A stretch of DNA of 64,000 bases from a virus. Its lineage: Duplodnaviria > Caudoviricetes. The notes beneath the pieces are model-generated. The model searched no databases, was not told the DNA's origin, and was given only the letters and a program-made list of their open reading frames with translations. The translations under genes were made by a program, and so were the position numbers. Position 1 is the stretch's first letter. Each line of letters starts with the position of its first letter. The stretch covers positions 38,353 through 102,352 of IMG/VR virus record IMGVR_UViG_3300020411_000980; one strand, given 5' to 3'. Positions 1 through 64,000 of this stretch are shown here, piece by piece.

Positions 1-55
1 AGGTCATCCAACCAGATGATCCACCACCCACAATTACAACGTTATTGACCTGCAT
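1..55 (-). CDS. prnA: 5' fragment of a second tryptophan-halogenase-like flavoprotein (runs off the window)
   Basis: Reads MQVNNVVIVGGGSSGWMT, the same FAD-binding GxGxxG start as the adjacent halogenase. Confidence 0.8.
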   Translation of the reverse strand, partial: MQVNNVVIVGGGSSGWMT

Positions 56-58
56 AAT

Positions 59-1558
59 CTAATTGATACCGTCAGTATTATATAGGACATCATTATAATA
101 GTCAATCGGTCTTGGCATAAAAGCAGCGATCTCCTTTCCTTCAGTGATTCTCTTCTCTACAGCAGCATCTAAGATAGGTAGGAAGTCACCACCAAACTCT
201 CGATCATAATGTGCTTCCATATCCATAACTTCCTTCCTACCAATAATAGTATAACCTAGACCTGCCATCACAAACTGCATACCAATAAACAAATCATTTA
301 ATGTTGTTGGTACATCACGACAGTCAATATTATTTAATGTGTGGAATGGTACTGAAGTTGCAGCATCCCAATATGGTGTGTCGTCTTTGTATGCTGCTGT
401 GAAATGATGTACGACAAAATCTCTGAATGTCATAAACTTGACGTGACACGCTGCATTGAACCAGTCACGTTGTAATCCTGATATAGTATTTCTCTTAGGA
501 TCAGCAAACTGTATGAAATTAAATAAGAACTCGTGTACTGAGAACAGACCACCTGATTCTAATGGTTCAATGAAACCAGCAGATAGTCCGATTGCTATTG
601 TATTACCCACCCATATCTTTTCTCTCATACCTGTTGGCCAACGTAGGTATCTAAAATCTTCATCAGGTGCATCAGGGCAACCTAAATGTGCCTTAAACTC
701 CTTTAGTGCAAAGGCTTTATCCTGAAACTTTGAACTGAAATTATAACCTGTCCCAATACGAGACCAAGTTGGTACAGTCCAGACCCAACCACTTGACAGT
801 GCAGTGACACGTGTGTAGCTCGTAAGTTCCCGTTCTTTATCAACATACTCCCGTCTTGTGCACCACGTACTGTCATTGAGTAACACGTCTCTCCAGTCGT
901 CCCAGGGCACTCCCAGGCGGTTCATCAAAATTGCTCTGAATCCTGTGCAGTCTATGAATAGGTCAGCAGTTACCTCTCTACCATCATCAAGAGTTAGTTT
1001 TGTTATATTATCTCCCTCCGTGTCAATCGTATCTACTGTCTCTCTAATATAATTTAAACCACGTGGGATACAAAATCTATCCTTTAGATACTTAGCAAAC
1101 TTAGTAGCATCAATATGATAACCAACTAACGTGTCTATGTGTGGTGTATATAATTTTCCCTGTTCAGATACTACAGCAGCATTAGAGAATACATTCTGAA
1201 ATGTTGTATTAGATGGTTGTCTATGGTACTTCCAAATATAATAGTCTAAGGGTGGAATATTAGTATCATAAGAACCAAAAGGGTACTGCCACGGTTGGTC
1301 AGTACCCCAATTTTCAAATCGAATGCTGTTCTTATATGTTGCGTCACACGCTGGCATCCACTCTTTATCTTCGAGTTCCAGATACCTAATGAATGTATTA
1401 AAATGCTGTGTTGTAGATTCCCCTACCCCTATAGTTCCGACTAGAGGAGACTCTATCAACGTAATATTTTTAGTGCCCTCAAAATGTTTAAGTAGCACTG
1501 ATGCTGTCATCCACCCTGCACTGCCACCTCCGACAATACAGATGTTATTAAATTTCAT
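59..1558 (-). CDS. prnA: Flavin-dependent tryptophan halogenase-like protein
   Basis: GGGSAGWMTA, GVGEST, catalytic-Lys region ATYK, GWVWTVP (WxWxIP), FIEPLESGG. Confidence 0.9.
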   Translation of the reverse strand: MKFNNICIVGGGSAGWMTASVLLKHFEGTKNITLIESPLVGTIGVGESTTQHFNTFIRYLELEDKEWMPACDATYKNSIRFENWGTDQPWQYPFGSYDTNIPPLDYYIWKYHRQPSNTTFQNVFSNAAVVSEQGKLYTPHIDTLVGYHIDATKFAKYLKDRFCIPRGLNYIRETVDTIDTEGDNITKLTLDDGREVTADLFIDCTGFRAILMNRLGVPWDDWRDVLLNDSTWCTRREYVDKERELTSYTRVTALSSGWVWTVPTWSRIGTGYNFSSKFQDKAFALKEFKAHLGCPDAPDEDFRYLRWPTGMREKIWVGNTIAIGLSAGFIEPLESGGLFSVHEFLFNFIQFADPKRNTISGLQRDWFNAACHVKFMTFRDFVVHHFTAAYKDDTPYWDAATSVPFHTLNNIDCRDVPTTLNDLFIGMQFVMAGLGYTIIGRKEVMDMEAHYDREFGGDFLPILDAAVEKRITEGKEIAAFMPRPIDYYNDVLYNTDGIN

Positions 1559-1564
1559 AATGAG

Positions 1565-2089
1565 TTAGGTAGGTGGTTCTACGTATGCTCCACCCCAATT
1601 TGAATAGCGTTCCCAACAAGGATTCTCTTGTGTTGAGATCTTACAAGGTCTATCAACAGACGGTTCAACAGCATCTGACATAAACTCAGAGATTTCCTCT
1701 TCTGTCATAGCTGGATCCATTGGTTCCTCTACGTCAGATGGTCTTTGAGTATTCTCTTTAACTGTCTTAACGTGATTATACCACAAAGCATCAGCCGCTG
1801 CTAGATCTTTACCTGCTGCGATGTCTTTGTATAGCATATCTAATTGCTGACCAATTTCACCATATGCAACTCTACGAGTTGTAGCAGGATCAGCGTATGT
1901 ATCTACACGCTTAACCCATATCATATCATTGGCAGATGGTGACCATTCTAGTGTCCAAGTGTTTGTTATGTCATCAGGTGCATTGACCCACATCTGAGAA
2001 CAACCACGACCTAAGAATAGTGTGTATTCTTCACCAGGATCTACTACGTCTGCCACGTATCCATTGAAATCCATTAATGCTTTCTTCAT
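1565..2089 (-). CDS. Hypothetical protein, possibly tail-fibre associated
   Basis: 174-aa ORF; RRVAYGEIGQQLDMLY motif seen in phage fibre-associated proteins; follows a Gly-rich fibre gene. Confidence 0.5.
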   Translation of the reverse strand: MKKALMDFNGYVADVVDPGEEYTLFLGRGCSQMWVNAPDDITNTWTLEWSPSANDMIWVKRVDTYADPATTRRVAYGEIGQQLDMLYKDIAAGKDLAAADALWYNHVKTVKENTQRPSDVEEPMDPAMTEEEISEFMSDAVEPSVDRPCKISTQENPCWERYSNWGGAYVEPPT

Positions 2090-2098
2090 TGGTGACCC

Positions 2099-2899
2099 CT
2101 ATTTGTAGTTAATAACAGTAATAACACCATACTTACCGTTTGAACCACGGAAAGAACCAAAGTGTCCACCAGATCCACCACTACCATAAGCAGAGTGATC
2201 TTGGTGATTATGTGAGAAGTTACCTCCATTTGGCCAACCAGCAGCAACTGATCCTCCAAAGTGAGATGGTCCTCCAGTTCCACCACCGTGAGCAGCGTGG
2301 GACTGTCCACCACCACCCCAGATGTTCAAGTCTCCACCAGAACCATTACGTCCTAGTCCACCTGAGTGAGAGTTGTTACGTGCAGCACCGTGTCCACCAC
2401 CAGCAGATAGATATGGTCCAAAGGATGATGATCCTCCGTCTCCACCACGGTTGAAGTACCAAGTACCTCCACCTCCTCCACCAACTGAAATACCAACTGA
2501 GGAAATGTTGGCAACAGACATTACTCGTTCTGAATATCCACCAGCACCACCAGACTCACCGTGTCCAGCACCTCCTCCTCCACCGCCATTACAGCGTACG
2601 TGGATGTATTTAACACCTGATGGACGGTTCCAAGTTCCCCCTCCTGTCCATACTTGCATATTATAAATGTTTTCGGAACTTACTGATGTCCAAGACATAG
2701 AAGAACCATTGTTAGTTAGAAACTTTCCAGACTGTCCAGAGACACTAGGTACGATCTGACCAGACGAACCTGACATAGTTCCGTTCACGGTCAAATTACT
2801 GCAGGTTAAAGTTCCGTTCGCAGTAATATTACCAGACGCTAGGGTAAATCCACCGATGCCTGACAGGTCTCTAATAGATGCAACTTTAAGTGTACTCAT
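2099..2899 (-). CDS. Glycine-rich tail fibre/adhesin-like protein
   Basis: MSTLKV start, GQSGKFLT linker, GGGGGG tracts; TATAAATA at 2926-2933. Confidence 0.65.
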   Translation of the reverse strand: MSTLKVASIRDLSGIGGFTLASGNITANGTLTCSNLTVNGTMSGSSGQIVPSVSGQSGKFLTNNGSSMSWTSVSSENIYNMQVWTGGGTWNRPSGVKYIHVRCNGGGGGGAGHGESGGAGGYSERVMSVANISSVGISVGGGGGGTWYFNRGGDGGSSSFGPYLSAGGGHGAARNNSHSGGLGRNGSGGDLNIWGGGGQSHAAHGGGTGGPSHFGGSVAAGWPNGGNFSHNHQDHSAYGSGGSGGHFGSFRGSNGKYGVITVINYK

Positions 2900-2936
2900 T
2901 TTACCTGTTTAGTTTTCCTCAAATCTATTTATATGT

Positions 2937-3500
2937 TTATGGAGTTGGTGGAGTTGGTCTAACCTCACCTGGTTCCAGGTATGGTTGATCTCTCTCCCAC
3001 TGCTCATCATCAGGGTAATAACCTGGATGATAGTGTACTTTATTGGCAGGATAATCTCTTCTAGAAGACTCATCCTCCCAAGATTTTACTTGAAATGTCT
3101 CTTTAAACTTTAAAGTGACACCATCTTCCTTAACATAAGCCTGTACTATGTAGTCAGTATCAGGATCAAGTCTAGGGAATGATAAATTCTCGAACCAAGG
3201 ACAATCTGTACAGATGATTTGATCATACTTCATCTCATACAATGGTGTTTCATTTCCTTTGCTGATACACACATACATCTCTAGGTCTTTGAAGTGAAGT
3301 TTATATTCTCCATTCTTTCTGACACTCAACTTAACGTTAGGGTCATAAGATTTTAGTGTCTGAAATCCTGAAGATTCTACAGTCTTCTTAGCAACATCAA
3401 ATACTACTGTTGCTTCATTATACTCAACTGCCTGAACTTCTTCATCAGCTGGTCTTGGATCATTAGGATCCACTATTCTTGGGTTAGTTACTCTGTCCAT
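2937..3500 (-). CDS. Hypothetical protein
   Basis: 187-aa ORF tightly packed in the operon. Confidence 0.6.
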   Translation of the reverse strand: MDRVTNPRIVDPNDPRPADEEVQAVEYNEATVVFDVAKKTVESSGFQTLKSYDPNVKLSVRKNGEYKLHFKDLEMYVCISKGNETPLYEMKYDQIICTDCPWFENLSFPRLDPDTDYIVQAYVKEDGVTLKFKETFQVKSWEDESSRRDYPANKVHYHPGYYPDDEQWERDQPYLEPGEVRPTPPTP

Positions 3501-3502
3501 AA

Positions 3503-4477
3503 TTACAATTCATAACATACGGTAATGTTTCCTGTTCCACCATTATATTGTCCTGCACCGTTTCTTGCCCAATGTCCCCAGTTTCCACCGTTTCCATAGT
3601 TACCAGACCAGGTTTGGGTTTCGTCAGCATAGTTAGAACCTGACCAATTGTTTCCTCCACCTCCTCCTGCTGCTCCATTACAGTCACAGCCTGGGTTTCC
3701 TCCACAATTACCTGCGTTCCAACCGCCTCCACCACCGCCTCCTCCAGAGGCATCGTTACCTGGTCTTCCACACTCATCTCCATTAGTATCTCCATTAGCA
3801 CCGTGATTTCCACCCTGTGCACCACACTGTCCGTTTTCTCCTCTCTGGTTACCTGCTCCTCCTCGACCAGCACCACTACATCCTTCACGTCCACCGCCCC
3901 CGCCACCACCTGCTGCAACCAACAGGATATTGCCCTGAGACAAGTTAACACCCCAAGGTGAGAAGAACATACTTGCTGCTCCACCACCTCCACCTCCAGC
4001 AGAGCATCCTCTACAAGAAGCGTGAGTACCACGACCACCAGATCCATAACCAGATCCGTTATTACCATTACCACCGCCACCCCAACATCCGAAGCAACCT
4101 CCTCCGTTAGAGCCACCACCTCCGACATATGCTCGGAAACGAGCTGCATCTACCCATCCATCTTGTAAGATGAGTCGTGCATAGGCAGCACCACCTGATC
4201 CACCGTGTGCACCACCTTGTCCACCATTTCCACCAGCAGCACCCCAAGCCCAAACCCAAATATAGTTACCTTTACCTGTTCTTATATAAAGACTATTATC
4301 TCCACTACCCTGAAACCTGTGACATCTTAGTTGTCTACCATCCTGTGATGTATTAAATACTGATCCATTATCGTCAGCAGTCACCTTCTCCAATCCACCA
4401 CCACCTCCAGGTCCTCTGGATGATAGTGAATGACTAAAGTTATTTAATAACCCTGAATAACCAATTTGTGTTGACAT
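3503..4477 (-). CDS. Gly/Cys-rich adhesin-like protein
   Basis: WGAAGG and LLVAAGGGGGGG glycine-rich-domain motifs, many Cys. Confidence 0.6.
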   Translation of the reverse strand: MSTQIGYSGLLNNFSHSLSSRGPGGGGGLEKVTADDNGSVFNTSQDGRQLRCHRFQGSGDNSLYIRTGKGNYIWVWAWGAAGGNGGQGGAHGGSGGAAYARLILQDGWVDAARFRAYVGGGGSNGGGCFGCWGGGGNGNNGSGYGSGGRGTHASCRGCSAGGGGGGAASMFFSPWGVNLSQGNILLVAAGGGGGGGREGCSGAGRGGAGNQRGENGQCGAQGGNHGANGDTNGDECGRPGNDASGGGGGGGGWNAGNCGGNPGCDCNGAAGGGGGNNWSGSNYADETQTWSGNYGNGGNWGHWARNGAGQYNGGTGNITVCYEL

Positions 4478-4479
4478 AA

Positions 4480-5334
4480 TTATGCGTAATTAGATCCAGA
4501 CCCAAATACAGTGAATGCGTGTTGAGAAGTATTAGGTGTATGTACCAGAGCAAATGATACAACTATCCACTTCTCATCGTGTGATGGTGCGTTACCACCT
4601 ATCCATTGTATGTTAGTACTCTGTCCATTGATGTTTATGGATGAGGGAATTCCTGACCCTCCTGTTTCATATATAGCAACCGTAATACCATATCCGTGTG
4701 CACCATCAGTAGGAACATTGTTTAAAGATAATGTCCAGTTACCTCCACCGTTCTTATTTACCCAAATAGAGTTACCATTATTATAGTCGTGAGTTATACT
4801 TCCACTTGTTGTATAGAAGTAGATACGCTCTGAAGTTTCTTCAAAGTGTAACCTACCAGTTGAAGTAATATGTTGTGATTCAATATCAACAAAGTGAGCA
4901 TATGACAGGTCGTCGTCTCCAAGTAATGTCCAAGATGCGTTGTTTTCAATAGTAACTGTCCATCCTGAAGCAATTTCTACAGGACCAGCAGTAAAACCGT
5001 TTGTAAATTCTACACCACCGTTCGCTATAGGACCAATGGTTATATTTTCTTGTATTGTTGTACCGTTCGTTCTAATTATACTTCCTTCACCAAGAGCAGG
5101 ACCACCTCCACCAACGTCTGTCCAACCTGGGTTACCTTGGTTAGCATCTTGTTTGTATATCTGTGCCATATCTTCGGTGCTGTTATACACCAAAGTACCA
5201 AAAGCAGGAGTACCTAAAGCAGTAACTTGTGCTTGGTTCAGATTTGGTAAATTAAGTTGTTCGGTAATGCTCCACGCTTCAACTAAACCTCTAGTTGTTG
5301 CTTGAATATTATTACCATTAATCTGGGTAGACAT
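4480..5334 (-). CDS. Tail fibre/structural protein
   Basis: GTLVYNST and IIRTNGTTIQENITI fibre-type motifs; late promoter at 5364-5369. Confidence 0.6.
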   Translation of the reverse strand: MSTQINGNNIQATTRGLVEAWSITEQLNLPNLNQAQVTALGTPAFGTLVYNSTEDMAQIYKQDANQGNPGWTDVGGGGPALGEGSIIRTNGTTIQENITIGPIANGGVEFTNGFTAGPVEIASGWTVTIENNASWTLLGDDDLSYAHFVDIESQHITSTGRLHFEETSERIYFYTTSGSITHDYNNGNSIWVNKNGGGNWTLSLNNVPTDGAHGYGITVAIYETGGSGIPSSININGQSTNIQWIGGNAPSHDEKWIVVSFALVHTPNTSQHAFTVFGSGSNYA

Positions 5335-5366
5335 ACTAGACTAACCTCCCCCTCTTTGTTAACTAT

Positions 5367-8300
5367 TTAGATAACCATCTCTCTTATATGGATCACCGAC
5401 CCTGTAGCAGGTGGGGTCGAAATACTAAAGTCAACTGCGTTACCTGATACCTGATAATCAACACCAGGAATCTGACAAACACCATTATTGAACACCATCA
5501 CTGAATATGATGTGTGTCCAGGAGAAATAGCGAATCCAGTAGTGGATCCGTTTCCATTATATACAACCCCGTTGTTATTGTTAGCAATACCCGTTGCAAG
5601 AGTATATTTATCTTGACAACCATATGTACCAGTAACATCTAGGTTACCATTAATATAAGTGTTACCTGCAATCTTCATCCTATTGGATGCGTCAGGTGCC
5701 ATACCAATACCATAATTTGTTACACCAGAGAATCTACGTGCAGTAATAGGTGTAGTATCGGTTAGACCGAACTTATACCATATACCTGTCTCGTAAATCC
5801 AACCTAATGAATCACCAGCTTGCCAGTCAATGTTATAGATAATATCGCCATCATTAAATGCTAATGTCGAATCAATATCTGGTAGACCTGTTCCATCATC
5901 TTCTGCTAGGAAGCTCTGCTTTAGTACAGTTCCATCATCGTTGGCATACGTCAATTTTATTGTCTGAATATTTTCCTGAGCAGTGATTCTCTTCTGGAAA
6001 GTCACTGGACCTGAGAATACAGATTCAAGTTGGTTAGATGCACCACCAATTACAGTTAGTTTATCAGTAAGAACAACCTCAGAGAATGTCTGAATGGTAG
6101 TTCCTTCCTCACCAACAACATTTAACTGTGCAATATCTTCGTTGGTGATCTGACCAGTAATCGGGTTAATAACCTGGTTACCAACATATAGTTCACCATC
6201 ACTGTTAACACCAGAGTAGTAAGCAACACCTGCTGCTTCCTTCAATGACTGTGACAGTCTAACCTGTGTTGGTGATAGAACCTCAACCTGTGTAGATGGG
6301 AATGCAGTACTGTAGTTACCTGGACCAAAACCAAGGTATTCAAACGTATGACCTGATGCTCTAAGGATAGAGTATCTTCGTAACTCAATCAGCAATGGAG
6401 CAACAGAGTTGTCAGCGTTTAGTTTGAGTGGAATCTTTCTTTCTTCCTCATCACCTAAACGTGCAGTAACAACAACAGCATTCAATGTATTAGAAGTAGT
6501 GTTATATCCTAAGTTGTTCTCCTGTTCTAATAGGAAGAACTGTGCAGTCTCCTTACTAATTGATAGTTTAGTATCTTCATTAGGTTGTGGTTGTGCACCG
6601 TCAGTTGTGGTAACCTTACCAAGAATATCATTATCAGCAACAGAAACGGCAGGTGCTGGGTCAGCAACTGGGTTATCTCTGTCAAATGTAGGATAAATGT
6701 CTACAGCATACTGTGAGAATGCAAAGTCATCAAAGTTTGATGTTGCAGGAGATACTGAAGCATTAAGAATTGAGAGGTAATAGATACCGTCAGCAACACC
6801 ACGTTCAAATGTCTGGAATGTTTCTACTTCATAGATGTAGTATGTCTTATCATATGAAGGTGAGTTAGTCTCTGAAGATCTAGGTTGTAATACGAAACCA
6901 GTAATGGGTTCTCTAGGAATCGGGAACGCATCCTTGTCCAGTACGTATCTAAATCTGTAGATTCTATCTTTAAGGTCTCTTGCATCAGGTATTCTTCTAA
7001 TGAATGAAGTAGGAGTAAATCCTAGGTTCTGATATTGTGAGTTAGCAATAAGAGTTGTATAGATGTCATTATTAGTAGAATCAACTTGTAGATACCAGTT
7101 TGACTGGTTAGTATCATACTTGATAGGTGACTCATCTGAACCAGGTAATGAACCTGTAACGTCAGGTCCTGATGGATCAATCTTTGCAGTATGAGTTGTT
7201 GGTTGCTGTGCACCTGAAGCAATCAACAGTACATTGATTTGGTCAGGAGTTGTTGGACCATCCTTACGGGCACCAACTGTATAACCCTGAATCTTACTTG
7301 GTGGTCTAGCATCCTCATTGGTATAACCATAGAGATATAACTTAGTTGGGTCTGCTGCTGCTCTTATCTTAGCAATATCAAATGTTACCCAGTTAATAGA
7401 GATTTCAGGAATATCACTAATTGCTTTAGGTGGAATTATATGTGTTAATTGACCTGCTTTATCTTTCGTGAATGACGCTGCTTTAAAGCCTTTAGATCTG
7501 AGAGAAGTGTTACCAAAGTTTGAGTTCGAGTTGGTAATCGAGAGGTCTCCTCCTGAGTCAGAGAAGAAATGATCTCCGAATCCGACAGCGAACACCGAGA
7601 CGACCTGGATGAATGCGTCGTTACTTGCGTAGATGTGTCTATGTCTCCAACCTTTACGGTATTTACATAGCCCGTTAATGTGTGCACCAGATCCTGAAGC
7701 TTGTGCTTCATAGTTTCCAGTTGACGGGTTGTATAGTACGAATGCTCTGTCATCTTTCTGTAGCGATATGCCAGTGAACTGAGCAACAACCATTGATTTG
7801 AAACCAGTTGCTTCAGCACCATCTGCGTGCATACCATTGATACCCCAAACTGATCTTAGAGAACAGTTAAAGACATATGGTGAAGCTGAGTCAACTGTAT
7901 CAATCTCAACTTTAACCAGTACGTTAGATCCTATAGCATTACCACTTGGTTCTGCTGACATCTGATACGTAAACTGGTTACCTTGTGCTGACGTGACAAG
8001 GAACGAACCATTATACAAATTGGAGTCGGTCTCAGTTGGTCCTGTTACACCACTCAAGTTAACAGCAACACCAACAGAGAATCCGTGGTTAATTGGGTTA
8101 TCTTGAATGTCAACAGTAAATGCAGTTGCAGTCTGACCATTTCTGATGATTTGAGATACTCGGAATTCATCAGAGATCGGACCAACAATCCTGTTTTCTT
8201 CGACTCTTGCCTGTAATTGGTCTTGAGCGATAGTACCAGAAGTATCAGGAATAGTTGCGTATGCCTTAGATATCTTCTGATAGTATAATTCTAGATCGTC

Positions 8301-8942
8301 ATTATTAGCGTACTCAAAGCAAGTAATTTTGTGATGAGAGAAGTTAGGAGCAATAGTATCTACAACGTCAGGACGGTAGTAAACTCCATTGTTGTCACCA
8401 TCAAAAAATGACTGTTGCCAGAAATAGCAACCACCAGTTAACCTAAAGATGGCAGTAGGATCAGGTTCATTACTTGAGGTAATACCTAGTGATGCTTGTA
8501 AAGTTGGATATGGTACGTACTTCGGAATGATCTTAGTTCTTCTAAGGTCAGATCCTACAACAGAACAACCTCTGGGAACAATAATTCCACCACGAGTTGA
8601 ATTGAATTTGTATAGGATATTGTTAGGAGAAGTAAGATCAAAGTTAGTATTTTCATCAAACGGTGTGATCTCAGAATATAAGTTTGTGCCTGGTCTGTTA
8701 TCTAGAACATATTCAGAGGGATATAGGTAAATACTAAATGCGTCAAATTCGTCATTACTTAGACCAACACGATAAGAGAATCTAGCCACTTCAAGAAATG
8801 CCCTTTGCAACGTCTTGAATGGTCTTAATGCCGAGTTACCTCGGTTATCATATGCATCTGATGCGTCAAAGTCGTCGGGGTTGACGTATATAATACGTCC
8901 AGTCCTCGACGTGATAATATTCTTTAGACGGGTTAGTGCCAT
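5367..8942 (-). CDS. Large virion structural protein (beta-helix-like N-terminus)
   Basis: 1191 aa; RPFKTLQRA and GSDLRRTKI motifs typical of cyanomyovirus structural proteins. Confidence 0.7.
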   Translation of the reverse strand: MALTRLKNIITSRTGRIIYVNPDDFDASDAYDNRGNSALRPFKTLQRAFLEVARFSYRVGLSNDEFDAFSIYLYPSEYVLDNRPGTNLYSEITPFDENTNFDLTSPNNILYKFNSTRGGIIVPRGCSVVGSDLRRTKIIPKYVPYPTLQASLGITSSNEPDPTAIFRLTGGCYFWQQSFFDGDNNGVYYRPDVVDTIAPNFSHHKITCFEYANNDDLELYYQKISKAYATIPDTSGTIAQDQLQARVEENRIVGPISDEFRVSQIIRNGQTATAFTVDIQDNPINHGFSVGVAVNLSGVTGPTETDSNLYNGSFLVTSAQGNQFTYQMSAEPSGNAIGSNVLVKVEIDTVDSASPYVFNCSLRSVWGINGMHADGAEATGFKSMVVAQFTGISLQKDDRAFVLYNPSTGNYEAQASGSGAHINGLCKYRKGWRHRHIYASNDAFIQVVSVFAVGFGDHFFSDSGGDLSITNSNSNFGNTSLRSKGFKAASFTKDKAGQLTHIIPPKAISDIPEISINWVTFDIAKIRAAADPTKLYLYGYTNEDARPPSKIQGYTVGARKDGPTTPDQINVLLIASGAQQPTTHTAKIDPSGPDVTGSLPGSDESPIKYDTNQSNWYLQVDSTNNDIYTTLIANSQYQNLGFTPTSFIRRIPDARDLKDRIYRFRYVLDKDAFPIPREPITGFVLQPRSSETNSPSYDKTYYIYEVETFQTFERGVADGIYYLSILNASVSPATSNFDDFAFSQYAVDIYPTFDRDNPVADPAPAVSVADNDILGKVTTTDGAQPQPNEDTKLSISKETAQFFLLEQENNLGYNTTSNTLNAVVVTARLGDEEERKIPLKLNADNSVAPLLIELRRYSILRASGHTFEYLGFGPGNYSTAFPSTQVEVLSPTQVRLSQSLKEAAGVAYYSGVNSDGELYVGNQVINPITGQITNEDIAQLNVVGEEGTTIQTFSEVVLTDKLTVIGGASNQLESVFSGPVTFQKRITAQENIQTIKLTYANDDGTVLKQSFLAEDDGTGLPDIDSTLAFNDGDIIYNIDWQAGDSLGWIYETGIWYKFGLTDTTPITARRFSGVTNYGIGMAPDASNRMKIAGNTYINGNLDVTGTYGCQDKYTLATGIANNNNGVVYNGNGSTTGFAISPGHTSYSVMVFNNGVCQIPGVDYQVSGNAVDFSISTPPATGSVIHIREMVI

Positions 8943-8983
8943 TTACTCTGATCCTCTTATGTTTATTTAGTTGTCATCAGGGA

Positions 8984-10879
8984 TTAAGCTCCACCGCCAG
9001 CTGATCCTGTTGTTTGATTGTACTGTTGTGCTTCCCAATCAGATACATTGTTCTCGAATCCATTGACTTGGAACGATAAATTAGCTGAAGAAGCATAAAC
9101 AATAAGGTGTGAATTAGGTCCAACTACTAGACCTTTATGCTCATTAGTACTATTTGCACTAATAGCAACATCATAATAAATATAATCTTTTGTTTCAAGA
9201 TCAGTTGCAGCAGTTACGCTAGAGACAGTTGCATTTGCTCTATCAGCACCCTGCCCACGTGGTGTATCCACAAAGACATCAGATCCTGCAAATGCTGCAG
9301 ATCCAGTTCCAAGTGTCACATATAGATCAGATCCTGACCAAGCAGAGACCCAACCATACTTACCACCAGTTACAGTACCAACTGTTTGTGTAGCAGTACC
9401 AATAGTGAATGTATCACCAGTCACCCAAGTACCATCTACATCATAAAGATAAAGTTCAGTAAACTGAGGATCAGTAACGATGTCAATACCACTTGAATAC
9501 TGTGTATCAGGTGCTGCTGATGCTGTACCTTCAGCATAGTAATACAGAGGATCGGGTGTGTTAACTGTTGGAATAATTTCAATCGTTCCGTCAGTACCTG
9601 CAGTACCTGCTTTAGTTACACCAGTTGTATATTCAGTACCAGCAGTAGGTGTAGCACCTGTACCCTCCTGAGTATCAGAGAATCTTAATGGTAAACCTGT
9701 ATTAGATGAGTCGGACTGATCAAAGAGATAGGTACGATCAACATCCATAGTAAATTGAGATGGAACTGTCTCACGTCCAGCAACAGTACCCCAAGTAAAC
9801 TGAGTTGTATATACTGCACTTGAAGTAGCAGTAAACTGAGTAGTAGCAGTTGCGTTTGTAGTACCACCAGTTAATGTTTCAGCAGTATCGAACCACTCAA
9901 CCAATGCCTGTTGACCCTGTACCATAGGAGTAACAGTAGATCCATCATTATGTGCTGCATCAGTTGTACCCCATACACCACGTGTGACTGTTACGTCATT
10001 ACCAGTAACACCAGTAGCAAGCATAACTTCGTTACCAACTCTGATGTGAGTACCAGTAACTATAGTAGTACCATCAGTAACAGTTAGAGTTGTGTCTCCA
10101 GCAGCAAACTGACCACCTTCGTTAATAGTAGTTGTTGTACCAGAATCTGTGTAAAGTGAAACCAGTTGCCCTGATTGATGTGCTGCTGCAGTAGTTCCAA
10201 ATTGTGCACGTGTGACAGCCACGTTAGCACCACCTGTAGTACCTGAATAGAAAGTAGCAGCACCTGCTAGTATGATCTCAGCATTATATCCAGTAATACC
10301 ATCTGATAATACAAAGTATGCAGGATTACCTTGTAGAGCCCCCGCATCTACAAATTTCAGCGATGTAGCACCTGAAGCAATATCAGCAACTTCTATGTTT
10401 AATGACGTTCCTAATCCCCTAAAGGTAGCAGTTAAACCAGAAGTTCCACCAGTAAGTGTCTCTCCACCTTGGAAAGTACCAGTAACTGAGTTTGTATCAA
10501 TCTGTAGACTTGTACACTTCTTAACTTTTACATAGTTCGTGATAGTTGCAGTCTCAACAACAGTATCAAGCACATAAGCACTCTTTGCTAAATCGGCTGA
10601 ACCTATTAAAAGACCTGGTGTAGCGTCTTGTCTACTAATACCAGGATTTATTTCCATCTTATAAGTTGAAATTGGATTACCACGTCTAAATGCATACGTA
10701 TTGGCATCCATCGTTAATTTCTGTGTGTAGTCTTTATGACCGACACGATATGTTGCAGCACTATTTCCTCTTTCTGCGACAGTCAATACTGAAGATGCAG
10801 TATGTGACGATGAAGTAGAATAAAGGACTGATGCTGTGGTTGCTGCGGGGGATAGTGCAGCTAAGATTCCTGCTGTCAT
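8984..10879 (-). CDS. Virion structural protein
   Basis: Thr/Gly-rich beta repeats (VTRAQFGTTAAAH / VTRGVWGTTDAAH), YLFDQSDSSNTG motif. Confidence 0.65.
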   Translation of the reverse strand: MTAGILAALSPAATTASVLYSTSSSHTASSVLTVAERGNSAATYRVGHKDYTQKLTMDANTYAFRRGNPISTYKMEINPGISRQDATPGLLIGSADLAKSAYVLDTVVETATITNYVKVKKCTSLQIDTNSVTGTFQGGETLTGGTSGLTATFRGLGTSLNIEVADIASGATSLKFVDAGALQGNPAYFVLSDGITGYNAEIILAGAATFYSGTTGGANVAVTRAQFGTTAAAHQSGQLVSLYTDSGTTTTINEGGQFAAGDTTLTVTDGTTIVTGTHIRVGNEVMLATGVTGNDVTVTRGVWGTTDAAHNDGSTVTPMVQGQQALVEWFDTAETLTGGTTNATATTQFTATSSAVYTTQFTWGTVAGRETVPSQFTMDVDRTYLFDQSDSSNTGLPLRFSDTQEGTGATPTAGTEYTTGVTKAGTAGTDGTIEIIPTVNTPDPLYYYAEGTASAAPDTQYSSGIDIVTDPQFTELYLYDVDGTWVTGDTFTIGTATQTVGTVTGGKYGWVSAWSGSDLYVTLGTGSAAFAGSDVFVDTPRGQGADRANATVSSVTAATDLETKDYIYYDVAISANSTNEHKGLVVGPNSHLIVYASSANLSFQVNGFENNVSDWEAQQYNQTTGSAGGGA

Positions 10880-10883
10880 TGTT

Positions 10884-12209
10884 TTACCAGAGTCCTACGA
10901 AGTGATTTTGAAGTCTTAGTCTGCCACCAAAGTCAGGAGCAGAAATTGGTCCACCAAAGCTAACACCTAGTGTTCCAACGTTTTCAGTAGATAACAGAGT
11001 AGCGTCTGCATCTGGGAACTTAATTGATCTCGTTCCTGTTATATTATCTATGACCAATCTAACTTGGTTTTGGTCATTAGTAGCATCAATAAGGACAAAA
11101 TCTTTTGCAGATTTTGCTTCAAGTACCTGAGTTGCTTTTGTAGTTACAACTATATTATTATCCGCAATAGGAACATTAAGGTTCGCACTTGGGAATTCAT
11201 AACGAAGTATTGTAGCACCAGACTGATTACTTAAATCAAACTGAATACGCTTACTAATATCAGTACCATCAGCGAACCGAGGATCAGCGTAATCTTTGTT
11301 AGTAAATGTCTGTGTAGCTCCAGTACCTGCAACTGTTAATGATTGATCAGGCCAAGTAACTATACGATCAGACGTTACGTCAGGTGAAACAAATGTAACC
11401 TGTGGTGTTGGGTTATTAGGATCACCAGACTCAATATTAGATATCGAAGGATTGATAAGGTTTTTATTACTAATATTTTGTTCAGTAATAGTATCAATCA
11501 GTGTTGACTGTGATGCTGAAGTACCATAATCAGGAAGTCTGTAAATGTGGGTTACAGGTGCTTCCCACGAGTCAGTTTCAAACAATGCTATCTTACCAGC
11601 ATTAGATGAACCAACAATCTGTAGGTTACCATCCTGAATGATGATAGTCTTATTACTAATAGTCTGTGCGGTATCGTTACCTAACAGAGTTGTAGATGTA
11701 AAACTACCTGTACTTGGTAAAGCGAACGATCTAATTCCAGCTCCAGTTGATACACCAGAGATTTCAAACTTTGCTTTCTTATCAGGGTTCTGATCGTCAG
11801 CAAGGAAGAAGTTTGTATCCTGGAATTCTGCAGGACCATTTACAAGGAACTTACCAGAACCCTGTGGTCTCATATCAATGTTTACATTGGATGACGTTGT
11901 GTCACCTGCAATGAATCTAATCGTAGCAGAACCATCAGCATTATCTTGCTTCTTATAGTACATACTTGATGTACCGAAAGCAAGACCTAGCTCGTTATAT
12001 GCGTCTTGATAGAGTCCTGTGTCCCTATCCAAGTCAAAGCATAATCCTGGCTGTGATTGACTTCCTGCACCAACTCCTTTAAAGATCTGATTAATCTTTG
12101 CCTTACGGTTAGGAATCAGTGGATCGGAAATAACAACAGGAAGAACTGCTTCTCCTGTTAACACACCATCTGCTAGAGTGTCTAATTGTGAAATTCTTTT
12201 GGTTCCCAC
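10884..12209 (-). CDS. Virion structural/fibre protein
   Basis: KRISQL start, FDLDRDTGLY, repeated QTxxNK motifs; TATAAATA near 12238-12245. Confidence 0.65.
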   Translation of the reverse strand: MGTKRISQLDTLADGVLTGEAVLPVVISDPLIPNRKAKINQIFKGVGAGSQSQPGLCFDLDRDTGLYQDAYNELGLAFGTSSMYYKKQDNADGSATIRFIAGDTTSSNVNIDMRPQGSGKFLVNGPAEFQDTNFFLADDQNPDKKAKFEISGVSTGAGIRSFALPSTGSFTSTTLLGNDTAQTISNKTIIIQDGNLQIVGSSNAGKIALFETDSWEAPVTHIYRLPDYGTSASQSTLIDTITEQNISNKNLINPSISNIESGDPNNPTPQVTFVSPDVTSDRIVTWPDQSLTVAGTGATQTFTNKDYADPRFADGTDISKRIQFDLSNQSGATILRYEFPSANLNVPIADNNIVVTTKATQVLEAKSAKDFVLIDATNDQNQVRLVIDNITGTRSIKFPDADATLLSTENVGTLGVSFGGPISAPDFGGRLRLQNHFVGLW

Positions 12210-12263
12210 TAACTCTATTCGCTATTACGTACAGTTTTATTTATAACTCTATCAAAGGCGGGT

Positions 12264-12518
12264 TTAATAAGGAACCTCACCTTCACACTGAGCTGACATC
12301 TCAAACAATATTGGATGACATTCTTCCATAATTAAATATTGTGATATGTGATAGAGATCCTCCATTGTATATTTGGTTTTCTCTTCACATTCTTCAATTA
12401 ATTCAAACGAGGGATTGTCAATTTCATCAAAAGTAAATGGCATACCCATAATAAAGTACATCAATACAATACCGTGGTTATGCAGCATTCTTTCGTCTGA
12501 GGTTATCTTGTATCGCAT
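12264..12518 (-). CDS. Hypothetical protein
   Basis: 84-aa ORF in operon. Confidence 0.55.
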   Translation of the reverse strand: MRYKITSDERMLHNHGIVLMYFIMGMPFTFDEIDNPSFELIEECEEKTKYTMEDLYHISQYLIMEECHPILFEMSAQCEGEVPY

Positions 12519-12943
12519 TGTTCAAATACAAACGGTCCTTTGTTAGATCCCCAAAGTAAATTTCCATCCTTATCCCAACCTCTATCATCAGTAGCAAAAA
12601 CTCCTGACTTATCAAGAGTTGCTTTAGTCTTAACAGTATAACCTTTAGGATGCTTCCAATCTGGATCAGTCTTTCCTACCCATCCATTATTATTTGCAGT
12701 CCATATAGTATCTGCTGCATCATTCGTCTCTAATATAATAGTATTATCACGTTCGTAGACTTTGTGTTCTCTCTGTCTATAAGGTTCGTGGGGATTGTAA
12801 TCATACCACTGTTTAGTTTTTAGAACACCGTCATCGTAATACCATTCATAATGCACATATGCAAATGATGTTGGACTAGATTGAGCTTGTCTAAGATTGT
12901 GCCAGTGTCTAACTAGCACGTCAAGAAATTCATCGATCTGCAT
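12503..12943 (-). CDS. cpeT: CpeT/CpcT-like T-type bilin lyase (copy 1)
   Basis: HWHNLRQAQSSP, PYRQR, DRGWD...WGS..GPFVF. Confidence 0.8.
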   Translation of the reverse strand: MQIDEFLDVLVRHWHNLRQAQSSPTSFAYVHYEWYYDDGVLKTKQWYDYNPHEPYRQREHKVYERDNTIILETNDAADTIWTANNNGWVGKTDPDWKHPKGYTVKTKATLDKSGVFATDDRGWDKDGNLLWGSNKGPFVFEQCDTR

Positions 12944-13383
12944 TATGTATGTTTAAAAACGAAAGGACCAGGAATTTTACCCCATAATACATTACCATCT
13001 TTATCTGTACCTTTATCAAATGATGTGTAGGTAGCAGAATCTAATGTGATAATAGTTTCTATAAGTATACCATTTTCATTGTATGTGTTAGGTGGCACCT
13101 TCCCAATAAAACCGTGACCTGTCTCATCTAATTTAAAGATGAGGTGCAGGCCACTTTCGTTGATATTTAATTTTATATGATCATCCTGGATATCCAGTCG
13201 ATGAGTTCTCTCACGATATACATAACCATTCCAATCATACCATTGTCTACTATGTAAATGAGCACCTTCTACCCACCAATCATAATGCACGTGTGCAAAT
13301 TGATTAGGCCACTGCTGTGCTTGTTGTAGGTTATCCCACTTATGACACAGGTATTCTAGGAATCTAGCACTAGAGATTGCCAC
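12943..13383 (-). CDS. cpeT: CpeT/CpcT-like T-type bilin lyase (copy 2)
   Basis: WDNLQQAQQWP, YRER, DKG...WGK..GPFVF. Confidence 0.75.
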   Translation of the reverse strand: MAISSARFLEYLCHKWDNLQQAQQWPNQFAHVHYDWWVEGAHLHSRQWYDWNGYVYRERTHRLDIQDDHIKLNINESGLHLIFKLDETGHGFIGKVPPNTYNENGILIETIITLDSATYTSFDKGTDKDGNVLWGKIPGPFVFKHT

Positions 13384-13660
13384 GAGATCTAATTTCCTTA
13401 ACTGCTTCCATAGTCTCTTGTTGAGCGAAACTCGCTACATCTGATTGACTTGGAAGTCCACCAACTCCTGGCATTGGTGGTGGTCCTTGATGATATCCTT
13501 CTAGTTCTTTATCTGCAAAATTTTGTGTAACAGAATTAGCAACAGGTGAAATAATCACGTTACCTTCAGGACACTCTACTACAAATGGTGTCCCTCTTGA
13601 TGCTAATTTCAAAGTGAAACCAATGTTTTCAATGGCTTCTTCATAAGTTAATCGATTCAT
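13370..13660 (-). CDS. Hypothetical protein
   Basis: 96-aa ORF overlapping its neighbours. Confidence 0.55.
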   Translation of the reverse strand: MNRLTYEEAIENIGFTLKLASRGTPFVVECPEGNVIISPVANSVTQNFADKELEGYHQGPPPMPGVGGLPSQSDVASFAQQETMEAVKEIRSRGNL

Positions 13661-13905
13661 TTGTTAACAAAACAACGTTGGTCTTCAGGTACAGTCTCGC
13701 AAATAGTTGCAATGACTTCTTGAAATCCTTCAGCACCTTCCTCATTCCACTTGAACCTTATCTTTTCAATATTTCCATCAGATGACTGAAGGGAAACAGA
13801 GCGTTGTGGAACATTAATCCACACATAATCTAACCAAAGTTCTTGCGTGTCCATAAGAAGATCGAAGTACTCAAAGAGTATATAGTTGATTTCTTCGGAG
13901 TCCAT
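13657..13905 (-). CDS. Hypothetical protein
   Basis: Start trimmed to the ATG overlapping the upstream stop (TAATG). Confidence 0.5.
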   Translation of the reverse strand: MDSEEINYILFEYFDLLMDTQELWLDYVWINVPQRSVSLQSSDGNIEKIRFKWNEEGAEGFQEVIATICETVPEDQRCFVNK

Positions 13906-14057
13906 TAGGAGGGGAATGCAGTAAAGTGCTTTAAACCAGTACGTGCTTCTGCACGTATAATAGCTTCTTGCATAGTTAAGCAATCTGTAACAATTTCAAC
14001 AAGTGGAACTGAAGACTGGGGTCTTCTAAGTTTGACTGTGTACTGTCTTCTGCTCAT
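13905..14057 (-). CDS. Small hypothetical protein (50 aa)
   Basis: MSRRQYTVKL... with GAGG SD, directly downstream of the ncRNA. Confidence 0.5.
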   Translation of the reverse strand: MSRRQYTVKLRRPQSSVPLVEIVTDCLTMQEAIIRAEARTGLKHFTAFPS

Positions 14058-14081
14058 AATAGCCTCGTGAAAAAAGAAGGA

Positions 14082-14247
14082 GGGAGGTTGGATTCCTGTA
14101 TACCAACAAGAGATGGGCATTTCTACAGTTTAGAAATCATCTCTGCCTACGACCCGACTGGTAAGTCGATTCTCCTCTCGGAGCAGCACCACCTGTGTCG
14201 TATCACCTTAACCAGCTATATGCCAGTAAGTTTATTCAGTCACTCCC
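14082..14247 (-). ncRNA. manA-like structured RNA
   Basis: Closing helix GGGAG/CUCCC; internal stems UACGAC/GUCGUA, AGAGAUG/CAUCUCU, UUUCUA/UAGAAA, GUUGG/CCAAC; resembles my recollection of the cyanophage manA motif; TATAAT upstream near 14272-14277. Confidence 0.7.
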
Positions 14248-14279
14248 AATGTGCTGATCAGGCACAAATATATTATATA

Positions 14280-16700
14280 CTAATTCAGCAAAACTGGCAA
14301 GCCATAGAATTGAGCAGGTCCACCACCACATCCTGCAGCGAATACACCTGTGTTTACGTTATATACTGCGACACCGTTTTCAACCTGATTCATTATCGCA
14401 CCACCCTTGGCAGTATTGAATTCTCCGATACCACCTGCCTTTGTGTTTACAAGAGTTAAGCGACCACCCATCTTACCGTTAACCACATCAATGATTCCAC
14501 CAGGAACGTCACATTCACAAATGTTAATCTGTGCTGCTGGCATCATAATCGGAGCAGCACCAGTACCATTGATTGAAATGGTTGGTCCTTTAACAAGGTT
14601 AACCACACCTGTGATAGCAGGGATGGGGTTCATCATACCAACATTCTTAAAGTGAACGTTGTTAATAAATTCTGTCTTCCAAGCACACTCATTAATGATC
14701 TCACCAGATATGGAGTTCATTAGTGAAGATGCTTTGTTAGAAATTGTAGAAGCGTTACAAGAGAACTCATTAAGGGCATTAAACGTGATATTAGGAGCCT
14801 GTATTTTGTAATCTCCTTCATAACTCACATCGTAGTCAGATGCATAAGTTGTTGCTGCTTTAGATTGCTTTGTACCATCCTTACCAACACCCTGTGACAC
14901 GTTTAGGTTGTGTGTTCCACCAACTTCTATGTTGAAATCACCCATAACCTTAAGAGTATAGTCACCCTCAATAGTTAAAGTCTTATTTCCTTTAACATTG
15001 GTACATTCATCACGTCCAACAATCTTTGTATCATTACCTGGTTGGTTCCTGTGTTGATTACCATCAGCAGTAGCAATAGTAGTCTGACCACCACTATGCT
15101 TAACAATGGTCTTTTCTTTACCAGGTGTATTGTCCTGAATAATAGAAGAACCGTTAAGGAATGTTTGGGCTTGAACCTTGTAAGGGTTAATGCCTTCCAT
15201 TAATTGTGAGAAATAATCTCCTTTAGTGGTGTAATTACCTTCACCAGCTAAATCACTTGCTCCTCCTATCTCAATTTCTTGCTGCAAGAATTCTGGTACG
15301 GTTTCACACGTACTCGTACCTAACAGTGGCAGCCAGAACTTTTGTTTAGGTGCTTTATGACCCCTTCCACAGTCCTTGTTACCGAACAACATTTTCAATA
15401 GTCCGATGATGATGCTGATCAAGGAAGACCAGTTCATCTTTGAGAAGTCGAAAGAGAATAATGACTTAAGTTTGGATACCATACTCAAACCACCTTTTGC
15501 AACGTTAATTGCAGCCATTACCTTCTGACCCATAGCAGCAACCTTACCTACTGCTCCTTGTACCTTTGAAAGTACACCGTTAACTGTGTCATTTACCTTA
15601 GTGGCAAGACCACCGACAACTTTGTCAACTACATTACCTGCGATATCATTAGCAAAACTGGTGATATCTCCTAGAGCACCACTAATCGCTCCTAAAATAT
15701 AATTTGCTTCGAAGTTGCAAAATAAACTTGTAATGAATGTAGCGAGTTTCATTAACTGAGTTATTATGCCAAGTGGTATCACATTTGTTAACGCACCGAG
15801 TAGGCTACTAACCATACTCTCTATTCCTTGTGCTAGTACGTTCTTCAATGAGCTCATAATACCACTAATTGCATTAGACACTGATGTCTTAATGCCATCA
15901 AGAGAAGTTTGGATCTGTTTGTTACTAATCTTTCCTCCACTAATGATAGAGATTAAATCTCCACCACTTCCTCTTGCTATGGAACCTGACAACTGACCGA
16001 ATTCGTTAAGCATTCTCTTAAGATCTTGCTCGAATCCTATACCTGCTGGTCCGCTGAGTCCATCCCCGACTGCAAACGCATCTGCAGGGATTTTTATTGG
16101 GTTCGTATAAACGTTACCTGGTGCTCGAACTTCTGCTATTGAAATGACACCACGGGACTTTTCTTCTCCTCCGTGCTCATCTCCTGCTTGTTCTCCACCA
16201 ACAACATTAAAGGGTGATCCTCCGTGAACTACCTCACCTTGTAAAGACTTAGCCTGAGGTGGCATCTCTTCTTCTGGTAAAGCCTTCTTAGGATCAGCAA
16301 CAACTGTAGCTCCTGTCTCTGCTTCTGTACTTGCTGCTCCATCTTTACTGTTGTTCTTGAAACCACGAAGTGATCCCATAACAACTGGTAGTTGTGCTTC
16401 CTCTCCATCAAGGAAGAACCCTAATACCTGAGCACCGACCTGAAGTTCACACTTCGTCCCAGAGTTTTTTATACCTGCCTGATCAGTAGGCAGCATAGTA
16501 ACCGCCCAAGGTAAATCCTCAGTCGGCATATCTTTAGTATAGGCAACATTACCAGCACCAGTATACCAACCTATAATACGTACCTTAGTACGTCCTAGAT
16601 TCTGAGGATCCTCGATGTCTTCGACTTCACCGACCCACCAAGTGAATCCGTCACGTCCCATTACATCTGATTTTCCTATAGCGTCAAGTGTTGCTGGCAT
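14280..16700 (-). CDS. gp5: Baseplate hub/puncturing protein gp5
   Basis: WWVGEVEDIEDPQNLGRTKVRI...LPWA...VLGFFLDGEEAQLPVVMG OB-fold; C-terminal VxG beta-helix repeats. Confidence 0.9.
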   Translation of the reverse strand: MPATLDAIGKSDVMGRDGFTWWVGEVEDIEDPQNLGRTKVRIIGWYTGAGNVAYTKDMPTEDLPWAVTMLPTDQAGIKNSGTKCELQVGAQVLGFFLDGEEAQLPVVMGSLRGFKNNSKDGAASTEAETGATVVADPKKALPEEEMPPQAKSLQGEVVHGGSPFNVVGGEQAGDEHGGEEKSRGVISIAEVRAPGNVYTNPIKIPADAFAVGDGLSGPAGIGFEQDLKRMLNEFGQLSGSIARGSGGDLISIISGGKISNKQIQTSLDGIKTSVSNAISGIMSSLKNVLAQGIESMVSSLLGALTNVIPLGIITQLMKLATFITSLFCNFEANYILGAISGALGDITSFANDIAGNVVDKVVGGLATKVNDTVNGVLSKVQGAVGKVAAMGQKVMAAINVAKGGLSMVSKLKSLFSFDFSKMNWSSLISIIIGLLKMLFGNKDCGRGHKAPKQKFWLPLLGTSTCETVPEFLQQEIEIGGASDLAGEGNYTTKGDYFSQLMEGINPYKVQAQTFLNGSSIIQDNTPGKEKTIVKHSGGQTTIATADGNQHRNQPGNDTKIVGRDECTNVKGNKTLTIEGDYTLKVMGDFNIEVGGTHNLNVSQGVGKDGTKQSKAATTYASDYDVSYEGDYKIQAPNITFNALNEFSCNASTISNKASSLMNSISGEIINECAWKTEFINNVHFKNVGMMNPIPAITGVVNLVKGPTISINGTGAAPIMMPAAQINICECDVPGGIIDVVNGKMGGRLTLVNTKAGGIGEFNTAKGGAIMNQVENGVAVYNVNTGVFAAGCGGGPAQFYGLPVLLN

Positions 16701-16703
16701 TGT

Positions 16704-17267
16704 TTAAGCGTATGATACCCATCCTGTTACTATATATTTATCTTCTTTAGGTGCAGGTATTCCGTGGTGTACGTGAGTCCAGTCTGCTGGCCAGATCATA
16801 GTCAGTCCTTTCTTAGGTTCTAACTCTAGATCTTGGTGTACAAAGTTAGTACCACCACCCTCTTCAATGTCATTAAGATAGGTCATCCAGACTAGATGTC
16901 TGAAGGAACTTGTCTTATTAGACCCTACACGTTCAGTATGAGGTTGAGAGAAACAAGCACCAGGAATATAATGCTGTATATTAAATGGTTCGATTACCTC
17001 TAAGTCTGCCATCGAAGCCCAAGGATACTGTTCGATGTATAGAGATATTCCACCTTGAACTGCATCAAGATATTTGACAATACGTGGATCCTTTAACCAC
17101 GATGGTACTGCCATATCTGTAGATTGTTTGATTATCTTATCAACTCCTTGACTTGTCTCACCTGGTACCTTTTCAAGATAGTCACAAGTGTTATAAAAAT
17201 CTAAAACCCCATCGCATATCTCAGGTTCAATAGTTCCACCTGCGATGAATGATTGTACAGCAGTCAT
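16704..17267 (-). CDS. 2OG-Fe(II) oxygenase
   Basis: HxE, MTYLNDIEEGGGT, IWPADWTHVHHG, KYIVTGW. Confidence 0.85.
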   Translation of the reverse strand: MTAVQSFIAGGTIEPEICDGVLDFYNTCDYLEKVPGETSQGVDKIIKQSTDMAVPSWLKDPRIVKYLDAVQGGISLYIEQYPWASMADLEVIEPFNIQHYIPGACFSQPHTERVGSNKTSSFRHLVWMTYLNDIEEGGGTNFVHQDLELEPKKGLTMIWPADWTHVHHGIPAPKEDKYIVTGWVSYA

Positions 17268-17270
17268 AAT

Positions 17271-17444
17271 TTAATTGTTCCAGTGACGAATTACCCCTGC
17301 TGTAATAAAGCAGTTAGTTATAAAATATGTAGCAAAGATGAGAGTCCTCATAATTGCTACAGTATTGTCGTATCGTTTAGTTGTCTCATCACTAAAAGAA
17401 CCCAGAGTATACTTCCAGATTCTCCATAATCTTTTAATCGTCAT
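17271..17444 (-). CDS. Small membrane protein (57 aa)
   Basis: Hand-translated MTIKRLWRIWKYTLGSFSD...TNCFITAGVIRHWNN; fills the gap exactly. Confidence 0.7.
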   Translation of the reverse strand: MTIKRLWRIWKYTLGSFSDETTKRYDNTVAIMRTLIFATYFITNCFITAGVIRHWNN

Positions 17445-17661
17445 ACACTAGGCATTCTGGCTCATCTGGATGTTGGTCGCAAAATAATTCGATAGCGTTA
17501 GGATCGTGATGATCTCCTGCTTCAATCTCTTTCTTATGATGCTCATAATAGTCTTCGAGATCGTGTAGCTCTTCTTTGTAGTGTCTGCGAGCTGCAGGAT
17601 TTGTTTGTGGATCATCAAGAATGTCCTTATCCTTTTGGATGTGTTGTTCTATGCTTTCCAT
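17434..17661 (-). CDS. cp12: CP12 Calvin-cycle inhibitor
   Basis: C-terminal ELFCDQHPDEPECLVYDD. Confidence 0.92.
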   Translation of the reverse strand: MESIEQHIQKDKDILDDPQTNPAARRHYKEELHDLEDYYEHHKKEIEAGDHHDPNAIELFCDQHPDEPECLVYDD

Positions 17662-17667
17662 AATAGT

Positions 17668-19377
17668 TTAAGTAGGAGTAGTAATACTGTCCTTAGATAG
17701 GTTCAATAAAGTTGTAACCCCTTCTGGATTATACTTGTGTGTTAACCCAGTAATCAGGTATCTACCTGAATAAACGGGATCTAAAACTGTGCGTTCTTCC
17801 TCCTTAGTTGAAGCAGGTATAACGCACTCTAGTTGTTGACCTACTGCTAATGCTACATTACCTGGTATAGTAATGTCAAGAGTAATTGCTTTAAGTAACT
17901 GCCAACGACTGAAACTGTATGCAGATGCCCATATTGTATCGAAGTCCATATTGCCAGCACCACCAGTAGAATCCTGTTGGTTCTGAGCGTTCTTCATACC
18001 AGGAAGAGCACGTATTTTAGTACGTGTTGGTCTCTTTTCATCAAAGTATATAGGTTTAACCTTTGGAAATGGGAACTGATCGTTCAATATACCACCTGCT
18101 TTGTTTGCCATTCCAAACACATTGTTCAGTCCCATATGTAGTGGTGGTTGTATAGAACCAGACGCTCCGTGTGCTTTTACTGTAGTGTTTGTTTTCAGTC
18201 CTTTTGTATCTGAAGAAGATACTAAACCTGCGTTTAGTTTACCCTGAACATACGTGGAAGAGGACGTAGTAGTTGTTGTGGTGTTCCCACTAGTAGTGGT
18301 AGTTGTTGTGGTTGCAGCTGCAGCTTCACTTCTTGCGTCTATTTCTTTTACTTCTGCTTCATATTCAGCATATCTTTTTTTATCATCATCATCCCAGTTA
18401 TCTTGATATTGCAGCATTGTTTCCATATAACCATCAAGTTCAACCAATCTCGAAGCATCTTTGACTGAAGCAGTATCTACAAGAGAAGAGTCACCATCAC
18501 CTGATGCAGGTAAATTGCCACTGGTTATTGCAGGTAACTTAAGTCCTAATACTGTATTACTATAGGTACCTGACCTCATCTTCTCCAAATGATTTGCTCT
18601 ATCTGGGAAGTTCATACTTTCAATCTTATAAGCATTAAAATCTGACTCACCGACGTTTGCCTGTTCATAGGTATACTTGGCTGGATTAGCAGCAGTAGGA
18701 TTTCTATCCGAACACAACCAATCTATAGTATGAAAATAATATCCATCTCTATTCTCAAAGAACAAGTAACCAGCAGTATTAGTTACTGAACTGACAATTT
18801 TATCTGAGATATATCCAATACAATCATATGGTCTCCAAGTCGGTGCTAAGAATCTGAAGTTCCCCTTCGAGGGTTCGTAGGAATAGTTCTTACCAGAGGA
18901 CTTCAATTTTTCTTTAACACACCAGTCAACGTGTGCTGATCCGATGTCATCCTTAAACGACTTGAAGACTTTATTGGTTTCATTATTGATAGTCTCAGGT
19001 GACACAGTATAAATGACGTAGAGTTGTGCACGTTCAGACTTAGTAATCTCACCAATTTTAAATATTCTCTGCATTATCTCTAGTTCTACACCAGGAGCAG
19101 AGTCAGTTTCTATTGTTATTTGAATAAATTCATTACCAGTCATACTACTGATAAGGTCAATAGTATCAAACATAGCAATCTCCATCCTAACCGATGGTGA
19201 ATCTATGGACTCAATATAATTAAATCCAGAACAAAGTTTCCTGAAATCAACAAGAGAATGTTCTCCAAGAGGTTCAATCTGGTCAACTTTTTGATCAGGA
19301 TTAGAGTCGTCCTTAGTTATAAGATTAAATTTTGTTATCTTATAACCTTTGGGTTGAATCGGTAGATTATCGGTCAT
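17668..19377 (-). CDS. Baseplate hub/tail protein
   Basis: YIESIDSP, YLFFENRDGYYF, SGRYLITGLTH motifs; sits between the tape-measure-like genes and gp5. Confidence 0.6.
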   Translation of the reverse strand: MTDNLPIQPKGYKITKFNLITKDDSNPDQKVDQIEPLGEHSLVDFRKLCSGFNYIESIDSPSVRMEIAMFDTIDLISSMTGNEFIQITIETDSAPGVELEIMQRIFKIGEITKSERAQLYVIYTVSPETINNETNKVFKSFKDDIGSAHVDWCVKEKLKSSGKNYSYEPSKGNFRFLAPTWRPYDCIGYISDKIVSSVTNTAGYLFFENRDGYYFHTIDWLCSDRNPTAANPAKYTYEQANVGESDFNAYKIESMNFPDRANHLEKMRSGTYSNTVLGLKLPAITSGNLPASGDGDSSLVDTASVKDASRLVELDGYMETMLQYQDNWDDDDKKRYAEYEAEVKEIDARSEAAAATTTTTTTSGNTTTTTTSSSTYVQGKLNAGLVSSSDTKGLKTNTTVKAHGASGSIQPPLHMGLNNVFGMANKAGGILNDQFPFPKVKPIYFDEKRPTRTKIRALPGMKNAQNQQDSTGGAGNMDFDTIWASAYSFSRWQLLKAITLDITIPGNVALAVGQQLECVIPASTKEEERTVLDPVYSGRYLITGLTHKYNPEGVTTLLNLSKDSITTPT

Positions 19378-21452
19378 AAGAAGTTACTTACTGGATTATT
19401 AGACTCAGCGTTTCTACCGAATCTACTTACTAAGAACTGTGCTGCAGGATTACGTTTAGCTTCTGTAACGATAGGTATCTCATCAACATCAGAAGGAACT
19501 TCAGTTGAAGGTAATGCAATTGCTTCTGCAATCATTGACTGCATTTGTTGTCCTAGATTACCCTGCTGTGTCTCAGCTGCAATAGACTTAACTTTACCAA
19601 GCATATCATTTAGATTCTGTCCAACATTATTCTTTTGAGCTTCAATCGCCTTTAACATTATTTTAGAATCAGACTCTGTTCCATCTAAGTCAAAGTGAAT
19701 ATTATTTGTTACTGGAGATTGTATCATTCCAGATTGTATCAACCTCCTCATAAATGCAGAATCAGACTCCTGTGCAATACCACCCATACTGAATTCAGGT
19801 AGCTCAAGTACTGGAGATGTAACAAGTTTATTAATATTAACCTTACCACCTTCAGAGAATCCAGGAGGAACCTTGTATCCAAATGCCTTTGCTTGAACTG
19901 CTTGTCTCTTAGTTAAACTAGGATCCTTACGAGTGTGTGGTGTATCAAAAGGTATAACAAATCCACCTGCTGATCTCTGTGCAACGTACTCTAGTCCGTG
20001 ACCAATGAAATCAACACCTTTACCAGTCAAACTAACAGGGTAACCAGACATCGGACCATCTATCCAACCACCTTTACTTTTCTTAGGTAGGAATCCACCC
20101 TTAGAGAAGTTCTCAAGTTGATTAATTTTCTCCAGTTGATCTTTCTGAGTAAAACCAGCACCTACCCCTTCTTTAGGACCATAGTGAACATAGGATTCAT
20201 CTCTTGGTGCATTGCCAATAGTTGTATATGTTTCATCAGTTGATCCCTCTTGTTCGATGTCTTTAGGTACCAGTTTAAGTAAACCTGTCAGACCTTTAAG
20301 TAATAGAATCAGAGGACCAAAGACAACTGTACCTAAGACCTTCATTATCTTTTCAATCATAGGCATATGTTCCTTAAGTTTATCAACTATCTTCTGCATT
20401 ACAGGACCAAGTGCTTCAAATACCTCTGATACTGCTTGTTTTAATGGTTCCATAAGTTTCTCGAACCATTCCATAATTACATCAAAGACCTCTTTAATTC
20501 CTTTAAAGAAGTCCTCAGCAATAGGACCAAGGAACTTACCAACGTTCTCACCTATAAATCCACCGAGAGCAGCACCAATAATACCACCAATAGGTCCTAA
20601 GAATTTCTCACCAATAGTACTACCAACCATTGATCCAGTAGTACTACCTACACCACCACCAATAGCAGCAGCATTTCTATCCTCTTCTGGGATTGTTTCA
20701 TCATTCTTAATTCTATTATAAGCTTCTAATCCTTGTCCAGTCGCCAATGCCATTCGACCAACGACAGTTCCACCTAGGAATTTACCTAGGTTCATAATAC
20801 CGCCACCGACCATCGAGAAGATGCCAGTAATACTGCTAATAAAACCTGCAGGATTTGCTAAGAATGCGAGTCCAGCTAAAGCACCACTTAAACCAGCGAT
20901 ACCTTGCAATCGCTCCATAATAGTCTTATCTTCACCAAACGTCTTGTCCCAATTCTCTGTAATCCAATTCTTTAGCTTAGTAAATGTAGATACAAGCATA
21001 TCCCAGAATTCTTTAATTTTTGTAAAAGTATCCTCTAATCGTTTTCTATTAGCAGGATCACTAATCCAATCAAGAGCCTTGTACATTATAAGACCCTTGA
21101 AGAACTTCATAAAATTCCCTAAGAATCCTAATCCTCCTCCAACCATCTTTGCTACTATATTATCATCACCACTACCTTTTTCATCTCCTTCTAACTTCTT
21201 CTCTCTAGCACTATCAGATGCTAATGCAGCAGCTCTCTTTGCTCTTGCTGCTTGTGCCTTATTCTGATTCTTAACTTCTTTTATTGCTACAGCAATACTA
21301 TTAACTGTAGCACCTAGGGAATTGATAGCAGTTATAGTTGTAGAAAAACTGGTACCTGCTATCGTTTTATTTCCAATAGAAACTTTGGAACTCTTCCCTG
21401 TCTTATCGGGTGGAGTTACGTACTTAAAAAATCGTATCTTTGCTTCTGCCAT
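19374..21452 (-). CDS. Tape-measure-like/baseplate hub protein
   Basis: Amphipathic helical repeats, GA-rich GGIIGAALGG segment, F(S/A)xGG repeats. Confidence 0.55.
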   Translation of the reverse strand: MAEAKIRFFKYVTPPDKTGKSSKVSIGNKTIAGTSFSTTITAINSLGATVNSIAVAIKEVKNQNKAQAARAKRAAALASDSAREKKLEGDEKGSGDDNIVAKMVGGGLGFLGNFMKFFKGLIMYKALDWISDPANRKRLEDTFTKIKEFWDMLVSTFTKLKNWITENWDKTFGEDKTIMERLQGIAGLSGALAGLAFLANPAGFISSITGIFSMVGGGIMNLGKFLGGTVVGRMALATGQGLEAYNRIKNDETIPEEDRNAAAIGGGVGSTTGSMVGSTIGEKFLGPIGGIIGAALGGFIGENVGKFLGPIAEDFFKGIKEVFDVIMEWFEKLMEPLKQAVSEVFEALGPVMQKIVDKLKEHMPMIEKIMKVLGTVVFGPLILLLKGLTGLLKLVPKDIEQEGSTDETYTTIGNAPRDESYVHYGPKEGVGAGFTQKDQLEKINQLENFSKGGFLPKKSKGGWIDGPMSGYPVSLTGKGVDFIGHGLEYVAQRSAGGFVIPFDTPHTRKDPSLTKRQAVQAKAFGYKVPPGFSEGGKVNINKLVTSPVLELPEFSMGGIAQESDSAFMRRLIQSGMIQSPVTNNIHFDLDGTESDSKIMLKAIEAQKNNVGQNLNDMLGKVKSIAAETQQGNLGQQMQSMIAEAIALPSTEVPSDVDEIPIVTEAKRNPAAQFLVSRFGRNAESNNPVSNFL

Positions 21453-23693
21453 TTAGTTTATGCTCGGAGATGCGTGTTTAGTAACATTAACAACATTAGT
21501 TTGCTTAGTCTTAACGACCTCCTTAACCATTGGTTGAACAATGAATTGAGTATTGGTCACAGAACCTCTCCATTGTTGGGATGCTTCTGTTAGAGACCTC
21601 TCTATCAATTCATTATTTATCCCACCTCCTTGTCCTCCGTCAGATGGTGTAATCTCAGCAACAGGTTCTACTACACCTGTAAATGGTGACTCCTTACCAT
21701 ACTTACTTAAAGGATTGATCCTACTTAGAGGATTATCTTTTGGTCTACCAACATCATCAGGATTAGTTGATGTTTCCCAATGTAAATGAGGACCAGTAGA
21801 GGTACCAGTATTACCTGTATAACCTAGTATTGCTCCTGCTTGGAATTTATCACCTGCTTTAAATGGTGACATCTCTTTCATATGAGCATATAACTGACCT
21901 AGACCATCACTAGATGTCCAAGCAATATAGTTACCAAATCCCTTATCAAATCCTACCTGTTGTACTGTACCTGCTAAGAACGCTTTAAGTTCTTCACCAA
22001 TTTCTGTAGCAATATCTACACCCATATGCATACCAGGTGAGAGTGCCATTTGGCGGTCTTTCATTGCTTCCGAAGTTACAATGTGACCGCCTGTGACTCC
22101 CCCATTGGTACTGTCCATAGCACTATTAGCAAGAGCAAGTTGCTCAGCTTTCTTCTCTGCAGCCAACTCTTTTTCACGTTCCCATCTCTCCTTTGCTTTA
22201 ATGACCTTTTTCTTCCTTTCAGAGAGTTCCTTCTCCAAATCAGCATAGTGTTCCTTTTCAAATTTGATACGTTCTCCTATAGTATACCTCCAATTCCAAG
22301 GTTTGTAACTATCTTTTCCTTCACCTTCTTCATCTCTTTTTTGTATCAATTCTCCAAGTTTCTTCTTGGAGTCTTCCATAGCTCTCTCAGTCTTTTTAAC
22401 ATCCCTCTCTCTATCTCTAAATTCTTGACCTGCTTTATCAACATCAGATGTATATAAACCAGTAAAATCAATCCTAGCACTCAGATCTTGGCTACCTTCA
22501 ACGAAATCAGCTATAGCTCTAGCACCATTCTTAATAATCCATACCAATCCTTCAAATGCTATTTTTGCACCTGCACCCAAGAACTTAGCAATCCCTGCTA
22601 TAGCTGACCCAGCTATTGGTGCCAAGAACTCTCCAATTTGCTTCATTACTGGTAGAAATTCATTGAAGAAATCCATCACAGGTCCAGTAATTGGTTCTAT
22701 GAATGCCTTCATAGCTGGGAACCATACATCAACAAAGTAATCTTTAATGGGACCAAAGACAGGTCTCATTGCTTCACCAAGGAATGCACCAATCTTATCT
22801 CCTATAAAACCACCAAGCATACTGCCCACTATAGGAGCAAATGGTCCTAATATGGGTGTTAACAGTGCAGTCAATCCCATAGATGTGACAGTAGCACCAA
22901 TACCTGCACCAATAGCAACGTCCGCATCATCACCTGCTGCTAATCTAGTGGTTGTTGATACAACACCAGCAGTTAGTGACATTGCCATTGGGTTGGTGAC
23001 AAAGTTCTTTGCCATCTGACCAGGTTTTACATTTGCACCAACCTTTTTAAGTGCATCTCCTACCTTAGTAAGACCTGGTCCAAGAAACTTACTTAACTTC
23101 TGAAAGTCTCCAAGTAATTTCCAAGGTTTAAGTATCCTATCTGCTACAAATAATGCTGCTAAACCACCAAGTATCTTAAGAGCACCCATTACTGGACTCT
23201 TCTCACTAAATGCTTCTAAGATCCAAGTAACACCTTTAGAGAATACCTTCCAGAATGTACCTAACCATTTACCTATAACAGTAAGTGTATTACCTATAAA
23301 CTCCTTATTATCTGGATTAGACAGCCAGTCTAGAGCAAAATATCCTATAAGCTTTTCTGCTAACCATTTGAATGGTTCTAATAACTTGGTTATCCAAGTA
23401 CCTACTTTCTTATCTGAATTACCAGACTCTTTCTGAGCTTTAGTTTGTACCTTCTTTTGTACTCTTTTCTCTAGTTTATCTTCCCTTGATTTATCCCGTG
23501 ATAGCGTCTTCTTCCTTTTATTATCTTGAATAGTATCAAGCTTATCTTCATACATTCCCACGATCATATTGCCAATATCCTCCACCACAAATCCTAAACG
23601 ATTCATTTGTGTGGTCATCGAAGCTACAGGATCTGTTCTAATATCTCCCTTAATCTTCGATGGTAGGAATTTTCTGATCTTTATCTTTGCCAT
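21453..23693 (-). CDS. Tape-measure-like protein with C-terminal M23 peptidase
   Basis: HMGVDI, LYAHM and GNTGTSTGPHLHWE M23 motifs after a long helical region. Confidence 0.75.
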   Translation of the reverse strand: MAKIKIRKFLPSKIKGDIRTDPVASMTTQMNRLGFVVEDIGNMIVGMYEDKLDTIQDNKRKKTLSRDKSREDKLEKRVQKKVQTKAQKESGNSDKKVGTWITKLLEPFKWLAEKLIGYFALDWLSNPDNKEFIGNTLTVIGKWLGTFWKVFSKGVTWILEAFSEKSPVMGALKILGGLAALFVADRILKPWKLLGDFQKLSKFLGPGLTKVGDALKKVGANVKPGQMAKNFVTNPMAMSLTAGVVSTTTRLAAGDDADVAIGAGIGATVTSMGLTALLTPILGPFAPIVGSMLGGFIGDKIGAFLGEAMRPVFGPIKDYFVDVWFPAMKAFIEPITGPVMDFFNEFLPVMKQIGEFLAPIAGSAIAGIAKFLGAGAKIAFEGLVWIIKNGARAIADFVEGSQDLSARIDFTGLYTSDVDKAGQEFRDRERDVKKTERAMEDSKKKLGELIQKRDEEGEGKDSYKPWNWRYTIGERIKFEKEHYADLEKELSERKKKVIKAKERWEREKELAAEKKAEQLALANSAMDSTNGGVTGGHIVTSEAMKDRQMALSPGMHMGVDIATEIGEELKAFLAGTVQQVGFDKGFGNYIAWTSSDGLGQLYAHMKEMSPFKAGDKFQAGAILGYTGNTGTSTGPHLHWETSTNPDDVGRPKDNPLSRINPLSKYGKESPFTGVVEPVAEITPSDGGQGGGINNELIERSLTEASQQWRGSVTNTQFIVQPMVKEVVKTKQTNVVNVTKHASPSIN

Positions 23694-23863
23694 TAAAGCG
23701 ATGGGCTCATTTGACCTTGCCTTTGTCTAGCTTCCTCTTCTCTCAGGTACCGAAGTAGCATATTAACGTATACATCCCTTTCCCACGGCATCATATTCTC
23801 AATTTCAGTTAAACTCCACTTATGATGCTGGACCATAGCGAAGTTTACTTCATACATATTCAT
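23693..23863 (-). CDS. gp51: gp51-like baseplate hub assembly catalyst (possibly made by frameshift from gp26)
   Basis: Hand-translated MNMYEVNFAMVQHHKWSLTEIENMMPWERDVYV. Confidence 0.85.
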   Translation of the reverse strand: MNMYEVNFAMVQHHKWSLTEIENMMPWERDVYVNMLLRYLREEEARQRQGQMSPSL

Positions 23864-23883
23864 CAACGAGTCGTGGGCTAGGG

Positions 23884-24588
23884 CTACGCGAAAAAACTTG
23901 CTAGACCCTCCAGTTTAACTGTACTAGTTACTTCAGTTTTAGGATTGAAGACTTCAATGTCTTTCGACAATTTAGGCATAGTTTCGAAGAACTGCTGCAC
24001 GTTAGCAAATTGTTGTGAGTTCATATCCTCAAAGAACGCAACTAATTCTGCCTTCTTGTAGTCTTTTGCTTCGTGTAGTTCTTCACCATCAGCGATTGAT
24101 TCAGTACAATCTGCTGCTAGTTTAAATACATCATCAATACCAGGATTATCAACCAAATTATTCTTAACGAATACATCCAATGAAGGATATTTCATCGTTA
24201 AAGTGATTTCATCAGTAAGTTTGATAATATTGGTGTGTTCTTTTGGAATTTGTACTTCTACTTCATCCAAATTAACTTCAACATCGACCTGTGTTTCATT
24301 GTCATCAGGACAAGTGAGTTTAAATTCACTTACTTCTCCAACAGATTTACCTCTGATCTTCAAGAACAAATATTCAATCTCAAAAGTAGCTAAATTAGCA
24401 GCATTTTTGACATTAGTACAAGATTTGATAATCTCCTTAACGGCTTTTATCATTTCTTTCTGATTTTGAGTCTCCATCGCAAGATAAAGAAGTTTCTCCT
24501 CTTTAACTAAAAATGGACGATAGGTCACTTTAAGACCACGAGGCAACACGCATTCATAATCTGGAATGCTCAGCTTGGGTAAAGGCAT
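23884..24588 (-). CDS. gp26: Baseplate hub subunit gp26
   Basis: MPLPKL, YRPFLVKEEK, EYLFLKIRGKSVGE, EGLASFF. Confidence 0.9.
   Translation of the reverse strand: MPLPKLSIPDYECVLPRGLKVTYRPFLVKEEKLLYLAMETQNQKEMIKAVKEIIKSCTNVKNAANLATFEIEYLFLKIRGKSVGEVSEFKLTCPDDNETQVDVEVNLDEVEVQIPKEHTNIIKLTDEITLTMKYPSLDVFVKNNLVDNPGIDDVFKLAADCTESIADGEELHEAKDYKKAELVAFFEDMNSQQFANVQQFFETMPKLSKDIEVFNPKTEVTSTVKLEGLASFFA
23890..23911 (-). promoter_or_regulatory. Candidate -1 frameshift signal (internal SD GGAGG + T TTT TTC)
   Basis: Heptamer 23890-23896; GGAGG 23907-23911; the -1 frame is open into gp51. Confidence 0.65.
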
Positions 24589-24625
24589 TTTGTAAGGGTA
24601 TTACACTTCAGTATATCTATTTAGC

Positions 24626-25363
24626 CTATATTCCGTACTGTGTTTGCTCAGCTGCAGGAGCATTCCATTCTAATCCCAACTTCTTAGCAATAGATGCTGA
24701 CTCACTAACAACGTGATCTGTAGTCCAATCCTTATTACGTTGTACCTTCGTTGTAAATCTATATCTCTCAAACTTAAATGCAACAGGCAGTGTCAATATA
24801 CCACTATTCTCGTTACCAAAATCTAATGTACCCATATTATATGGATATACGCCACTAAAACACCATACACCAACTGCTTTATTCAACCTACCATAGTAAT
24901 CAATACCTTCCTTTCTAGTTCTGGATAGTAAGTTAGAACCACGTTCCCACTTCCTTACCCATACTTCAGTAACATAATCATCATAGAAACCAACTCTATT
25001 CTCAGAATCAGGTGCCATAGCATTCATCCACTTCTCATAGAAGTTTCTATGCCACTGATCTTTGGTTACCATAAAAGATATATTTAATTCATTCGCTGTT
25101 TGTCCCGTAGCATAAGTCCTAGTAATACCAAAATTACGTACCTCACCCGTTGTAACGTTACGTGATGGGACTGTCACGTTACTCGCAAAGTAATTCAATG
25201 CATCACAATAATCTGCTGGGTTAAATTCCCAGCCTGGAATACGCCCGAATATTGGTGGAACTCCAAAATCAATGGAGTACAGATTACCTAAAGCAGGTTC
25301 CTTAGCTCCAGTTCCTACTAAATCCTTGAAGCGAGTAAATGAATTTTGGTGACGATGTGGCAT
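24626..25363 (-). CDS. Tail-tube family protein (gp54-like tube initiator)
   Basis: NVTVPSRNV, FYEKWMN, GVYPYNMGTLDF tube-fold pattern; position next to gp2/gp26. Confidence 0.6.
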   Translation of the reverse strand: MPHRHQNSFTRFKDLVGTGAKEPALGNLYSIDFGVPPIFGRIPGWEFNPADYCDALNYFASNVTVPSRNVTTGEVRNFGITRTYATGQTANELNISFMVTKDQWHRNFYEKWMNAMAPDSENRVGFYDDYVTEVWVRKWERGSNLLSRTRKEGIDYYGRLNKAVGVWCFSGVYPYNMGTLDFGNENSGILTLPVAFKFERYRFTTKVQRNKDWTTDHVVSESASIAKKLGLEWNAPAAEQTQYGI

Positions 25364-25803
25364 TAGAATATAATTCTAGTCGGGATGTCGATATTTCTTC
25401 CGTTGACTGTAACAACGAATTGTTCAGAGGGAATCAATCCTATATCATCCCATTCCGATTCTGGAACTCTGTAAAAAGGACTTTGTACATTACTCCTCAA
25501 GTATTTATGGAATGTCTGAGGTGGGTGATTTACATCAAAACCTGCTCTTCTAGCAGCTGGTTGTAAATAATGGACATTTGAACCCCAAAAGTGATTCGCA
25601 CTTTCTCCAGTAACATATACTAATGGGTATTTATCCCACTTTGGCATCCTTTCACCAAATTTGGCATCATACTGGAATGTGATAGCAGCACCTATCATTG
25701 GAACTGCGTCTGCTTGAAGACCAAAAAATAACTGACTCCTCCACCAAGAAGGTGACTGAGGTTTGCCATTTGATAAGTCTTTTATGTCCTCAAAGAGACT
25801 CAT
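25363..25803 (-). CDS. gp2: DNA end protector gp2-like
   Basis: FQYDAK, WDKYPLV, GSNVHYL, HKYL. Confidence 0.7.
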   Translation of the reverse strand: MSLFEDIKDLSNGKPQSPSWWRSQLFFGLQADAVPMIGAAITFQYDAKFGERMPKWDKYPLVYVTGESANHFWGSNVHYLQPAARRAGFDVNHPPQTFHKYLRSNVQSPFYRVPESEWDDIGLIPSEQFVVTVNGRNIDIPTRIIF

Positions 25804-26240
25804 ACCTTTAACTCGTGCTCTGTTAATATCACAAATTCCATCTTTCTGTCTTTACAATACTCTCGTGCTGCTTTCCATTTTGCTTGATTGACACCATAAG
25901 TGGCAATCTCCTTTAGAAGCTTCTTAGTCCTCCTCCCACGTTTCGGTTCCTGAGTTTGTGCATAAGGTTTAATCTCAATAAGTCTCTTTCGTAGTCTACC
26001 GTCGGTTCCCTTCGATTTAACATAAAAGTCAGGGAAATAACGGTGAGGCTTCCTATCAAGAGGAGATATGTAAGGTACAATAATTTCTTCACTTCCCCAC
26101 TCCATAACGTTTAGATTTCTATCACACCATACCATAAATTTCCTCTCCCACAAAGATCTATAAATAATGTTTGTGGGATCCCCTTTATATTTTGCAGGAT
26201 TTGATGGTTTGAACCTACCTGAATAAGTTTTATAGGTCAT
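25800..26240 (-). CDS. gp4: Head completion nuclease gp4
   Basis: KYKGDPTNIIYRSLWE, YFPDF, IEIKP, VNQAKWKAA; start trimmed to MTYK. Confidence 0.92.
   Translation of the reverse strand: MTYKTYSGRFKPSNPAKYKGDPTNIIYRSLWERKFMVWCDRNLNVMEWGSEEIIVPYISPLDRKPHRYFPDFYVKSKGTDGRLRKRLIEIKPYAQTQEPKRGRRTKKLLKEIATYGVNQAKWKAAREYCKDRKMEFVILTEHELKV
26159..26166 (+). promoter_or_regulatory. T4-type late promoter for gp48, inside gp4
   Basis: TATAAATA 75 nt upstream of the gp48 ATG. Confidence 0.55.
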
Positions 26241-26241
26241 A

Positions 26242-27312
26242 ATGGCATCTATTCCATCCATATTTTCTAAAGCAATCAACTCTGTACTTAAGAGTGCTGG
26301 TGAAAATAAACAGTCTAATTTTACAAATGGACCGTTAGTTTACCCCAGACAATTACCTCGACAAGTACCTAATACCGATAGTGGTATCAGAGGAGATGAT
26401 AATTATGAAACCGAGTACTTAGATTATTTAAGAATAACAATCTATAAGACTCAAGGTGCTAATGGTGCCAATCCATATACTTGGGCTGGTGATGGTGGTG
26501 GCTTTAAAGAACCTTATAAAGGTGCTAATGCCAGCAGTATTTCAAAGACTATTTATCTATACCTTCCTGTGGGGTTAAATGAACAATATTCTACGAGTTA
26601 TAACGTTACTACTCTTGGTGCTGCTGGTGTAGGTGCAGCTAACGCACTTAAAGCTGGTAAGACAAAAGAAGATGCAGTTCAAATTGCTCAAGAAACTGCT
26701 GGTACTGCTAAACCATCATTTGTTATGGACTCTGCTGCTTCAGCACTTGGTCTTCTAGGTAGTTCTGCAGATGCTAATGATCTGTTAGCAGTAACATCAA
26801 AGAAGGTGTTTAACCCTTATCAAGAAACAACATTTAAAGGTGTGAATTATAGAGATCACGCTTTTAACTTTAAATTTGCACCACGTAATGCTAGAGAAGC
26901 AAAAGAATGTTATGAAATCATATCAACACTAAGGACTGCAATGCTTCCTTCCACTGGAAGTCAAGATGATTTTGGTAACCTTAATGAGACTGTTTCTGAT
27001 GTATTAACAAGTAAATCTGGATATCTTGGTGGTGCTAGATTCCTTAACATTCCTGACATTATGAGACTGTCTATTGTAAGGATGTCCACTACTGATAATA
27101 AATCAAGGATCCCTGCTGGTATTGCTCGTATAGTTAGATTCCCTACGAAGTGTGTACTGTCCACGTTGTCTGTTAACACGTCACCTGATGGTCAATACAA
27201 TTCATTGAAAGATGGAGCAGACACATCAAGGGATTATGGTCCTGCTGCTATGGATGTTTCAATGACATTTAAAGAAACTCAGTTCATTACAAGAGAGATG
27301 GTGAGACCCTAA
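26242..27312 (+). CDS. gp48: Baseplate tail-tube cap gp48
   Basis: IYLYLP, NPYQETTFKGVNYRDHAFNFKFAPRN, MTFKETQ. Confidence 0.85.
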   Translation: MASIPSIFSKAINSVLKSAGENKQSNFTNGPLVYPRQLPRQVPNTDSGIRGDDNYETEYLDYLRITIYKTQGANGANPYTWAGDGGGFKEPYKGANASSISKTIYLYLPVGLNEQYSTSYNVTTLGAAGVGAANALKAGKTKEDAVQIAQETAGTAKPSFVMDSAASALGLLGSSADANDLLAVTSKKVFNPYQETTFKGVNYRDHAFNFKFAPRNAREAKECYEIISTLRTAMLPSTGSQDDFGNLNETVSDVLTSKSGYLGGARFLNIPDIMRLSIVRMSTTDNKSRIPAGIARIVRFPTKCVLSTLSVNTSPDGQYNSLKDGADTSRDYGPAAMDVSMTFKETQFITREMVRP

Positions 27313-28172
27313 TGGCTTATTTCAGATACCTACCTAAAGTTTACGTACGTAACAGAACCATTAAAGATGGTGTACATCCTTATGAATTGTGTAGAAACAT
27401 CTTTAGAAGAATCAAAATTAAAGATGACCTACAAGGAGCATTATTAGGTTTTACACAGTATGAAATAGAAGAAGGTGAAAGACCAGATCAAGTTGCTCGT
27501 AAATTCTATGGAGACTCAGGTCTTGATTGGATTGTATTGATTATTAACAACGTTATCAACGTTAATCAAGACTGGCCAATGACTCGTTATGATCTATACA
27601 ATTACGTTGAACAAGAACACGGTAATGTTGATGCTATAAGTCACTATGAATCTAATGAGATATTTGCTACTGATGGAACTAAGGTATTTGATGAAGGAAT
27701 CGTAGTTAATGAGGATTTCCAATACATAAGACCTGATGGTACTATCGTACCTAAATCAGAATGTCGTCACTCAGTAACACACTATGAGGTTGCTGCTGCT
27801 GAAAACGAGAAGAAGAGAAATATATATCTACTACGTGCAGATTATGTGACTGACTTCATTAATGAATTTAAGAAACTTGCTAAGTACCTACCTCACGCTG
27901 AAGTTGATGAACAAGGTAATAAGAAGACAAAAACTACTATTGCTGAAGAATTCATAGGTATATCAAGCTATAGAAAACCCAGTCAAAGCACTGCTTCAAC
28001 TGGGTCTGCTAGAGGTGGTGGTTCTAGTACTGCTCTTATATCATCTGGCGGTTCTAGTGGGGGTACTGCAGGAGTAGCATCAACAACTACTACAACAACT
28101 ACCACGACATCATCTACAACGACTCAAACAAGTAATAATAATACTCAAACTAGTTCCTCTGGTGGTTATTAA
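27312..28172 (+). CDS. gp53: Baseplate wedge gp53
   Basis: MAYFRYLP, GERPDQVA..YG...DWIVLIIN, WP; Ser/Thr-rich tail. Confidence 0.88.
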   Translation: MAYFRYLPKVYVRNRTIKDGVHPYELCRNIFRRIKIKDDLQGALLGFTQYEIEEGERPDQVARKFYGDSGLDWIVLIINNVINVNQDWPMTRYDLYNYVEQEHGNVDAISHYESNEIFATDGTKVFDEGIVVNEDFQYIRPDGTIVPKSECRHSVTHYEVAAAENEKKRNIYLLRADYVTDFINEFKKLAKYLPHAEVDEQGNKKTKTTIAEEFIGISSYRKPSQSTASTGSARGGGSSTALISSGGSSGGTAGVASTTTTTTTTTSSTTTQTSNNNTQTSSSGGY

Positions 28173-28463
28173 TTAGAAACACCAACCATTCTTTTTGTAA
28201 AAATAACAAGGAGTTCCGTGCTCATTCCATCTATTAGGTCTAAATGTAGGTCTATAGTAATGATGGTGGTGATGAGGTTCTTCGTGTCTCCACCTGAACT
28301 CCCTTTCAACTGGTTTATACCAGCAATTCCATCCAAATAATGCGTCGTGGACGCAATGGGAAGGTTCTACTTCGAACTCCCCTGATCTAATGTTGTGGTT
28401 GTACGATGCCATTGCAGGAGTACCTGCAAGGCAAGCAACAACAGCAATGGCAAATCGTTTCAT
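28173..28463 (-). CDS. Hypothetical protein with signal peptide
   Basis: MKRFAIAVVACLAGTPAMA; His/Trp/Cys-rich. Confidence 0.55.
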   Translation of the reverse strand: MKRFAIAVVACLAGTPAMASYNHNIRSGEFEVEPSHCVHDALFGWNCWYKPVEREFRWRHEEPHHHHHYYRPTFRPNRWNEHGTPCYFYKKNGWCF

Positions 28464-28469
28464 TGTTCC

Positions 28470-29387
28470 TTATCCTTCTTCTGCTAGTTTAGCAAAGTAA
28501 GACAACGCATCATCATCTTCTGTGACAGAAGGTGTAGTGTCCACTGATTCACTCCAGTCTTTTGCTTTGACTGTAGATCCTAAGTTCGCTGCAACTTCCT
28601 CTTCTGGTCTAGGTGGCACCTCTTCAGCAACAGTCTCACGGTCTACTCGACCACCAAGAACTGCTTTCAAACGTGCTTCAAGATCTTCATATGACTTGAA
28701 TTGATCAGGACTAGTGAAGTCACTTAGATTGTGAGCATCATTGTAGATCGCTTCAAGTTTAGCATCATCAAAATCACCTAGAGTATTAGGTGTGGTAAAA
28801 GTAGAATCATCATAATTCCAAAAACCAGCAACTTGCTTGATCTTCAATTTGAAGTCAGCACCCTTCCATAGATCGAAAGGATTGAAAGCGGGTTCTGGAT
28901 CATAATCATTCTCATTAGGCTGCATCTTAGCCATAATCTTGTCAAAGATACGCTTGCCGTACTTGTACAAGAATACTTTGCCTTCATTCTCAGGGTTCAA
29001 GGGATCCTTAACAACATAGATGTTGCTGTAGTAGGAAAGCTTACGCTTCTGCTTACGAGCAGTATCCTTGTCTGCTTCACTTCCAGAGTTCCATAAAGAA
29101 GAGTTCAGTGCAGAAACTGGATCCTTCTGTCCGAGGGTTGTGAGAGAATTCTCAATGTACCAACCACCTGGTCCTTGGAATGCGTGACTCCAAACCTGTG
29201 CCCAAGGAAGGTCATTCCCCTCAGTCTCAGGAAGGAATCTGATAACAGCAAAGCCGTTACCTGACTTATCGACCTGTGGTTTCCAAAATCTTTCATCGAC
29301 TTTGCGACCACCACTGGTCATTTTCTCGATTTCTTTGGTCAAGTTAGAGAACTTGCCAGACTTTTTCTTCAGTGATGAAAAAGACAT
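28470..29387 (-). CDS. gp32: ssDNA-binding protein gp32
   Basis: GNGFAVIRFLP, HAFQGPGGWYIENS, GADFKLKI, acidic tail; start trimmed to MSFS. Confidence 0.95.
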   Translation of the reverse strand: MSFSSLKKKSGKFSNLTKEIEKMTSGGRKVDERFWKPQVDKSGNGFAVIRFLPETEGNDLPWAQVWSHAFQGPGGWYIENSLTTLGQKDPVSALNSSLWNSGSEADKDTARKQKRKLSYYSNIYVVKDPLNPENEGKVFLYKYGKRIFDKIMAKMQPNENDYDPEPAFNPFDLWKGADFKLKIKQVAGFWNYDDSTFTTPNTLGDFDDAKLEAIYNDAHNLSDFTSPDQFKSYEDLEARLKAVLGGRVDRETVAEEVPPRPEEEVAANLGSTVKAKDWSESVDTTPSVTEDDDALSYFAKLAEEG

Positions 29388-29446
29388 ACGTGTGTACCTG
29401 TATTTTGTAAGTGTGAATTTACTACCCATTAAGGGTAACATACTAT

Positions 29447-29785
29447 TTAGGCTTCGTCAAGCTGCTTTTTGAAGACCCTTAACTTGTCCTCCATCTCTCC
29501 CAGAACGTCCTGTATAGTACGTCCTTGAGAGTAAACTTGGGACATTTTATCAAGTTGTGTCTTGATAATCTTGGCTTCTTCACTCTCGACTGCCATTAAG
29601 CATAGTCTAGCATAAAAGACCTTCTGCTTTGCAATAAGCATCATAGTCTTCTCCAGATGTTCTCGTTTGAGTTCATCTGACATAGATGGAAACTGAATGG
29701 ATAACCGTGCTAGTTCGGTATACAATGTCTCCATCCCTTTTATCTCTTCTTTGACTTGTTCTGATTCGTAGAATTTATTACTCAT
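29447..29785 (-). CDS. DUF1825-like hypothetical protein
   Basis: FYESEQV...KQKVFYARL pattern. Confidence 0.55.
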   Translation of the reverse strand: MSNKFYESEQVKEEIKGMETLYTELARLSIQFPSMSDELKREHLEKTMMLIAKQKVFYARLCLMAVESEEAKIIKTQLDKMSQVYSQGRTIQDVLGEMEDKLRVFKKQLDEA

Positions 29786-30030
29786 ATTGGAAGCACACCC
29801 CTTGTGGTGCGTTTAACGTAGTTTAGTTGTTGGGCATTAAACTTAATTTTGTCCTTCAGCGGTTTGCTGATCAACTTATTTACAGTATCAACCTCGATGT
29901 CCAGTTCATCGCAGACTACGATGACAGCATCGATGTAGTTTACCAACCCATTAGAATTTTTGACTACCTCCTCTACCATAGTAGAGAATTTCGCTTGAGT
30001 CATAAATTTTTCTTTAAATTCTTTTGTCAT
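29782..30030 (-). CDS. gp33: Late transcription coactivator gp33
   Basis: YIDAV, LISKPLKDKIKFNAQQLN, LPI end. Confidence 0.88.
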   Translation of the reverse strand: MTKEFKEKFMTQAKFSTMVEEVVKNSNGLVNYIDAVIVVCDELDIEVDTVNKLISKPLKDKIKFNAQQLNYVKRTTRGVLPI

Positions 30031-30698
30031 TTAATAGTAGCCATAAATTCATTGATGTACTCTAAGAGAAGTTCATAATAATAATTAAGGTCAGTCTTTT
30101 GAACGACCTGTATCACACCCTCCTCAGTCGCAATCAATGTGACAATTTGATCAACCTTGACACCACAACGTTCATAATACATTGCAGCATAAGCAGTTTC
30201 TTGAACAAAATAGTTCTCTATCCATTCAATCTTCTTTTCCTTGGTTGATGTCTTAAAGTCAATGACAGAGAGAACTCCATCAAATTCTGCTATACAATCA
30301 ACCCTACCTGCCAAACAAAGTTTGTCGCTATAGAGAGGAGATTCAAGAAGATGTATATTGTTGATCCGATCAAGAGTGTCTTTGGCAGATTTGAATAAGA
30401 AACTAGCCAGAGGGTGCTTTTCATCGAATTTAACATCTTCGTTCTTTAAGTAACATTCTACCATAGAATGAAACTTATTGCCACGTGATGTTGCTCGACC
30501 ACAAATTTTATTTGCGGTTTCCTCACCTACTTTGCGTCTCCACTTCAATATCTGATCTTTCTTACGGATACCTGTAACTGTAGTGACTGATGGGTACCAT
30601 TTACCTTCAGATACCTCATATAACCGTCCTTTTTCCTTTGTAACAGCATTAAGCTCCGTCAAAGGTACGGGCGGTCCTACAGTTTTAAACATAATCAA
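30027..30698 (-). CDS. PD-(D/E)XK exonuclease
   Basis: YPSVTTV, RGNKFH, AGRVDC, IDFKTS, YFVQETAY. Confidence 0.85.
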   Translation of the reverse strand: MIMFKTVGPPVPLTELNAVTKEKGRLYEVSEGKWYPSVTTVTGIRKKDQILKWRRKVGEETANKICGRATSRGNKFHSMVECYLKNEDVKFDEKHPLASFLFKSAKDTLDRINNIHLLESPLYSDKLCLAGRVDCIAEFDGVLSVIDFKTSTKEKKIEWIENYFVQETAYAAMYYERCGVKVDQIVTLIATEEGVIQVVQKTDLNYYYELLLEYINEFMATIK

Positions 30699-31447
30699 AG
30701 TTGAGAGTTAATTTTAGCGATAAGGTACTCTCTGACTAAACCAGAGCGTACGATGTCATCAATACCGAACTCAATGCAGTCAAATGATGGCATTGACTGA
30801 ATAATCTGTAAAAAGTCCAGAATACCAGTACGTTCGTTATTTTTGACAAGATCAGACTGTGCTATATCACCTGAGAAGATGATTTTACAGTTTTGACCTA
30901 TCCTAGTGATTATACTATCCAACTCGTGAAAATTCAAGTTGCTGAACTCATCTACAATGATGATAGAGTTATCAAATGTAGTTCCTCTTATAAATGAGGT
31001 ACTCCAGAATGAAATAGTATCTTGTGTCCTTAGATTGTCGTATAACATATCAAAGGCACTATCATCTGGCATCTCAAACATATACTTCACCATATTACGG
31101 TAAGGTATCTGATAGAGGTCAGATTTGTCTTCGTGGTCTCCTGGTAAGAATCCAATCTCTCTTGTAGGTACGAGAGACCTGACCATATAGACTTTTTCGT
31201 ATGGAGTTCCTTCTTCTAATACTTGTTGTAATGCCAAGTACAAACTAATAAAAGTCTTACCTGTACCTGCTACACCGTGTAGAATTAGATGTTTGCCAGC
31301 AGCATAAGATTTGAACGCTCTCTCCTGATTAGAGGTGAGTGGTTCAATAACTTTTAGTTGGTCTATACCGATTGGCTTCTTCCTTCTCATTGCTTTAGCA
31401 GATCTGCTGTTGTTTTGAGAGGTAGTCTTACGCTTTTTAACTGGCAT
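30695..31447 (-). CDS. phoH: PhoH-family ATPase
   Basis: GVAGTGKT, IGFLPG, IRGTTF, IVDE, GDIAQSDL, VRS. Confidence 0.95.
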   Translation of the reverse strand: MPVKKRKTTSQNNSRSAKAMRRKKPIGIDQLKVIEPLTSNQERAFKSYAAGKHLILHGVAGTGKTFISLYLALQQVLEEGTPYEKVYMVRSLVPTREIGFLPGDHEDKSDLYQIPYRNMVKYMFEMPDDSAFDMLYDNLRTQDTISFWSTSFIRGTTFDNSIIIVDEFSNLNFHELDSIITRIGQNCKIIFSGDIAQSDLVKNNERTGILDFLQIIQSMPSFDCIEFGIDDIVRSGLVREYLIAKINSQL

Positions 31448-31678
31448 TTATGTGAATCGTGAAAGGTTTGCAGCGGGATGTGCTTTTTGGATCTTAGACA
31501 TTACATCTTTAAATCCATCAGACTGCTTAGGTTTCCCATAAATGTGATTAGGTACTTGATTGCCAAAATAGCGTTCTAACTCAGGATGATCTTCTTTATA
31601 TTTATCGAGATCGTGCATAGACATCATAACCTCGGTAATTTCACCAGTTTCTTTGTTTATAAAGTCGTAATTTGGCAT
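31448..31678 (-). CDS. FmdB-like small regulatory protein
   Basis: MPNYDF..KETGE start, GFKDV. Confidence 0.5.
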   Translation of the reverse strand: MPNYDFINKETGEITEVMMSMHDLDKYKEDHPELERYFGNQVPNHIYGKPKQSDGFKDVMSKIQKAHPAANLSRFT

Positions 31679-32286
31679 TAGATCTTTAATAGTTTCGTAT
31701 GAATACCGTATTCACCTCTACAAATAACATTAAATGCGAGACTAATACGTGGTTCCTTAGCATCGTCCTGATTACAGCGAGTAACTGAATGGATCAATTC
31801 TGAAGGGAATATGCATATCATACCACGTTCGGGAGATATTGCATAGGTTGTAGCATTATATAGGTTCGGATGCTGCAAGTGTGGTTCCAGCACAAAGTGT
31901 TTAGTACTATGGAAGGTAAGGTTACCACCACCAGGAGGTGCATTTAAAAAACATACACCAGAAAACTGAGAGTTGCAATGATCGTGTCCATTAGCTCTAT
32001 CGCCAACGTACATCCAATTAATCCAACTATTAGTGATCTCTGGTGTATGTTTCTTAGGATCTATTCCTTGTATACCATACACATATTCTTGAACGTGTTT
32101 GTATACCCAAGTCTGTAACTGAGGTAACTCTTTTAATGTATGAGGATTACTGGTCACATTACCACTATTATTCTGTGGGTAATCCATCGTTTCCATATCA
32201 TTTATTACATCGGTAACGTCAGGCATTTCACCATCGTTAGCAACATAAACTGGGGATGAGAATAGTGGGATTACTTCTAAGGGCAT
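31678..32286 (-). CDS. 2OG-Fe(II) oxygenase-like protein
   Basis: SWIN, HDHCNS..SGV, IFPSELIHSV, RISLAFN; start trimmed. Confidence 0.8.
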   Translation of the reverse strand: MPLEVIPLFSSPVYVANDGEMPDVTDVINDMETMDYPQNNSGNVTSNPHTLKELPQLQTWVYKHVQEYVYGIQGIDPKKHTPEITNSWINWMYVGDRANGHDHCNSQFSGVCFLNAPPGGGNLTFHSTKHFVLEPHLQHPNLYNATTYAISPERGMICIFPSELIHSVTRCNQDDAKEPRISLAFNVICRGEYGIHTKLLKI

Positions 32287-33023
32287 TAATCTATTCTTAG
32301 GCACGGCTGCAAATCGTCCCACCCATCGGGGTGTTCGTTCTTGTAATCGCAATCGCAATCTTCATCTTGAGTTGCAGTTTCACACCACCCTAACGCTTTA
32401 GAAATGGTTGGGAAGTTACAGATGAAGTGACGTTGACATAGGTTTGCTATGTCCATATGCTCCTTCTGTGTACCGTTTGCACTTCTTAGATTAATATAGT
32501 GCATCCAACTACGAGCACTACCTGTCATATACAAACGAGTTGGTGTTGCTAACGGGAGAACAAATCTCGCACATTCCTTCGCAATACCCTCACGTATGAG
32601 TTCATCGTAAAGATCGACTCCCTCAGCAAAGTAACGAGCGATCTTTTTCTGTAGGAATTCGGTCTGATCTTGGGGGATATCATCGATTGAATTTTGTCTA
32701 TTTTTTAAGTCCTGTCTTCTCAGTTCAGGTGGTTCAATTGTAGTACCAAGTAGTTCGGTGTTAGCATAACGCTGACTAAACTCTTGGAACGTAAAGGATC
32801 TATGCCTTAAGATCTGTGCTGCTAGTCCTCTAGTAGTGTTGATCTCAAGTGTCATATGTGCCTGTTCAAATACAGACCAGTGACCGTGCTTGATGCAATA
32901 ACCTAAGAGTTTCTCGACATTAGGATTGTCTTGGTTCTTAGGGTTGGATACTCTTGCGATGTATCCTATAGTTTTTTCAGCGTCAGGTGTAACACTGACG
33001 AGACATACTTTAGTCTTTGTCAT
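32286..33023 (-). CDS. thyX: Flavin-dependent thymidylate synthase
   Basis: HWSVFE, QILRHRSFTFQEFSQRY, ARFVLP, TQKEH. Confidence 0.95.
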   Translation of the reverse strand: MTKTKVCLVSVTPDAEKTIGYIARVSNPKNQDNPNVEKLLGYCIKHGHWSVFEQAHMTLEINTTRGLAAQILRHRSFTFQEFSQRYANTELLGTTIEPPELRRQDLKNRQNSIDDIPQDQTEFLQKKIARYFAEGVDLYDELIREGIAKECARFVLPLATPTRLYMTGSARSWMHYINLRSANGTQKEHMDIANLCQRHFICNFPTISKALGWCETATQDEDCDCDYKNEHPDGWDDLQPCLRID

Positions 33024-33258
33024 TCTGTAGAAACCTAGTCATAGTAATTATACAAAAAGCGTGAAGGTAATTTATCGCCTTCACTCCAAAAATATAAGGC
33101 ATTGTATAGTTCCATAGAAACATCCATAACAGTGGTCCTATCAAGTATACACCAATAAATTTCCCTACCATTGCAGAGGTAACTAACTCTTTAGCAACCT
33201 CTTCGGGAACTTCTGCTGCCCTATCTACTTTCTTTTTAAGATTATAAAAGTTACTCAT
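33010..33258 (-). CDS. Hypothetical membrane protein
   Basis: PLLWMFLWNYTMPYIFG hydrophobic segment. Confidence 0.55.
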   Translation of the reverse strand: MSNFYNLKKKVDRAAEVPEEVAKELVTSAMVGKFIGVYLIGPLLWMFLWNYTMPYIFGVKAINYLHAFCIITMTRFLQNDKD

Positions 33259-33430
33259 ACCCCTTTCTCTTCTTCCAGTCAGCATACATTCTACCGTAAA
33301 TCATACCTTCATTAGATTTTAATGGAGAACCCTCAAGGATCTCTTGTTCCCTGACAGTTCTGTTTCCATCATTCATTGTCATATCGTACTCGCTCTCCCA
33401 GTTTTCAATTTCTTCACTCGGAATCCGCAT
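33251..33430 (-). CDS. Hypothetical protein
   Basis: MRIPSEEIENW...; start uncertain. Confidence 0.5.
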   Translation of the reverse strand: MRIPSEEIENWESEYDMTMNDGNRTVREQEILEGSPLKSNEGMIYGRMYADWKKRKGYE

Positions 33431-33698
33431 CTGCCTTCCTCCTCTTACGTTTTTTACGTGGAGGAGTAGCTTGATTGTGCCAGTTTGCTGGTGGAATTCT
33501 ACCCTCACTTTGCTTCAACCATTTGAAGTCTTTCTTGTACTTGTCATAATAATGATCAAACAATTCCACTGCTTGACTACCCATAGCAATGTCGTGCTGA
33601 ACTTTACCATCCACCTCATACTGTACTAAGTATGCTGTGTACGGTAACTTCTTATCTTCAGCAAGTTTTGGGTCGCAGTTCTGGTGAAGAATATTCAC
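33414..33698 (-). CDS. Hypothetical protein
   Basis: LPYTAYLV...FDHYYDKY. Confidence 0.6.
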   Translation of the reverse strand: MNILHQNCDPKLAEDKKLPYTAYLVQYEVDGKVQHDIAMGSQAVELFDHYYDKYKKDFKWLKQSEGRIPPANWHNQATPPRKKRKRRKADADSE

Positions 33699-34132
33699 TT
33701 ACTACGACCTCCCCATTTGATTTCAGGGAACGCTTCCGTTACCACTGCTTTAGTAATTCTGTACTTCTTACCAAGTTTCTTGTCTTTAACAAGACATAAG
33801 ATTGATGCTTCATCCTTGTGCAATCCTTCACACATTTGAATGAACATCGTCTCTCTCTTAGTACGAGTTAGATTGTCTGCACCACCCTTAACAAAGTAGT
33901 AAAACTTTCTTGACTCTAACGCTAAGTTAGTGTGCTCAGTTCCTTGGGGTGCTTCGTTAGGTCTGTAAGGCACATCACCTTCTGGGATGACAGAGATAAC
34001 ACTATCATCATAGTTCCAAATGAATAGAGACCTCAATGCTTGACTGTTATTTTGTTGAAGAATTTTAATCTTCTCTGCTTTAGTCTTAGCATTGTGTGCC
34101 TTCTGAATAATTTCAGATAACATCAGTTTCAT
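33695..34132 (-). CDS. Conserved phage hypothetical protein
   Basis: PEGDVPY, RETMFIQMCEGLH..EA. Confidence 0.65.
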   Translation of the reverse strand: MKLMLSEIIQKAHNAKTKAEKIKILQQNNSQALRSLFIWNYDDSVISVIPEGDVPYRPNEAPQGTEHTNLALESRKFYYFVKGGADNLTRTKRETMFIQMCEGLHKDEASILCLVKDKKLGKKYRITKAVVTEAFPEIKWGGRSK

Positions 34133-34151
34133 AGTAATTCCAAGAAATTAA

Positions 34152-34391
34152 TTAGTCGTCGTCATTGTCATCTATTGTAGCATCATCATCGACGAGACGC
34201 AAATAGAGTAACTCTGACTGATCTACGTTTCCGTTTTCATCTAACATCTCAGGGTGTGTAATTGACTTAGCATATGCTGCGTTGTCAATGTATGAGTCAA
34301 GATAACTCTTACCAATAAAGGTAACAACAACACCAAGGAGGAAAGATCCAAAGAGTGCAAAGGTATAAAGTGAACCTATTACTTCTTCCAT
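34152..34391 (-). CDS. Hypothetical membrane protein
   Basis: TM helix, HPEMLDENG, acidic tail. Confidence 0.6.
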   Translation of the reverse strand: MEEVIGSLYTFALFGSFLLGVVVTFIGKSYLDSYIDNAAYAKSITHPEMLDENGNVDQSELLYLRLVDDDATIDDNDDD

Positions 34392-34417
34392 AAAAACCTC
34401 CTAGATCTTAGTTCTAT

Positions 34418-34666
34418 TTAGAGGAAACCCTGAGTCCTAAACAAATTGATACTTTCATTGCAACCTCCTAACTTTTTACCTTCAACTACAAGTTGAGGGA
34501 AGGTAGCACCGTGTCCAAACTCTGAATAGAATTGATCACGTGTAAAGTTCACGTCAAGTTTATACTCTTGAAAGCTCCAACCTTTCTCATTATATACTCT
34601 TTTTATCTTCGTGCAAAATGGGCAACCGTCTTTAGTATAGATTGCAGTATTCTTGGGAACAGACAT
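34418..34666 (-). CDS. nrdC: Glutaredoxin
   Basis: CPFC, TFPQ, GGC. Confidence 0.92.
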   Translation of the reverse strand: MSVPKNTAIYTKDGCPFCTKIKRVYNEKGWSFQEYKLDVNFTRDQFYSEFGHGATFPQLVVEGKKLGGCNESINLFRTQGFL

Positions 34667-34682
34667 AGGGTTTTAAAGCAAT

Positions 34683-34709
34683 AAAAAAGGGTGGAGAAAA
34701 TCCCCACCC
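34683..34709 (-). terminator. Intrinsic terminator
   Basis: GGGTGG/CCACCC stem + T6. Confidence 0.75.
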
Positions 34710-34739
34710 AGTATATATTATCTAATGGACGTTTGTCAA
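34710..34739 (-). promoter_or_regulatory. Sigma70-like early promoter
   Basis: TTGACA-N18-TATACT. Confidence 0.6.
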
Positions 34740-35129
34740 TTAGAAAGTGAACTTAACTCCAGCTTTTGCTCCCCAGTTAACTAGAGAGTCGCCATTGCTG
34801 TCCTCATCAGTGATGCCTGAAAGCTCACCGTATACAGAAGTAGCATCAGCAAGAGCATAAGATACTCCAACCTTACCAGAGAAATCTGTATCTGTATCAG
34901 AAGCAGCTTCGCTATGAGTAATAGCTGGACCACCTTGTACGTAGTAACCTAGTTTACCTGTTCCATTTACTCCCTCGTAACCTACGTGGATGTCGGTTGT
35001 AGCACCTGAATATGCTCCATCAGGGTAAGAAAGGTTGCTCTCGACATTCACATATGGACCAGCAAAAGCTGCACCAGCGAGAAGGAATGGAGATGCTGCT
35101 ACTGCAGCGATTGTTGATTTAATAGACAT
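34740..35129 (-). CDS. Small outer-membrane beta-barrel-like protein
   Basis: Signal peptide (AAFA|G), alternating beta strands, C-terminal GVKFTF. Confidence 0.65.
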   Translation of the reverse strand: MSIKSTIAAVAASPFLLAGAAFAGPYVNVESNLSYPDGAYSGATTDIHVGYEGVNGTGKLGYYVQGGPAITHSEAASDTDTDFSGKVGVSYALADATSVYGELSGITDEDSNGDSLVNWGAKAGVKFTF

Positions 35130-35144
35130 TGTGTTTGTTTATAG

Positions 35145-35245
35145 TATCTCGCAAGGACATAAAAATACCCTGCGGATGGTAATTCTCTCGACATAGAGAA
35201 TTTTTTATTGTATCCAACAGGGTTACGATTGTTTCGAGTCCTGAA
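35145..35245 (-). ncRNA. Unassigned structured 5' leader
   Basis: Stems CAGG/CCTG, AATTCTCT/AGAGAATT, GCAGGG/CCTTGC, GGAT/ATCC downstream of TAAATA (35250-35255). Confidence 0.4.
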
Positions 35246-35280
35246 GAAGTATTTATACTATCAGGAACTGCGGATAACCG

Positions 35281-35499
35281 TCAAGTGGGTTGTGACAGTT
35301 CTCGAATTGGCACAAGCTTAAGGAACTGTTCATTCATATTATAGAACAACTTGTAGTTCGCAGTGGTCAAATAATATCCAATGATCTCATTACCATCGCA
35401 ATGATATCCATATCCTAGTAGTTTTTCATTACACCCATCTATTTTGAGTGTTCTACCTGATTCAAGGTAGTGATGATACTTTTCGTCAAGATTGATCAT
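35281..35499 (-). CDS. Hypothetical protein
   Basis: 72-aa ORF. Confidence 0.55.
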   Translation of the reverse strand: MINLDEKYHHYLESGRTLKIDGCNEKLLGYGYHCDGNEIIGYYLTTANYKLFYNMNEQFLKLVPIRELSQPT

Positions 35500-35671
35500 C
35501 GTTTATCTCCTTCATTAACGTTTGACAATAACCAATCATATGGTCTCTATACATTATGAGTTCGTCATAACATTCTTGATTGCGGGCACAGTTCCTGAGT
35601 TTAGGATCAGGCTTGTGAAGACTCTCCATCAATAGAGTTAAACCCCGCTGCATCTGCTCCTTTCTGCTCAT
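35486..35671 (-). CDS. Hypothetical protein
   Basis: 61-aa ORF. Confidence 0.55.
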   Translation of the reverse strand: MSRKEQMQRGLTLLMESLHKPDPKLRNCARNQECYDELIMYRDHMIGYCQTLMKEINDDQS

Positions 35672-35876
35672 CCTGGACAGTTTGTGTGGGTTTCGTTATA
35701 TTATATAGTGTTTTATCCAATCTTGCAACCTCTGCTAAAGGACTCTTAAAATATCGTCGTATTTTCTTAAGTTCTTTATTCATTTTTGCTTGGTCTCCAT
35801 CTGCTCTCTTCAATCCTCTGTTGATTGCTTGGAGTTCCATTGTTGACTTTAGTAGTCTCCTATCTGCTGCATCCAT
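35607..35876 (-). CDS. Hypothetical protein
   Basis: 89-aa ORF coupled to the upstream stop. Confidence 0.5.
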   Translation of the reverse strand: MDAADRRLLKSTMELQAINRGLKRADGDQAKMNKELKKIRRYFKSPLAEVARLDKTLYNITKPTQTVQDEQKGADAAGFNSIDGESSQA

Positions 35877-38800
35877 TAATCTACCTCCGTTGCTAGGATG
35901 TCAAACCACCTCGATTGAGTTGGTACATAGCTGTTTTGATTACTATACCACACCTGACTGTTTTTGTCGTGCATTGACTGATAGATTGCATACCTAGCGT
36001 TACGTTGGAACCTTGCGTTGGTAGCATCTCTTACCTGTACCTTCTTAGGTAGTCCAGTCTGCACTGGGAAGTATGGTGAGTTTGGTTCCTTACCATTAGT
36101 ATATTGCAATCTTTCAGGTGGCCAAGAGATCTGTTGTATGTGTCCTTCAGCATACCTCTTACCATAACTTGTTACTGAGTGGATCCTTATGTTACCAAAC
36201 CATCCATACTTCTTAAACTTATAGGTATCACCTGCTTGATAGTACTCTTGTCTGGTAACTCTTATACGTAATCTATATTCCAATCCATTCTTCTCCTTAT
36301 AATCTGTAAAGAATAGGACATCATTACCTAGGAGAGATTGTTGTAACCAATATTGATGGAAGGACTCTGCCTTACCTGTCTTATACCTAAAGAAACTAGC
36401 AAAGATTGAATCCATATTAACTACGAACTCATTAGTCTGTACAACCTGTTGGTCTACAACCAATACATCTAACTGTCTCGGTGTTGATTGATCTCTCTCG
36501 TGTGATGCTTGTATCTTAATGTCTTGAATCCTACCTTGTGTACTGCTAGTTGCAGGACATTCAATGTCATTGATACCTGTGACCTTAAAACCTATGTAAT
36601 AAGATCCAACATATTTGGATAGACCAGTAGTCTTATTATACTTACCAACAAATAATTTACACTCATCATCAACATAGTATCCACCCTTACCCCAGTCAAT
36701 TACTTCTACCAACTTCCAGTTAGTCTCTTCAGCCTGAGCATCGTGGACTGTCCATTGAAGTTTAACTGTGAAATCATAGTCACCAGTCGTAATAATATAT
36801 CCTGTGTCACCAGTAGTCATATCTGCTATTGGTGTACTTCCAATAACTTTAAGTTCACTGACCTGATTTGCACCACGTACTTGTAGTTCATTGGTATTAA
36901 CTACTTGATTAGTCATCACAGTAGTATAGTTCTCTTTAGTTACATCATCACCATCTTCTTCAAAGTTAAACAACTGAATAGTATAAGGTAAACCACAAGG
37001 TTCTGTTGGTTCGTGTGATGCTAAGTTACCATCGTTCTGTGCAGGGTTATTAGTTCTGTAACTACTTGACTGTGTTATCAACAATAACTCCCAAGTGTTT
37101 AGGAACTTCTTAGTATTAGCATCCCTTAATGACATAGCAGGTGAAACCCTACCATTATAATGTCCTGAATCTATAGAATCTAACTTCCAAGTGATACGAT
37201 CACCTTCTTCTACACTGAAGGACAGTAAAGGTGTACCAATCTTCTTCCACTTACTTACATCTTCTTGCTTCGTATATATTTGGGTACCATTCTTATGAAG
37301 TGACCAAGTAAATTTAGTACAGTCACCCCAACCACCTGTCATACCACCGTGTGATCTGATCTCTAGGTCTGCATCCTTAAGTGCAGTAACATTCTGTGTA
37401 CAAGCAGTACTGAATGCAACAGTACCAGTACAAGCAGCACATCCATAATCATTCTCTCCTTCCATCTGTCCACACTCAGTCCTTGTCATTGAACAACTGA
37501 CAAACTGTTGATCAAAGACTCTCTCTTCACACTTATCAACAGAAGTGATGTCCTCATAGACTGGGTTGGCATCTCTATCAAAGACATAGCATTGTATTCC
37601 TTCATAAAGATACTCACTATCTCCATAACGTAAATGATATGACTGTTTCATATCATTATAATCATCGTCACCATTTAATAAGTCTTCCCAATATTGCCAA
37701 GTTCTATCAGGCCACTTGGTCATATCTTTACCACCAGGATTCAAATGCTTTTGTGAGAACCAAGCATTATTATTCTGTGCAGATCCACTCTGGTCTACTC
37801 TCCACCCACCATTAAGGGTACTAAAAGTTACTGCATCACCACGAGAAGTTCCACGTCCATCTCCGTCAGGTATCATAAAGAATCCTAATTTGCAAGGGAT
37901 GTATTGATTCAGTTCATCAGCTGGTACTTTGTAAGTGAACGTACCACTAGCATCAGTTGCGTTCTCTAGTATAACTCTACCGTGTACAGGTTCATCGTTA
38001 GCATTACAAAGATAGAATCCCATTGTGTTGTCATAACTTGCTGATCCCTGTCTACAATTAAAAGTAAAGTTTAGATAGGTCTCTGCCTTACTTGATAGCA
38101 TATAATATCCTTCCTCTAGGTTAGCTTCAATAGGAGGACCACCAATAGGAGTCAGAGTATACATATGATCCTGACTTTCAGGGGAGTAATACCTATAAAG
38201 AGCCACAGGAGATTCTCCATCCATCATCTCTGAAATCATATCCTGTTTGTCTGTGAACCCGTAGAACATTATCTCATCCCGTGCACCGAACCCTTGAGCA
38301 TCCATCGTTGCTTTCTCACCAGCTGGGTCAGTGGTAAGCATATGATCTACTGCTTGAGATGAGTATGACACGTACACAGGGAACGCACCACGTGCCTGTT
38401 GCACGTTGTGTGCATAGAACATAGGTGTACTGTTCTGTATGTACCCAGCTGGGGCTGTCGGGCTCAAGCTGTACATATGATCAGAAGATATGTTGCTAGA
38501 TAGAATACTAAACCTACCGTTAACATCAGAACCGTGTCCATCTCTGAATACGACAGTCTTATTAGTACCGTACTCTTGATTCACCTCAATATTATATCCA
38601 CCAGTGGGGTGTAAACCTCCATAAGTTATGGGATAATTTCCTGCGGTTAATGAGAGAGTCTTTGTCGTCTTTCCACGGGTACCTGAACGGGTAAATGTAG
38701 TACCATCAACAGTAATAGTATCTACAGCAGTGCCAGCAGTATACTCTTGATCTTTCCATCTATGCTCCAAGGTACAGAGACACGTGCCACTACCTGTTAC

Positions 38801-39433
38801 TGTAATAGTATCTTTGTCACTAAAACTAGCAGTAGCTGTAGGAGTAGCACCTAATATATGTTCGTATACTGGTACTCTATCTGTTACACAATCCTGTACA
38901 CATATTTTCTTTGTTGTACCAAACATTGAAGATGGTACAAATGAATCGCAGTCTGCTGCTGGTGGTTTCCAAGCACCACCAACGTAAGGTTTAAAGACAC
39001 ACTTCAAATGTTCTTTAATACAATCCTCTAAGTCAGGGTTCTTCTCGTGGTCACAAGATATCTCTTCACCATTCTCACCGAAACATATGTTAGGGGTACC
39101 TGGATTGTCTGTTGTTGGTATTGTTAATCTTATCTTGTCTATCGATGGTACTGGCCAACCGTGTCCAGTTAGCTGAGGTAATATGAAACCCCAATCAATT
39201 TCAAATGTATCATCATCGTCATCGTCATCATCGTCTTTAAAGTTTGGCTTCTTAGGTGTGAGTTGACCGTAACACTGTCCAATAAGATCTTCGATGACAG
39301 CATTAACAGTATTAGGTGCAGCTCCACCACCAGGTGCACCAACAGGACCTCCACCTGACGCAACGGGTTCAGCACTTTCTACTACGTCATCAGGATCACA
39401 ATTTTGTTCGAACCAGGCGTTATTGCCAGACAT
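35876..39433 (-). CDS. Large multidomain structural/surface protein
   Basis: 1185 aa; LYRYY...DHMYT repeats; WEDL..GDDDYNDM (DUF4114-like); late promoter 39454-39459. Confidence 0.65.
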   Translation of the reverse strand: MSGNNAWFEQNCDPDDVVESAEPVASGGGPVGAPGGGAAPNTVNAVIEDLIGQCYGQLTPKKPNFKDDDDDDDDDTFEIDWGFILPQLTGHGWPVPSIDKIRLTIPTTDNPGTPNICFGENGEEISCDHEKNPDLEDCIKEHLKCVFKPYVGGAWKPPAADCDSFVPSSMFGTTKKICVQDCVTDRVPVYEHILGATPTATASFSDKDTITVTGSGTCLCTLEHRWKDQEYTAGTAVDTITVDGTTFTRSGTRGKTTKTLSLTAGNYPITYGGLHPTGGYNIEVNQEYGTNKTVVFRDGHGSDVNGRFSILSSNISSDHMYSLSPTAPAGYIQNSTPMFYAHNVQQARGAFPVYVSYSSQAVDHMLTTDPAGEKATMDAQGFGARDEIMFYGFTDKQDMISEMMDGESPVALYRYYSPESQDHMYTLTPIGGPPIEANLEEGYYMLSSKAETYLNFTFNCRQGSASYDNTMGFYLCNANDEPVHGRVILENATDASGTFTYKVPADELNQYIPCKLGFFMIPDGDGRGTSRGDAVTFSTLNGGWRVDQSGSAQNNNAWFSQKHLNPGGKDMTKWPDRTWQYWEDLLNGDDDYNDMKQSYHLRYGDSEYLYEGIQCYVFDRDANPVYEDITSVDKCEERVFDQQFVSCSMTRTECGQMEGENDYGCAACTGTVAFSTACTQNVTALKDADLEIRSHGGMTGGWGDCTKFTWSLHKNGTQIYTKQEDVSKWKKIGTPLLSFSVEEGDRITWKLDSIDSGHYNGRVSPAMSLRDANTKKFLNTWELLLITQSSSYRTNNPAQNDGNLASHEPTEPCGLPYTIQLFNFEEDGDDVTKENYTTVMTNQVVNTNELQVRGANQVSELKVIGSTPIADMTTGDTGYIITTGDYDFTVKLQWTVHDAQAEETNWKLVEVIDWGKGGYYVDDECKLFVGKYNKTTGLSKYVGSYYIGFKVTGINDIECPATSSTQGRIQDIKIQASHERDQSTPRQLDVLVVDQQVVQTNEFVVNMDSIFASFFRYKTGKAESFHQYWLQQSLLGNDVLFFTDYKEKNGLEYRLRIRVTRQEYYQAGDTYKFKKYGWFGNIRIHSVTSYGKRYAEGHIQQISWPPERLQYTNGKEPNSPYFPVQTGLPKKVQVRDATNARFQRNARYAIYQSMHDKNSQVWYSNQNSYVPTQSRWFDILATEVD

Positions 39434-39456
39434 TTACACTGTTTTACTACAGGTAT

Positions 39457-39756
39457 TTAGTCTCGTTGTCTCCAGTCATCAGGTCTCTCTTGGTGAAACC
39501 AATCCACCACGTCTTGTGGATCTCCGAAACCCCTCCTGTGTTGAGTTGAATCGGGGTCTCCTATGTTCAACTCATTCAGAAAAGAATCCGTTGGATCTAT
39601 GGATAATCTTCTTGCTTTACTTAGCATACCTCTAGCAGATGTGTTTGCTTTTGATAGTTTCTCTGCCCATATCATATCAGATAAAGGAACTTCAACTCCA
39701 GAAGCGATGTCTTTACAGATTGCTTCTAAACGTAGACGGTATTGAGTAGAGAGCAT
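39457..39756 (-). CDS. Conserved cyanophage hypothetical protein
   Basis: MLSTQYRLRLEAIC...DWRQRD. Confidence 0.65.
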   Translation of the reverse strand: MLSTQYRLRLEAICKDIASGVEVPLSDMIWAEKLSKANTSARGMLSKARRLSIDPTDSFLNELNIGDPDSTQHRRGFGDPQDVVDWFHQERPDDWRQRD

Positions 39757-39790
39757 AAAATATTCTTATTAGTAGTATTATTTAACCTTA

Positions 39791-40471
39791 TTACATCTTA
39801 GGTTTGTCAAATAATATTGTATCAATATAATTCCTTGCCCACAGGGGATCAAACCACTTAGATAGTACGGCGATTGTTTTCTGATTCTTTCTCTGCTGAT
39901 TACAGTAATAGATTTGATCATCTAACCTGAGCATAGTGTTAACCCAGTCAGTATCTAAGTCTACTTCAGCGACTAGACCACAGTATACAGTCAACAGTTG
40001 TGATAGTAGTGAGCAATAATCAATCCTCTCTTTATATGTTTTCAATCTCATAAACTTACAGTGTGGTGAGAATATCTCATCACTCCACAGTGGAAGCACT
40101 CTACGTTCTTTGAAGTGGAAACGATTAGAAATACGTGCGACCGCTGGATAAATATCGATCTGATTTATATGTCTTACTGGACTTACATCTACGATTGCTG
40201 CAGTAACTGTCTTATCATTAGCAACAATATCGCATCCGAAAATAGGGATAGGATAAGCAGGGTCAGGATACAATACACAATGTAATACCTCAAGATTCTT
40301 AGTGTAACCTGTCTCTAGGTGCAACTTACGAAGACCAGGACAGTGCCACATCTCATTGATAATGTGAACGTCATCCTTATGTATCTCAGGAAAGTCACAC
40401 TCCATCTTAGTAATGGGAAGTGTCTTAACTGCACTACGAATTATGTCAGCAACATCACTTACTATCATCAT
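39791..40471 (-). CDS. pcyA: Phycocyanobilin:ferredoxin oxidoreductase
   Basis: RKLHLE, LHCVLYPDPAYPIPIFGCDIV, AAIVDVSP, QQRKNQKT. Confidence 0.88.
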   Translation of the reverse strand: MMIVSDVADIIRSAVKTLPITKMECDFPEIHKDDVHIINEMWHCPGLRKLHLETGYTKNLEVLHCVLYPDPAYPIPIFGCDIVANDKTVTAAIVDVSPVRHINQIDIYPAVARISNRFHFKERRVLPLWSDEIFSPHCKFMRLKTYKERIDYCSLLSQLLTVYCGLVAEVDLDTDWVNTMLRLDDQIYYCNQQRKNQKTIAVLSKWFDPLWARNYIDTILFDKPKM

Positions 40472-40646
40472 CAAAAGTTGTGAGCTCTTTGTATTTATGG
40501 TACAACTCTCCAACTTTTTTCTCAGTAGCACGTGACTTCCAAAGTTGTTGGATGATTACTTTCATATCATCCATCGGTACTACAACAGATAGAGATCCGT
40601 GTGTCTCTACTTCTGGTGGAGCAATTAAATCATTTGCTTCAGTCAT
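40455..40646 (-). CDS. Hypothetical protein
   Basis: 63-aa ORF. Confidence 0.5.
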   Translation of the reverse strand: MTEANDLIAPPEVETHGSLSVVVPMDDMKVIIQQLWKSRATEKKVGELYHKYKELTTFDDDSK

Positions 40647-41350
40647 TGTACGAATTGTCTTAGTTGTGTAAGGATGTGCTTGTATGCTTCAACAATGTCT
40701 CCTTCATCTTTTCGAAAGAGATCCTTGTCGAACCTTTCTCTGGTGTCTTTTTTCCAGAGTCGCATATTGTCAGGTGATAGTTCATCAGCCAGGAATAAAT
40801 CGCCGTGAGCATCGTAACCAAACTCCAATTTAAAATCAACAAGATCGATACCCATAAGGGTAAACAATGATTGCAACTGATAGTTTATATCAAGTGCATT
40901 CATTTGTAAAGGTGTGGGATCAATACCCATCAGTCTAACACGATCTATAGTGAGTAGTGGATCATTCTTACTGTCATCCTTAAGGAAGAACTCCACGATA
41001 GGTGGATTGATTAGTTGTCCTTCAGTGATACTAGTATTCTTTACGATGGAACCTGCTGCTATGTTCCTCACAATAACCTCAAGAGGAATGATTGTCAGTT
41101 TCTTACACTCCATAGTGTTAAGAGAAGGACAATTAATATAGTGTGTCTTGATGCCATTCTTCTCTAGCATTTCGAAGAGAAGTGATGATATCAAGCAGCA
41201 GATCTTACCCTTATCTTCAGGGTACTCTACGTGTTTACCATTCCAAGCAGTCACCTTATCGTGGAAGGTGATGTGTACCCTCTGAGGGTCATCAATGATG
41301 TCATAGACTGACTTAACTTTTCCTTGATTGATTAAAGCCAATTCCTTCAT
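40643..41350 (-). CDS. purC: SAICAR synthetase
   Basis: GKVKSVY, IPLEVIVRNIAAGS, LVDFKLEFG, LADELSPD, DKDLFR. Confidence 0.95.
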   Translation of the reverse strand: MKELALINQGKVKSVYDIIDDPQRVHITFHDKVTAWNGKHVEYPEDKGKICCLISSLLFEMLEKNGIKTHYINCPSLNTMECKKLTIIPLEVIVRNIAAGSIVKNTSITEGQLINPPIVEFFLKDDSKNDPLLTIDRVRLMGIDPTPLQMNALDINYQLQSLFTLMGIDLVDFKLEFGYDAHGDLFLADELSPDNMRLWKKDTRERFDKDLFRKDEGDIVEAYKHILTQLRQFVQ

Positions 41351-41868
41351 AACGAATTAATAACTTGTGGAAGTAGTTGGTGTTCACATTGTTGGACTGC
41401 TCTAGTGACAGTCTCTACAGTGTCACCAGGTAAAATAGGTACTGATTGTTGCTTGATCACTTGTCCAGAGTCTAACTCTTCAGTAACAAAGTGTACAGAA
41501 CAACCAGTCTCTGTTTCACCTGCCTTGATTGCTTGCTCTATAGCGTGCAATCCTTTGTACTTTGGTAGGAGGGAGGGGTGTAAATTAATTATTCGCCCTG
41601 GAAAAGCTTCAACAAATTTCTTGCTGACAACTCTCATCCATCCTGCCATAACAATGAGGTCAACACTATAAGCATCAAAGATCTTAATGATGTCGTCCTC
41701 ATTCTTACTAGCAATGCGAACAGATGGAATACTCAATCTGTCTGCTCTCTTTTGAGCACCGCAATGCTTTTTATTGTAAACCATCAAGACTACCTGATGG
41801 TTTGGACACGAATGTACTATGTTCTCGAAGTTTGTGCCTTCACCAGAACACATTATGCCTAGTCTCAT
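41347..41868 (-). CDS. purN: GAR formyltransferase
   Basis: SGEGTN, AGWMR, INLHPSLLP, GCSVHFV..ELDSG. Confidence 0.95.
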   Translation of the reverse strand: MRLGIMCSGEGTNFENIVHSCPNHQVVLMVYNKKHCGAQKRADRLSIPSVRIASKNEDDIIKIFDAYSVDLIVMAGWMRVVSKKFVEAFPGRIINLHPSLLPKYKGLHAIEQAIKAGETETGCSVHFVTEELDSGQVIKQQSVPILPGDTVETVTRAVQQCEHQLLPQVINSL

Positions 41869-41951
41869 TAGTTATGTGGGTTGTAAAAAATAAGAGTGTA
41901 AGCAATGGTTACAATTAGTATGATACTAATCGCCAAAATAATTAGGTGCAT
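41868..41951 (-). CDS. 27-aa single-TM microprotein
   Basis: Hand-translated MHLIILAISIILIVTIAYTLIFYNPHN; stop overlaps the purN start. Confidence 0.55.
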   Translation of the reverse strand: MHLIILAISIILIVTIAYTLIFYNPHN

Positions 41952-41952
41952 A

Positions 41953-42261
41953 CTATTGGTAGTAACTTGGTTTATATGATGAGTCTATCACAATATCCTT
42001 AGATTTGTAAGGGGGTTCTTCATCTCCAATCAAGTGACTGTAATATTTCGTATCGAAGTAGGAAGGATAGTCCATCTTACCTTCACGTTCATCAAGTACC
42101 TCATTGATAAGGATCTTCATCTCCTTAACATACGTATCTGTGAACAACCTACGAGGTGTAATCGTAGCTCTAGGAAGTGCTTCTCTTTGTTCTTCGTCAG
42201 AGCGTTTGCTTTTGTAGTTAGGATCAAGGGGGAGTGTCATCCCTTGGGTATCGATTTTCAT
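41953..42261 (-). CDS. Hypothetical protein
   Basis: KIDTQGM...EMKILINEVLDER. Confidence 0.55.
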   Translation of the reverse strand: MKIDTQGMTLPLDPNYKSKRSDEEQREALPRATITPRRLFTDTYVKEMKILINEVLDEREGKMDYPSYFDTKYYSHLIGDEEPPYKSKDIVIDSSYKPSYYQ

Positions 42262-42725
42262 AAGTTTTTTAATTTAGAATTCCAACTTGCACGTTGTGTG
42301 AAGTCGATGCCTTCCATATGATCATACTCGTGTTGAAATATACGAGCAGTCAGACCTGACATTTTAGTTTTATGTATCTTCTTATCAACGTCCTCATATT
42401 TAACTGTCACAGCATAAGGACGTTGTACTTTTACTGTCTGTCCTGGATATGATAAGCAACCCTCTTCCATTACGTGCTCAACCACAGACTCCTTAAGAAT
42501 CTTAGGATTGAATAGGACTAGAGTTGCTTGTGTCTCTATGTCTGTCATCATAACAAACGCACGTTCATTTATACCTATCTGATTAGCAGAGAGTCCCACA
42601 CCATTATGATGGAACATATTCTCTGCTAGTTCAGAGGCAAGTTCTCTGCGATCCAAATTATAACTACACTTTTTAATTGGTTTATGTAATAGAGGATCGT
42701 CTGAAGGTATTAGTTTTAAAATCAT
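42258..42725 (-). CDS. def: Peptide deformylase
   Basis: GVGLSANQIG, EGCLS, QHEYDHMEG. Confidence 0.95.
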   Translation of the reverse strand: MILKLIPSDDPLLHKPIKKCSYNLDRRELASELAENMFHHNGVGLSANQIGINERAFVMMTDIETQATLVLFNPKILKESVVEHVMEEGCLSYPGQTVKVQRPYAVTVKYEDVDKKIHKTKMSGLTARIFQHEYDHMEGIDFTQRASWNSKLKNL

Positions 42726-42946
42726 CGTCGTAGTACCCAGTCTTCAGCAAAATTCTCTGCTTCTTGACGGTGTAAAAAATGTTTAGTTACAGTACTAGCA
42801 ATACGTTCATAGTATTGCTTAGTAGTTTTAGGTGGTGGAGTATCATACTCAGCACATAATACATTATATCCTTTACCATAAAATTCATTGCACATAACGG
42901 TTGACTCTCTCAACCTATCGTCGCTATAAAAATTAGAGGTGTCCAT
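42722..42946 (-). CDS. Hypothetical protein
   Basis: 74-aa ORF ending AENFAEDWV. Confidence 0.55.
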   Translation of the reverse strand: MDTSNFYSDDRLRESTVMCNEFYGKGYNVLCAEYDTPPPKTTKQYYERIASTVTKHFLHRQEAENFAEDWVLRR

Positions 42947-42998
42947 AAAAAAGAGGGAGTAATACTCCCTTTATATATCTGATTTTCTTTAGTGTCAA
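42947..42998 (-). promoter_or_regulatory. Early promoter overlapping a terminator
   Basis: TTGACA-N17-TATAAA, then AGGGAGT/ACTCCCT hairpin + T tract. Confidence 0.6.
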
Positions 42999-43071
42999 TA
43001 GGAGTGGTGGGAGTCGAACCCACACTGTGATGATTTTAAGTCATCTGTCTCTGCCTTTGGACTACACTCCC
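42999..43071 (-). tRNA. trnL: tRNA-Leu(UAA), short variable loop
   Basis: GGGAGTG/CACTCCT acceptor; GATGA-CTTAAAA-TCATC anticodon arm; TTCGA T-loop; no encoded CCA. Confidence 0.88.
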
Positions 43072-43148
43072 TGGCGACTCAGGTAGGACTCGAACCTACA
43101 ACCAATTGCTTAGAAGGCAATTGCTCTATTCCATTGAGCTACTGAGTC
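43072..43148 (-). tRNA. trnR: tRNA-Arg(UCU)
   Basis: GACTCAG/CTGAGTC acceptor; CTTCTAA loop; encoded CCA. Confidence 0.92.
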
Positions 43149-43152
43149 AAGG

Positions 43153-43224
43153 TAGGACTACCGAGAATTGAACTCGGTTCACACCGTTATAAGCAGTGGG
43201 CATTAACCAATATGCGATAGTCCC
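43153..43224 (-). tRNA. trnI: tRNA-Ile(UAU)
   Basis: GGGACTA/TAGTCCT acceptor; CACTG-CTTATAA-CGGTG arm; GTTCAA T-loop. Confidence 0.85.
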
Positions 43225-43249
43225 TTCACCAACTCACGTAATATAGCAC

Positions 43250-43276
43250 AAAAAAAGAGACCCCAGAAGGGTCTCT
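43250..43276 (-). terminator. Intrinsic terminator after the psbA unit
   Basis: AGAGACCC/GGGTCTCT stem + T tract. Confidence 0.8.
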
Positions 43277-43299
43277 ATGATTAGGATGTCTTATGTTTT

Positions 43300-43374
43300 T
43301 TAACCTTTAGGGGTCATCCGATAAGCACCGTATATAGTTGCTGAAATTGCAGCAGCGATAGCGATGAGTTCCAT
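43300..43374 (-). CDS. 24-aa single-TM microprotein downstream of psbA
   Basis: MELIAIAAAISATIYGAYRMTPKG; ATG 2 nt after the psbA stop, before the terminator. Confidence 0.55.
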   Translation of the reverse strand: MELIAIAAAISATIYGAYRMTPKG

Positions 43375-43376
43375 TA

Positions 43377-44459
43377 CTAACCTATGCTAGGAGCAAGTAA
43401 TGCAACTTCTGATGTCTCAGCAGCAGCAAGATCAAGTGGGAAGTTGTGTGCATTTCTTTCGTGCATAACTTCCATACCTAAGTTCGCTCTGTTAAGAACG
43501 TCACCCCAAGTAGGAACTACCTTTCCATTTGCATCAATAACCGACTGGTTAAAGTTAAATCCATTCAAGTTGAATGCCATTGTACAGATACCCATAGAGG
43601 TTAACCATACACAAACAACTGGGAATGTTGCAAGGAAGAAGTGTAAACTTCTTGAGTTATTAAATGAAGCATATTGGAAGATCAAACGACCAAAGTAACC
43701 GTGTGCAGCTACGATGTTGTATGTTTCTTCTTCTTGTCCGAACTTGTATCCGTAGTTTTGTGACTCATTCTCAGTTGTTTCTCTGATTAGAGAAGAAGTA
43801 ACTAGAGAACCGTGCATAGCACTGAAGAGTGCTCCACCAAACATACCTGCAACACCTGCCATATGGAATGGGTGCATTAGGATGTTGTGTTCTGCTTGGA
43901 ATACAAACATAAAGTTGAATGTACCTGAGATACCTAGTGGCATACCATCAGAGAATGAACCCTGACCGAATGGATAGACTAGGAATACAGCAAAAGCAGC
44001 AGACACTGGTGCAGAATATGCAACACAGATCCAAGGACGCATACCTAAACGGTATGATAACTCCCACTGTCTACCCATATAGGCAGAGATTCCAATAAGG
44101 AAGTGGAAGATTACTAACTGATATGGACCTCCGTTATACAACCACTCATCTAGTGTGGCAGCTTCCCATATAGGGTAGAAGTGTAGTCCGATAGCGTTAG
44201 AGGATGGAACGACAGCACCAGAGATGATGTTGTTACCAAACATAAGTGAACCAGCAACTGGTTCACGGATCCCGTCGATATCTACGGGAGGAGCAGCGAT
44301 GAACGCCACGATAAAGCAAGTAGCAGCAGCTAACAAGCAAGGAATCATTAGAACTCCAAACCAACCAACATAAATGCGGTTGTTTGTACTTGTAACCCAC
44401 TCACAAAACTCACTCCATCCTGACAATAGACCCTGCTCTCTCTTTGAAAGAGTAGTCAT
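43377..44459 (-). CDS. psbA: Photosystem II D1 protein (no intron)
   Basis: Canonical D1 sequence; Prochlorococcus-like residues ([18 protein letters not shown]). Confidence 0.99.
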
Positions 44460-44477
44460 TGAATTAATAGAACGTTT

Positions 44478-44568
44478 AATGTGTGCGGTATAAAAAGACT
44501 AATCCCATTCGGGAATCCTCGTGGTCTTGGTTTGAGGTAAGATGAACAGGTGAGGAAACCCTCACCCG
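44478..44568 (-). ncRNA. PhotoRC-II-like psbA leader
   Basis: ACCAAGACCACG...AGTCTTTTTATACC with stems AAGAC/GTCTT and GGTGAGG/CCTCACC directly upstream of psbA. Confidence 0.55.
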
Positions 44569-44571
44569 ATT

Positions 44572-44606
44572 TATTTATAGTAACAGAATGTTAAGCAGTT
44601 TGTCAA
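44572..44606 (-). promoter_or_regulatory. Composite early+late psbA promoter with HLR1-like repeat
   Basis: TTGACA-N18-TACTAT overlapping TATAAATA; TTAACATT-CT-GTTACTAT. Confidence 0.6.
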
Positions 44607-44863
44607 CTCTTATGGACGGTTTCTGAACCGCCACCCAACTGTTCTGATCCCTGTACAGAAAAAGGATTGTACTTATCAGTAGCAATCCTATACATCTTCT
44701 CGTGCATCGTTACTTCTTCTTCTTGATCAACACCAGGAGGTTGTATCTCCGATGGTGATGTATCTAATGGTTCGTCTCTTGCTATTGGCATAAGGTCTAA
44801 AGGGTTTATTCTGTCATCAAACCAAGCATCATATTGAATCTTGTCTGGTGCAGGATATGTCAT
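44603..44863 (-). CDS. Hypothetical protein
   Basis: 86-aa ORF. Confidence 0.55.
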   Translation of the reverse strand: MTYPAPDKIQYDAWFDDRINPLDLMPIARDEPLDTSPSEIQPPGVDQEEEVTMHEKMYRIATDKYNPFSVQGSEQLGGGSETVHKS

Positions 44864-45133
44864 CTACTTACCAGCAGGGGTCTTGGGAGGACAGTCTATA
44901 GTTACTGTGCCTGTCAATGGTTGATGTAAGTGTTCTAATACGTGATCAATCTTCGCATTTATTTCGTGTAGATGTTGATGGATCTCGTTAAGACGTGGGT
45001 CAACTGGTGGCACATATGCCAATGGATCAGTTTGATATGCAGGATCAACTGCGAAGGTCTCGCCAGTTGCTACGTCACCGATATCTATATTAATATCTTG
45101 TCCTGTAATAGGATCAGGTTGTGAGTTTGTCAT
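44864..45133 (-). CDS. Hypothetical protein
   Basis: 89-aa ORF with short coiled coil. Confidence 0.55.
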   Translation of the reverse strand: MTNSQPDPITGQDINIDIGDVATGETFAVDPAYQTDPLAYVPPVDPRLNEIHQHLHEINAKIDHVLEHLHQPLTGTVTIDCPPKTPAGK

Positions 45134-45157
45134 AGTAATAGTGAAACTTAATTTTAT

Positions 45158-45310
45158 TTAGTCGTGACGATGTGCTATACCAAGCTCGTGCATCTTAGAG
45201 TGCTCATCTATGGGATCTCTAACGTCCTTAGAACCAGGACCAAAAGTAAACCATAGACCTACACCCACCAACGTGAGTAGTATGCCAATGATAATGAAAA
45301 CAATAATCAT
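45158..45310 (-). CDS. psbN: PsbN-like protein (50 aa)
   Basis: TM helix followed by FTFGPGSKDVRDPIDEH (cf. PsbN TAFGxPSxxLRDPFEEH). Confidence 0.75.
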   Translation of the reverse strand: MIIVFIIIGILLTLVGVGLWFTFGPGSKDVRDPIDEHSKMHELGIAHRHD

Positions 45311-45657
45311 CGCTTAAGTAATGCGGGAACATCTCCGTCATCATCATCGTCATCGTCTTCATCGTACCACGGATCATTAATCTCATTGATCCGTTCCTTA
45401 AGAGACTGTTGTAAATTCGAATCTGATGTCAATACTTTTCGTTTGAAGTCCTCGTCAGGAGTAAACTGAACCACCATTAATTCTTCACCTGGTTTCACAT
45501 CCTTCATCTCTGGATGAGGTGGTCGTGTTACTTGAGTCGTGGACTCTACAAACTTTCCACTACCTAATTGCTGTGCAGCATCCCATCCCTGTGACATCAT
45601 TCTCACTGCGAGAACGAACAAGGTAAACATAAATGCTAGGAACACCCACTCAATCAT
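45307..45657 (-). CDS. DUF2973-like membrane protein
   Basis: TM helix, HPEM...GEELMVVQF, acidic tail. Confidence 0.55.
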   Translation of the reverse strand: MIEWVFLAFMFTLFVLAVRMMSQGWDAAQQLGSGKFVESTTQVTRPPHPEMKDVKPGEELMVVQFTPDEDFKRKVLTSDSNLQQSLKERINEINDPWYDEDDDDDDDGDVPALLKR

Positions 45658-45802
45658 CTTTCGGTTTTGGTTTCTTTGTAATTTTCTTTATCATTTTTGC
45701 ATAGTAAACATCCTGTTTCGTATACCAATCAGGATGCTCCTTCGCCAAGCGAATTATCTTCTTGGCTGCTTTTCTGTTTTGTTTTCGATTCGGGTCTGGC
45801 AT
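45650..45802 (-). CDS. Small basic hypothetical protein
   Basis: KAAKKII..AKEHPDWYT; start trimmed. Confidence 0.55.
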   Translation of the reverse strand: MPDPNRKQNRKAAKKIIRLAKEHPDWYTKQDVYYAKMIKKITKKPKPKDD

Positions 45803-46004
45803 TGTGGTACCACTTAATGTATAGTCGTGCGAGGTCAGACCTGAAACAAATTTCATCCTCTCTGAGTTGTTTGTATTCTCCTGAGTCGATAACCCAATCG
45901 CAAAATCTATAGTCTGCATAGTCTAATTGACCTTTGCGATCAACACAATCCTGCAAACATCGTCTACGTAGTTCAACGATTTCGTCTGTGATTTTATAGG
46001 TCAT
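45729..46004 (-). CDS. Hypothetical protein
   Basis: 91-aa ORF. Confidence 0.45.
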   Translation of the reverse strand: MTYKITDEIVELRRRCLQDCVDRKGQLDYADYRFCDWVIDSGEYKQLREDEICFRSDLARLYIKWYHNARPESKTKQKSSQEDNSLGEGAS

Positions 46005-46164
46005 TGATCATCCTCACGTTTTTGTAATAGGGTACGTAGTCTTTACCGAAATTGCAAAGATTAATATAGAAGTTTGCTTTTGTCTCAGACAGTCCACAAT
46101 ACTTCCTTAAAGTGATCCAGTGATCTGGTTTCTCCTCAAGTTGTAAACTGTAGGTACGTTTCAT
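45994..46164 (-). CDS. Small hypothetical protein (56 aa)
   Basis: Hand-translated MKRTYSLQLEEKPDHW...; ATGA coupling. Confidence 0.5.
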   Translation of the reverse strand: MKRTYSLQLEEKPDHWITLRKYCGLSETKANFYINLCNFGKDYVPYYKNVRMINDL

Positions 46165-46310
46165 TCTTCTAGAGATTTGTTTGTTATCACAATCTTATCG
46201 CCTTCGATAGTAAATTGCAACTCGTCATCGTGGTCCCACATTAATTCTTCATAAAGAGAATTAAGTCGTTCCATATCTTCCCAAAGATCATTAACGTGAT
46301 GTTCATCCAT
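46161..46310 (-). CDS. Small acidic hypothetical protein (49 aa)
   Basis: Hand-translated [25 protein letters not shown]...; coupled to the petF stop. Confidence 0.55.
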   Translation of the reverse strand: MDEHHVNDLWEDMERLNSLYEELMWDHDDELQFTIEGDKIVITNKSLEE

Positions 46311-46600
46311 TAGAAGAGATTCTCCTCCTGTTCCGTCAGAATAGTCACATCAGATGTAGGATATGCTACGCACGTTAGTACGAAACCTGCTTCCATCTGA
46401 TCCTCATCTAAGAAGGATTGATCTTCCTGATTAACTGTCCCTTCTAACACCTTACCTGCACAAGTACTACAAGCACCTGCTCTACAGGAATATGGGTGAT
46501 CGATGCCTGCTTCTTCAGCAGCATCTAGTATGTACTGGTCTGTAGCACATTCAAATGATTCAACTGAATCATCTGCCGATTTGAAAGTTACAGTTGCCAT
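46310..46600 (-). CDS. petF: Plant-type [2Fe-2S] ferredoxin
   Basis: [25 protein letters not shown]. Confidence 0.97.
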
Positions 46601-46637
46601 TGATTAAAAACAATTCACTGCTATTTATTATAGCATT

Positions 46638-46663
46638 AAAAAACCTCCTCGAAAGAGGAGGTT
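46638..46663 (-). terminator. Intrinsic terminator after the hli cluster
   Basis: AACCTCCTC-TTTC-GAGGAGGTT + T tract. Confidence 0.8.
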
Positions 46664-46676
46664 ATTGTATCGTGAC

Positions 46677-46781
46677 CTAGATTAGACCCATAGAACCTGC
46701 AGTTATTCCTATGGTAACCAAGAATCCGAACTCAATGAGATCCCTATAGGGACTTAATAATATTCTGTTTTGAATTGTCAT
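46677..46781 (-). CDS. 34-aa TM microprotein
   Basis: MTIQNRILLSPYRDLIEFGFLVTIGITAGSMGLI; ATGA coupling. Confidence 0.5.
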   Translation of the reverse strand: MTIQNRILLSPYRDLIEFGFLVTIGITAGSMGLI

Positions 46782-46855
46782 TGGTAAGCGAACTGACTAA
46801 TGCTTGGTATCCAAACATAGGCAATTACAGTTAACAAAAATAGTGCTTGATACAT
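46778..46855 (-). CDS. 25-aa TM microprotein
   Basis: MYQALFLLTVIAYVWIPSISQFAYQ; GGAG SD upstream. Confidence 0.5.
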   Translation of the reverse strand: MYQALFLLTVIAYVWIPSISQFAYQ

Positions 46856-46856
46856 T

Positions 46857-47051
46857 TTATGCTCCTGATGGTACCGTTACAGGTTGCAACTGTTGTACAC
46901 GCATACCCTTTCCTCCATTTGTATCATCGTCATCATCATTACCATCAATGGCTCTGATGAATAACTCAATCAATACAAGTGCTGCCATTGGATAGAAACA
47001 CCAAAGAATAGCAACAAAGGGTGATATCTCGTTGACTGCTAGATCACCCAT
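46857..47051 (-). CDS. Small TM protein with poly-Asp
   Basis: AILWCFYPMAALVLIEL...DDDDD..GGKG. Confidence 0.6.
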   Translation of the reverse strand: MGDLAVNEISPFVAILWCFYPMAALVLIELFIRAIDGNDDDDDTNGGKGMRVQQLQPVTVPSGA

Positions 47052-47168
47052 TTAACTAGGGAAGTACTTAAACTTCGTGTACAGAGCTACTCCTACCCAG
47101 AAGATTAACATTGCTGCTCTTCCGTTTGCTCTGAAAAAGATATCTGCTTGAGTAGAATTGCTATTCAT
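47052..47168 (-). CDS. hli: Degenerate hli-like protein (38 aa)
   Basis: FRANGRAAM motif lacking the ExxN Glu. Confidence 0.55.
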   Translation of the reverse strand: MNSNSTQADIFFRANGRAAMLIFWVGVALYTKFKYFPS

Positions 47169-47275
47169 TAGAAGATACCTGGTATGATTTGACCTGTTGT
47201 TGCGTATGCTCCGAACGCTGCAACGAATCCAATCATTGCTGCCCATCCGTTAAACTTTTCTGCTTCTGGTGTCAT
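47168..47275 (-). CDS. hli: High-light-inducible protein (35 aa)
   Basis: MTPEAEKFNGWAAMIGFVAAFGAYATTGQIIPGIF; AGGAG SD. Confidence 0.93.
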   Translation of the reverse strand: MTPEAEKFNGWAAMIGFVAAFGAYATTGQIIPGIF

Positions 47276-47354
47276 TGTTTTAAACTCCTTTCGTTAGATT
47301 TAATAGGGTTAGAAAGTGACTCGCTTATGCGAGTGGTGTAAGAGACCTTGGTAC

Positions 47355-47546
47355 CTAAAAGATACCTGGTATAACTGCTCCGAATAGGATGTAGTTATGT
47401 ACGAGTGCGAAGAATCCAATCATCGCCAAGCGACCATTGAGTTTCTCTGCGTGTGGACCATATCCTTCGTAGTTTTCTACGTAAGATATTTGTGGTTCAG
47501 TCGCAAACATATTCTGTCTGCCACCTTGTTCTGTTGTTACAGTCAT
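47355..47546 (-). CDS. hli: High-light-inducible protein (63 aa)
   Basis: AEKLNGRLAMIGF...IPGIF. Confidence 0.93.
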   Translation of the reverse strand: MTVTTEQGGRQNMFATEPQISYVENYEGYGPHAEKLNGRLAMIGFFALVHNYILFGAVIPGIF

Positions 47547-47550
47547 TTTG

Positions 47551-47601
47551 TTTGTTAAGAACTGTTACATAATTATATAGTAAATCTTAACACTTTGTCA
47601 A
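47551..47601 (-). promoter_or_regulatory. hli early promoter with HLR1-like direct repeat
   Basis: TTGACA-N18-TATAAT, then GTAACAGT-TC-TTAACAAA. Confidence 0.6.
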
Positions 47602-47651
47602 ATTTGAAGACATTATGTCAGCATACCAGAGTATTTATACCTATTCTACTT

Positions 47652-48119
47652 TTAAGCCTGAAAATAATCCTTGCGGTAGTACCGACCAAGGATGTTAGAA
47701 TTATAAAAAGCAGGTTGTCCATCGGATCCTGCTTCTGTTAGTACGTTATTTATAAACAGTTGTCTTGTCTCTTCAAAGTTTACTCTTCCTTTTGTGGAAT
47801 GTAAAGATAGGATCTCCCTGCTGAAAGAGTGTCGTCCAAACTCTTTAATGTCTGCTGTAAGCTCTGGAGAACTACCGTAGTATTTTTTCCAGTCACTCTC
47901 AGACGAAACACGCCTGACCCCACCTCTAGGCTTTCTACGTTGGATGAAGTACTTTCTTCCGATGTACTTCCGACCCGTGATGAGATTTGTAATGCAGTAG
48001 ACGTAACCGAAGAAGCCGTCAATGTCAGCAGAAGTAAAAGTTGAACCCTTATAGGTCCAGGGGTTCTCGTAATCTCCTTCCAAAGTTTTTTCATTAGTAT
48101 TCTCCGTCGTTGTCATCAC
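47652..48119 (-). CDS. GIY-YIG nuclease-domain protein
   Basis: GYVYCITN...KYIGRK, YYGSS, FYN; true start may be later. Confidence 0.75.
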   Translation of the reverse strand: MMTTTENTNEKTLEGDYENPWTYKGSTFTSADIDGFFGYVYCITNLITGRKYIGRKYFIQRRKPRGGVRRVSSESDWKKYYGSSPELTADIKEFGRHSFSREILSLHSTKGRVNFEETRQLFINNVLTEAGSDGQPAFYNSNILGRYYRKDYFQA

Positions 48120-48237
48120 CGATCATAATGTTTGGTCCTTCCGTGTATTTAGACACGTCAGACCAGACCTCAGATTCCAACTCAAAGGTGATGGTTTTAA
48201 GTTGTCTGATAATCTCCTTTACTTTTTCTCTGTCCAT
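48094..48237 (-). CDS. Small hypothetical protein (47 aa)
   Basis: Hand-translated MDREKVK...LESEVWSDV...DDNDGEY. Confidence 0.6.
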   Translation of the reverse strand: MDREKVKEIIRQLKTITFELESEVWSDVSKYTEGPNIMIGDDNDGEY

Positions 48238-48386
48238 AAAGTAGGTTCTCCAATAGGTTCGATGTCGATACCATCCATCCTCCTTACCATAGTCTTTGCT
48301 AATTCATTAGCTTGATGTTTAAAGGAAGTTTCTACTACCATACCATACTCTTGCCCTTCGTGCAAGAATTTTACTTGCCATTTCAT
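48219..48386 (-). CDS. Small hypothetical protein (55 aa)
   Basis: Hand-translated MKWQVKFLHEG...; ATGA coupling. Confidence 0.5.
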   Translation of the reverse strand: MKWQVKFLHEGQEYGMVVETSFKHQANELAKTMVRRMDGIDIEPIGEPTLWTEKK

Positions 48387-48484
48387 CCGAATAAATGTAC
48401 GTTGTGTGACTTACGAGGAGGTACATACTTATACTTCTTCTTCTTGACTGCGATATAGATCTTCAGGAGGGTGTCACTCTTCAT
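48383..48484 (-). CDS. Small basic protein (33 aa)
   Basis: MKSDTLLKIYIAVKKKKYKYVPPRKSHNVHLFG; coupled to the pyrE stop. Confidence 0.5.
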   Translation of the reverse strand: MKSDTLLKIYIAVKKKKYKYVPPRKSHNVHLFG

Positions 48485-49014
48485 AATTCTAATTCACTGA
48501 GGGTTATAAGACTCTTCAATTCTACACCCTCTGTCAAGAACCTTTCCTTAGCACAGTCCTCTCTGTCAACAATCGTAACAACACGATCAACGTTGTAGTC
48601 TAGATCTCTTAGGACTTGAACTGCTTTGAGTGATGATCCACCTGTAGTGGTGACATCTTCTACAACAGTGATGGATGTTCCTATGGGAGGTAACGGTCCT
48701 TCTACTTGTGATGCAGTACCGTGTCCTTTAGGTTCCTTCCTAATAATAAGACCACACTTTCCTTTCATCACTAGACCTGACACTAATGGGTCAGCACCTA
48801 GAGTAAGACCTGCTACACAAGCAGTATCAATGTGCTTAAGCATCTCATCACAAACAAGATTCAATCCTACAGTTGTAAGGATCAATGGTTTGCAATTAAC
48901 ATAATGCTGACTAGTCATACCAGAAGAGAGAGTAAATTCTCCCTTCTTATAAGCATACTTTCTCAGCAAGATCAGTAAGCTAGCTTGCTTTTTTAATTCT
49001 GTTAGTTCATTCAT
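48481..49014 (-). CDS. pyrE: Orotate phosphoribosyltransferase
   Basis: GEFTLSSG, IRKEPKGHG, VVEDVTTTGGS. Confidence 0.93.
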   Translation of the reverse strand: MNELTELKKQASLLILLRKYAYKKGEFTLSSGMTSQHYVNCKPLILTTVGLNLVCDEMLKHIDTACVAGLTLGADPLVSGLVMKGKCGLIIRKEPKGHGTASQVEGPLPPIGTSITVVEDVTTTGGSSLKAVQVLRDLDYNVDRVVTIVDREDCAKERFLTEGVELKSLITLSELEL

Positions 49015-49678
49015 CTTCAGGTAGCAATTCTTCCATTAGTTGTTCCCAATCTCTATCAAACTGTTCTAGACCTGCTGTAGTTAAACAATGGTCAAACAGT
49101 TTGTTGAATATGTCGTACGGTAAAGTGCATACGTCAGCACCCACTCCAAAGGCATTGGGTACATCAAGGGGAGTCCTAATACTTGCTGCAAGGATCTTAG
49201 TTTGTACGTCATTACGGTCATAAATTTTACGAATATCTTTTATAAGAGATAGTCCATCCCAATACTGATCAGCAACCCTTCCTATAAAAGGTGAGATGTA
49301 ACTAGCACCTGCCTTAGCAGCAAGAACTGCCTGTGCAGGAGAAAATACTAGAGTAACATTAGTTGAAATGTCATCAGCATTCAGATCACCACAAGCAATC
49401 AATCCTTCACGTGTACAAGGTAGTTTAACTGTAATGTTAGGTGCGATCCTAATGTATTTGGATGCCATCTCTAGCATCTCATCAGCATTCTGACCAACCA
49501 CCTCAGCAGATATAGATGCATCCCAAGGGAACATCTCTGCAATACGTTTAATAACTTCTTCTGGATCTTGTCCCAACTTCTTCATCAGAGTTGGGTTGGT
49601 GGTAACACCATCTACAAGACCAGTCTCTAGTGCGTGACCAATGAGATCAGGATCCGAACAATCAAGAAAGATCTTCAT
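49007..49678 (-). CDS. talC: Transaldolase (TalC)
   Basis: GVTTNPT, VKLP, NVTLVFS, YISPFIGR, LAASIR. Confidence 0.95.
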   Translation of the reverse strand: MKIFLDCSDPDLIGHALETGLVDGVTTNPTLMKKLGQDPEEVIKRIAEMFPWDASISAEVVGQNADEMLEMASKYIRIAPNITVKLPCTREGLIACGDLNADDISTNVTLVFSPAQAVLAAKAGASYISPFIGRVADQYWDGLSLIKDIRKIYDRNDVQTKILAASIRTPLDVPNAFGVGADVCTLPYDIFNKLFDHCLTTAGLEQFDRDWEQLMEELLPEDE

Positions 49679-49711
49679 AGTTTCTTATATCTTTAGATTA
49701 TATATTACCAC

Positions 49712-49742
49712 AAAAAAAGAGATCCAACAAGGGATCTCTTTA
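49712..49742 (-). terminator. Intrinsic terminator
   Basis: AAGAGATCC/GGATCTCTT stem + T tract. Confidence 0.75.
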
Positions 49743-49779
49743 AGTACTGACATAGACTGTTCTAAGTCGGTGGTACAGG

Positions 49780-49914
49780 TTAAGCGTATGCTTTTTGAAC
49801 CTTCAGTCCACGATACATAAGATCGTGTCTGTTACGCTTTGCATTCTCATCGAGAACCTTAGCGTTGTACTCTTTAGTGTCGTATTCGACACCACGGTAG
49901 ATGACTTTTGCCAT
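49780..49914 (-). CDS. DUF4278-like YRG-motif peptide (44 aa)
   Basis: MAKVIYRGVEY...LMYRGLK; GGAG SD. Confidence 0.8.
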   Translation of the reverse strand: MAKVIYRGVEYDTKEYNAKVLDENAKRNRHDLMYRGLKVQKAYA

Positions 49915-49947
49915 TGTTTTACTCCAAAGTAGTAGGATTTTTAGCCC

Positions 49948-50157
49948 CGTTCCTTCAGACATTTGCGTCCCAATTACATTCCAATCCTACAGTCTCAACC
50001 AAATGAATCTTATAGATTTCAATGATCTCAGCCTTTTCATCTTCAGACAGTTGTTTATGATTCCTTGTTCGTTGTATCTTTTCAGCTACATCTTCACAAG
50101 AAATTGCTGTTGCCAGCACTGCTAGAAGAGATAGGATGGGTAACATTGGGATGAACG
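49948..50157 (-). promoter_or_regulatory. Glutamine-II (Downstream-peptide) aptamer 2, split by an ORF in its P2 loop
   Basis: CGTTCA-TCCCAAT...~170 nt...ATTGGGA-CGCA-N10-GGAACG. Confidence 0.7.
49955..50146 (-). CDS. 63-aa protein embedded in the riboswitch
   Basis: MLPILSLLAVLATAISCE...ECNWDANV; hydrophobic N-terminus, two Cys. Confidence 0.65.
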   Translation of the reverse strand: MLPILSLLAVLATAISCEDVAEKIQRTRNHKQLSEDEKAEIIEIYKIHLVETVGLECNWDANV

Positions 50158-50160
50158 CTC

Positions 50161-50196
50161 CGTTCCGTGACCTACTTGCACCCCGAAGGGCGAACG
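50161..50196 (-). promoter_or_regulatory. Glutamine-II aptamer 1
   Basis: CGTTCG-CCC-TTCG-GGG-TGCA-AGTAGGTCAC-GGAACG. Confidence 0.75.
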
Positions 50197-50237
50197 TATG
50201 CATATGTTAGCATATGCACAACTATTTAGCAACTTTT

Positions 50238-50251
50238 GTAGCTAAAACTAC
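50238..50251. promoter_or_regulatory. NtcA-box-like palindrome
   Basis: GTA-N8-TAC (GTAGCTAAAACTAC) with T-tract flanks; TATGCT 23 nt downstream on the minus strand. Confidence 0.55.
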
Positions 50252-50312
50252 TTTTTGTATCTTCGTGAACCTTTTGGTTTTAACTTATGCATCTTCTTAT
50301 AAAAGTCAGGTG

Positions 50313-50981
50313 TCAATGGTTCTCTGGGTTCACGTCTAAGCTCTTGTTTAAGTTGTCGGAGGAACTTGAGGTGTAATTGAAATTGATTACGCATCTCATA
50401 TCATTGTATTGCGGATTGCTACTTGTGTGATACTGCAATCCATCAAACAAAACGAACCTACCCTGTCTAGGTTCAACTTTTTGTTCTATTTCTAATTTTT
50501 GTTTGGTACCGTCGTACCTTTGTTTGAAGAAGAATGTTGGACCATCAGAGTCATTCACATAGTAAATGATAGTCCAGTGTGGTTGATCAAAGTCAACGTG
50601 AGGAGTATGGTAGAGGGTATTAGATTCTCTTTTAGGTGCAAGATTAATTTTTATTCTTCTGAAGTCTGAGAACTCAGGCATCTTTGTGTTAGATACTATC
50701 CACTTCCATACTGGTTCACACACTTTCTCATATCCATCGGGTGATACTATCTCACCTAATGTATTGAGTACAGTGTGCATAAACTGTGGGTTCTCACTTG
50801 ATAATTCATCAGGTATAGAGGTACTAAACTCCTTATCGTATGACGTGGTTTCTGTTTGCAAAAACCAAGGCCAATAAGGGTTGTGTAGTAACCTTGCCTT
50901 GACTGGTTCACTAATAGACTTAGGAACTTCACCTAAGTACATCCCAGATTCCCAACCTAAGTACTTCATCTCTTCATCCAT
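50313..50981 (-). CDS. 2OG-Fe(II) oxygenase-like protein
   Basis: PHVD, IYYVNDSDGPT, FDGLQYHTSS, RCVINFN. Confidence 0.75.
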   Translation of the reverse strand: MDEEMKYLGWESGMYLGEVPKSISEPVKARLLHNPYWPWFLQTETTSYDKEFSTSIPDELSSENPQFMHTVLNTLGEIVSPDGYEKVCEPVWKWIVSNTKMPEFSDFRRIKINLAPKRESNTLYHTPHVDFDQPHWTIIYYVNDSDGPTFFFKQRYDGTKQKLEIEQKVEPRQGRFVLFDGLQYHTSSNPQYNDMRCVINFNYTSSSSDNLNKSLDVNPENH

Positions 50982-51247
50982 CTAGGTAGGTAAAAGATCA
51001 ACCAAGATAAAGTCCAAAAGACTACCAAGGCTGCTATGTGTATCAGTCTATTACCATTAACTATTAATCCTAATGTGACAAGTCCCATCCAAACATAATC
51101 TAATGTACCGTGGAACCTATACCATATGTTCTCACCAAATCTATCAATGAAACCTTGTCTACGATTTGCAAACCAAGGTGACACGTGTCTCATCATAACA
51201 AAACCTTCGTTAAAAAACATAACGAAGAATCCAATCCAAAAAATCAT
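50966..51247 (-). CDS. Hypothetical membrane protein
   Basis: 93 aa, several hydrophobic helices. Confidence 0.6.
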   Translation of the reverse strand: MIFWIGFFVMFFNEGFVMMRHVSPWFANRRQGFIDRFGENIWYRFHGTLDYVWMGLVTLGLIVNGNRLIHIAALVVFWTLSWLIFYLPRWMKR

Positions 51248-52410
51248 AGTTTAAATCCTGAGAAGGTGTCCTTCTTAACGTCTTGTTTGATGCCACCGAC
51301 AACATAAGATTCAATCTCTGTTTCCTGTGGTGCATTCTGTTGACCTTTAGAGTTCAACCAATGCTCTGTCCAAGGTAATGGATTGTTACGTGCAGGTACA
51401 TCATAGACAGGTGCGATACCTACTGCTTTCATACGTTTGTTAGCAATCCACTCAACATATTTCTCTAGCAGTCTAGCATTAAGACCAATCATAGTACCAT
51501 CTTTAAAGAGATACTCTGCCCACTCCTTCTCCTCTTCGACTGCGTTCTTAAACATATTGATTACGTTATCCTTTTCCTCTTTAATAATCTCACTCATCAC
51601 AGGATCATCACCTTGATCCCAATACTTTAGGATCTGTTGTGTGAGTACAAGATGCTGTGACTCATCTCGTGAAATTAAACTAATGATCTTTGCACTTCCT
51701 TCCATAAACTTTAGTTCACCGAAGGCAAAGCTACAAGCAAATGATACGTAGAATCTAATACCTTCAAGGATATTAACATTCATAACTGCACGATACAATG
51801 CACGTTTTAGATCTTTCATAGACCATTGTGCATTGATATGATCTCGCCAATCATCTCTCCAGTTATTACTCTGACCCCACTCACTTGCAAGTTGAATGAA
51901 CTCATCATATGCTCTAGTGACTGACTGTGCACGTGACATAATCCTATCATCTTCAAGAATAGTATCGAAGACTTCAGATGGATTAGGATATACATTCTTA
52001 ATAATATATGTGTATGATCTGCTATGGATAGTCTCCATAAACTGCCATACATTCATAGCACCTTCCAGTTCAGGTAGTGCTACGTAAGGTAAAAATGCCA
52101 TACCAGGTGCACGTCCTTGTACTGAGTCAAGTAGTATCTGGTACTTTAAATTGCTTGTAAATATATGTTTTTGTGCTGAAGTTAACTGAGTATAGTCTGC
52201 TCTATCTTTCTGTAATGAAACCTCTTCAGGTCTCCAGAAATAACCTAACATTTGTGTTGTTAACTTATCAAATACAGGGTACTTGTACTCATCGTACCTC
52301 TGTACACCCAAGGGTTTACCAAAAAACATTGGTTGTTTAGTATTGTCGTGAATGTCACGATTGAATACAGTCACACCTTGGACATCAGATTTTACAGGAC
52401 TCACAGTCAT
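51244..52410 (-). CDS. nrdB: Class Ia ribonucleotide reductase beta subunit
   Basis: FWRPEEV, LDSVQGR, ETIHSRSY, LEGIRFYVSF, RDESQH, APQETEIESY. Confidence 0.96.
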   Translation of the reverse strand: MTVSPVKSDVQGVTVFNRDIHDNTKQPMFFGKPLGVQRYDEYKYPVFDKLTTQMLGYFWRPEEVSLQKDRADYTQLTSAQKHIFTSNLKYQILLDSVQGRAPGMAFLPYVALPELEGAMNVWQFMETIHSRSYTYIIKNVYPNPSEVFDTILEDDRIMSRAQSVTRAYDEFIQLASEWGQSNNWRDDWRDHINAQWSMKDLKRALYRAVMNVNILEGIRFYVSFACSFAFGELKFMEGSAKIISLISRDESQHLVLTQQILKYWDQGDDPVMSEIIKEEKDNVINMFKNAVEEEKEWAEYLFKDGTMIGLNARLLEKYVEWIANKRMKAVGIAPVYDVPARNNPLPWTEHWLNSKGQQNAPQETEIESYVVGGIKQDVKKDTFSGFKL

Positions 52411-54739
52411 CCTCCACAGTAGCGAGTTCATTAATTAATTCATCAAGAGACTGCTCTCTTTCTGAAATGTTATCCTTCCATCCAATTGGATGTGCAGGTT
52501 CATCAACGTCCTTCTTAGCATCATATGTGTTTTGATAATAAGAAGTCTTCCATCCATATCTATAAGTTGTCAACCAGTCCATAGCCATTACTTGCATAGG
52601 AACTTCGTTGTCTGGATAGTTCTCTGGATTATAACTCCAGTTACCACTGATCGCTTGATCAAAGAACTTTTGCATTACTGCTACGATCTTTATGTAACCC
52701 TCATTGGATTCCATATCCCATAGCAATGTGTACTTGTTCTTTAGGTGGGGAAAACCTGGAACAATCTGCTTAAGCGGTCCTTTCTTTGATTTTTTAACGG
52801 ACAAGTAGTCTCTAGGTGGTTCGATTCCATTTGTTGCGTTTGACACAATGGAACTGCTCTCCGAAGGCATCTGTGCGGACAATGTTGAGTGCCTAAGACC
52901 GTAGGTGGTGATATCATTCCGTAAACTATTCCAATCATAATTGTAAGATGGTTCTGTAATTTCATCTACCTCCTGTTTATATGTATCAATTGGTAGTATA
53001 CCGTCGTGATATTTGGTACGTTCGAAACCATCACAAGCACCTTTCTCTTGTGCTAATTTATTAGATGACTTAAGTAAGAAGTATTGGAATGCTTCTGTCA
53101 ACTGATGTACTAAATCATATGCTTCTTGATCATTATATTTCACACCATTCTTTGCTAGGTAATGTGCTAATCCTATGAATCCTATGCCTAGAGACCGTCT
53201 GTTTTTGGTGCTACGTTCAGCAGCAGCAACAGGATAGTTTTGGTAGTCTATAAGTTCTTCTAGACCCCTTACAGAGAGGTCACAAAGTTCTTCTAACTCA
53301 TCTAGGTTCTTAGTTAACTTACCTACATTAATAGCAGATAGAATACACAAAGCAATCTCAGCATCAGCATCATCAATGTGTTGAATAGGATCTGTAGGTA
53401 GAGTAATCTCCTGACAGAGGTTACTCATATAAACTTTATCTTTGAACGAACTATGTGAATTACAATGATCGATATTCATAATGTAAATACGACCAGTCTC
53501 TGCTCTCTCCTTCAAGAGATCAATGATTAATTCTTGTGCCTTGACAGTCTTCTTAGGAATGCTTTCATCCTGTTCATATCGTTCGTAAAGTTCATTAAAA
53601 CTATCAGTGCCAAAAGATTCATACAAACCTGGAACGGTGTTAGGACTAAAGAGAGATATCTCTCCATCCTCAATGAACCTCTGGTAGAAGATCTCGCTAG
53701 TTTGGATACTGTAGTCGAGCTTTCTAACACGATTGTCTTCTGTGCCTTTATTATTTTTAAGTACAAGGATGTCCTCTATTTCTTGGTGCCAGATTGGGAA
53801 GTGGACTGTCGCTGACCCACCTCTAATACCGTTCTGAGTACAACATCTAACAGTGCTTTCGAACTTTTTAAGGAAGGGGACAACACCTGTGTGTTGAACT
53901 TCTCCACCCCTGATTTTACTGTTGATACCCCTGATCCTACCTGCGTTGATACCAATTCCTGCCCTTTGAGCGACATATTTGCCAATAGCCATATCGCTGC
54001 TAAAGATACTATCGAGGGTGTCATCAGCATCAACCAGAACACAACTTGCAAATTGACGAATGGGGGTTCGAACGCCTGCGAGGACTGGTGTTGGGATGTT
54101 GATCTTTCCTTTGGAGGTTGCTGTGTAGTAGCGTCTGACATAATCGAGTCTGGTTTCTGGGTCATAGTTTTGGAACAGCGTTGCTGCTACCATAATGTAC
54201 ATATATTGTGGGGTCTCATAGAGAGTTCCAGTTGACCTATCCTGTACTAGATACTTGTCAACAATCTGACGGAGACCTGCAAAGGTGAATCCATAATCAC
54301 GTTGGTGATCAATGAAACCATTAATTAGATTCCACTCACCTTCACTATACTTATCTAGAATACTAGCATCATATACACCATCTTCAACACACTTCTCTAC
54401 GTGGTCTTTAAGGTGTGTGTAACCTGTTTCATCTGCCCAACCAGGAAATACTTCCCTACGAATATCAAAGAGCAACAGACGTGCTGCTACGTACTGATAG
54501 TTGGGTGTCTCTGTACTAATAAGATCACTCGCTGACCTGATTAGAATCTGTTGAATCTCTGAGGATTTAATGCCATCAAAGAATTGAAGATTGGCATTCA
54601 TTTCGATCTGACTAGCAGATACACCTGCCAGATCTTCGCAAGAAAATTCACACATCCTGTGAATCTTATCAAGAGTAAGAGGTTCGATGCTACCGTCCCT
54701 CTTAATTACTTTCATTCCTCCGTTCATACTTTTTTCCAC
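52385..54739 (-). CDS. nrdA: Class Ia ribonucleotide reductase alpha subunit
   Basis: ATP cone VIKRDG, QFASC, SNLCQEI, MPSESSS, C-terminal CESC. Confidence 0.97.
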   Translation of the reverse strand: MEKSMNGGMKVIKRDGSIEPLTLDKIHRMCEFSCEDLAGVSASQIEMNANLQFFDGIKSSEIQQILIRSASDLISTETPNYQYVAARLLLFDIRREVFPGWADETGYTHLKDHVEKCVEDGVYDASILDKYSEGEWNLINGFIDHQRDYGFTFAGLRQIVDKYLVQDRSTGTLYETPQYMYIMVAATLFQNYDPETRLDYVRRYYTATSKGKINIPTPVLAGVRTPIRQFASCVLVDADDTLDSIFSSDMAIGKYVAQRAGIGINAGRIRGINSKIRGGEVQHTGVVPFLKKFESTVRCCTQNGIRGGSATVHFPIWHQEIEDILVLKNNKGTEDNRVRKLDYSIQTSEIFYQRFIEDGEISLFSPNTVPGLYESFGTDSFNELYERYEQDESIPKKTVKAQELIIDLLKERAETGRIYIMNIDHCNSHSSFKDKVYMSNLCQEITLPTDPIQHIDDADAEIALCILSAINVGKLTKNLDELEELCDLSVRGLEELIDYQNYPVAAAERSTKNRRSLGIGFIGLAHYLAKNGVKYNDQEAYDLVHQLTEAFQYFLLKSSNKLAQEKGACDGFERTKYHDGILPIDTYKQEVDEITEPSYNYDWNSLRNDITTYGLRHSTLSAQMPSESSSIVSNATNGIEPPRDYLSVKKSKKGPLKQIVPGFPHLKNKYTLLWDMESNEGYIKIVAVMQKFFDQAISGNWSYNPENYPDNEVPMQVMAMDWLTTYRYGWKTSYYQNTYDAKKDVDEPAHPIGWKDNISEREQSLDELINELATVEDDCESCKI

Positions 54740-55716
54740 TGTGATAGTTTTAATTTTGCTTGCAGTCCTTTGTACGTATTTGATTGTACTAGAGTCTGCA
54801 CGTTTTGTCCACCCAACACCATATCGTTGATGTCCTTTTCAACAATTCCATCTGGCCAGATGACTACTTTGTCACCTCTGTCGATGGCTGCTTCGATTCT
54901 ATCGACGATTTGTCTGTTACGAGGTTCGTTATCATAAACCCAAATATAATCGCTCCAACCAAGCGACCTAATATTAACGTCAGACCCAGCCATCGCAACG
55001 GAATTGCCCAAGAAGAGCGAGTCGATTGGTCCTTCGACAATGTAGATTGGTTTGTCATAATGAATGCGGTCGATACCGAATAGTTTTGGTTTGCCCTCGT
55101 TAAAGATGATAGTTATATAACGTAACTTCGACACAGGATCTAAAGATCTTCCTTGTAACCCGAACATTTTACCACCCTCATCCTTAAGAGGGATGATGAT
55201 TCGGGGTTGATCATTCTTCAAACTATCGAAGGTTTGTTTTACCGAGTTTACATACTGTTTGAAGTGATCAGCGTAATACAAATGTTCCAATTTATCGATT
55301 GGAATCTTACGTTGTTCAAGATATTCACGTGCTGGATGTTCTTTATTTAGCGATGCAATATTTGGGAGGTTAATGCTAGTTTTAAACTTTGGTTTTGATG
55401 TTTTGATTACAGGATTTGGTGCCCTTCTATGCTTACCTGTGAGTCCTTCTTTATATCTTTCCAGCACAAATTCATCAAACAAATCACGTGCGTGATCTTT
55501 GAGGAAATTACCTAGAGTTCTACCAACACCACAGTTGTGGCACTTGTATATTAAATCGTTCTGCTTGAGAAAAAAATACCCCCGAGCCTTACTCTTGTGC
55601 TTCTCTGAGTCACCACAGTAAGGACAACGGAAGTTGTATAATCCTGGTTTCTTTTCTTTAAACTTGTCAAGTCGTCCACCTACTAGGCGAGCGTACTTGA
55701 CATCAATAAAACTCAC
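54724..55716 (-). CDS. gp61: DNA primase gp61
   Basis: CPYCGDS...CHNC zinc finger, VEGPIDSLF, DNEPRN, KDINDM. Confidence 0.93.
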   Translation of the reverse strand: MSFIDVKYARLVGGRLDKFKEKKPGLYNFRCPYCGDSEKHKSKARGYFFLKQNDLIYKCHNCGVGRTLGNFLKDHARDLFDEFVLERYKEGLTGKHRRAPNPVIKTSKPKFKTSINLPNIASLNKEHPAREYLEQRKIPIDKLEHLYYADHFKQYVNSVKQTFDSLKNDQPRIIIPLKDEGGKMFGLQGRSLDPVSKLRYITIIFNEGKPKLFGIDRIHYDKPIYIVEGPIDSLFLGNSVAMAGSDVNIRSLGWSDYIWVYDNEPRNRQIVDRIEAAIDRGDKVVIWPDGIVEKDINDMVLGGQNVQTLVQSNTYKGLQAKLKLSQWKKV

Positions 55717-56102
55717 ATACCCTTTTCAACTGGTACTATGTTACTTGGTTGAATTGATTGTGTCAAGTTCCTTAGGACCGATTGTCCGATTGGACTAACG
55801 ATGACAGATATAACACTAAGAGCACCAAAAATAGACCACATCTTCTTTTCCATCGTGCGAAGACGGTCATCGACTTTACGGATGTCTCTTTCACATCCTT
55901 TCTTAATCTCATCTGATCTCCTGTTCACTTCCCTATGTACTGACTCTATCTTCTCAAAGAGTACTGCATCAATTCTGTCTTGCTTATCTAACTTCTCATT
56001 ATGAACAGCAAGAAGTTCTCCCATACGAGTGGAATTTTCTGAGAGTTTATCAACGACCCTCTCCAGTCGTTCTATAATAGCACTATTAATATCAGACATC
56101 AC
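55713..56102 (-). CDS. Coiled-coil + TM hypothetical protein
   Basis: LAVHNEK coiled coil, C-terminal TM. Confidence 0.6.
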   Translation of the reverse strand: MMSDINSAIIERLERVVDKLSENSTRMGELLAVHNEKLDKQDRIDAVLFEKIESVHREVNRRSDEIKKGCERDIRKVDDRLRTMEKKMWSIFGALSVISVIVSPIGQSVLRNLTQSIQPSNIVPVEKGM

Positions 56103-56764
56103 ATTGCTGCTCTACGCTTATCCCAATAATACTTTAATACATCAGCAGGATATACTCTAGTGATTGTTAAATGCTTTAGTTTCTCTGGTCTGTATATCTT
56201 TCTAAGTTCAATCTTCACCTCAGCAGGTGACTTACCATAGTATATAAACTCCATACATCCAGGACAGGTAGGACTATCACACCTGACTTTGAATGGTAAG
56301 TAACGTGGGTTACCTGATGACGCTGCATCATCTGGTTGTCTTCCTTCTTTTACATTACTCTTGACACGACAGTCAATTCCATTCACACCATCTTTACTTG
56401 TCTTACACTTATACTTAAGTGCTTTCTTTGCTCCCTTACCTCTAGGTTGTTTCTGTGTACCACCTAAAGGTTGGTCTAGTCCTGCAACAGGACCATTACT
56501 ATCAGCATCATTACTAAATCCTGCAGGATCTGAACCTGCACTCATTGTTGGTGCATCCTCTAACAAGGATGTTATCTCACGATTTCTGAAATAATTAATA
56601 ATTGAATCATCAATACCTTCTTTTACTTTCTCTGGCAATCCTTTATGTTTGGTACCAGCAAAGTCACGTGCCACCTTTCTACTAACACCTTCCTTCTTCC
56701 TCTCGTCTGGGTTAGACAGGAGGTAACCAAAGAATCTTTGTTGTGCTTTTGACTTAGCTGGCAT
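56099..56764 (-). CDS. Hypothetical protein (DUF3008-like N-terminus)
   Basis: MPAKSKAQQRFFG...FAGTKHKGLPEKV. Confidence 0.6.
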   Translation of the reverse strand: MPAKSKAQQRFFGYLLSNPDERKKEGVSRKVARDFAGTKHKGLPEKVKEGIDDSIINYFRNREITSLLEDAPTMSAGSDPAGFSNDADSNGPVAGLDQPLGGTQKQPRGKGAKKALKYKCKTSKDGVNGIDCRVKSNVKEGRQPDDAASSGNPRYLPFKVRCDSPTCPGCMEFIYYGKSPAEVKIELRKIYRPEKLKHLTITRVYPADVLKYYWDKRRAAM

Positions 56765-57135
56765 TATATTTCAGATAATTGTTTGCTTACTACAGGATCA
56801 ATCTCTACATAATCTAACGTCCCGCAACCGCTTTCAGGATACCTATTGATGTACACCAGATAGGTTTTCAGTATATCCCAGTACTGTTTCTCTAGTTTAT
56901 AAACAAGTAGGGGGATAGCTGCCTCACCAAATACATTAAAAAGTACTATAAGATGATTCAATATCAGATGATTACGTAACACCCCAGTCTTAACATACCT
57001 TCCAAAGAGTCGCTTGAGATACTTAAACCTCATCATATCTTCAAGGAAGTCATCGTATGTCACAGACTGGGGGTTGTCGTAATGCTTCATTGCGAAGAAC
57101 AAGAAGTTCTCCGCATTGAGATTACTAAAATTCAT
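56764..57135 (-). CDS. Conserved T4-like hypothetical protein
   Basis: FAMKHYDNP, RFKYLKRL, LILNHLIVLFNVFG. Confidence 0.7.
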   Translation of the reverse strand: MNFSNLNAENFLFFAMKHYDNPQSVTYDDFLEDMMRFKYLKRLFGRYVKTGVLRNHLILNHLIVLFNVFGEAAIPLLVYKLEKQYWDILKTYLVYINRYPESGCGTLDYVEIDPVVSKQLSEI

Positions 57136-57151
57136 ACCAAATTAAATAAAA

Positions 57152-57979
57152 TTAACTACCAAATGTTAGCGTCGCAGCTCCATTTGTATACTTAGTCTCA
57201 GCACCCTTACTGGAGTTAAGAACACAACGATACTTGTAACCGTTTAATGTAGTACCACCTAGACTACTATAAGCAAGTGTTGCTGTAGTGAAGTCTGCGT
57301 ATGTGATACCAGTATCAAGGTCAGCCTTAATGTCTACCCAACGAGTAGTTGCATTTGCTGTCTGACGTTGCCACTTGTATGTGATAGTACCTGACTGATC
57401 CACTGTTGCAGCAGCAACGAATGTTCCAGCACCACTAGAGGATGTAGAGTTTGCAGGTTGTGTACCGACTGTGATTGTCTCGTTGACATCAGCGTCAATA
57501 GTATCCTGAGCAAAGTCACCTGCTGAACCAGCAGCAACCTTGAGGGGAACTAAACACTCTGCCTTGTGACGCTCGGTACCATTATATGTTTGATAAGTTT
57601 GATACAACCACCAACCAGGTCCAGTGATACCACGAGTTTTGTTTGATGCGATACCATCTTCAGATGTATCAACAAAAACTAAATCGTAGTTTGTGTTACT
57701 GTCACCACCTTTGATGACATATTCTGCAACTGCTTTAGGAGGTGTTCTCCTTATAACGGATGCAGCAGCAACTGTTGCTGTGCTTCCTGCATAATTCTTG
57801 TGCAATTCTATTGATGTAGTACTGGTTACTTGCTTAACAATGTAGTTTACACTACTAATATTAAGTACGTCACCTACATTTACAGAGTCCGCAGCATTTT
57901 TAGATACTGTAGCATCACCATTGGTGACACCTATAGTATTACTAAAGGCTGCAGCATCTATTTTTCCGTGGACTGCCAT
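57152..57979 (-). CDS. Structural protein with C-terminal Ig-like domain (Hoc-like)
   Basis: TQPAN, ITYKWQR, NGYKYRCVL; late promoter 58013-58020. Confidence 0.65.
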   Translation of the reverse strand: MAVHGKIDAAAFSNTIGVTNGDATVSKNAADSVNVGDVLNISSVNYIVKQVTSTTSIELHKNYAGSTATVAAASVIRRTPPKAVAEYVIKGGDSNTNYDLVFVDTSEDGIASNKTRGITGPGWWLYQTYQTYNGTERHKAECLVPLKVAAGSAGDFAQDTIDADVNETITVGTQPANSTSSSGAGTFVAAATVDQSGTITYKWQRQTANATTRWVDIKADLDTGITYADFTTATLAYSSLGGTTLNGYKYRCVLNSSKGAETKYTNGAATLTFGS

Positions 57980-58024
57980 TGGTATCTCCAGAGATTTGTT
58001 ACTTCGTTTTATTATTTATATGTA

Positions 58025-58213
58025 CTAGGATTCAAGCAGAGCCTTCTGGAGAGCGACAACTAGTTCGTCATCTACTTTGTTTCCAGTCTTTGCTGCTGCT
58101 TTCTTGAGCAACTTAATTAAAAAATCTTTGATAACAGAGTCAAGATCTTCAGGTATCCTATCAACAGCCTTGTTGATGATACTAATTGCTATAGGCATTA
58201 AAAAGTTAATCAT
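58025..58213 (-). CDS. Hypothetical protein
   Basis: 62-aa amphipathic ORF. Confidence 0.6.
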   Translation of the reverse strand: MINFLMPIAISIINKAVDRIPEDLDSVIKDFLIKLLKKAAAKTGNKVDDELVVALQKALLES

Positions 58214-58221
58214 AATTTCAG

Positions 58222-58377
58222 TTACGAATCTGAATTATGTATAACCTCAGAGGATCTTTTTGACGTTCCTTTAAGCGATTCGATATCTGCCTTAATGATG
58301 GCACGAATAGACTCCTTCATTATATCCTCTTTCTTAGGATTAATGATGATCTTAGATTTCTTTTCGCTTAAGTTCAT
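58222..58377 (-). CDS. Small hypothetical protein (51 aa)
   Basis: Hand-translated MNLSEKKSKIIINPKKE... Confidence 0.45.
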   Translation of the reverse strand: MNLSEKKSKIIINPKKEDIMKESIRAIIKADIESLKGTSKRSSEVIHNSDS

Positions 58378-58378
58378 A

Positions 58379-59956
58379 CTACTTACCAAAGTTGGGGAAG
58401 TGCTTTTTAAATAGGGCAGATGCTTCCTTGTGCTTACCCTTGTTAGTGAGTGACTTGGTTTGTTTCAAGACATCTCTCTTCTTCTGTTGCTCAGGAGTAG
58501 GATTATCTCCTTCCTGTATTTCTTCTAGATCGAATCCTAACCTAGCTCTCCAGTTGCTAGCTTCGGGATCCCTTAGATTGTTCTGGTCGTGCGCTTTTGT
58601 CTCTTGCTCTCCCAGAATTCTCCGAATTCTTTGAGTTCTTGATAGGTCCATAGTGGTTTCCAAAGTAGTTTCTTCACCCATACGACTAGCAACATATCCA
58701 GACGCTTTGGACACAGCACGTGCTGAGATTCCAACCGCCTTCTTGACACCACGTTTTATCTTACTACCAGTTGAGGATGAAGATGATGATGTGGTACCGC
58801 CACCGCTAGAGGATGATGACGAGCTACTCTCCTTCTTCTTATCACCACCAGTTACTATGGTAGGTGCTTTTGGTCCTGAAGATTTAGATGAGGACTTAGA
58901 TAGAGTGGAGGTAGATGATGAGGAGTCTTTTTTCTGACCGCCAGAAGAACGGATTTTATTCAGAAGTTCCTCACCTTTCCTATGTGTCTCTGACTTCTTA
59001 GAATCAGATGACGAGGAAGACTTGGTTGATGATTTCTCTAGAGCTGCCTTCTTACTTTTCTCTTTGGCAGCAGAGTATTCACCTGCGACTTTGCCAGCAG
59101 TCTGTGCTGCTTTCTTACCGACTGCCTTGACCGTTTTCTTCACGGCTGATCCAGCAGACTTGGCAACGTCTTTTGCTTGGGCTTTAACACTAGGTTTAGG
59201 CTTAGAAGCAAGTCGCTTCTTCGCTATAGCACCAGCATCTCTGCCTGGTTTCTCCTTTTGAGGAGCTTGTACAGCAACGTGTGGACGTGCTGAATGCTTG
59301 TTGGGAGCTTCAGTTAGTTGCTCACCTTCTATGGTAACATCTTCCTTCTTAGTGAGGACAGCATTGTGACCATACTTAGCTCGTAGGTTCTTTACAGTAA
59401 GTTTAAATGCTTTCTGTGAGTTAGCCTGAGCCTTTCTTTGTTCTTCTGGTGTCAACCCCTTGGTACCACCAGTGGATTTTCTATTAGAAGGGTTGTCTCC
59501 ATCGCCAGGTCCTGGGAGTCCTAACTCTCTCTTCCTGTCTTTGATGCGATCATACTCTTCTTCATCGAGGACTTCAACTTCTTCCTTGGTGTCAACTAGC
59601 CCCGTATTCTTGACACCACCGCTAAAACCCGCAGCTTTCTTCGCATCCCCCTTGGCTTTGATAGAATTCTGTTGGGCATTCACAGGTCCTTCTGTGCTCT
59701 TAGGTTCTTTGATCGTATCGATCTTACCTGATGCTGCACTAGGTTTGTTATCTATAGTAGCTGCATTAGCAGTCTTCTCTCGGAGTATACCAGCAATCTC
59801 CTTACAAGCGACAGTCTCTTTCAGACTAGCATCGATGTACATCTGTTGAGCTTCAACTGTAGAGTAGTTACGCTCTGCGTATTCCACTACATATGTTGCT
59901 CTAGTTACATCAGCTGGATTGTATTTAAGCAGTCTTCCTGCAAGTTTAAGATCCAT
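58379..59956 (-). CDS. Low-complexity Lys/Ser-rich probable internal head protein
   Basis: 525 aa; several (I/L)xE sites; late promoter 59980-59985. Confidence 0.55.
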   Translation of the reverse strand: MDLKLAGRLLKYNPADVTRATYVVEYAERNYSTVEAQQMYIDASLKETVACKEIAGILREKTANAATIDNKPSAASGKIDTIKEPKSTEGPVNAQQNSIKAKGDAKKAAGFSGGVKNTGLVDTKEEVEVLDEEEYDRIKDRKRELGLPGPGDGDNPSNRKSTGGTKGLTPEEQRKAQANSQKAFKLTVKNLRAKYGHNAVLTKKEDVTIEGEQLTEAPNKHSARPHVAVQAPQKEKPGRDAGAIAKKRLASKPKPSVKAQAKDVAKSAGSAVKKTVKAVGKKAAQTAGKVAGEYSAAKEKSKKAALEKSSTKSSSSSDSKKSETHRKGEELLNKIRSSGGQKKDSSSSTSTLSKSSSKSSGPKAPTIVTGGDKKKESSSSSSSSGGGTTSSSSSSTGSKIKRGVKKAVGISARAVSKASGYVASRMGEETTLETTMDLSRTQRIRRILGEQETKAHDQNNLRDPEASNWRARLGFDLEEIQEGDNPTPEQQKKRDVLKQTKSLTNKGKHKEASALFKKHFPNFGK

Positions 59957-59978
59957 TGGATTAAAAATTCCGATAGTA

Positions 59979-61208
59979 CTATTTAGTTTTTCTAAAATCG
60001 CTGAACTTTCTCAACGTAGGATTCATAGTAGTAAACCTACCAGTAGCCTGTCCAGGAGTCATATCCTGTAGTGCCTTCCTATATGTATCAGTTCCGACTT
60101 TCCAAGTGTTTCCACTTCCATCATCAGCAGAGAAATGTTGCTCATCAGGATCAACATCATTCTGTGTTACTTCATTAAGAGAGGTCAACCATACACGGAA
60201 TCTCCAACCGTGCTCATCTTCGAAGATGGCATAGTTAGTTCCACGATATACTACCTCACCTCTGACTCCAGTGTCAGTATGTTCTACTAGAGAACCCATC
60301 TGGAATACTTCTTGATTAACGTATGCTTCACGTAGACCTTGTTGATCTAACTTAGGAGCGATCTTCCAAAGTTCAGTTACCTTCTCAGTCTTCTTAGGTT
60401 CACCAGATGGTGTCTTCTCTTCAGAAGTTACACCCATACCTCTACGTACAGCATTCATTAAGTTAGATGCCAAAGACTCATCCCCACCAGGGATACCCTT
60501 AGCAAACTCTTTTAAGTTACCTTCTGCAGCAAACGCTCTCATCTTAGATGCTGACATACCTTCGGCACCTTCAGCATCAGGATCTCTAGAACCTGCAGAC
60601 TTAACCTCCAATCCTTCTTCAAAATTATATGCTACACCGTTGTACTTCTCTAGTAGTGTACTGAATTCAGACACCCTATCATCGCCAACGACCATAGTAA
60701 TAGCACTGTAGCCTTCTTCATTTAATGCATTTAATACATTAAAAATGTTCCCCATCGATTCATCATTCTGAATAGCATCAGCGTGCTCAGGGAACATCTT
60801 TTTCATATAGTTGATCTTCTCAACTGGTTGAAGAGGGTTTTGTTTAGGATCTACAGATCGTGAAGGATATATTCTATACTCTCCAGTCGATTCAGAAGCC
60901 ACCTTATCAAATACTTTTTGGTGACCTATCGTAGGAGGATTGAAACGACCAAAGGTAAGAGCTACTGCACCCTTATCTTCTACACTAGCATTTGCTTCGT
61001 CTTCGGCATAGCCGTTAGCAGCATCTTGTTGTACAACATCTGCCTCTTGCGGGTCAACAGGGACAAGCCTCTCTCCACCCTCTGATTTAGCAACTATAGT
61101 ACCAGATCTGTCTGCATAATAGCCGTGACCAACGTGTGACAAACCTCTCTTAGCAGCGGTCTCTCCAGCAACAGTCCTAGCTTCAGCAATGAAGTTAGTA
61201 AATTTCAT
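59979..61208 (-). CDS. HIGH-superfamily (cytidylyltransferase/NMNAT-like) nucleotidyltransferase
   Basis: TFGRFNPPTIGH, NPL...K, VGDDR, MSASKMR. Confidence 0.8.
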   Translation of the reverse strand: MKFTNFIAEARTVAGETAAKRGLSHVGHGYYADRSGTIVAKSEGGERLVPVDPQEADVVQQDAANGYAEDEANASVEDKGAVALTFGRFNPPTIGHQKVFDKVASESTGEYRIYPSRSVDPKQNPLQPVEKINYMKKMFPEHADAIQNDESMGNIFNVLNALNEEGYSAITMVVGDDRVSEFSTLLEKYNGVAYNFEEGLEVKSAGSRDPDAEGAEGMSASKMRAFAAEGNLKEFAKGIPGGDESLASNLMNAVRRGMGVTSEEKTPSGEPKKTEKVTELWKIAPKLDQQGLREAYVNQEVFQMGSLVEHTDTGVRGEVVYRGTNYAIFEDEHGWRFRVWLTSLNEVTQNDVDPDEQHFSADDGSGNTWKVGTDTYRKALQDMTPGQATGRFTTMNPTLRKFSDFRKTK

Positions 61209-61240
61209 CTAATCTACGTCGTTTCCTATAGTATATTTAT

Positions 61241-62428
61241 TCATCCCCAGTTCTTTGCTACTGTGAAGTTCGACTTAGAGAACTCCATCCTATCTACTAG
61301 CTTCAAAGAAGTACCAGATTTTATAGCAACAAATCCTTCTGGAGCAGTGACTCTATACCCATCGTCTGTACGAATAAAGGTACCAATGTCCTGTACTTTA
61401 GACAGTTTCTTGACTACCATATTCTTAGCAGCAATGAGATTTAAATAAGAAGCCACAGTCATATATATGGCTCTATTATATGTCTTGATAAATTTTAAAC
61501 CATCTGCCTGTACCTTCTGCCACTTGCTCTTAGCACTAGGAGTCTTAACTGAATTGATCTGTTTAGTTAATGCTTGTTGATAGTAGTTTGCAAAGTTAGC
61601 AGTCACAGCCTTAGTATTAGTAAGGTTCTTACCTCCACGAATGTATGAGTTAAAGAACTGTTTAAACATTACTGCTAACATAAACTTACCCTGACCAGTA
61701 TCCTTTAGGATATCAAGAAAAGCAGATGCTTGTTTAAGAGATCCACTAGCACGATTAACTGCTGCATTATATGCTGTCTTCTCTGCTGCAGTAAACTGTG
61801 AAGCACCAGTAGCATCAGTAAAGTTTGAAGAGAACACGTGTACAGTTGCACTACTAGCAGGTGTCTTCACTCCAAACGTTGCAGTAAGTTCACTCATTGT
61901 TGCACCAGTATATTTGGTATGAAATACTATGCCCAATGAACTTGCCTTTACCTTTGCACCTAATGGACTGGTAGATGGTATAGCATACGTGATTGTATTA
62001 GGTTGAAAGACTACACAAGACTCACCATTAACTTGTCCTACTGTCTTATCAGTAGTGTACAATAGATCTCCCTGTAGTATTCCTGTAAGATTAAGAGAGG
62101 GAAGATACTTCAAACACGCTTTTAATTTCTTATTTAATTCTCCTGCATCATAGTAGAAGTCAACCTGTTCATCAGAATAACATATTTTTGGATTGTTTAT
62201 ATTGAAGACTGACTTAGTTCCTACAAAGAACTCTCCATTCTCAGGGTTGGTACCACATACTACAGCAGGTGCACCATCCCATTTAGTAGTAACATTTATA
62301 CTACTGCTAGATGGTCCTGTCAACATCTTACCTAATGAGTTCAGGAAGTTAATAGCATTCTTACCTCCTGCTGAACCATTGTTCAGGATGTCATCTTCAA
62401 GGTGTTCGAGGTGGGTATTCTTAGACAT
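61241..62428 (-). CDS. RNA-ligase-like covalent nucleotidyltransferase (DUF6267-type)
   Basis: KWDG, LQGDLL, EGFVAI, LKLVDRMEF in ligase motif order. Confidence 0.6.
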   Translation of the reverse strand: MSKNTHLEHLEDDILNNGSAGGKNAINFLNSLGKMLTGPSSSSINVTTKWDGAPAVVCGTNPENGEFFVGTKSVFNINNPKICYSDEQVDFYYDAGELNKKLKACLKYLPSLNLTGILQGDLLYTTDKTVGQVNGESCVVFQPNTITYAIPSTSPLGAKVKASSLGIVFHTKYTGATMSELTATFGVKTPASSATVHVFSSNFTDATGASQFTAAEKTAYNAAVNRASGSLKQASAFLDILKDTGQGKFMLAVMFKQFFNSYIRGGKNLTNTKAVTANFANYYQQALTKQINSVKTPSAKSKWQKVQADGLKFIKTYNRAIYMTVASYLNLIAAKNMVVKKLSKVQDIGTFIRTDDGYRVTAPEGFVAIKSGTSLKLVDRMEFSKSNFTVAKNWG

Positions 62429-63878
62429 TTAATGAAAGATAATTCTTGAGTCGTGGTCCTTTCTCTACTAGGTTACGGAAGTATCCGTTACCTTTGTTTG
62501 CTGCTGCTTCAAACTTCAGACGTAAGTTGATTAAAGATCTCTTACTATCATCACCAGTAGCATTCTTATCAAGTAACTGGATGATAGGTTTGTCTGGCAT
62601 CTGGTATGACTTGAAGTTGGTGGTAGCAGAACTGGACATCTTCACTTCTAATTCTAACTGTCCACCCTCCAGCAAGGCACCCAGTCTACTGAAATCGTAA
62701 ACAATTGAAACGTCCCCTGCTAGTTCTACTATCTTAACATTCTTTTCACCCTTAGTAGCAAAGAAATTTATACCTCTATCCAACCTCCCAAAGAAATCTG
62801 CTGCTGAAGGACCATTAACATCCTTCTTTATCTGCTTGAAAGCCCAATCATATGCTACCTGTACAGCGTGGATGCAACGTTGCTGTTCTATCTCACCTTT
62901 CTTTAATGCTTTAGCCCAATTATTAACCACTGTCTGATCACCTGCTGGATCTCTATTCATCAATTGAGACCAGAAGAATGTCTGTTTATCTAGATCCCAT
63001 CCACCAGTCTGTCCAAACTGTCCTACAGATCTCTTCAATGATACCTGTGTGATATCCATCATCTCTCCACGTGAACCACTGATAGGAAATTCTATATCAT
63101 CATTGATATGTAATTTTATATCAACCTTAGTTCCTTTCTGATCACTGTTACCATCAGCTTCAATTTTAATATTATCATACATTAGATTTGTATAACACTC
63201 TGTAGCTAGAGTACTAATCTCTTTACCATTACAATAATGACAGCAACTCTTATACATACGTGCTCTTGTCGTTACTTCATCTGGTTTAGTACTACAGAAG
63301 AAATCTAGATCTGCCTTTGCTAATTTAATGAATAGTACTACGTCATCATCTGGTACAGCAGCACCTTTATATCCAGGTGGTATAAAGTTCTTTGATTTAA
63401 ATGTTAACTCTATATGATTAACTGTCTTGGCTTTGATACAACGATGTATCATTGCTGCTAGGTCAGTAGGAGTAATATCTTTATCCTTCTTCTCAAACCT
63501 AGCAGCCATAGCTGCTGCCAATATACCTTCAGCTACATTACCCAAATTATATTTTGCTCTACTAGTCTGTTTAATATTTTCCTTAGATAAATGCTTGAGA
63601 TTAATATCTATTAGACCTGTCTTGGTACCATACCTACCAGTATAAGCAGGTAGGATAACACTACGATTTAATTTACCTGTACCTTGGAAAGCAGCTGAAA
63701 GATCAGCAGGTGTCTTTACCTTTTTCCATCTATCATCATCAGCATTAATCTTAACTTCATTCTTAGCCCAACCCAAAGAATCATCAACCTTAAATGGTTT
63801 ATGATCTTTAACCATAGAATTAAAGTTAGTCCAGTAGTCTACACTTTTATTAAGATCAGCTATTGAGATGACAGCCAT
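62421..63878 (-). CDS. Hypothetical protein, possible PD-(D/E)XK nuclease
   Basis: GNVAEG, TKVDI...QVSLK. Confidence 0.5.
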   Translation of the reverse strand: MAVISIADLNKSVDYWTNFNSMVKDHKPFKVDDSLGWAKNEVKINADDDRWKKVKTPADLSAAFQGTGKLNRSVILPAYTGRYGTKTGLIDINLKHLSKENIKQTSRAKYNLGNVAEGILAAAMAARFEKKDKDITPTDLAAMIHRCIKAKTVNHIELTFKSKNFIPPGYKGAAVPDDDVVLFIKLAKADLDFFCSTKPDEVTTRARMYKSCCHYCNGKEISTLATECYTNLMYDNIKIEADGNSDQKGTKVDIKLHINDDIEFPISGSRGEMMDITQVSLKRSVGQFGQTGGWDLDKQTFFWSQLMNRDPAGDQTVVNNWAKALKKGEIEQQRCIHAVQVAYDWAFKQIKKDVNGPSAADFFGRLDRGINFFATKGEKNVKIVELAGDVSIVYDFSRLGALLEGGQLELEVKMSSSATTNFKSYQMPDKPIIQLLDKNATGDDSKRSLINLRLKFEAAANKGNGYFRNLVEKGPRLKNYLSLNV

Positions 63879-63901
63879 TAGTTCCGCAGGTCTCCACGGT
63901 A

Positions 63902-64000
63902 CTATTTAGAATTGATGTGAGACAGGGTAACGTTGAAGGCTATACTATACCTGTCTTGAGGTACTGGTGACTGATCAATCCAGTGCATAATCCAACTAGG
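63902..64000 (-). CDS. 3' fragment of a 2OG-Fe(II) oxygenase-like protein
   Basis: PSWIMHWI...RYSIAFN-stop. Confidence 0.65.
   Translation of the reverse strand, partial: PSWIMHWIDQSPVPQDRYSIAFNVTLSHINSK

Follow-up and report, generated by a model that had tools for sequence, protein, structure and literature searches.

Glutamine riboswitches act in cyanobacteria as ON switches for DUF4278/IF17 genes, according to Klahn et al. 2018 (PMC6212724), and the hosts given for the related Downstream-peptide motif are marine picocyanobacteria (Weinberg 2010). Sherlock et al. 2022 (PMC9481103) counted 157 glutamine riboswitch doublets; since intervening ORFs were disallowed in that survey, gene-bearing tandems were excluded from it by design. 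Riboswitch aptamers are usually treated as compact, contiguous and non-coding, and both the search models and the definition of "tandem" presuppose this. We found no description of a riboswitch aptamer that encloses a gene in the literature consulted. The locus analyzed here differs from these systems in that a known aptamer class appears to be rebuilt across a translated gene, in an arrangement conserved with covariation in phages.

The window, that is the whole 64,000-nucleotide stretch of DNA that was analyzed, is part of a T4-like cyanomyovirus, and the unit with the split glutamine aptamer lies on its minus strand. The features of this unit are as follows.

50204..50232, minus strand: promoter-like TTGCTA-17 nt-TAACAT (found by eye; below threshold in the promoter scan)
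50160..50196, minus strand: aptamer 1, compact, with P1 CGUUC/GGAAC(G) and P2 GCCC-UUCG-GGGU (covariance model R2, 38.3 bits, E 4.3e-9)
50158..50161, minus strand: GGAG formed by the aptamer-1 tail and the linker (from the sequence; putative Shine-Dalgarno role)
50145..50157, minus strand: 5' half of aptamer 2, 13 nt (sequence and R2 match 49947-50157)
49955..50146, minus strand: inner ORF, 63 aa and stop, of a two-cysteine small-protein family (phrog_504)
49947..49974, minus strand: 3' half of aptamer 2, 28 nt (sequence and R2 match 49947-50157)
49922..49958, minus strand: expression-platform hairpin, CUGAAG (49958-49953) with CUUUGG (49929-49924) (RNAalifold, 12 loci)
49780..49914, minus strand: DUF4278 (IF17-like) peptide gene, 44 aa (Pfam PF14105, phrog_5049)
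49706..49741, minus strand: intrinsic-terminator-like hairpin and T tract, closing a unit of ~490 nt

The promoter-like element ends 7 nt 5' of the CGUUC of aptamer 1 and overlaps a TAAATA motif common to relatives, in which a sigma-70-like or a TATAAATA late-like motif is found 5' of aptamer 1. The promoter scan itself returned no minus-strand promoter directly 5' of aptamer 1. Contigs from RNA libraries match 49810-50176 with 0 mismatches and bridge the stretch from aptamer 1 through the inner ORF and the 3' half to the DUF4278 gene; they are from metatranscriptomes, in which DNA carry-over is possible, and do not by themselves prove a single transcript. The flanking genes are uncovered by two of these contigs (X1 and X2), a pattern we did not read as a discrete transcript.

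The first-pass annotation of the minus strand had proposed a compact aptamer 1 of the form CGUUCG-CCC-UUCG-GGG-UGCA-N10-GGAACG (50196-50161), a second aptamer opening with CGUUCA-UCCCAAU three nucleotides later, a partner half AUUGGGA-CGCA-N10-GGAACG about 170 nt away, and a 63-aa ORF between these halves. All of these elements were recovered as described, with the opening of aptamer 2 at 50157-50145 after a GAG linker, its partner half at 49974-49948 and the ORF at 50146-49955. The 5' half of aptamer 2 consists of a P1 strand CGUUC (50157-50153), an A, and a P2 strand UCCCAAU (50151-50145), and the 3' half of a P2 strand AUUGGGA (49974-49968), CGCA with the joining region, and GGAACGG (49953-49947). 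P2 in the window is a helix of 7 bp that is Watson-Crick throughout, from U50151-A49968 to U50145-A49974. The inner AUG (50146-50144) was said to overlap the 5' P2 strand and the end of the ORF to encode the 3' half of the aptamer, and both statements hold: the A and U of the AUG lie within UCCCAAU, and the 3' half is read as the C-terminal residues N W D A N V followed by the stop UGA (49957-49955). The 7-bp long-range P2 is present in both the MFE and the centroid structure computed for the window RNA with ViennaRNA, with a fold z-score of only -1.58.

Aptamer 1 of the window departs from the phage consensus (CGUUCG..GGGUGCA, against CGUUCAUC..GGGACGCA) and has the lowest R2 score among the first aptamers (38.3 bits vs 45-61). 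It is below threshold with both Rfam models (RF01704, 18.2 bits with a threshold of 33; RF01739, 15.1 bits). The linker to aptamer 2 is GAG (3 nt) in the window and GAG, GAU, GACA or GAAU in relatives. GGAG (50158-50161) is the sole Shine-Dalgarno-like element 5' of the inner AUG, at a spacing of 10 nt, and probably serves the inner ORF in that role; the loop interior holds no separate ribosome-binding site for it. The CGUUC and GGAACG boxes are identical between aptamers 1 and 2. An alternative pairing between the 3' box of the first and the 5' box of the second is therefore possible and may couple them.

The split layout is far more general than one locus. It is present in 17/17 loci read, namely the window and 16 named cyanomyoviruses that all carry the inner ORF because they were chosen by tblastn to that ORF, and also in ACG-2014b and S-SKS1. 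Phages of at least 14 named genera, as well as IMG/VR contigs, have a gene in the aptamer. In a set of 80 IMG/VR loci selected solely by the 14-base junction that lies between aptamers 1 and 2, the first aptamer scores at least 29.9 bits in 74, and an ORF interrupts 16 of these 74 (214-254 nt, 33-50 bits). The second aptamer is split in 29 loci and compact in 16. Either aptamer can be compact or split, and both are split in some phages. First-position split aptamers have no upstream aptamer and nonetheless keep the full 5' half, and their 3'-half nucleotides come after the stop codon. Searching 151 cyanobacterial genomes with R2 returned no match, an empty answer that says nothing about the hosts.

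Pairs were counted in a MAFFT alignment of 63 of the 66 split aptamers, leaving out both aptamers of Syn2 (near-identical to Syn19) and that of S-E7 (identical to S-P4). All five standard P1 pairs form in 63/63 sequences with no variation, and covariation therefore speaks neither for nor against P1. Covariation between the distant P2 strands had been expected from the initial reading, and it is present across the ORF in these homologs, with C-G, U-A, A-U and U-G pairs replacing one another. Pair (19,267) is CG in 45 sequences, UG in 10 and UA in 5, and pair (20,263) is CG in 35, UA in 9, UG in 7 and AU in 3. Overall, 91.7% of cells pair, a share that drops to 32-57% once the partners are slid, and 17 cells differ on both sides, where shuffles give 6.8 +/- 1.9 (0/500 shuffles as high). 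Each of the inner five P2 pairs is formed by 56-62 of the 61-62 sequences that have letters at both positions; the outer two, which involve the U and G of the AUG, form in only 38/62 and 36/60. P2 is also shorter in relatives, with 5 bp in P-RSM6, P-RSM4 and MbCM1, and 4 bp and a mismatch in locus L081.

About 10 of the 63 rows, the window included, were counted as unpaired or gapped because MAFFT set their 5' strand out of register. Read by eye, these rows pair as UCCCAAU/AUUGGGA (window), UCCUCA/UGAGGA, UCUAUGG/CCAUAGA, UCCCU/AGGGA and UCUCAC/GUGAGA. A model-fitted alignment (A3) tried for extending P2 was set aside as unusable because its long insertions were not left-justified; only 3-7 of its 97 rows had letters at the added pairs. 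Folded de novo with RNAalifold, the sole prediction was P1 with four P2 pairs and nothing within the ORF, at a consensus folding energy that is close to zero (-1.05 kcal/mol) because the loop is large. The junction GACGCAA ... GGAACGG is invariant or nearly so in the 63 split aptamers and is the same in compact phage aptamers, to which the two halves are homologous. Within the 3' half, the Asp and Ala codons have an unvarying third position in 63/63 sequences.

R2, a model with a learned insertion, was trained on first-position aptamers only. On the 64-kb window this model gave exactly two matches, aptamer 1 and 49947-50157, and it matched the split second aptamers over their full length at the predicted coordinates in 15/17 loci, with no other match in 82.6 kb. 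A control of 597 kb of unrelated prokaryotic DNA with the same 14-base junction pattern gave no match of split length; its 7 matches were all 16-76 nt long, the best at 17.6 bits. The scores of the split second aptamers are weak (10-21 bits) and overlap this control noise, and the weight of these matches lies in their position and length, not in their score.

A standard Rfam search misses the split form, as had been suspected: the window has 0 matches at the gathering score and only aptamer 1 appears below threshold. The split aptamer gave no Rfam match at E up to 10 in the window or up to 1 in the 16 relatives, as expected from the insertion of ~170 nt. Unsplit versions of the second aptamer that occur in nature, such as that of locus L075 with the same DUF4278 gene, contain the 3'-half sequence as non-coding RNA and score 35.0-40.3 bits with RF01739 (threshold 35) and 23.9-27.1 bits with RF01704 (threshold 33). 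Compact phage aptamers in general score 20-33.1 bits with RF01704 (threshold 33), which only aptamer 1 of P-RSM6 reaches, at 33.1. The "glutamine-II" label given in the first-pass annotation thus stands in part: the compact counterparts of the second aptamer reach RF01739 and not RF01704, whereas the predicted platform hairpin, with GGAACG inside it and a Shine-Dalgarno sequence adjoining, may be type-2-like. This hairpin (CUAAAG/CUUUAG around GGAACGG) is conserved in 12 loci, with only 1 pair changed on both sides.

The enclosed ORFs (50-68 aa) belong to one two-cysteine small-protein family, phrog_504, which phage annotations call T4-GC 430 and for which no Pfam family exists. A protein homolog search with the inner ORF found only 2 clusters and the Atlas only viral hypothetical clusters (scores 0.81-0.86), and both were uninformative on function. 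Its AlphaFold2 model has two helices (pLDDT 76). The product of the downstream gene (49914-49780), proposed earlier as a DUF4278 peptide, scores 23.0 bits (E 1.1e-4), just below the Pfam cut-off of 25.3, and matches phrog_5049 at E 8.6e-20. The downstream proteins of relatives match DUF4278 in 6/6 cases, 2/6 above the cut-off, which agrees with the proposed identity. The platform hairpin between the two genes encloses GGAACGG. The stop codon of the inner ORF lies in its 5' strand, and the GGAG (49925-49922) that forms the Shine-Dalgarno sequence of the DUF4278 gene is partly covered by its 3' strand.

We consider the best explanation, at a probability of roughly 0.6, to be a genuine glutamine-riboswitch aptamer whose P2 loop houses a translated gene, with a putative competition between ligand and ribosome. 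Across the ~170 nt of coding RNA the two halves would restore the core of a glnA/Downstream-peptide-type aptamer, with its P1, P2 and junction, and the split aptamer is predicted to bind glutamine. During transcription the 5' half would at first be partnerless, leaving the inner AUG open for ribosomes to load. After synthesis of the 3' half, and with both halves free of ribosomes, glutamine would stabilize the closed aptamer. P2 would then hide the inner AUG and P1 the RNA just 5' of it, turning re-initiation off, and the closed aptamer would switch on the DUF4278 (IF17-like) gene as in the published cyanobacterial glutamine riboswitches. A ribosome on the inner ORF would melt the 3' half, and the two outputs would therefore be mutually exclusive. 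Since the switch folds around the gene, glutamine sensing and translation of the inner gene are probably exclusive as well. It is reasonable to infer from this anatomy a toggle between the inner ORF and the DUF4278 gene. Termination-reinitiation coupling would predict the opposite sign, as a ribosome ending in the platform hairpin could instead couple translation of the DUF4278 gene positively to that of the inner ORF. We tentatively propose, at slightly less than even odds, that cyanomyoviruses carry a "gene-in-aptamer" family of two-input (glutamine, translation) switches that choose between the two-cysteine protein at low glutamine and the IF17-like peptide, a candidate glutamine-synthetase inactivator, at high glutamine.

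The same anatomy might have arisen if an ORF cassette landed once in an insertion-tolerant P2 loop and then spread as aptamer repeats duplicated and recombined with one another. In that case glutamine would still be sensed for the DUF4278 gene, competition between ligand and ribosome would not be part of the design, and inner translation would be incidental or constitutive. Compact and split aptamers at both positions, seen in all four combinations, are consistent with such a passenger, and the shared architecture of the ORFs, with their two invariant cysteines, fits a single origin. A related RNA contig in which the ORF body is swapped for 137 other letters between unchanged flanks suggests cassette exchange. 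We nevertheless regard this account as unlikely. All split aptamers read have the start codon in the 5' strand of P2, the loop lacks a ribosome-binding site of its own, the frame of second-position ORFs always crosses the core of the aptamer and ends within the platform hairpin, and the layout was held while protein identity dropped to 20-40% and P2 covaried. As all enclosed ORFs are homologous, the AUG-in-P2 design may reflect inheritance from a single ancestor and not repeated selection.

More doubtful still is a model in which the halves bind no ligand, the second CGUUC acting only as an anti-P1 for the GGAACG of aptamer 1, and thus as aptamer 1's platform for the inner ORF, and the long-range helix as an end-to-end clamp for mRNA stability or processing. 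The centroid fold does contain a hairpin between GAAC of aptamer 1 and GUUC of aptamer 2 with GGAG in its loop, and since the P1 boxes are invariant their pairing partners are not assignable by covariation. However, the full 5' half of first-position split aptamers has no upstream aptamer to serve, the P2 strands covary between the distant halves, and the junction GACGCAA...GGAACGG, which is preserved down to its synonymous sites, is the same as that of compact aptamers scoring at or above the Rfam threshold. That a W-D-A-N-D C-terminus drives the resemblance, with a coincidental match to an aptamer half, is highly improbable and was rejected. D60 and A61 are indeed invariant in the protein alignment. 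Yet the same nucleotides are non-coding in compact aptamers and follow the stop in first-position split aptamers, the third positions of codons do not vary, GGAACGG is located past the stop, the protein model is of low confidence in the C-terminal tail, and the tryptophan codon varies (to E, I or R codons) in step with the 5' strand.

If glutamine is bound by the split aptamer, nature would provide an example of a ligand sensor that is gated by translation of the gene inside it, and covariance searches would be shown to miss gene-bearing forms systematically. Such binding would also point to phages controlling host nitrogen status, through IF17-like peptides, in response to both glutamine and ribosome activity during infection. 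An RNA of ~215 nt with two reporters makes a simple testable system.

The split aptamer shares with glnA RNA (RF01739) the CGUUC/GGAACG closing helix, an adjacent P2 starting U-A, C-G, and the conserved ACGCAA junction. In the phages, however, P2 is a long-range helix and not a hairpin, its loop of 150-240 nt is a translated ORF, and the P3 hairpin is minimal or absent in the split form. The likeness to Downstream-peptide RNA (RF01704) lies in the DUF4278 gene that follows and in the GGAACG within a predicted 3' hairpin adjoining a Shine-Dalgarno sequence, whereas the first hairpin is split by a gene in the phage form. As in tandem (pseudo-cooperative) glutamine riboswitches, two aptamers for what is probably the same ligand lie 3-4 nt apart, but in phages one or both members enclose an ORF. 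In leader-peptide attenuators such as trp, a short translated ORF lies over alternative pairings and the position of the ribosome sets the fold; in the phages the competing structure is a putative ligand aptamer, and the ORF is a conserved one of 50-68 aa and not a sensor of charged tRNA. Coding segments lie inside structured functional RNA, or share sequence with it, in the ORF-bearing loops of group I and group II introns, in SgrS/SgrT and in RNAIII, but these are ribozymes or base-pairing sRNAs, unlike the riboswitch aptamer proposed here.

The source of the window was identified from its sequence as a T4-like cyanomyovirus, whose parent IMG/VR virus record is 102 kb long and 55% complete. 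The DNA of the region is matched by 225 cyanophage records, the neighbouring ORFs encode transaldolase TalC, a 2OG-Fe(II) oxygenase and NrdB, and Rfam models detected a manA RNA and three tRNAs.

Features of the window, in order along the tandem locus and then elsewhere
50196-50160, minus strand: aptamer 1, compact (ORF-free); sequence reading
50157-50145, minus strand: aptamer 2, 5' half, CGUUCA-UCCCAAU, 3 nt past aptamer 1; sequence reading
50146-49955, minus strand: inner ORF of 63 codons between the aptamer 2 halves; ORF calling
49974-49947, minus strand: aptamer 2, 3' half, AUUGGGA-CGCA-N10-GGAACGG; sequence reading
49914-49780, minus strand: DUF4278 gene, 44 aa, after the inner ORF; 23.0 bits, E 1.1e-4, cut-off 25.3
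49741-49716, minus strand: terminator-like hairpin after the DUF4278 gene; sequence scan
14077-14267, minus strand: manA RNA; Rfam, 179.6 bits
42999-43224, minus strand: cluster of three tRNA genes; Rfam

The manA RNA of the window lies 35 kb off, unlike in P-RSM6 and P-TIM40, where a manA motif has the DUF4278 gene and talC as its immediate neighbours on either side (L002 902-1087; L003 930-1124).

The first-pass annotation described a tandem whose second aptamer encloses a whole gene, and all its statements of fact hold when the minus strand is read. The AUG of the inner ORF lies inside the 5' strand of P2, the helix adjoining the CGUUC/GGAACG closing helix P1; the 3' half is read as the codons N-W-D-A-N-V-stop, and all seven P2 pairs across the ORF are Watson-Crick. 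Folding of the window RNA with ViennaRNA gave this 7-bp long-range P2 in both the MFE and centroid structures. In the centroid, GAAC of aptamer 1 also pairs with GUUC of aptamer 2 as a small hairpin. The fold z-score was just -1.58. The annotation also anticipated that a standard covariance search would miss the split aptamer. Rfam indeed gave no match at gathering score at the tandem locus, and below threshold matched only aptamer 1 (RF01704, the Downstream-peptide model, 18.2 bits vs 33; RF01739, the glnA-type model, 15.1 vs 35).

Searching with the inner ORF by tblastn identified 35 phage records, GenBank/RefSeq duplicates among them, and 16 were fetched for reading of the locus. Since they were chosen through the inner ORF, these named-phage loci carry it by construction. 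In all 16, as in the window, aptamer 1 and a linker of 3-4 nt are followed in turn by CGUUCAUCC(C/U)AUG, the ORF (49-62 codons in the 16 relatives) and (C)AUGGGACGCAA...GGAACGG. In phage annotations the inner ORF is T4-GC 430, and the gene after it is T4-GC 660/542. The layout of the window recurs in ACG-2014b and S-SKS1, and in P-TIM68 both aptamers are compact. The first aptamer is split too in Syn19, Syn2 and P-RSM4, its halves directly flanking another small ORF (T4-GC 936 or 429) with P2 strands UCUCAC/GUGAGA and UCCAA/UUGGA. Upstream of aptamer 1, alignment of the 17 loci (A8) showed two kinds of region with a common (A/T)ATA core: in one, a sigma-70-like TTGAC(T)/TTGCT is followed after 17 nt by a -10-like hexamer, itself 7 nt ahead of CGUUC; in the other, a hairpin comes after the late-promoter-like motif TATAAATA. 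Expression timing may differ between phages.

Our covariance model, R2, was trained exclusively on first-position aptamers, 13 of them compact and 3 split, with the ORF columns treated as insertion; its E-values are rough because calibration was shortened. In the window and 16 named loci (82.6 kb, E<=1), R2 gave 32 matches, all full-length and at the predicted coordinates, comprising 17 first and 15 of 17 split second aptamers, and nothing beyond these expected aptamers. Scores of the split second aptamers were weak, at 14.9 bits (E 0.047) for that of the window. In aptamer 1 of the window (50160-50196, minus strand) the conserved A that follows CGUUC is missing and U replaces AC before GCAA; its 38.3 bits were the lowest among the 17 first aptamers (others 45-61). 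It may be weakened, in which case sensing in this phage would fall mainly to the split aptamer. We also sampled 80 IMG/VR loci by the 14-base inter-aptamer junction, a pattern blind to split or compact form, and R2 gave 121 matches there. A first aptamer of at least 29.9 bits was present in 74 of the 80, with weaker matches in 2 more; it was split in 16 of the 74 (214-254 nt, 33-50 bits). Second aptamers were split in 29 cases and compact in 16, and all four combinations across the two positions were seen. As a control we searched, again with R2, 597 kb of prokaryotic genomes bearing the same 14-base pattern, which lands there in random taxa; this gave no split-length matches and only 7 matches of 16-76 nt, the best at 17.6 bits. 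The gene-enclosing aptamer architecture is real, conserved and widespread.

Pairing across the ORF was counted in a MAFFT alignment of 63 split aptamers (45 second-position, 18 first-position). All five P1 pairs were standard and invariant in 63/63. Taking the 12 pairs together, 91.7% of cells are paired, vs 32-57% with the 3' partners slid by 1-3 columns. The covariation of P2 across homologues proposed as a check was found: 17 cells had changes on both sides vs 6.8 +/- 1.9 in shuffles (0/500 as high), and the covariation score was 0.110 vs 0.073 (0/500 as high). Counted by pair, both-side changes occurred in 2 pairs, which was not above shuffles (457/500 as high). Pair (19,267) occurs as CG 45, UG 10, UA 5 and other 2, and pair (20,263) as CG 35, UA 9, UG 7, AU 3 and other 7. 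The P2 pair with the A of AUG forms in 56/61 sequences, and the outer two P2 pairs in 38/62 and 36/60. About 10 of the 63 rows, the window included, are out of register, and pairing there was read by eye: UCCCAAU/AUUGGGA in the window, UCUUAUG/CAUAAGA in L042, and, with Glu, Ile and Arg codons in place of the Trp codon, UCCUCA/UGAGGA (L023), UCUAUGG/CCAUAGA (L085) and UCCCU/AGGGA (L059). P2 is weak in P-RSM6, P-RSM4 and MbCM1 (only 5 bp), in L081 (4 bp and a mismatch) and in L027, L079 and L047 (3 bp, an internal loop and a second helix). Without a supplied structure, RNAalifold returned P1 and four P2 pairs alone from the 63 sequences, with no predicted structure inside the ORF; the consensus energy of -1.05 kcal/mol is low because of the large loop.

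Comparison of the loci indicates that the constraint on the 3' half acts on RNA. In 63/63 split aptamers the third positions of its Asp and Ala codons do not vary, GGAACGG lies past the inner stop codon, and in first-position split aptamers the junction sequence is non-coding, since the ORF ends before or inside P2. In natural unsplit counterparts the same sequence forms a plain aptamer; one of these, L075, is the unsplit twin of the window: both its aptamers are compact, and its DUF4278 gene closely resembles that of the window. The 'glutamine-II' label given initially is only partly apt: compact second aptamers reached the RF01739 threshold of 35 (40.3, 38.8, 35.3 and 35.0 bits) but not the RF01704 threshold of 33 (23.9-27.1 bits). 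Sequence, structure and context, rather than Rfam score, support placing the split aptamer in the glutamine-riboswitch superfamily.

Comparative evidence indicates that the inner ORF is a real gene. It was intact in 17/17 cases translated and in the named phages as well, with two invariant cysteines in common. A structure model has two helices (pLDDT 76) and a low-confidence C-terminal tail. Second-position ORFs belong to phrog_504 and first-position ORFs to phrog_6471, both of unknown function; as the two align over their full length, the module of aptamer and gene was evidently duplicated. Read from an upstream in-frame ATG at 50203, the inner ORF runs through aptamer 1 and reaches 82 aa (49955-50203, minus strand); gene callers use this start, as an 82-aa database cluster with 92% identity exists. 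This form is probably an over-extension, since in relatives the ORF begins at the P2 AUG.

Metatranscriptome contigs X1 (49810-50176) and X2 (49854-50176), from one sample, match without mismatches and connect aptamer 1 to the DUF4278 gene by way of the inner ORF and the 3' half, although such libraries may hold DNA and a contig is not proof of a single transcript. Contig X3, from another study (window 49978-50149), keeps both aptamer flanks around 137 other letters in place of the 170 nt of ORF. The ORF body appears to turn over between conserved aptamer halves.

The downstream gene matched DUF4278 in the window and in 6/6 relatives tested, 2 of these 6 above the Pfam cut-off. In several Synechococcus phages (L007, L012, L010; 707-874, 707-874, 732-896) the gene under control is a variant of 54-55 aa, phrog_545, extended at its N-terminus ahead of the DUF4278 part. 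Syn19, Syn2, S-BM1 and S-SSM5 (L008/L009 667-740, L010, L014) have an extra ~30-40 nt between GGAACGG and the Shine-Dalgarno, apparently a hairpin, making the expression platform longer than that of the window.

From the anatomy observed at these loci we infer a glutamine-driven working, and a toggle between the inner ORF and the DUF4278 gene is plausible. The 5' half would be transcribed ~170 nt ahead of its partner, so the inner AUG would initially be accessible. Once the aptamer has closed in the presence of glutamine, the AUG would be hidden in P2 and the RNA just before it in P1; by analogy with glutamine riboswitches already described, closure would also turn the DUF4278 gene on. Closure would be blocked by any ribosome on the inner ORF. 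In the split first aptamers read, no Shine-Dalgarno lies between the AUG and the promoter-like region, so the leader may consist of little more than the 13-nt 5' half. A conserved platform hairpin encloses GGAACGG (CUAAAG/CUUUAG in 12 loci, CUGAAG/CUUUGG in the window); its 5' strand includes the inner stop codon and its 3' strand overlaps the Shine-Dalgarno of the next gene. The wiring could also be the opposite, with a ribosome terminating in this hairpin opening the downstream Shine-Dalgarno.

The glutamine-synthetase inactivating factor IF17 and IF17-like peptides are recognisable by DUF4278, and glutamine binding by the Synechocystis gifB (type 1) leader raises IF17 synthesis in vivo (Klahn et al. 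2018, PMC6212724). The same paper describes glutamine riboswitches as exclusive to cyanobacterial genomes; they have already been reported in T4-like cyanophage genomes. Full-text literature searches, with the supplements of the motif papers and Ames and Breaker 2011 outside their scope, did not turn up any account of an aptamer built around a gene. Tandem glutamine riboswitches are known as 157 doublets (Sherlock et al. 2022, PMC9481103), which were counted only without an intervening ORF, whereas here the ORF is enclosed.

Follow-up and report, generated by a model that had tools for sequence, protein, structure and literature searches.

A DUF6267 protein of T4-like cyanophages with a predicted ligase-type nucleotidyltransferase fold and a linked HxGH partner gene

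The stretch of viral DNA analysed here (64,000 nt; positions 38,353 to 102,352 of IMG/VR record IMGVR_UViG_3300020411_000980; hereafter, the window) derives from a T4-like cyanomyovirus. On its minus strand, at 61241..62428, we identified an open reading frame with an ATG start that encodes 395 aa. A preliminary description had called this frame 'hypothetical' and noticed in it a series of RNA-ligase motifs; it is a real coding gene, and all six motif strings lie where they had been placed. In a Pfam search, the protein matched PF19782 (DUF6267) with E = 2.4 × 10−129 and 432.4 bits (cut-off, 27), and the alignment of residues 4-392 with profile positions 1-376 of 376 identifies it as a full-length member. 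With an AlphaFold model and the fold matches given below, we annotate the gene as a predicted ligase-fold nucleotidyltransferase. The family comprises 2,577 representatives clustered at 50% identity and was found in 471 of 50,697 sequenced phage records; the gene, to which no function is assigned, is present in nearly all marine T4-like cyanophages, which are, with pelagiphages, among the most abundant marine viruses. It sits within the replication block helicase-MazG...primase-NrdA in Syn9, S-SZBM1 and the window gene block. A full-text literature search returned no paper that names 'DUF6267' and, judged by titles and passages, none that calls the gene a ligase.

The DUF6267 gene is flanked by genes on the same strand. 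Upstream lies an open reading frame of 485 aa (62421..63878, minus strand; phrog_3560), the stop of which shares 8 nt (ATGTCTAA) with the start of DUF6267. A structural atlas gave a lead from this upstream protein to restriction-endonuclease-like clusters. As a third conserved partner it was rejected, the upstream frames of two other phage loci (L040 and L045) being dissimilar to the window frame and to each other. Downstream, at 59979..61208 (minus strand), is the gene for a 409-aa HxGH (NMNAT-like) nucleotidyltransferase (phrog_395 'cytidyltransferase', E = 1.8 × 10−88), followed at 58379..59956 (minus strand) by a Lys/Ser-rich low-complexity protein of 525 aa (phrog_27523, phrog_764). The S-SZBM1 protein in the same position as the latter (_139) has almost no sequence in common with it and belongs to the virion proteome according to the Table 1 text of PMC9146016.

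In the intergenic region, 26 nt before the ATG of the HxGH gene, we identified a late-promoter-like ATAAATA heptamer (61234..61240, minus strand), which is a weak hint only because the window has 20 copies of the heptamer against 17.6 expected, which is no enrichment. Sigma-70-like sites were not enriched either (19 vs. 16.4 expected), and TATAAATA occurred 8 times in the window (4.85 expected), never upstream of the three genes. Contigs from RNA libraries (four runs) cover 58379-63878 in patches, with possible DNA carry-over and with strand and level unreadable; one of them crosses the junction of the upstream frame and DUF6267 (62365-62515), and 61323-62242 is uncovered.

To describe conservation, we used a family alignment of 109 DUF6267 sequences (A1), to which all counts out of 109 refer; secondary structure was assigned with DSSP on the AlphaFold model of the window protein. 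The strings TTKWDG (residues 47-52), FVGTKS (68-73), ILQGDLL (117-123), GIVFH (166-170), EGFVAI (364-369) and LKLVDRMEF (375-383) are all present in the window protein. Of the 45 positions conserved in at least 90% of the 109 sequences, 18 fall within the 39 motif residues of the preliminary description, compared to 4.4 expected (hypergeometric p = 4 × 10−9). Six residues were found in all 109 sequences (K49, D51, F68, H170, G365 and K376), and G52, D121 and E364 in 108. Motif I, TTKWDG (62273..62290, minus strand), is located at the end of strand 45-49 and contains the candidate nucleotidylated residue, Lys49. The order of the motifs suggests that FFVGTKS (residues 67-73; 62210..62230, minus strand; F67 in 106 of 109, V69 in 103, K72 in 108) corresponds to motif Ia, and order together with strand position suggests the assignment of ILQGDLL (62060..62080, minus strand; strand 117-124; Q119 in 103, G120 in 108) to motif III and of GIVFHTKY (residues 166-173; 61910..61933, minus strand; strand 165-174; G166 in 107, T171 in 107, Y173 in 105) to motif IIIa. 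The acidic residue of the motif III-like segment is Asp, whereas other ligases have Glu. At the N-terminus, the family has a motif of its own, THLEHLED (residues 5-12; 62393..62416, minus strand), with H6 in 106, H9 in all 109, E11 in 102 and D12 in 95 sequences.

Motifs IV and V (PEGFVAIK and SLKLVDRMEFS, residues 363-384; 61277..61342, minus strand) were assigned by conservation and by the hhalign pairing reported below, with D379 in 100 of 109 sequences and R380 in 108. The earlier reading of these two motifs holds in part. EGFVAI is present with its conserved Glu-Gly pair, but the Lys that follows (K370) is not conserved: 61 of the 109 sequences have Asp at this position, more than have any other residue. 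Motif V retains the invariant K376 as a single Lys only, position 378 being Val in 95 sequences and Ile in 12. Thus, motif V of DUF6267 does not have the KxK form, whereas the Rnl1 and Rnl2 family alignments have both lysines (K240/K242 and K225/K227, respectively), all four of them invariant. R380 might replace the second Lys. As described previously, a helical insert separates motifs IIIa and IV: helices at residues 214-343 (61400..61789, minus strand; five helices by DSSP) interrupt the nucleotidyltransferase domain between strands 165-199 and 349-377 of the model. This domain of about 130 residues holds the invariant N260 and K335 and is reduced in length in Syn9-type forms. Nineteen residues, with one helix in the model, follow K376, and there is no OB domain. 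DUF6267 therefore departs from known ligases in five respects, namely, the insert, the motif III Asp, the one-Lys motif V, the missing OB domain, and the N-terminal His/acid motif.

We compared two template-free AlphaFold models with known structures, one of the window protein (model 1; pLDDT 94.1, pTM 0.92) and one of a natural Syn9-type short form of 320 aa that is 34% identical to it (model 2; pLDDT 88.7). In a wide VIA search, the top matches of model 1 were NgrRnl (Z 8.2 over 183 aa), T4 Rnl2 (7.4), REL1 (7.2) and Trl1 (7.1), values within the Z range of 6-9, in which the tool warns of common arrangements; ligases accounted for 21 of the best 50 matches, and a second VIA pass on the best 998 chains from Foldseek placed ligases in all of ranks 1-21. 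For model 2, only 19 of 48,161 chains reached a Z of at least 5, and ranks 1-28 held nothing but ligases and a capping enzyme (NgrRnl, 8.3; Trl1, 7.2; T4 Rnl1, 7.2; Rnl2, 6.7; T4 DNA ligase, 5.5). Foldseek against the PDB gave nothing at E ≤ 10−3 for either model: T4 Rnl1 was at rank 10 for model 1 (E = 0.15) and Trl1 was the best match of model 2 (E = 0.05), for which 43 of the 50 matches listed were ligase or capping-enzyme entries. In a viral structure library, the first named hits outside the family were RNA ligases. Capping enzymes were farther from the models than RNA ligases (Z 3.5-4.5). Because the match lists consist almost purely of ligases, and not because of any one score, we predict that DUF6267 has the covalent-nucleotidyltransferase (ligase/capping) fold, with RNA ligases as its nearest relatives in structure. 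The fold check proposed for Rnl1, Rnl2 and capping enzymes thus gave a ligase-like result with moderate individual scores, and both models and the invariant Lys of KxDG support the covalent nucleotidyltransferase proposed at first.

At the sequence level, the corresponding comparisons were weak. Alignment of A1 with the Rnl1 family alignment by hhalign had a probability of 3.1% and was confined to the region of motifs IV-V, where E364, G365 and K376 were paired with T4 Rnl1 E227, G228 and K240, all invariant in the Rnl1 family alignment; the probability was 0.1% for the Rnl2 family alignment and at most 3.1% for the single sequences of T4 Rnl1 and Rnl2, and T4 gp30 gave no match. Masking the helical-insert columns resulted in a probability of 3.5%, compared to 0.1-2.4% for reversed-profile controls. 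Searches of PDB sequences with the window protein (phmmer) and with an HMM of A1 yielded only chance or low-complexity matches. The window protein had no Pfam RNA_ligase match at E ≤ 10, and RNA_lig_T4_1 (PF09511), with which the window protein had no match, was weakly matched by 3 of the 109 members (best E = 6.2 × 10−4). Because the profile comparisons were not significant, we do not assign DUF6267 to the Rnl1 or the Rnl2 family. The label 'Rnl2-like' finds no support: Rnl2 (Z 6.4-7.4) is no closer to the models than NgrRnl/Rnl5 (8.2-8.7), Rnl1 (6.5-7.4) or Trl1 (7.1-7.2). PF09414 does not match the window protein at E ≤ 10, nor is it one of the 25 families with the most matches among the 109 members, and the helical module is inserted rather than appended. 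Membership in the ATP-dependent DNA ligase family was rejected as well (no PF01068 match, no OB domain past motif V; Z 5.1-6.2), and comparison with LigA gave no PF01653 match and, for model 2, Z values of 4.1 (4glx) and 3.7 (3jsl).

The HxGH partner contains both elements of the superfamily signature, the HxGH motif and a second ISxxxxR-type motif, as the segments G87-R-F-N-P-P..G95-H96 and S219-A-S-K..R224, which are invariant among 39 sequences. The window partner scored 17.1 bits with CTP_transf_like of Pfam, under the cut-off of 21, and its fused or neighbouring homologues scored 27.8-42.1 bits. NMNAT family cut-offs were not reached (16-18 bits for the window protein; 32.8 vs. 127 for the L045 homologue), and PDB profile matches had E values of 0.09-0.97 only. 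Among 27 long DUF6267 members, CTP_transf_like is present in 7, and extensions matching the window HxGH protein were found in 10 by direct blastp and in 18 by single linkage; DUF6267-HxGH fusions were seen in many phages. The two genes adjoin in Syn9, S-SZBM1, L040 and L042, and are separated in L045 by one kinase-like gene (phrog_415 'polynucleotide kinase'). Cyanophage record counts of the two genes agreed, with 371/61/24 for DUF6267 vs. 375/61/24 for the partner. The partner gene also occurs alone, without DUF6267, in jumbo phages, and in RaK2 and PAC2 its neighbours include no annotated ligase-like gene. A complex prediction for DUF6267 and the HxGH domain (residues 60-285) scored 0.01, which says nothing either way. 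The tie to the HxGH enzyme, which the preliminary description does not mention, is the strongest functional clue to DUF6267.

Such a partner bears on whether DUF6267 joins strands at all. The chemistry may differ from ligation, because motif V has one Lys, the motif III acidic residue is Asp, and there is neither an OB nor an appended domain that could clamp a nucleic acid. The nucleotide on Lys49 might then be placed on a 5' end (adenylylating or capping it), on a protein, or on a small molecule linked to the partner, itself a nucleotidyltransferase of a small-molecule type that some phages encode alone; the fold is, moreover, common to capping enzymes. We consider such a non-sealing activity unlikely, as all top structural neighbours are strand-joining enzymes, the helical insert with N260 and K335 could be a substrate-binding module, and we know of no ligase-fold enzyme that acts on small molecules.

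We further searched the genomes of DUF6267-encoding phages for other ligases. None of 5 DUF6267 genomes had a match to PF01068 or PF01653, for which T4 and control genomes were positive, and 2 of the 5 encode a canonical Rnl1 or Rnl2, so that DUF6267 cannot simply be called the one ligase of such phages. PF01068 was not found in the window's own genome either, which says little because the record is a 102-kb fragment estimated to be 55% complete; the inventory therefore relies on complete genomes. T4-like cyanophages and pelagiphages have been described for twenty years as ligase-free (PMC1079782, PMC2984593), and Clokie et al. (2010) wrote that cyanomyoviruses have no gp30 homologues, or distant ones 'not yet identified' (PMC2984593). 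A passage on S-CREM2 has a 'ligase' of some kind in its gene list (PMC10665884).

These inventories are relevant to the idea that DUF6267 is an RNA repair ligase that rejoins tRNA or mRNA, of phage or host, after cleavage by host anticodon nucleases or other RNase defences, an end-healing kinase being supplied in some phages by fusion or by a neighbouring gene. T4 Rnl1 reseals cut tRNA together with Pnkp. Among known structures, RNA ligases come closest, two of them (T4 Rnl1 and Trl1) being tRNA ligases; the three weak RNA_lig_T4_1 matches point the same way, and an OB domain is absent, as in RNA ligases. In one phage (P0099), DUF6267 is fused to an AAA_33/Zeta P-loop kinase, with which the phrog_415 neighbour in L045 may be compared. 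However, this role is somewhat weakened because canonical RNA ligases are already present in 2 of the 5 genomes. Furthermore, the genes next to DUF6267 in Syn9, S-SZBM1 and the window gene block encode neither a kinase nor a phosphatase, and breaks with 2',3'-cyclic-phosphate and 5'-OH ends cannot be sealed without both activities. The P-loop kinases near DUF6267 could instead be nucleoside kinases, such as the one that NadR contains, and the HxGH enzyme, the constant partner of DUF6267, is not known to take part in any RNA repair pathway. We therefore regard RNA repair as possible but on the whole doubtful.

The HxGH protein begins with a capsid-targeting-like leader, MKFTNFIAEARTVAGE (61161..61208, minus strand), that closely matches the N-termini of IPII (MKTYQEFIAEARVGAG) and IPIII (MKTYQEFIAEASVV) in the T4 record. 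The leader pattern was found in 30 of 39 partner homologues, compared to 1 of the 88 open reading frames of the window. Among the DUF6267 homologues, 43 of 109 fit it; the window DUF6267, which starts with MSKNTHLEHLED, has no such leader. Because the partner and these DUF6267 homologues carry the leader, the pair is probably loaded into the head in many phages and delivered with the DNA. A head-loaded protein could, in principle, be an inactive ligase-shaped structural or scaffolding component that loads or holds the HxGH enzyme in the virion, as the leader in DUF6267 homologues and the virion association of downstream neighbours in other cyanophages (PMC9146016) would allow. We find this very improbable, given that the residues expected for catalysis (K49, D51, E364/G365 and K376) are those found invariant across the 2,577 family representatives and that the S-SZBM1 orthologue (S-SZBM1_141) is named nowhere in the main text and tables of PMC9146016, the virion proteome table included.

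From the predicted fold, the motif conservation, the linkage and fusion to the HxGH gene, the leader similarity and the ligase inventory, we infer, with somewhat more confidence than doubt, that DUF6267 is a divergent strand-sealing polynucleotide ligase that works with its HxGH partner and is delivered from the head in many phages. It would consist of a nucleotidyltransferase domain alone, with a helical insertion after motif IIIa and before motif IV in place of the appended domain of other RNA ligases. An NMP, most likely AMP, would become covalently attached to Lys49 of KWDG, giving enzyme-NMP; the NMP would then be transferred to a 5'-phosphate end, and attack by a 3'-OH would close the break, with the HxGH partner supplying or regenerating the nucleotide donor. 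As the target, we lean towards duplex nicks, in phage DNA or at DNA/RNA junctions, over tRNA repair.

A bolder and distinctly improbable reading makes the two proteins a capsid-loaded, NAD+-cycling kit that seals DNA nicks and represents the missing DNA ligase of marine T4-like cyanophages. Like bacterial LigA, DUF6267 would use NAD+ as its source of AMP and free NMN, from which, with ATP, the HxGH enzyme would make NAD+ again; the one-Lys motif V and the N-terminal His/acid motif would replace the NMN-binding domain of LigA. Guided by the T4-type leader into the capsid and injected with the genome, such a kit would be active from the onset of infection and would function even in cells whose defences had burnt their NAD+.

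If DUF6267 is an active ligase, as in the favoured reading, it provides a function that the replication and repair machinery of T4-like cyanophages has seemed to lack and adds a new architecture to the superfamily, characterized by inserted helices, a motif V with one Lys and the obligate pairing with an HxGH enzyme. The recurrence of 'NMNAT' in purified cyanophage particles may also be explained in this way. Passages of cyanophage papers name the partner NMNAT (PMC9602691, PMC12801897).

Among known enzymes, the best match of both models is NgrRnl (Rnl5; PDB 5cot, 6vt1), with Z values of 8.2-8.7 over 178-184 residues, rmsd 3.8-4.1 Å, and 10-11% identity in the structural alignment. NgrRnl, titled a nick-sealing enzyme, resembles DUF6267 in having no OB domain after motif V; it carries an additional domain at the N-terminus, where the residues before 141 do not align, whereas the IIIa-IV helical insert, the single motif V Lys and the N-terminal HLEHLED motif distinguish DUF6267. 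T4 Rnl1 (gp63) and fungal Trl1 (PF09511; Z 6.5-7.4 and 7.1-7.2) belong to the one family for which a sequence signal was seen at all, and rare DUF6267 members are, like Trl1, fused to a P-loop kinase; however, K242, the second KxK Lys of T4 Rnl1, aligns with Val378 of DUF6267, the helical module of which is inserted and not C-terminal. T4 Rnl2 and trypanosome REL1 (PF09414; Z 6.4-7.4 and 5.8-7.2 over 168-188 residues) are nick-sealing enzymes that combine a nucleotidyltransferase domain with a helical module, which in Rnl2 is appended at the C-terminus; motif I reads KIHG in the Rnl2 family alignment vs. KxDG in DUF6267. The KxDG form is that of DNA ligases, with which DUF6267 has the catalytic-domain fold in common (T4 gp30, T7 and Chlorella virus enzymes, Z 5.1-6.2; NAD+-dependent LigA, Z 3.7-4.1). 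LigA has, like DUF6267, a single Lys in motif V, but its Ia, zinc-finger, HhH and BRCT modules are missing from DUF6267. Finally, the weak best family matches of the HxGH partner are all NMNAT models, its GRFxPxxxGH aligns with GRFQPFHKGH of archaeal MJ0541, and it also has an SxSKxR motif; compared to NadM/NadR-type NMNATs, the partner adds the capsid-targeting-like leader and a small C-terminal domain to a predicted nucleotidyltransferase activity.

The open reading frame at 61241-62428 (minus strand) starts with ATG, encodes a product of 395 amino acids, and belongs to a part of a T4-like cyanomyovirus genome: the source record is a 102-kb fragment estimated to be 55% complete, and the annotated genes of the window include psbA, transaldolase, nrdA/nrdB, a gp32-type SSB, a gp61-type primase, and baseplate and tail-fibre genes. 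The protein matches Pfam family DUF6267 over its full length (E = 2.4 × 10−129) and is also taken in by PHROG 455, whose function label is unknown. An exhaustive HMMER search identified 2,577 cluster representatives of the family (E ≤ 10−3), from which 150 were listed and 109 aligned. The six motif strings that the preliminary description read as a ligase-type series were found at residues 47-52, 68-73, 117-123, 166-170, 364-369 and 375-383, and, in the predicted structure, helices from residue 214 to residue 343 part the fourth string from the fifth, as expected of the proposed insert between motifs IIIa and IV. Nine columns of the alignment are invariant (H9, K49, D51, G59, F68, Y148, H170, G365 and K376), and 45 positions are at least 90% conserved, 18 of which fall within the 39 motif residues, compared to 4.4 expected (p = 4 × 10−9). 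Because the conserved positions concentrate in this way, the motif series represents the conserved core of the family and not a chance feature of one sequence. K49 is among the invariant residues, and we consider it most improbable that DUF6267 is an inactive scaffold.

A template-free AlphaFold2 model built on this alignment (mean pLDDT 94.1, pTM 0.92) yielded no significant match when compared to the PDB with Foldseek. In the VIA-align library of 48,161 PDB representatives, its top match was NgrRnl, a nick-sealing RNA ligase from Naegleria (Z = 8.2 over 183 residues, rmsd 4.0 Å), followed by T4 Rnl2 (7.4), REL1 (7.2) and Trl1 (7.1); ligases accounted for 21 of the best 50 rows, and most of the others were short bundles of helices, matched through the insert. 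Rescoring against the 998 best Foldseek chains placed ligases in all of rows 1-21 (8.2-8.7 for six NgrRnl entries, 7.4 for T4 Rnl1, 7.2 for REL1 and 6.9 for Rnl2), with capping enzymes at 4.5. Family members ranked first in a viral structure library, including a 591-aa protein of S-PM2 that carries a fused cytidyltransferase-like domain, and the first named matches outside the family were phage RNA ligases (E = 5 × 10−3 to 0.03). Because Z values of 6-9 fall in the grey zone of VIA-align, we repeated the comparison with a natural short form, Syn9 gp183 (320 aa, 34% identity to the window protein, sequence from a viral contig locus), modelled from an alignment with 59 relatives (pLDDT 88.7). 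For this model, only 19 of the 48,161 chains reached Z ≥ 5, and every one of rows 1-28 was a ligase or a capping enzyme (NgrRnl, 8.3; Trl1 and T4 Rnl1, 7.2 each; Rnl2, 6.7; T4 DNA ligase, 5.5; Chlorella virus and T7 ligases, 5.1); in Foldseek, 43 of the best 50 rows were ligase or capping-enzyme entries, with no single row significant. On the strength of the two models, we regard it as established that the predicted fold of DUF6267 is of the ligase/capping type and that RNA ligases are structurally closest to it. Capping enzymes recur among these matches; that DUF6267 transfers a nucleotidyl group without sealing is, in our estimate, unlikely.

At the sequence level, HMM searches of PDB sequences with DUF6267 detected no ligase or other real match. 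Comparison of the family by hhalign to family alignments built for T4 Rnl1 and Rnl2 gave probabilities of 3.1% and 0.1%, respectively, and dropping the insert columns brought no gain (3.5% vs. at most 2.4% for reversed controls). The sole aligned stretch matched PEGFVAIK..SLKLV of DUF6267 with IEGYVAV..HFKIK of Rnl1, pairing E364, G365 and K376 with E227, G228 and K240, three residues that never vary in the Rnl1 family alignment; Pfam RNA_lig_T4_1 produced weak matches in 3 of the 109 aligned members. DUF6267, as modelled, thus appears ligase-like in shape and motifs while lying outside Rnl1, Rnl2 and every DNA ligase family. The earlier suggestion of an Rnl2-like nucleotidyltransferase stands as to a ligase fold with RNA ligases nearest, but not as to membership in Rnl2, given the hhalign result and the higher rank of NgrRnl.

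The next gene (59979-61208, minus strand) encodes an HxGH nucleotidyltransferase (phrog_395, 'cytidyltransferase') in which the motifs GRFNPP..GH and SASK.R are invariant; its best family matches are NMN adenylyltransferases, weak and all far below cut-offs. Long extensions are present in 27 of the 150 listed DUF6267 members: Pfam CTP_transf_like was found in 7 of these, 10 match the window HxGH protein directly by blastp, and 18 join it by single linkage, at either terminus. The DUF6267 and HxGH genes lie side by side in Syn9 and S-SZBM1 and on two distant viral contigs (L040 and L042). In a further contig, L045, they are separated by a phrog_415 'polynucleotide kinase'-like gene and the HxGH protein carries a Zeta/AAA_33 kinase domain; a family member, P0099, is itself fused to a kinase of this type. 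Record counts for sequenced phages with Synechococcus, Cyanophage and Prochlorococcus names match closely (371, 61 and 24 for DUF6267; 375, 61 and 24 for HxGH). Jumbo phages that infect enterobacteria and pseudomonads carry the HxGH gene as well; among them, the RaK2 and PAC2 records annotate no ligase-like neighbour. Residues 286-351 (approximately) of the HxGH protein match phrog_4808, 'ribonucleotide reductase alpha subunit' (E = 3.7 × 10−8). The same small C-terminal domain probably accounts for the annotation of a fused homologue, from phage metaG-MbCM1, as 'NrdB ribonucleotide reductase A subunit'; the reductase label seems to be a mis-annotation passed on between records. At 90% identity, P0391 is the nearest relative of the HxGH protein; NCBI assigns it to a metagenome bin named 'Euryarchaeota archaeon', into which a phage contig has probably strayed.

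The HxGH protein begins with MKFTNFIAEARTVAGE; in the T4 record, IPII and IPIII begin with MKTYQEFIAEARVGAG and MKTYQEFIAEASVV. A pattern written from these leaders, which are of the T4 capsid-targeting kind, matched 30 of 39 HxGH homologues, 43 of 109 DUF6267 homologues and, among the 88 window ORFs that reach 90 aa, the HxGH gene alone; the window DUF6267 protein lacks the tag and opens directly with its HLEHLED motif. This pattern agrees with virion proteomes, in the parts of the reports covered here, that include an 'NMNAT' of S-SCSM1 (PMC9602691), S-SZBM1_140 with its neighbour _139 (PMC9146016), and S-CREM2 ORF154, with S-CBWM1 mentioned (PMC10665884). The DUF6267 orthologue S-SZBM1_141 (47% identity) is mentioned neither in the main text of PMC9146016 nor in its tables. 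We think it quite unlikely that DUF6267 is an NAD+-dependent ligase, with the NMNAT-like enzyme, fused or next door, rebuilding NAD+ from the NMN released and with both proteins delivered through the capsid.

On the 3' side of the HxGH gene, ORF 58379-59956 (minus strand) encodes a 525-aa Lys/Ser/Ala-rich low-complexity protein that may be head cargo; S-SZBM1 _139, detected in virions, occupies the same position with almost no sequence in common. On the other side, ORF 62421-63878 (minus strand, 485 aa) shows translational coupling to the DUF6267 gene. It matches no Pfam family, and at distant DUF6267 loci it is not conserved as the neighbour; among named ESM-Atlas clusters, the nearest carry the label 'putative restriction endonuclease' (score 0.94, 20 of 30 hits), with RE_HaeIII in 19-24% of members, and a D..(E/S)xK-like pair was seen by eye (VDIKL...QVSLK). 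Exact copies of TATAAATA, the T4 late-promoter consensus, lie on the minus strand just upstream of a 'head protein' ORF (58013-58020; ORF 57152-57979), a tail-fibre assembly ORF (2926-2933; ORF 2099-2899) and a virion protein ORF (12238-12245; ORF 10884-12209), with no excess over chance across the whole window. Elsewhere on this strand, ORF 59-1558 is tryptophan-halogenase-like (phrog_2928, E = 3.7 × 10−130), and ORF 35876-39433 (1,185 aa; phrog_26996, unknown function) matches 'major head protein' families over a short stretch.

The DUF6267 gene is located in the replication block, between gp41 helicase/MazG and gp61 primase/NrdA. DNA ligase domains PF01068 and PF01653 were found in 0 of 5 DUF6267 genomes, two of which are incomplete (G001, 85%; G003, 32%), and a canonical RNA ligase elsewhere in 2 of 5. 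Syn9 and S-SZBM1 (both complete) and G001 have neither these domains nor PF09414 or PF09511, whereas G002 (the genome of L045; 100% complete) has an Rnl1-type gene and G003 an Rnl2-type gene. T4, the positive control, has PF01068, PF09414 and PF09511, lacks PF01653, and has no DUF6267. The Rnl1-type match (G002:C1:151714-152136) contains one in-frame TAG and could be a split gene, a broken gene or a recoded stop. T4 gene 57B (L052:18952-19410) is labelled 'RNA ligase' in the T4 RefSeq record; gp57B is not known as such an enzyme, and the label may be an annotation error. As far as the sections covered go, two reviews report no identified gp30 homologue in cyanomyoviruses (PMC1079782, PMC2984593), with the caveat that PMC10665884 lists a 'ligase' among S-CREM2 genes.

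That DUF6267 is a dedicated RNA or tRNA repair enzyme, as the preliminary description had raised, we judge rather unlikely. We favour, by a little over even confidence, a strand sealer in which Lys49 would take up a nucleotide, the HxGH partner would provide the nucleotide donor, and DUF6267 would seal the strand. Nicked duplexes of nucleic acid seem to us the likelier substrate because the nearest structures are nick sealers, because DUF6267 phages are without DNA ligases, and because some already own an RNA ligase. A full-text search found 'DUF6267' in no paper, and the portions of the cyanophage literature covered here nowhere call the gene a ligase.

Compared to known ligases, DUF6267 differs by a helical domain of approximately 130 residues, with invariant N260 and K335, inserted between motifs IIIa and IV, by an Asp in motif III (108 of 109 sequences), and by a motif V with a single invariant Lys followed by L-V-D-R, the second motif V Lys of Rnl1 aligning with Val378. 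Unlike these enzymes, it has no OB or appended domain, the chain stopping 19 residues past motif V, and it carries a near-invariant N-terminal H-L-E-H-L-E-D motif.
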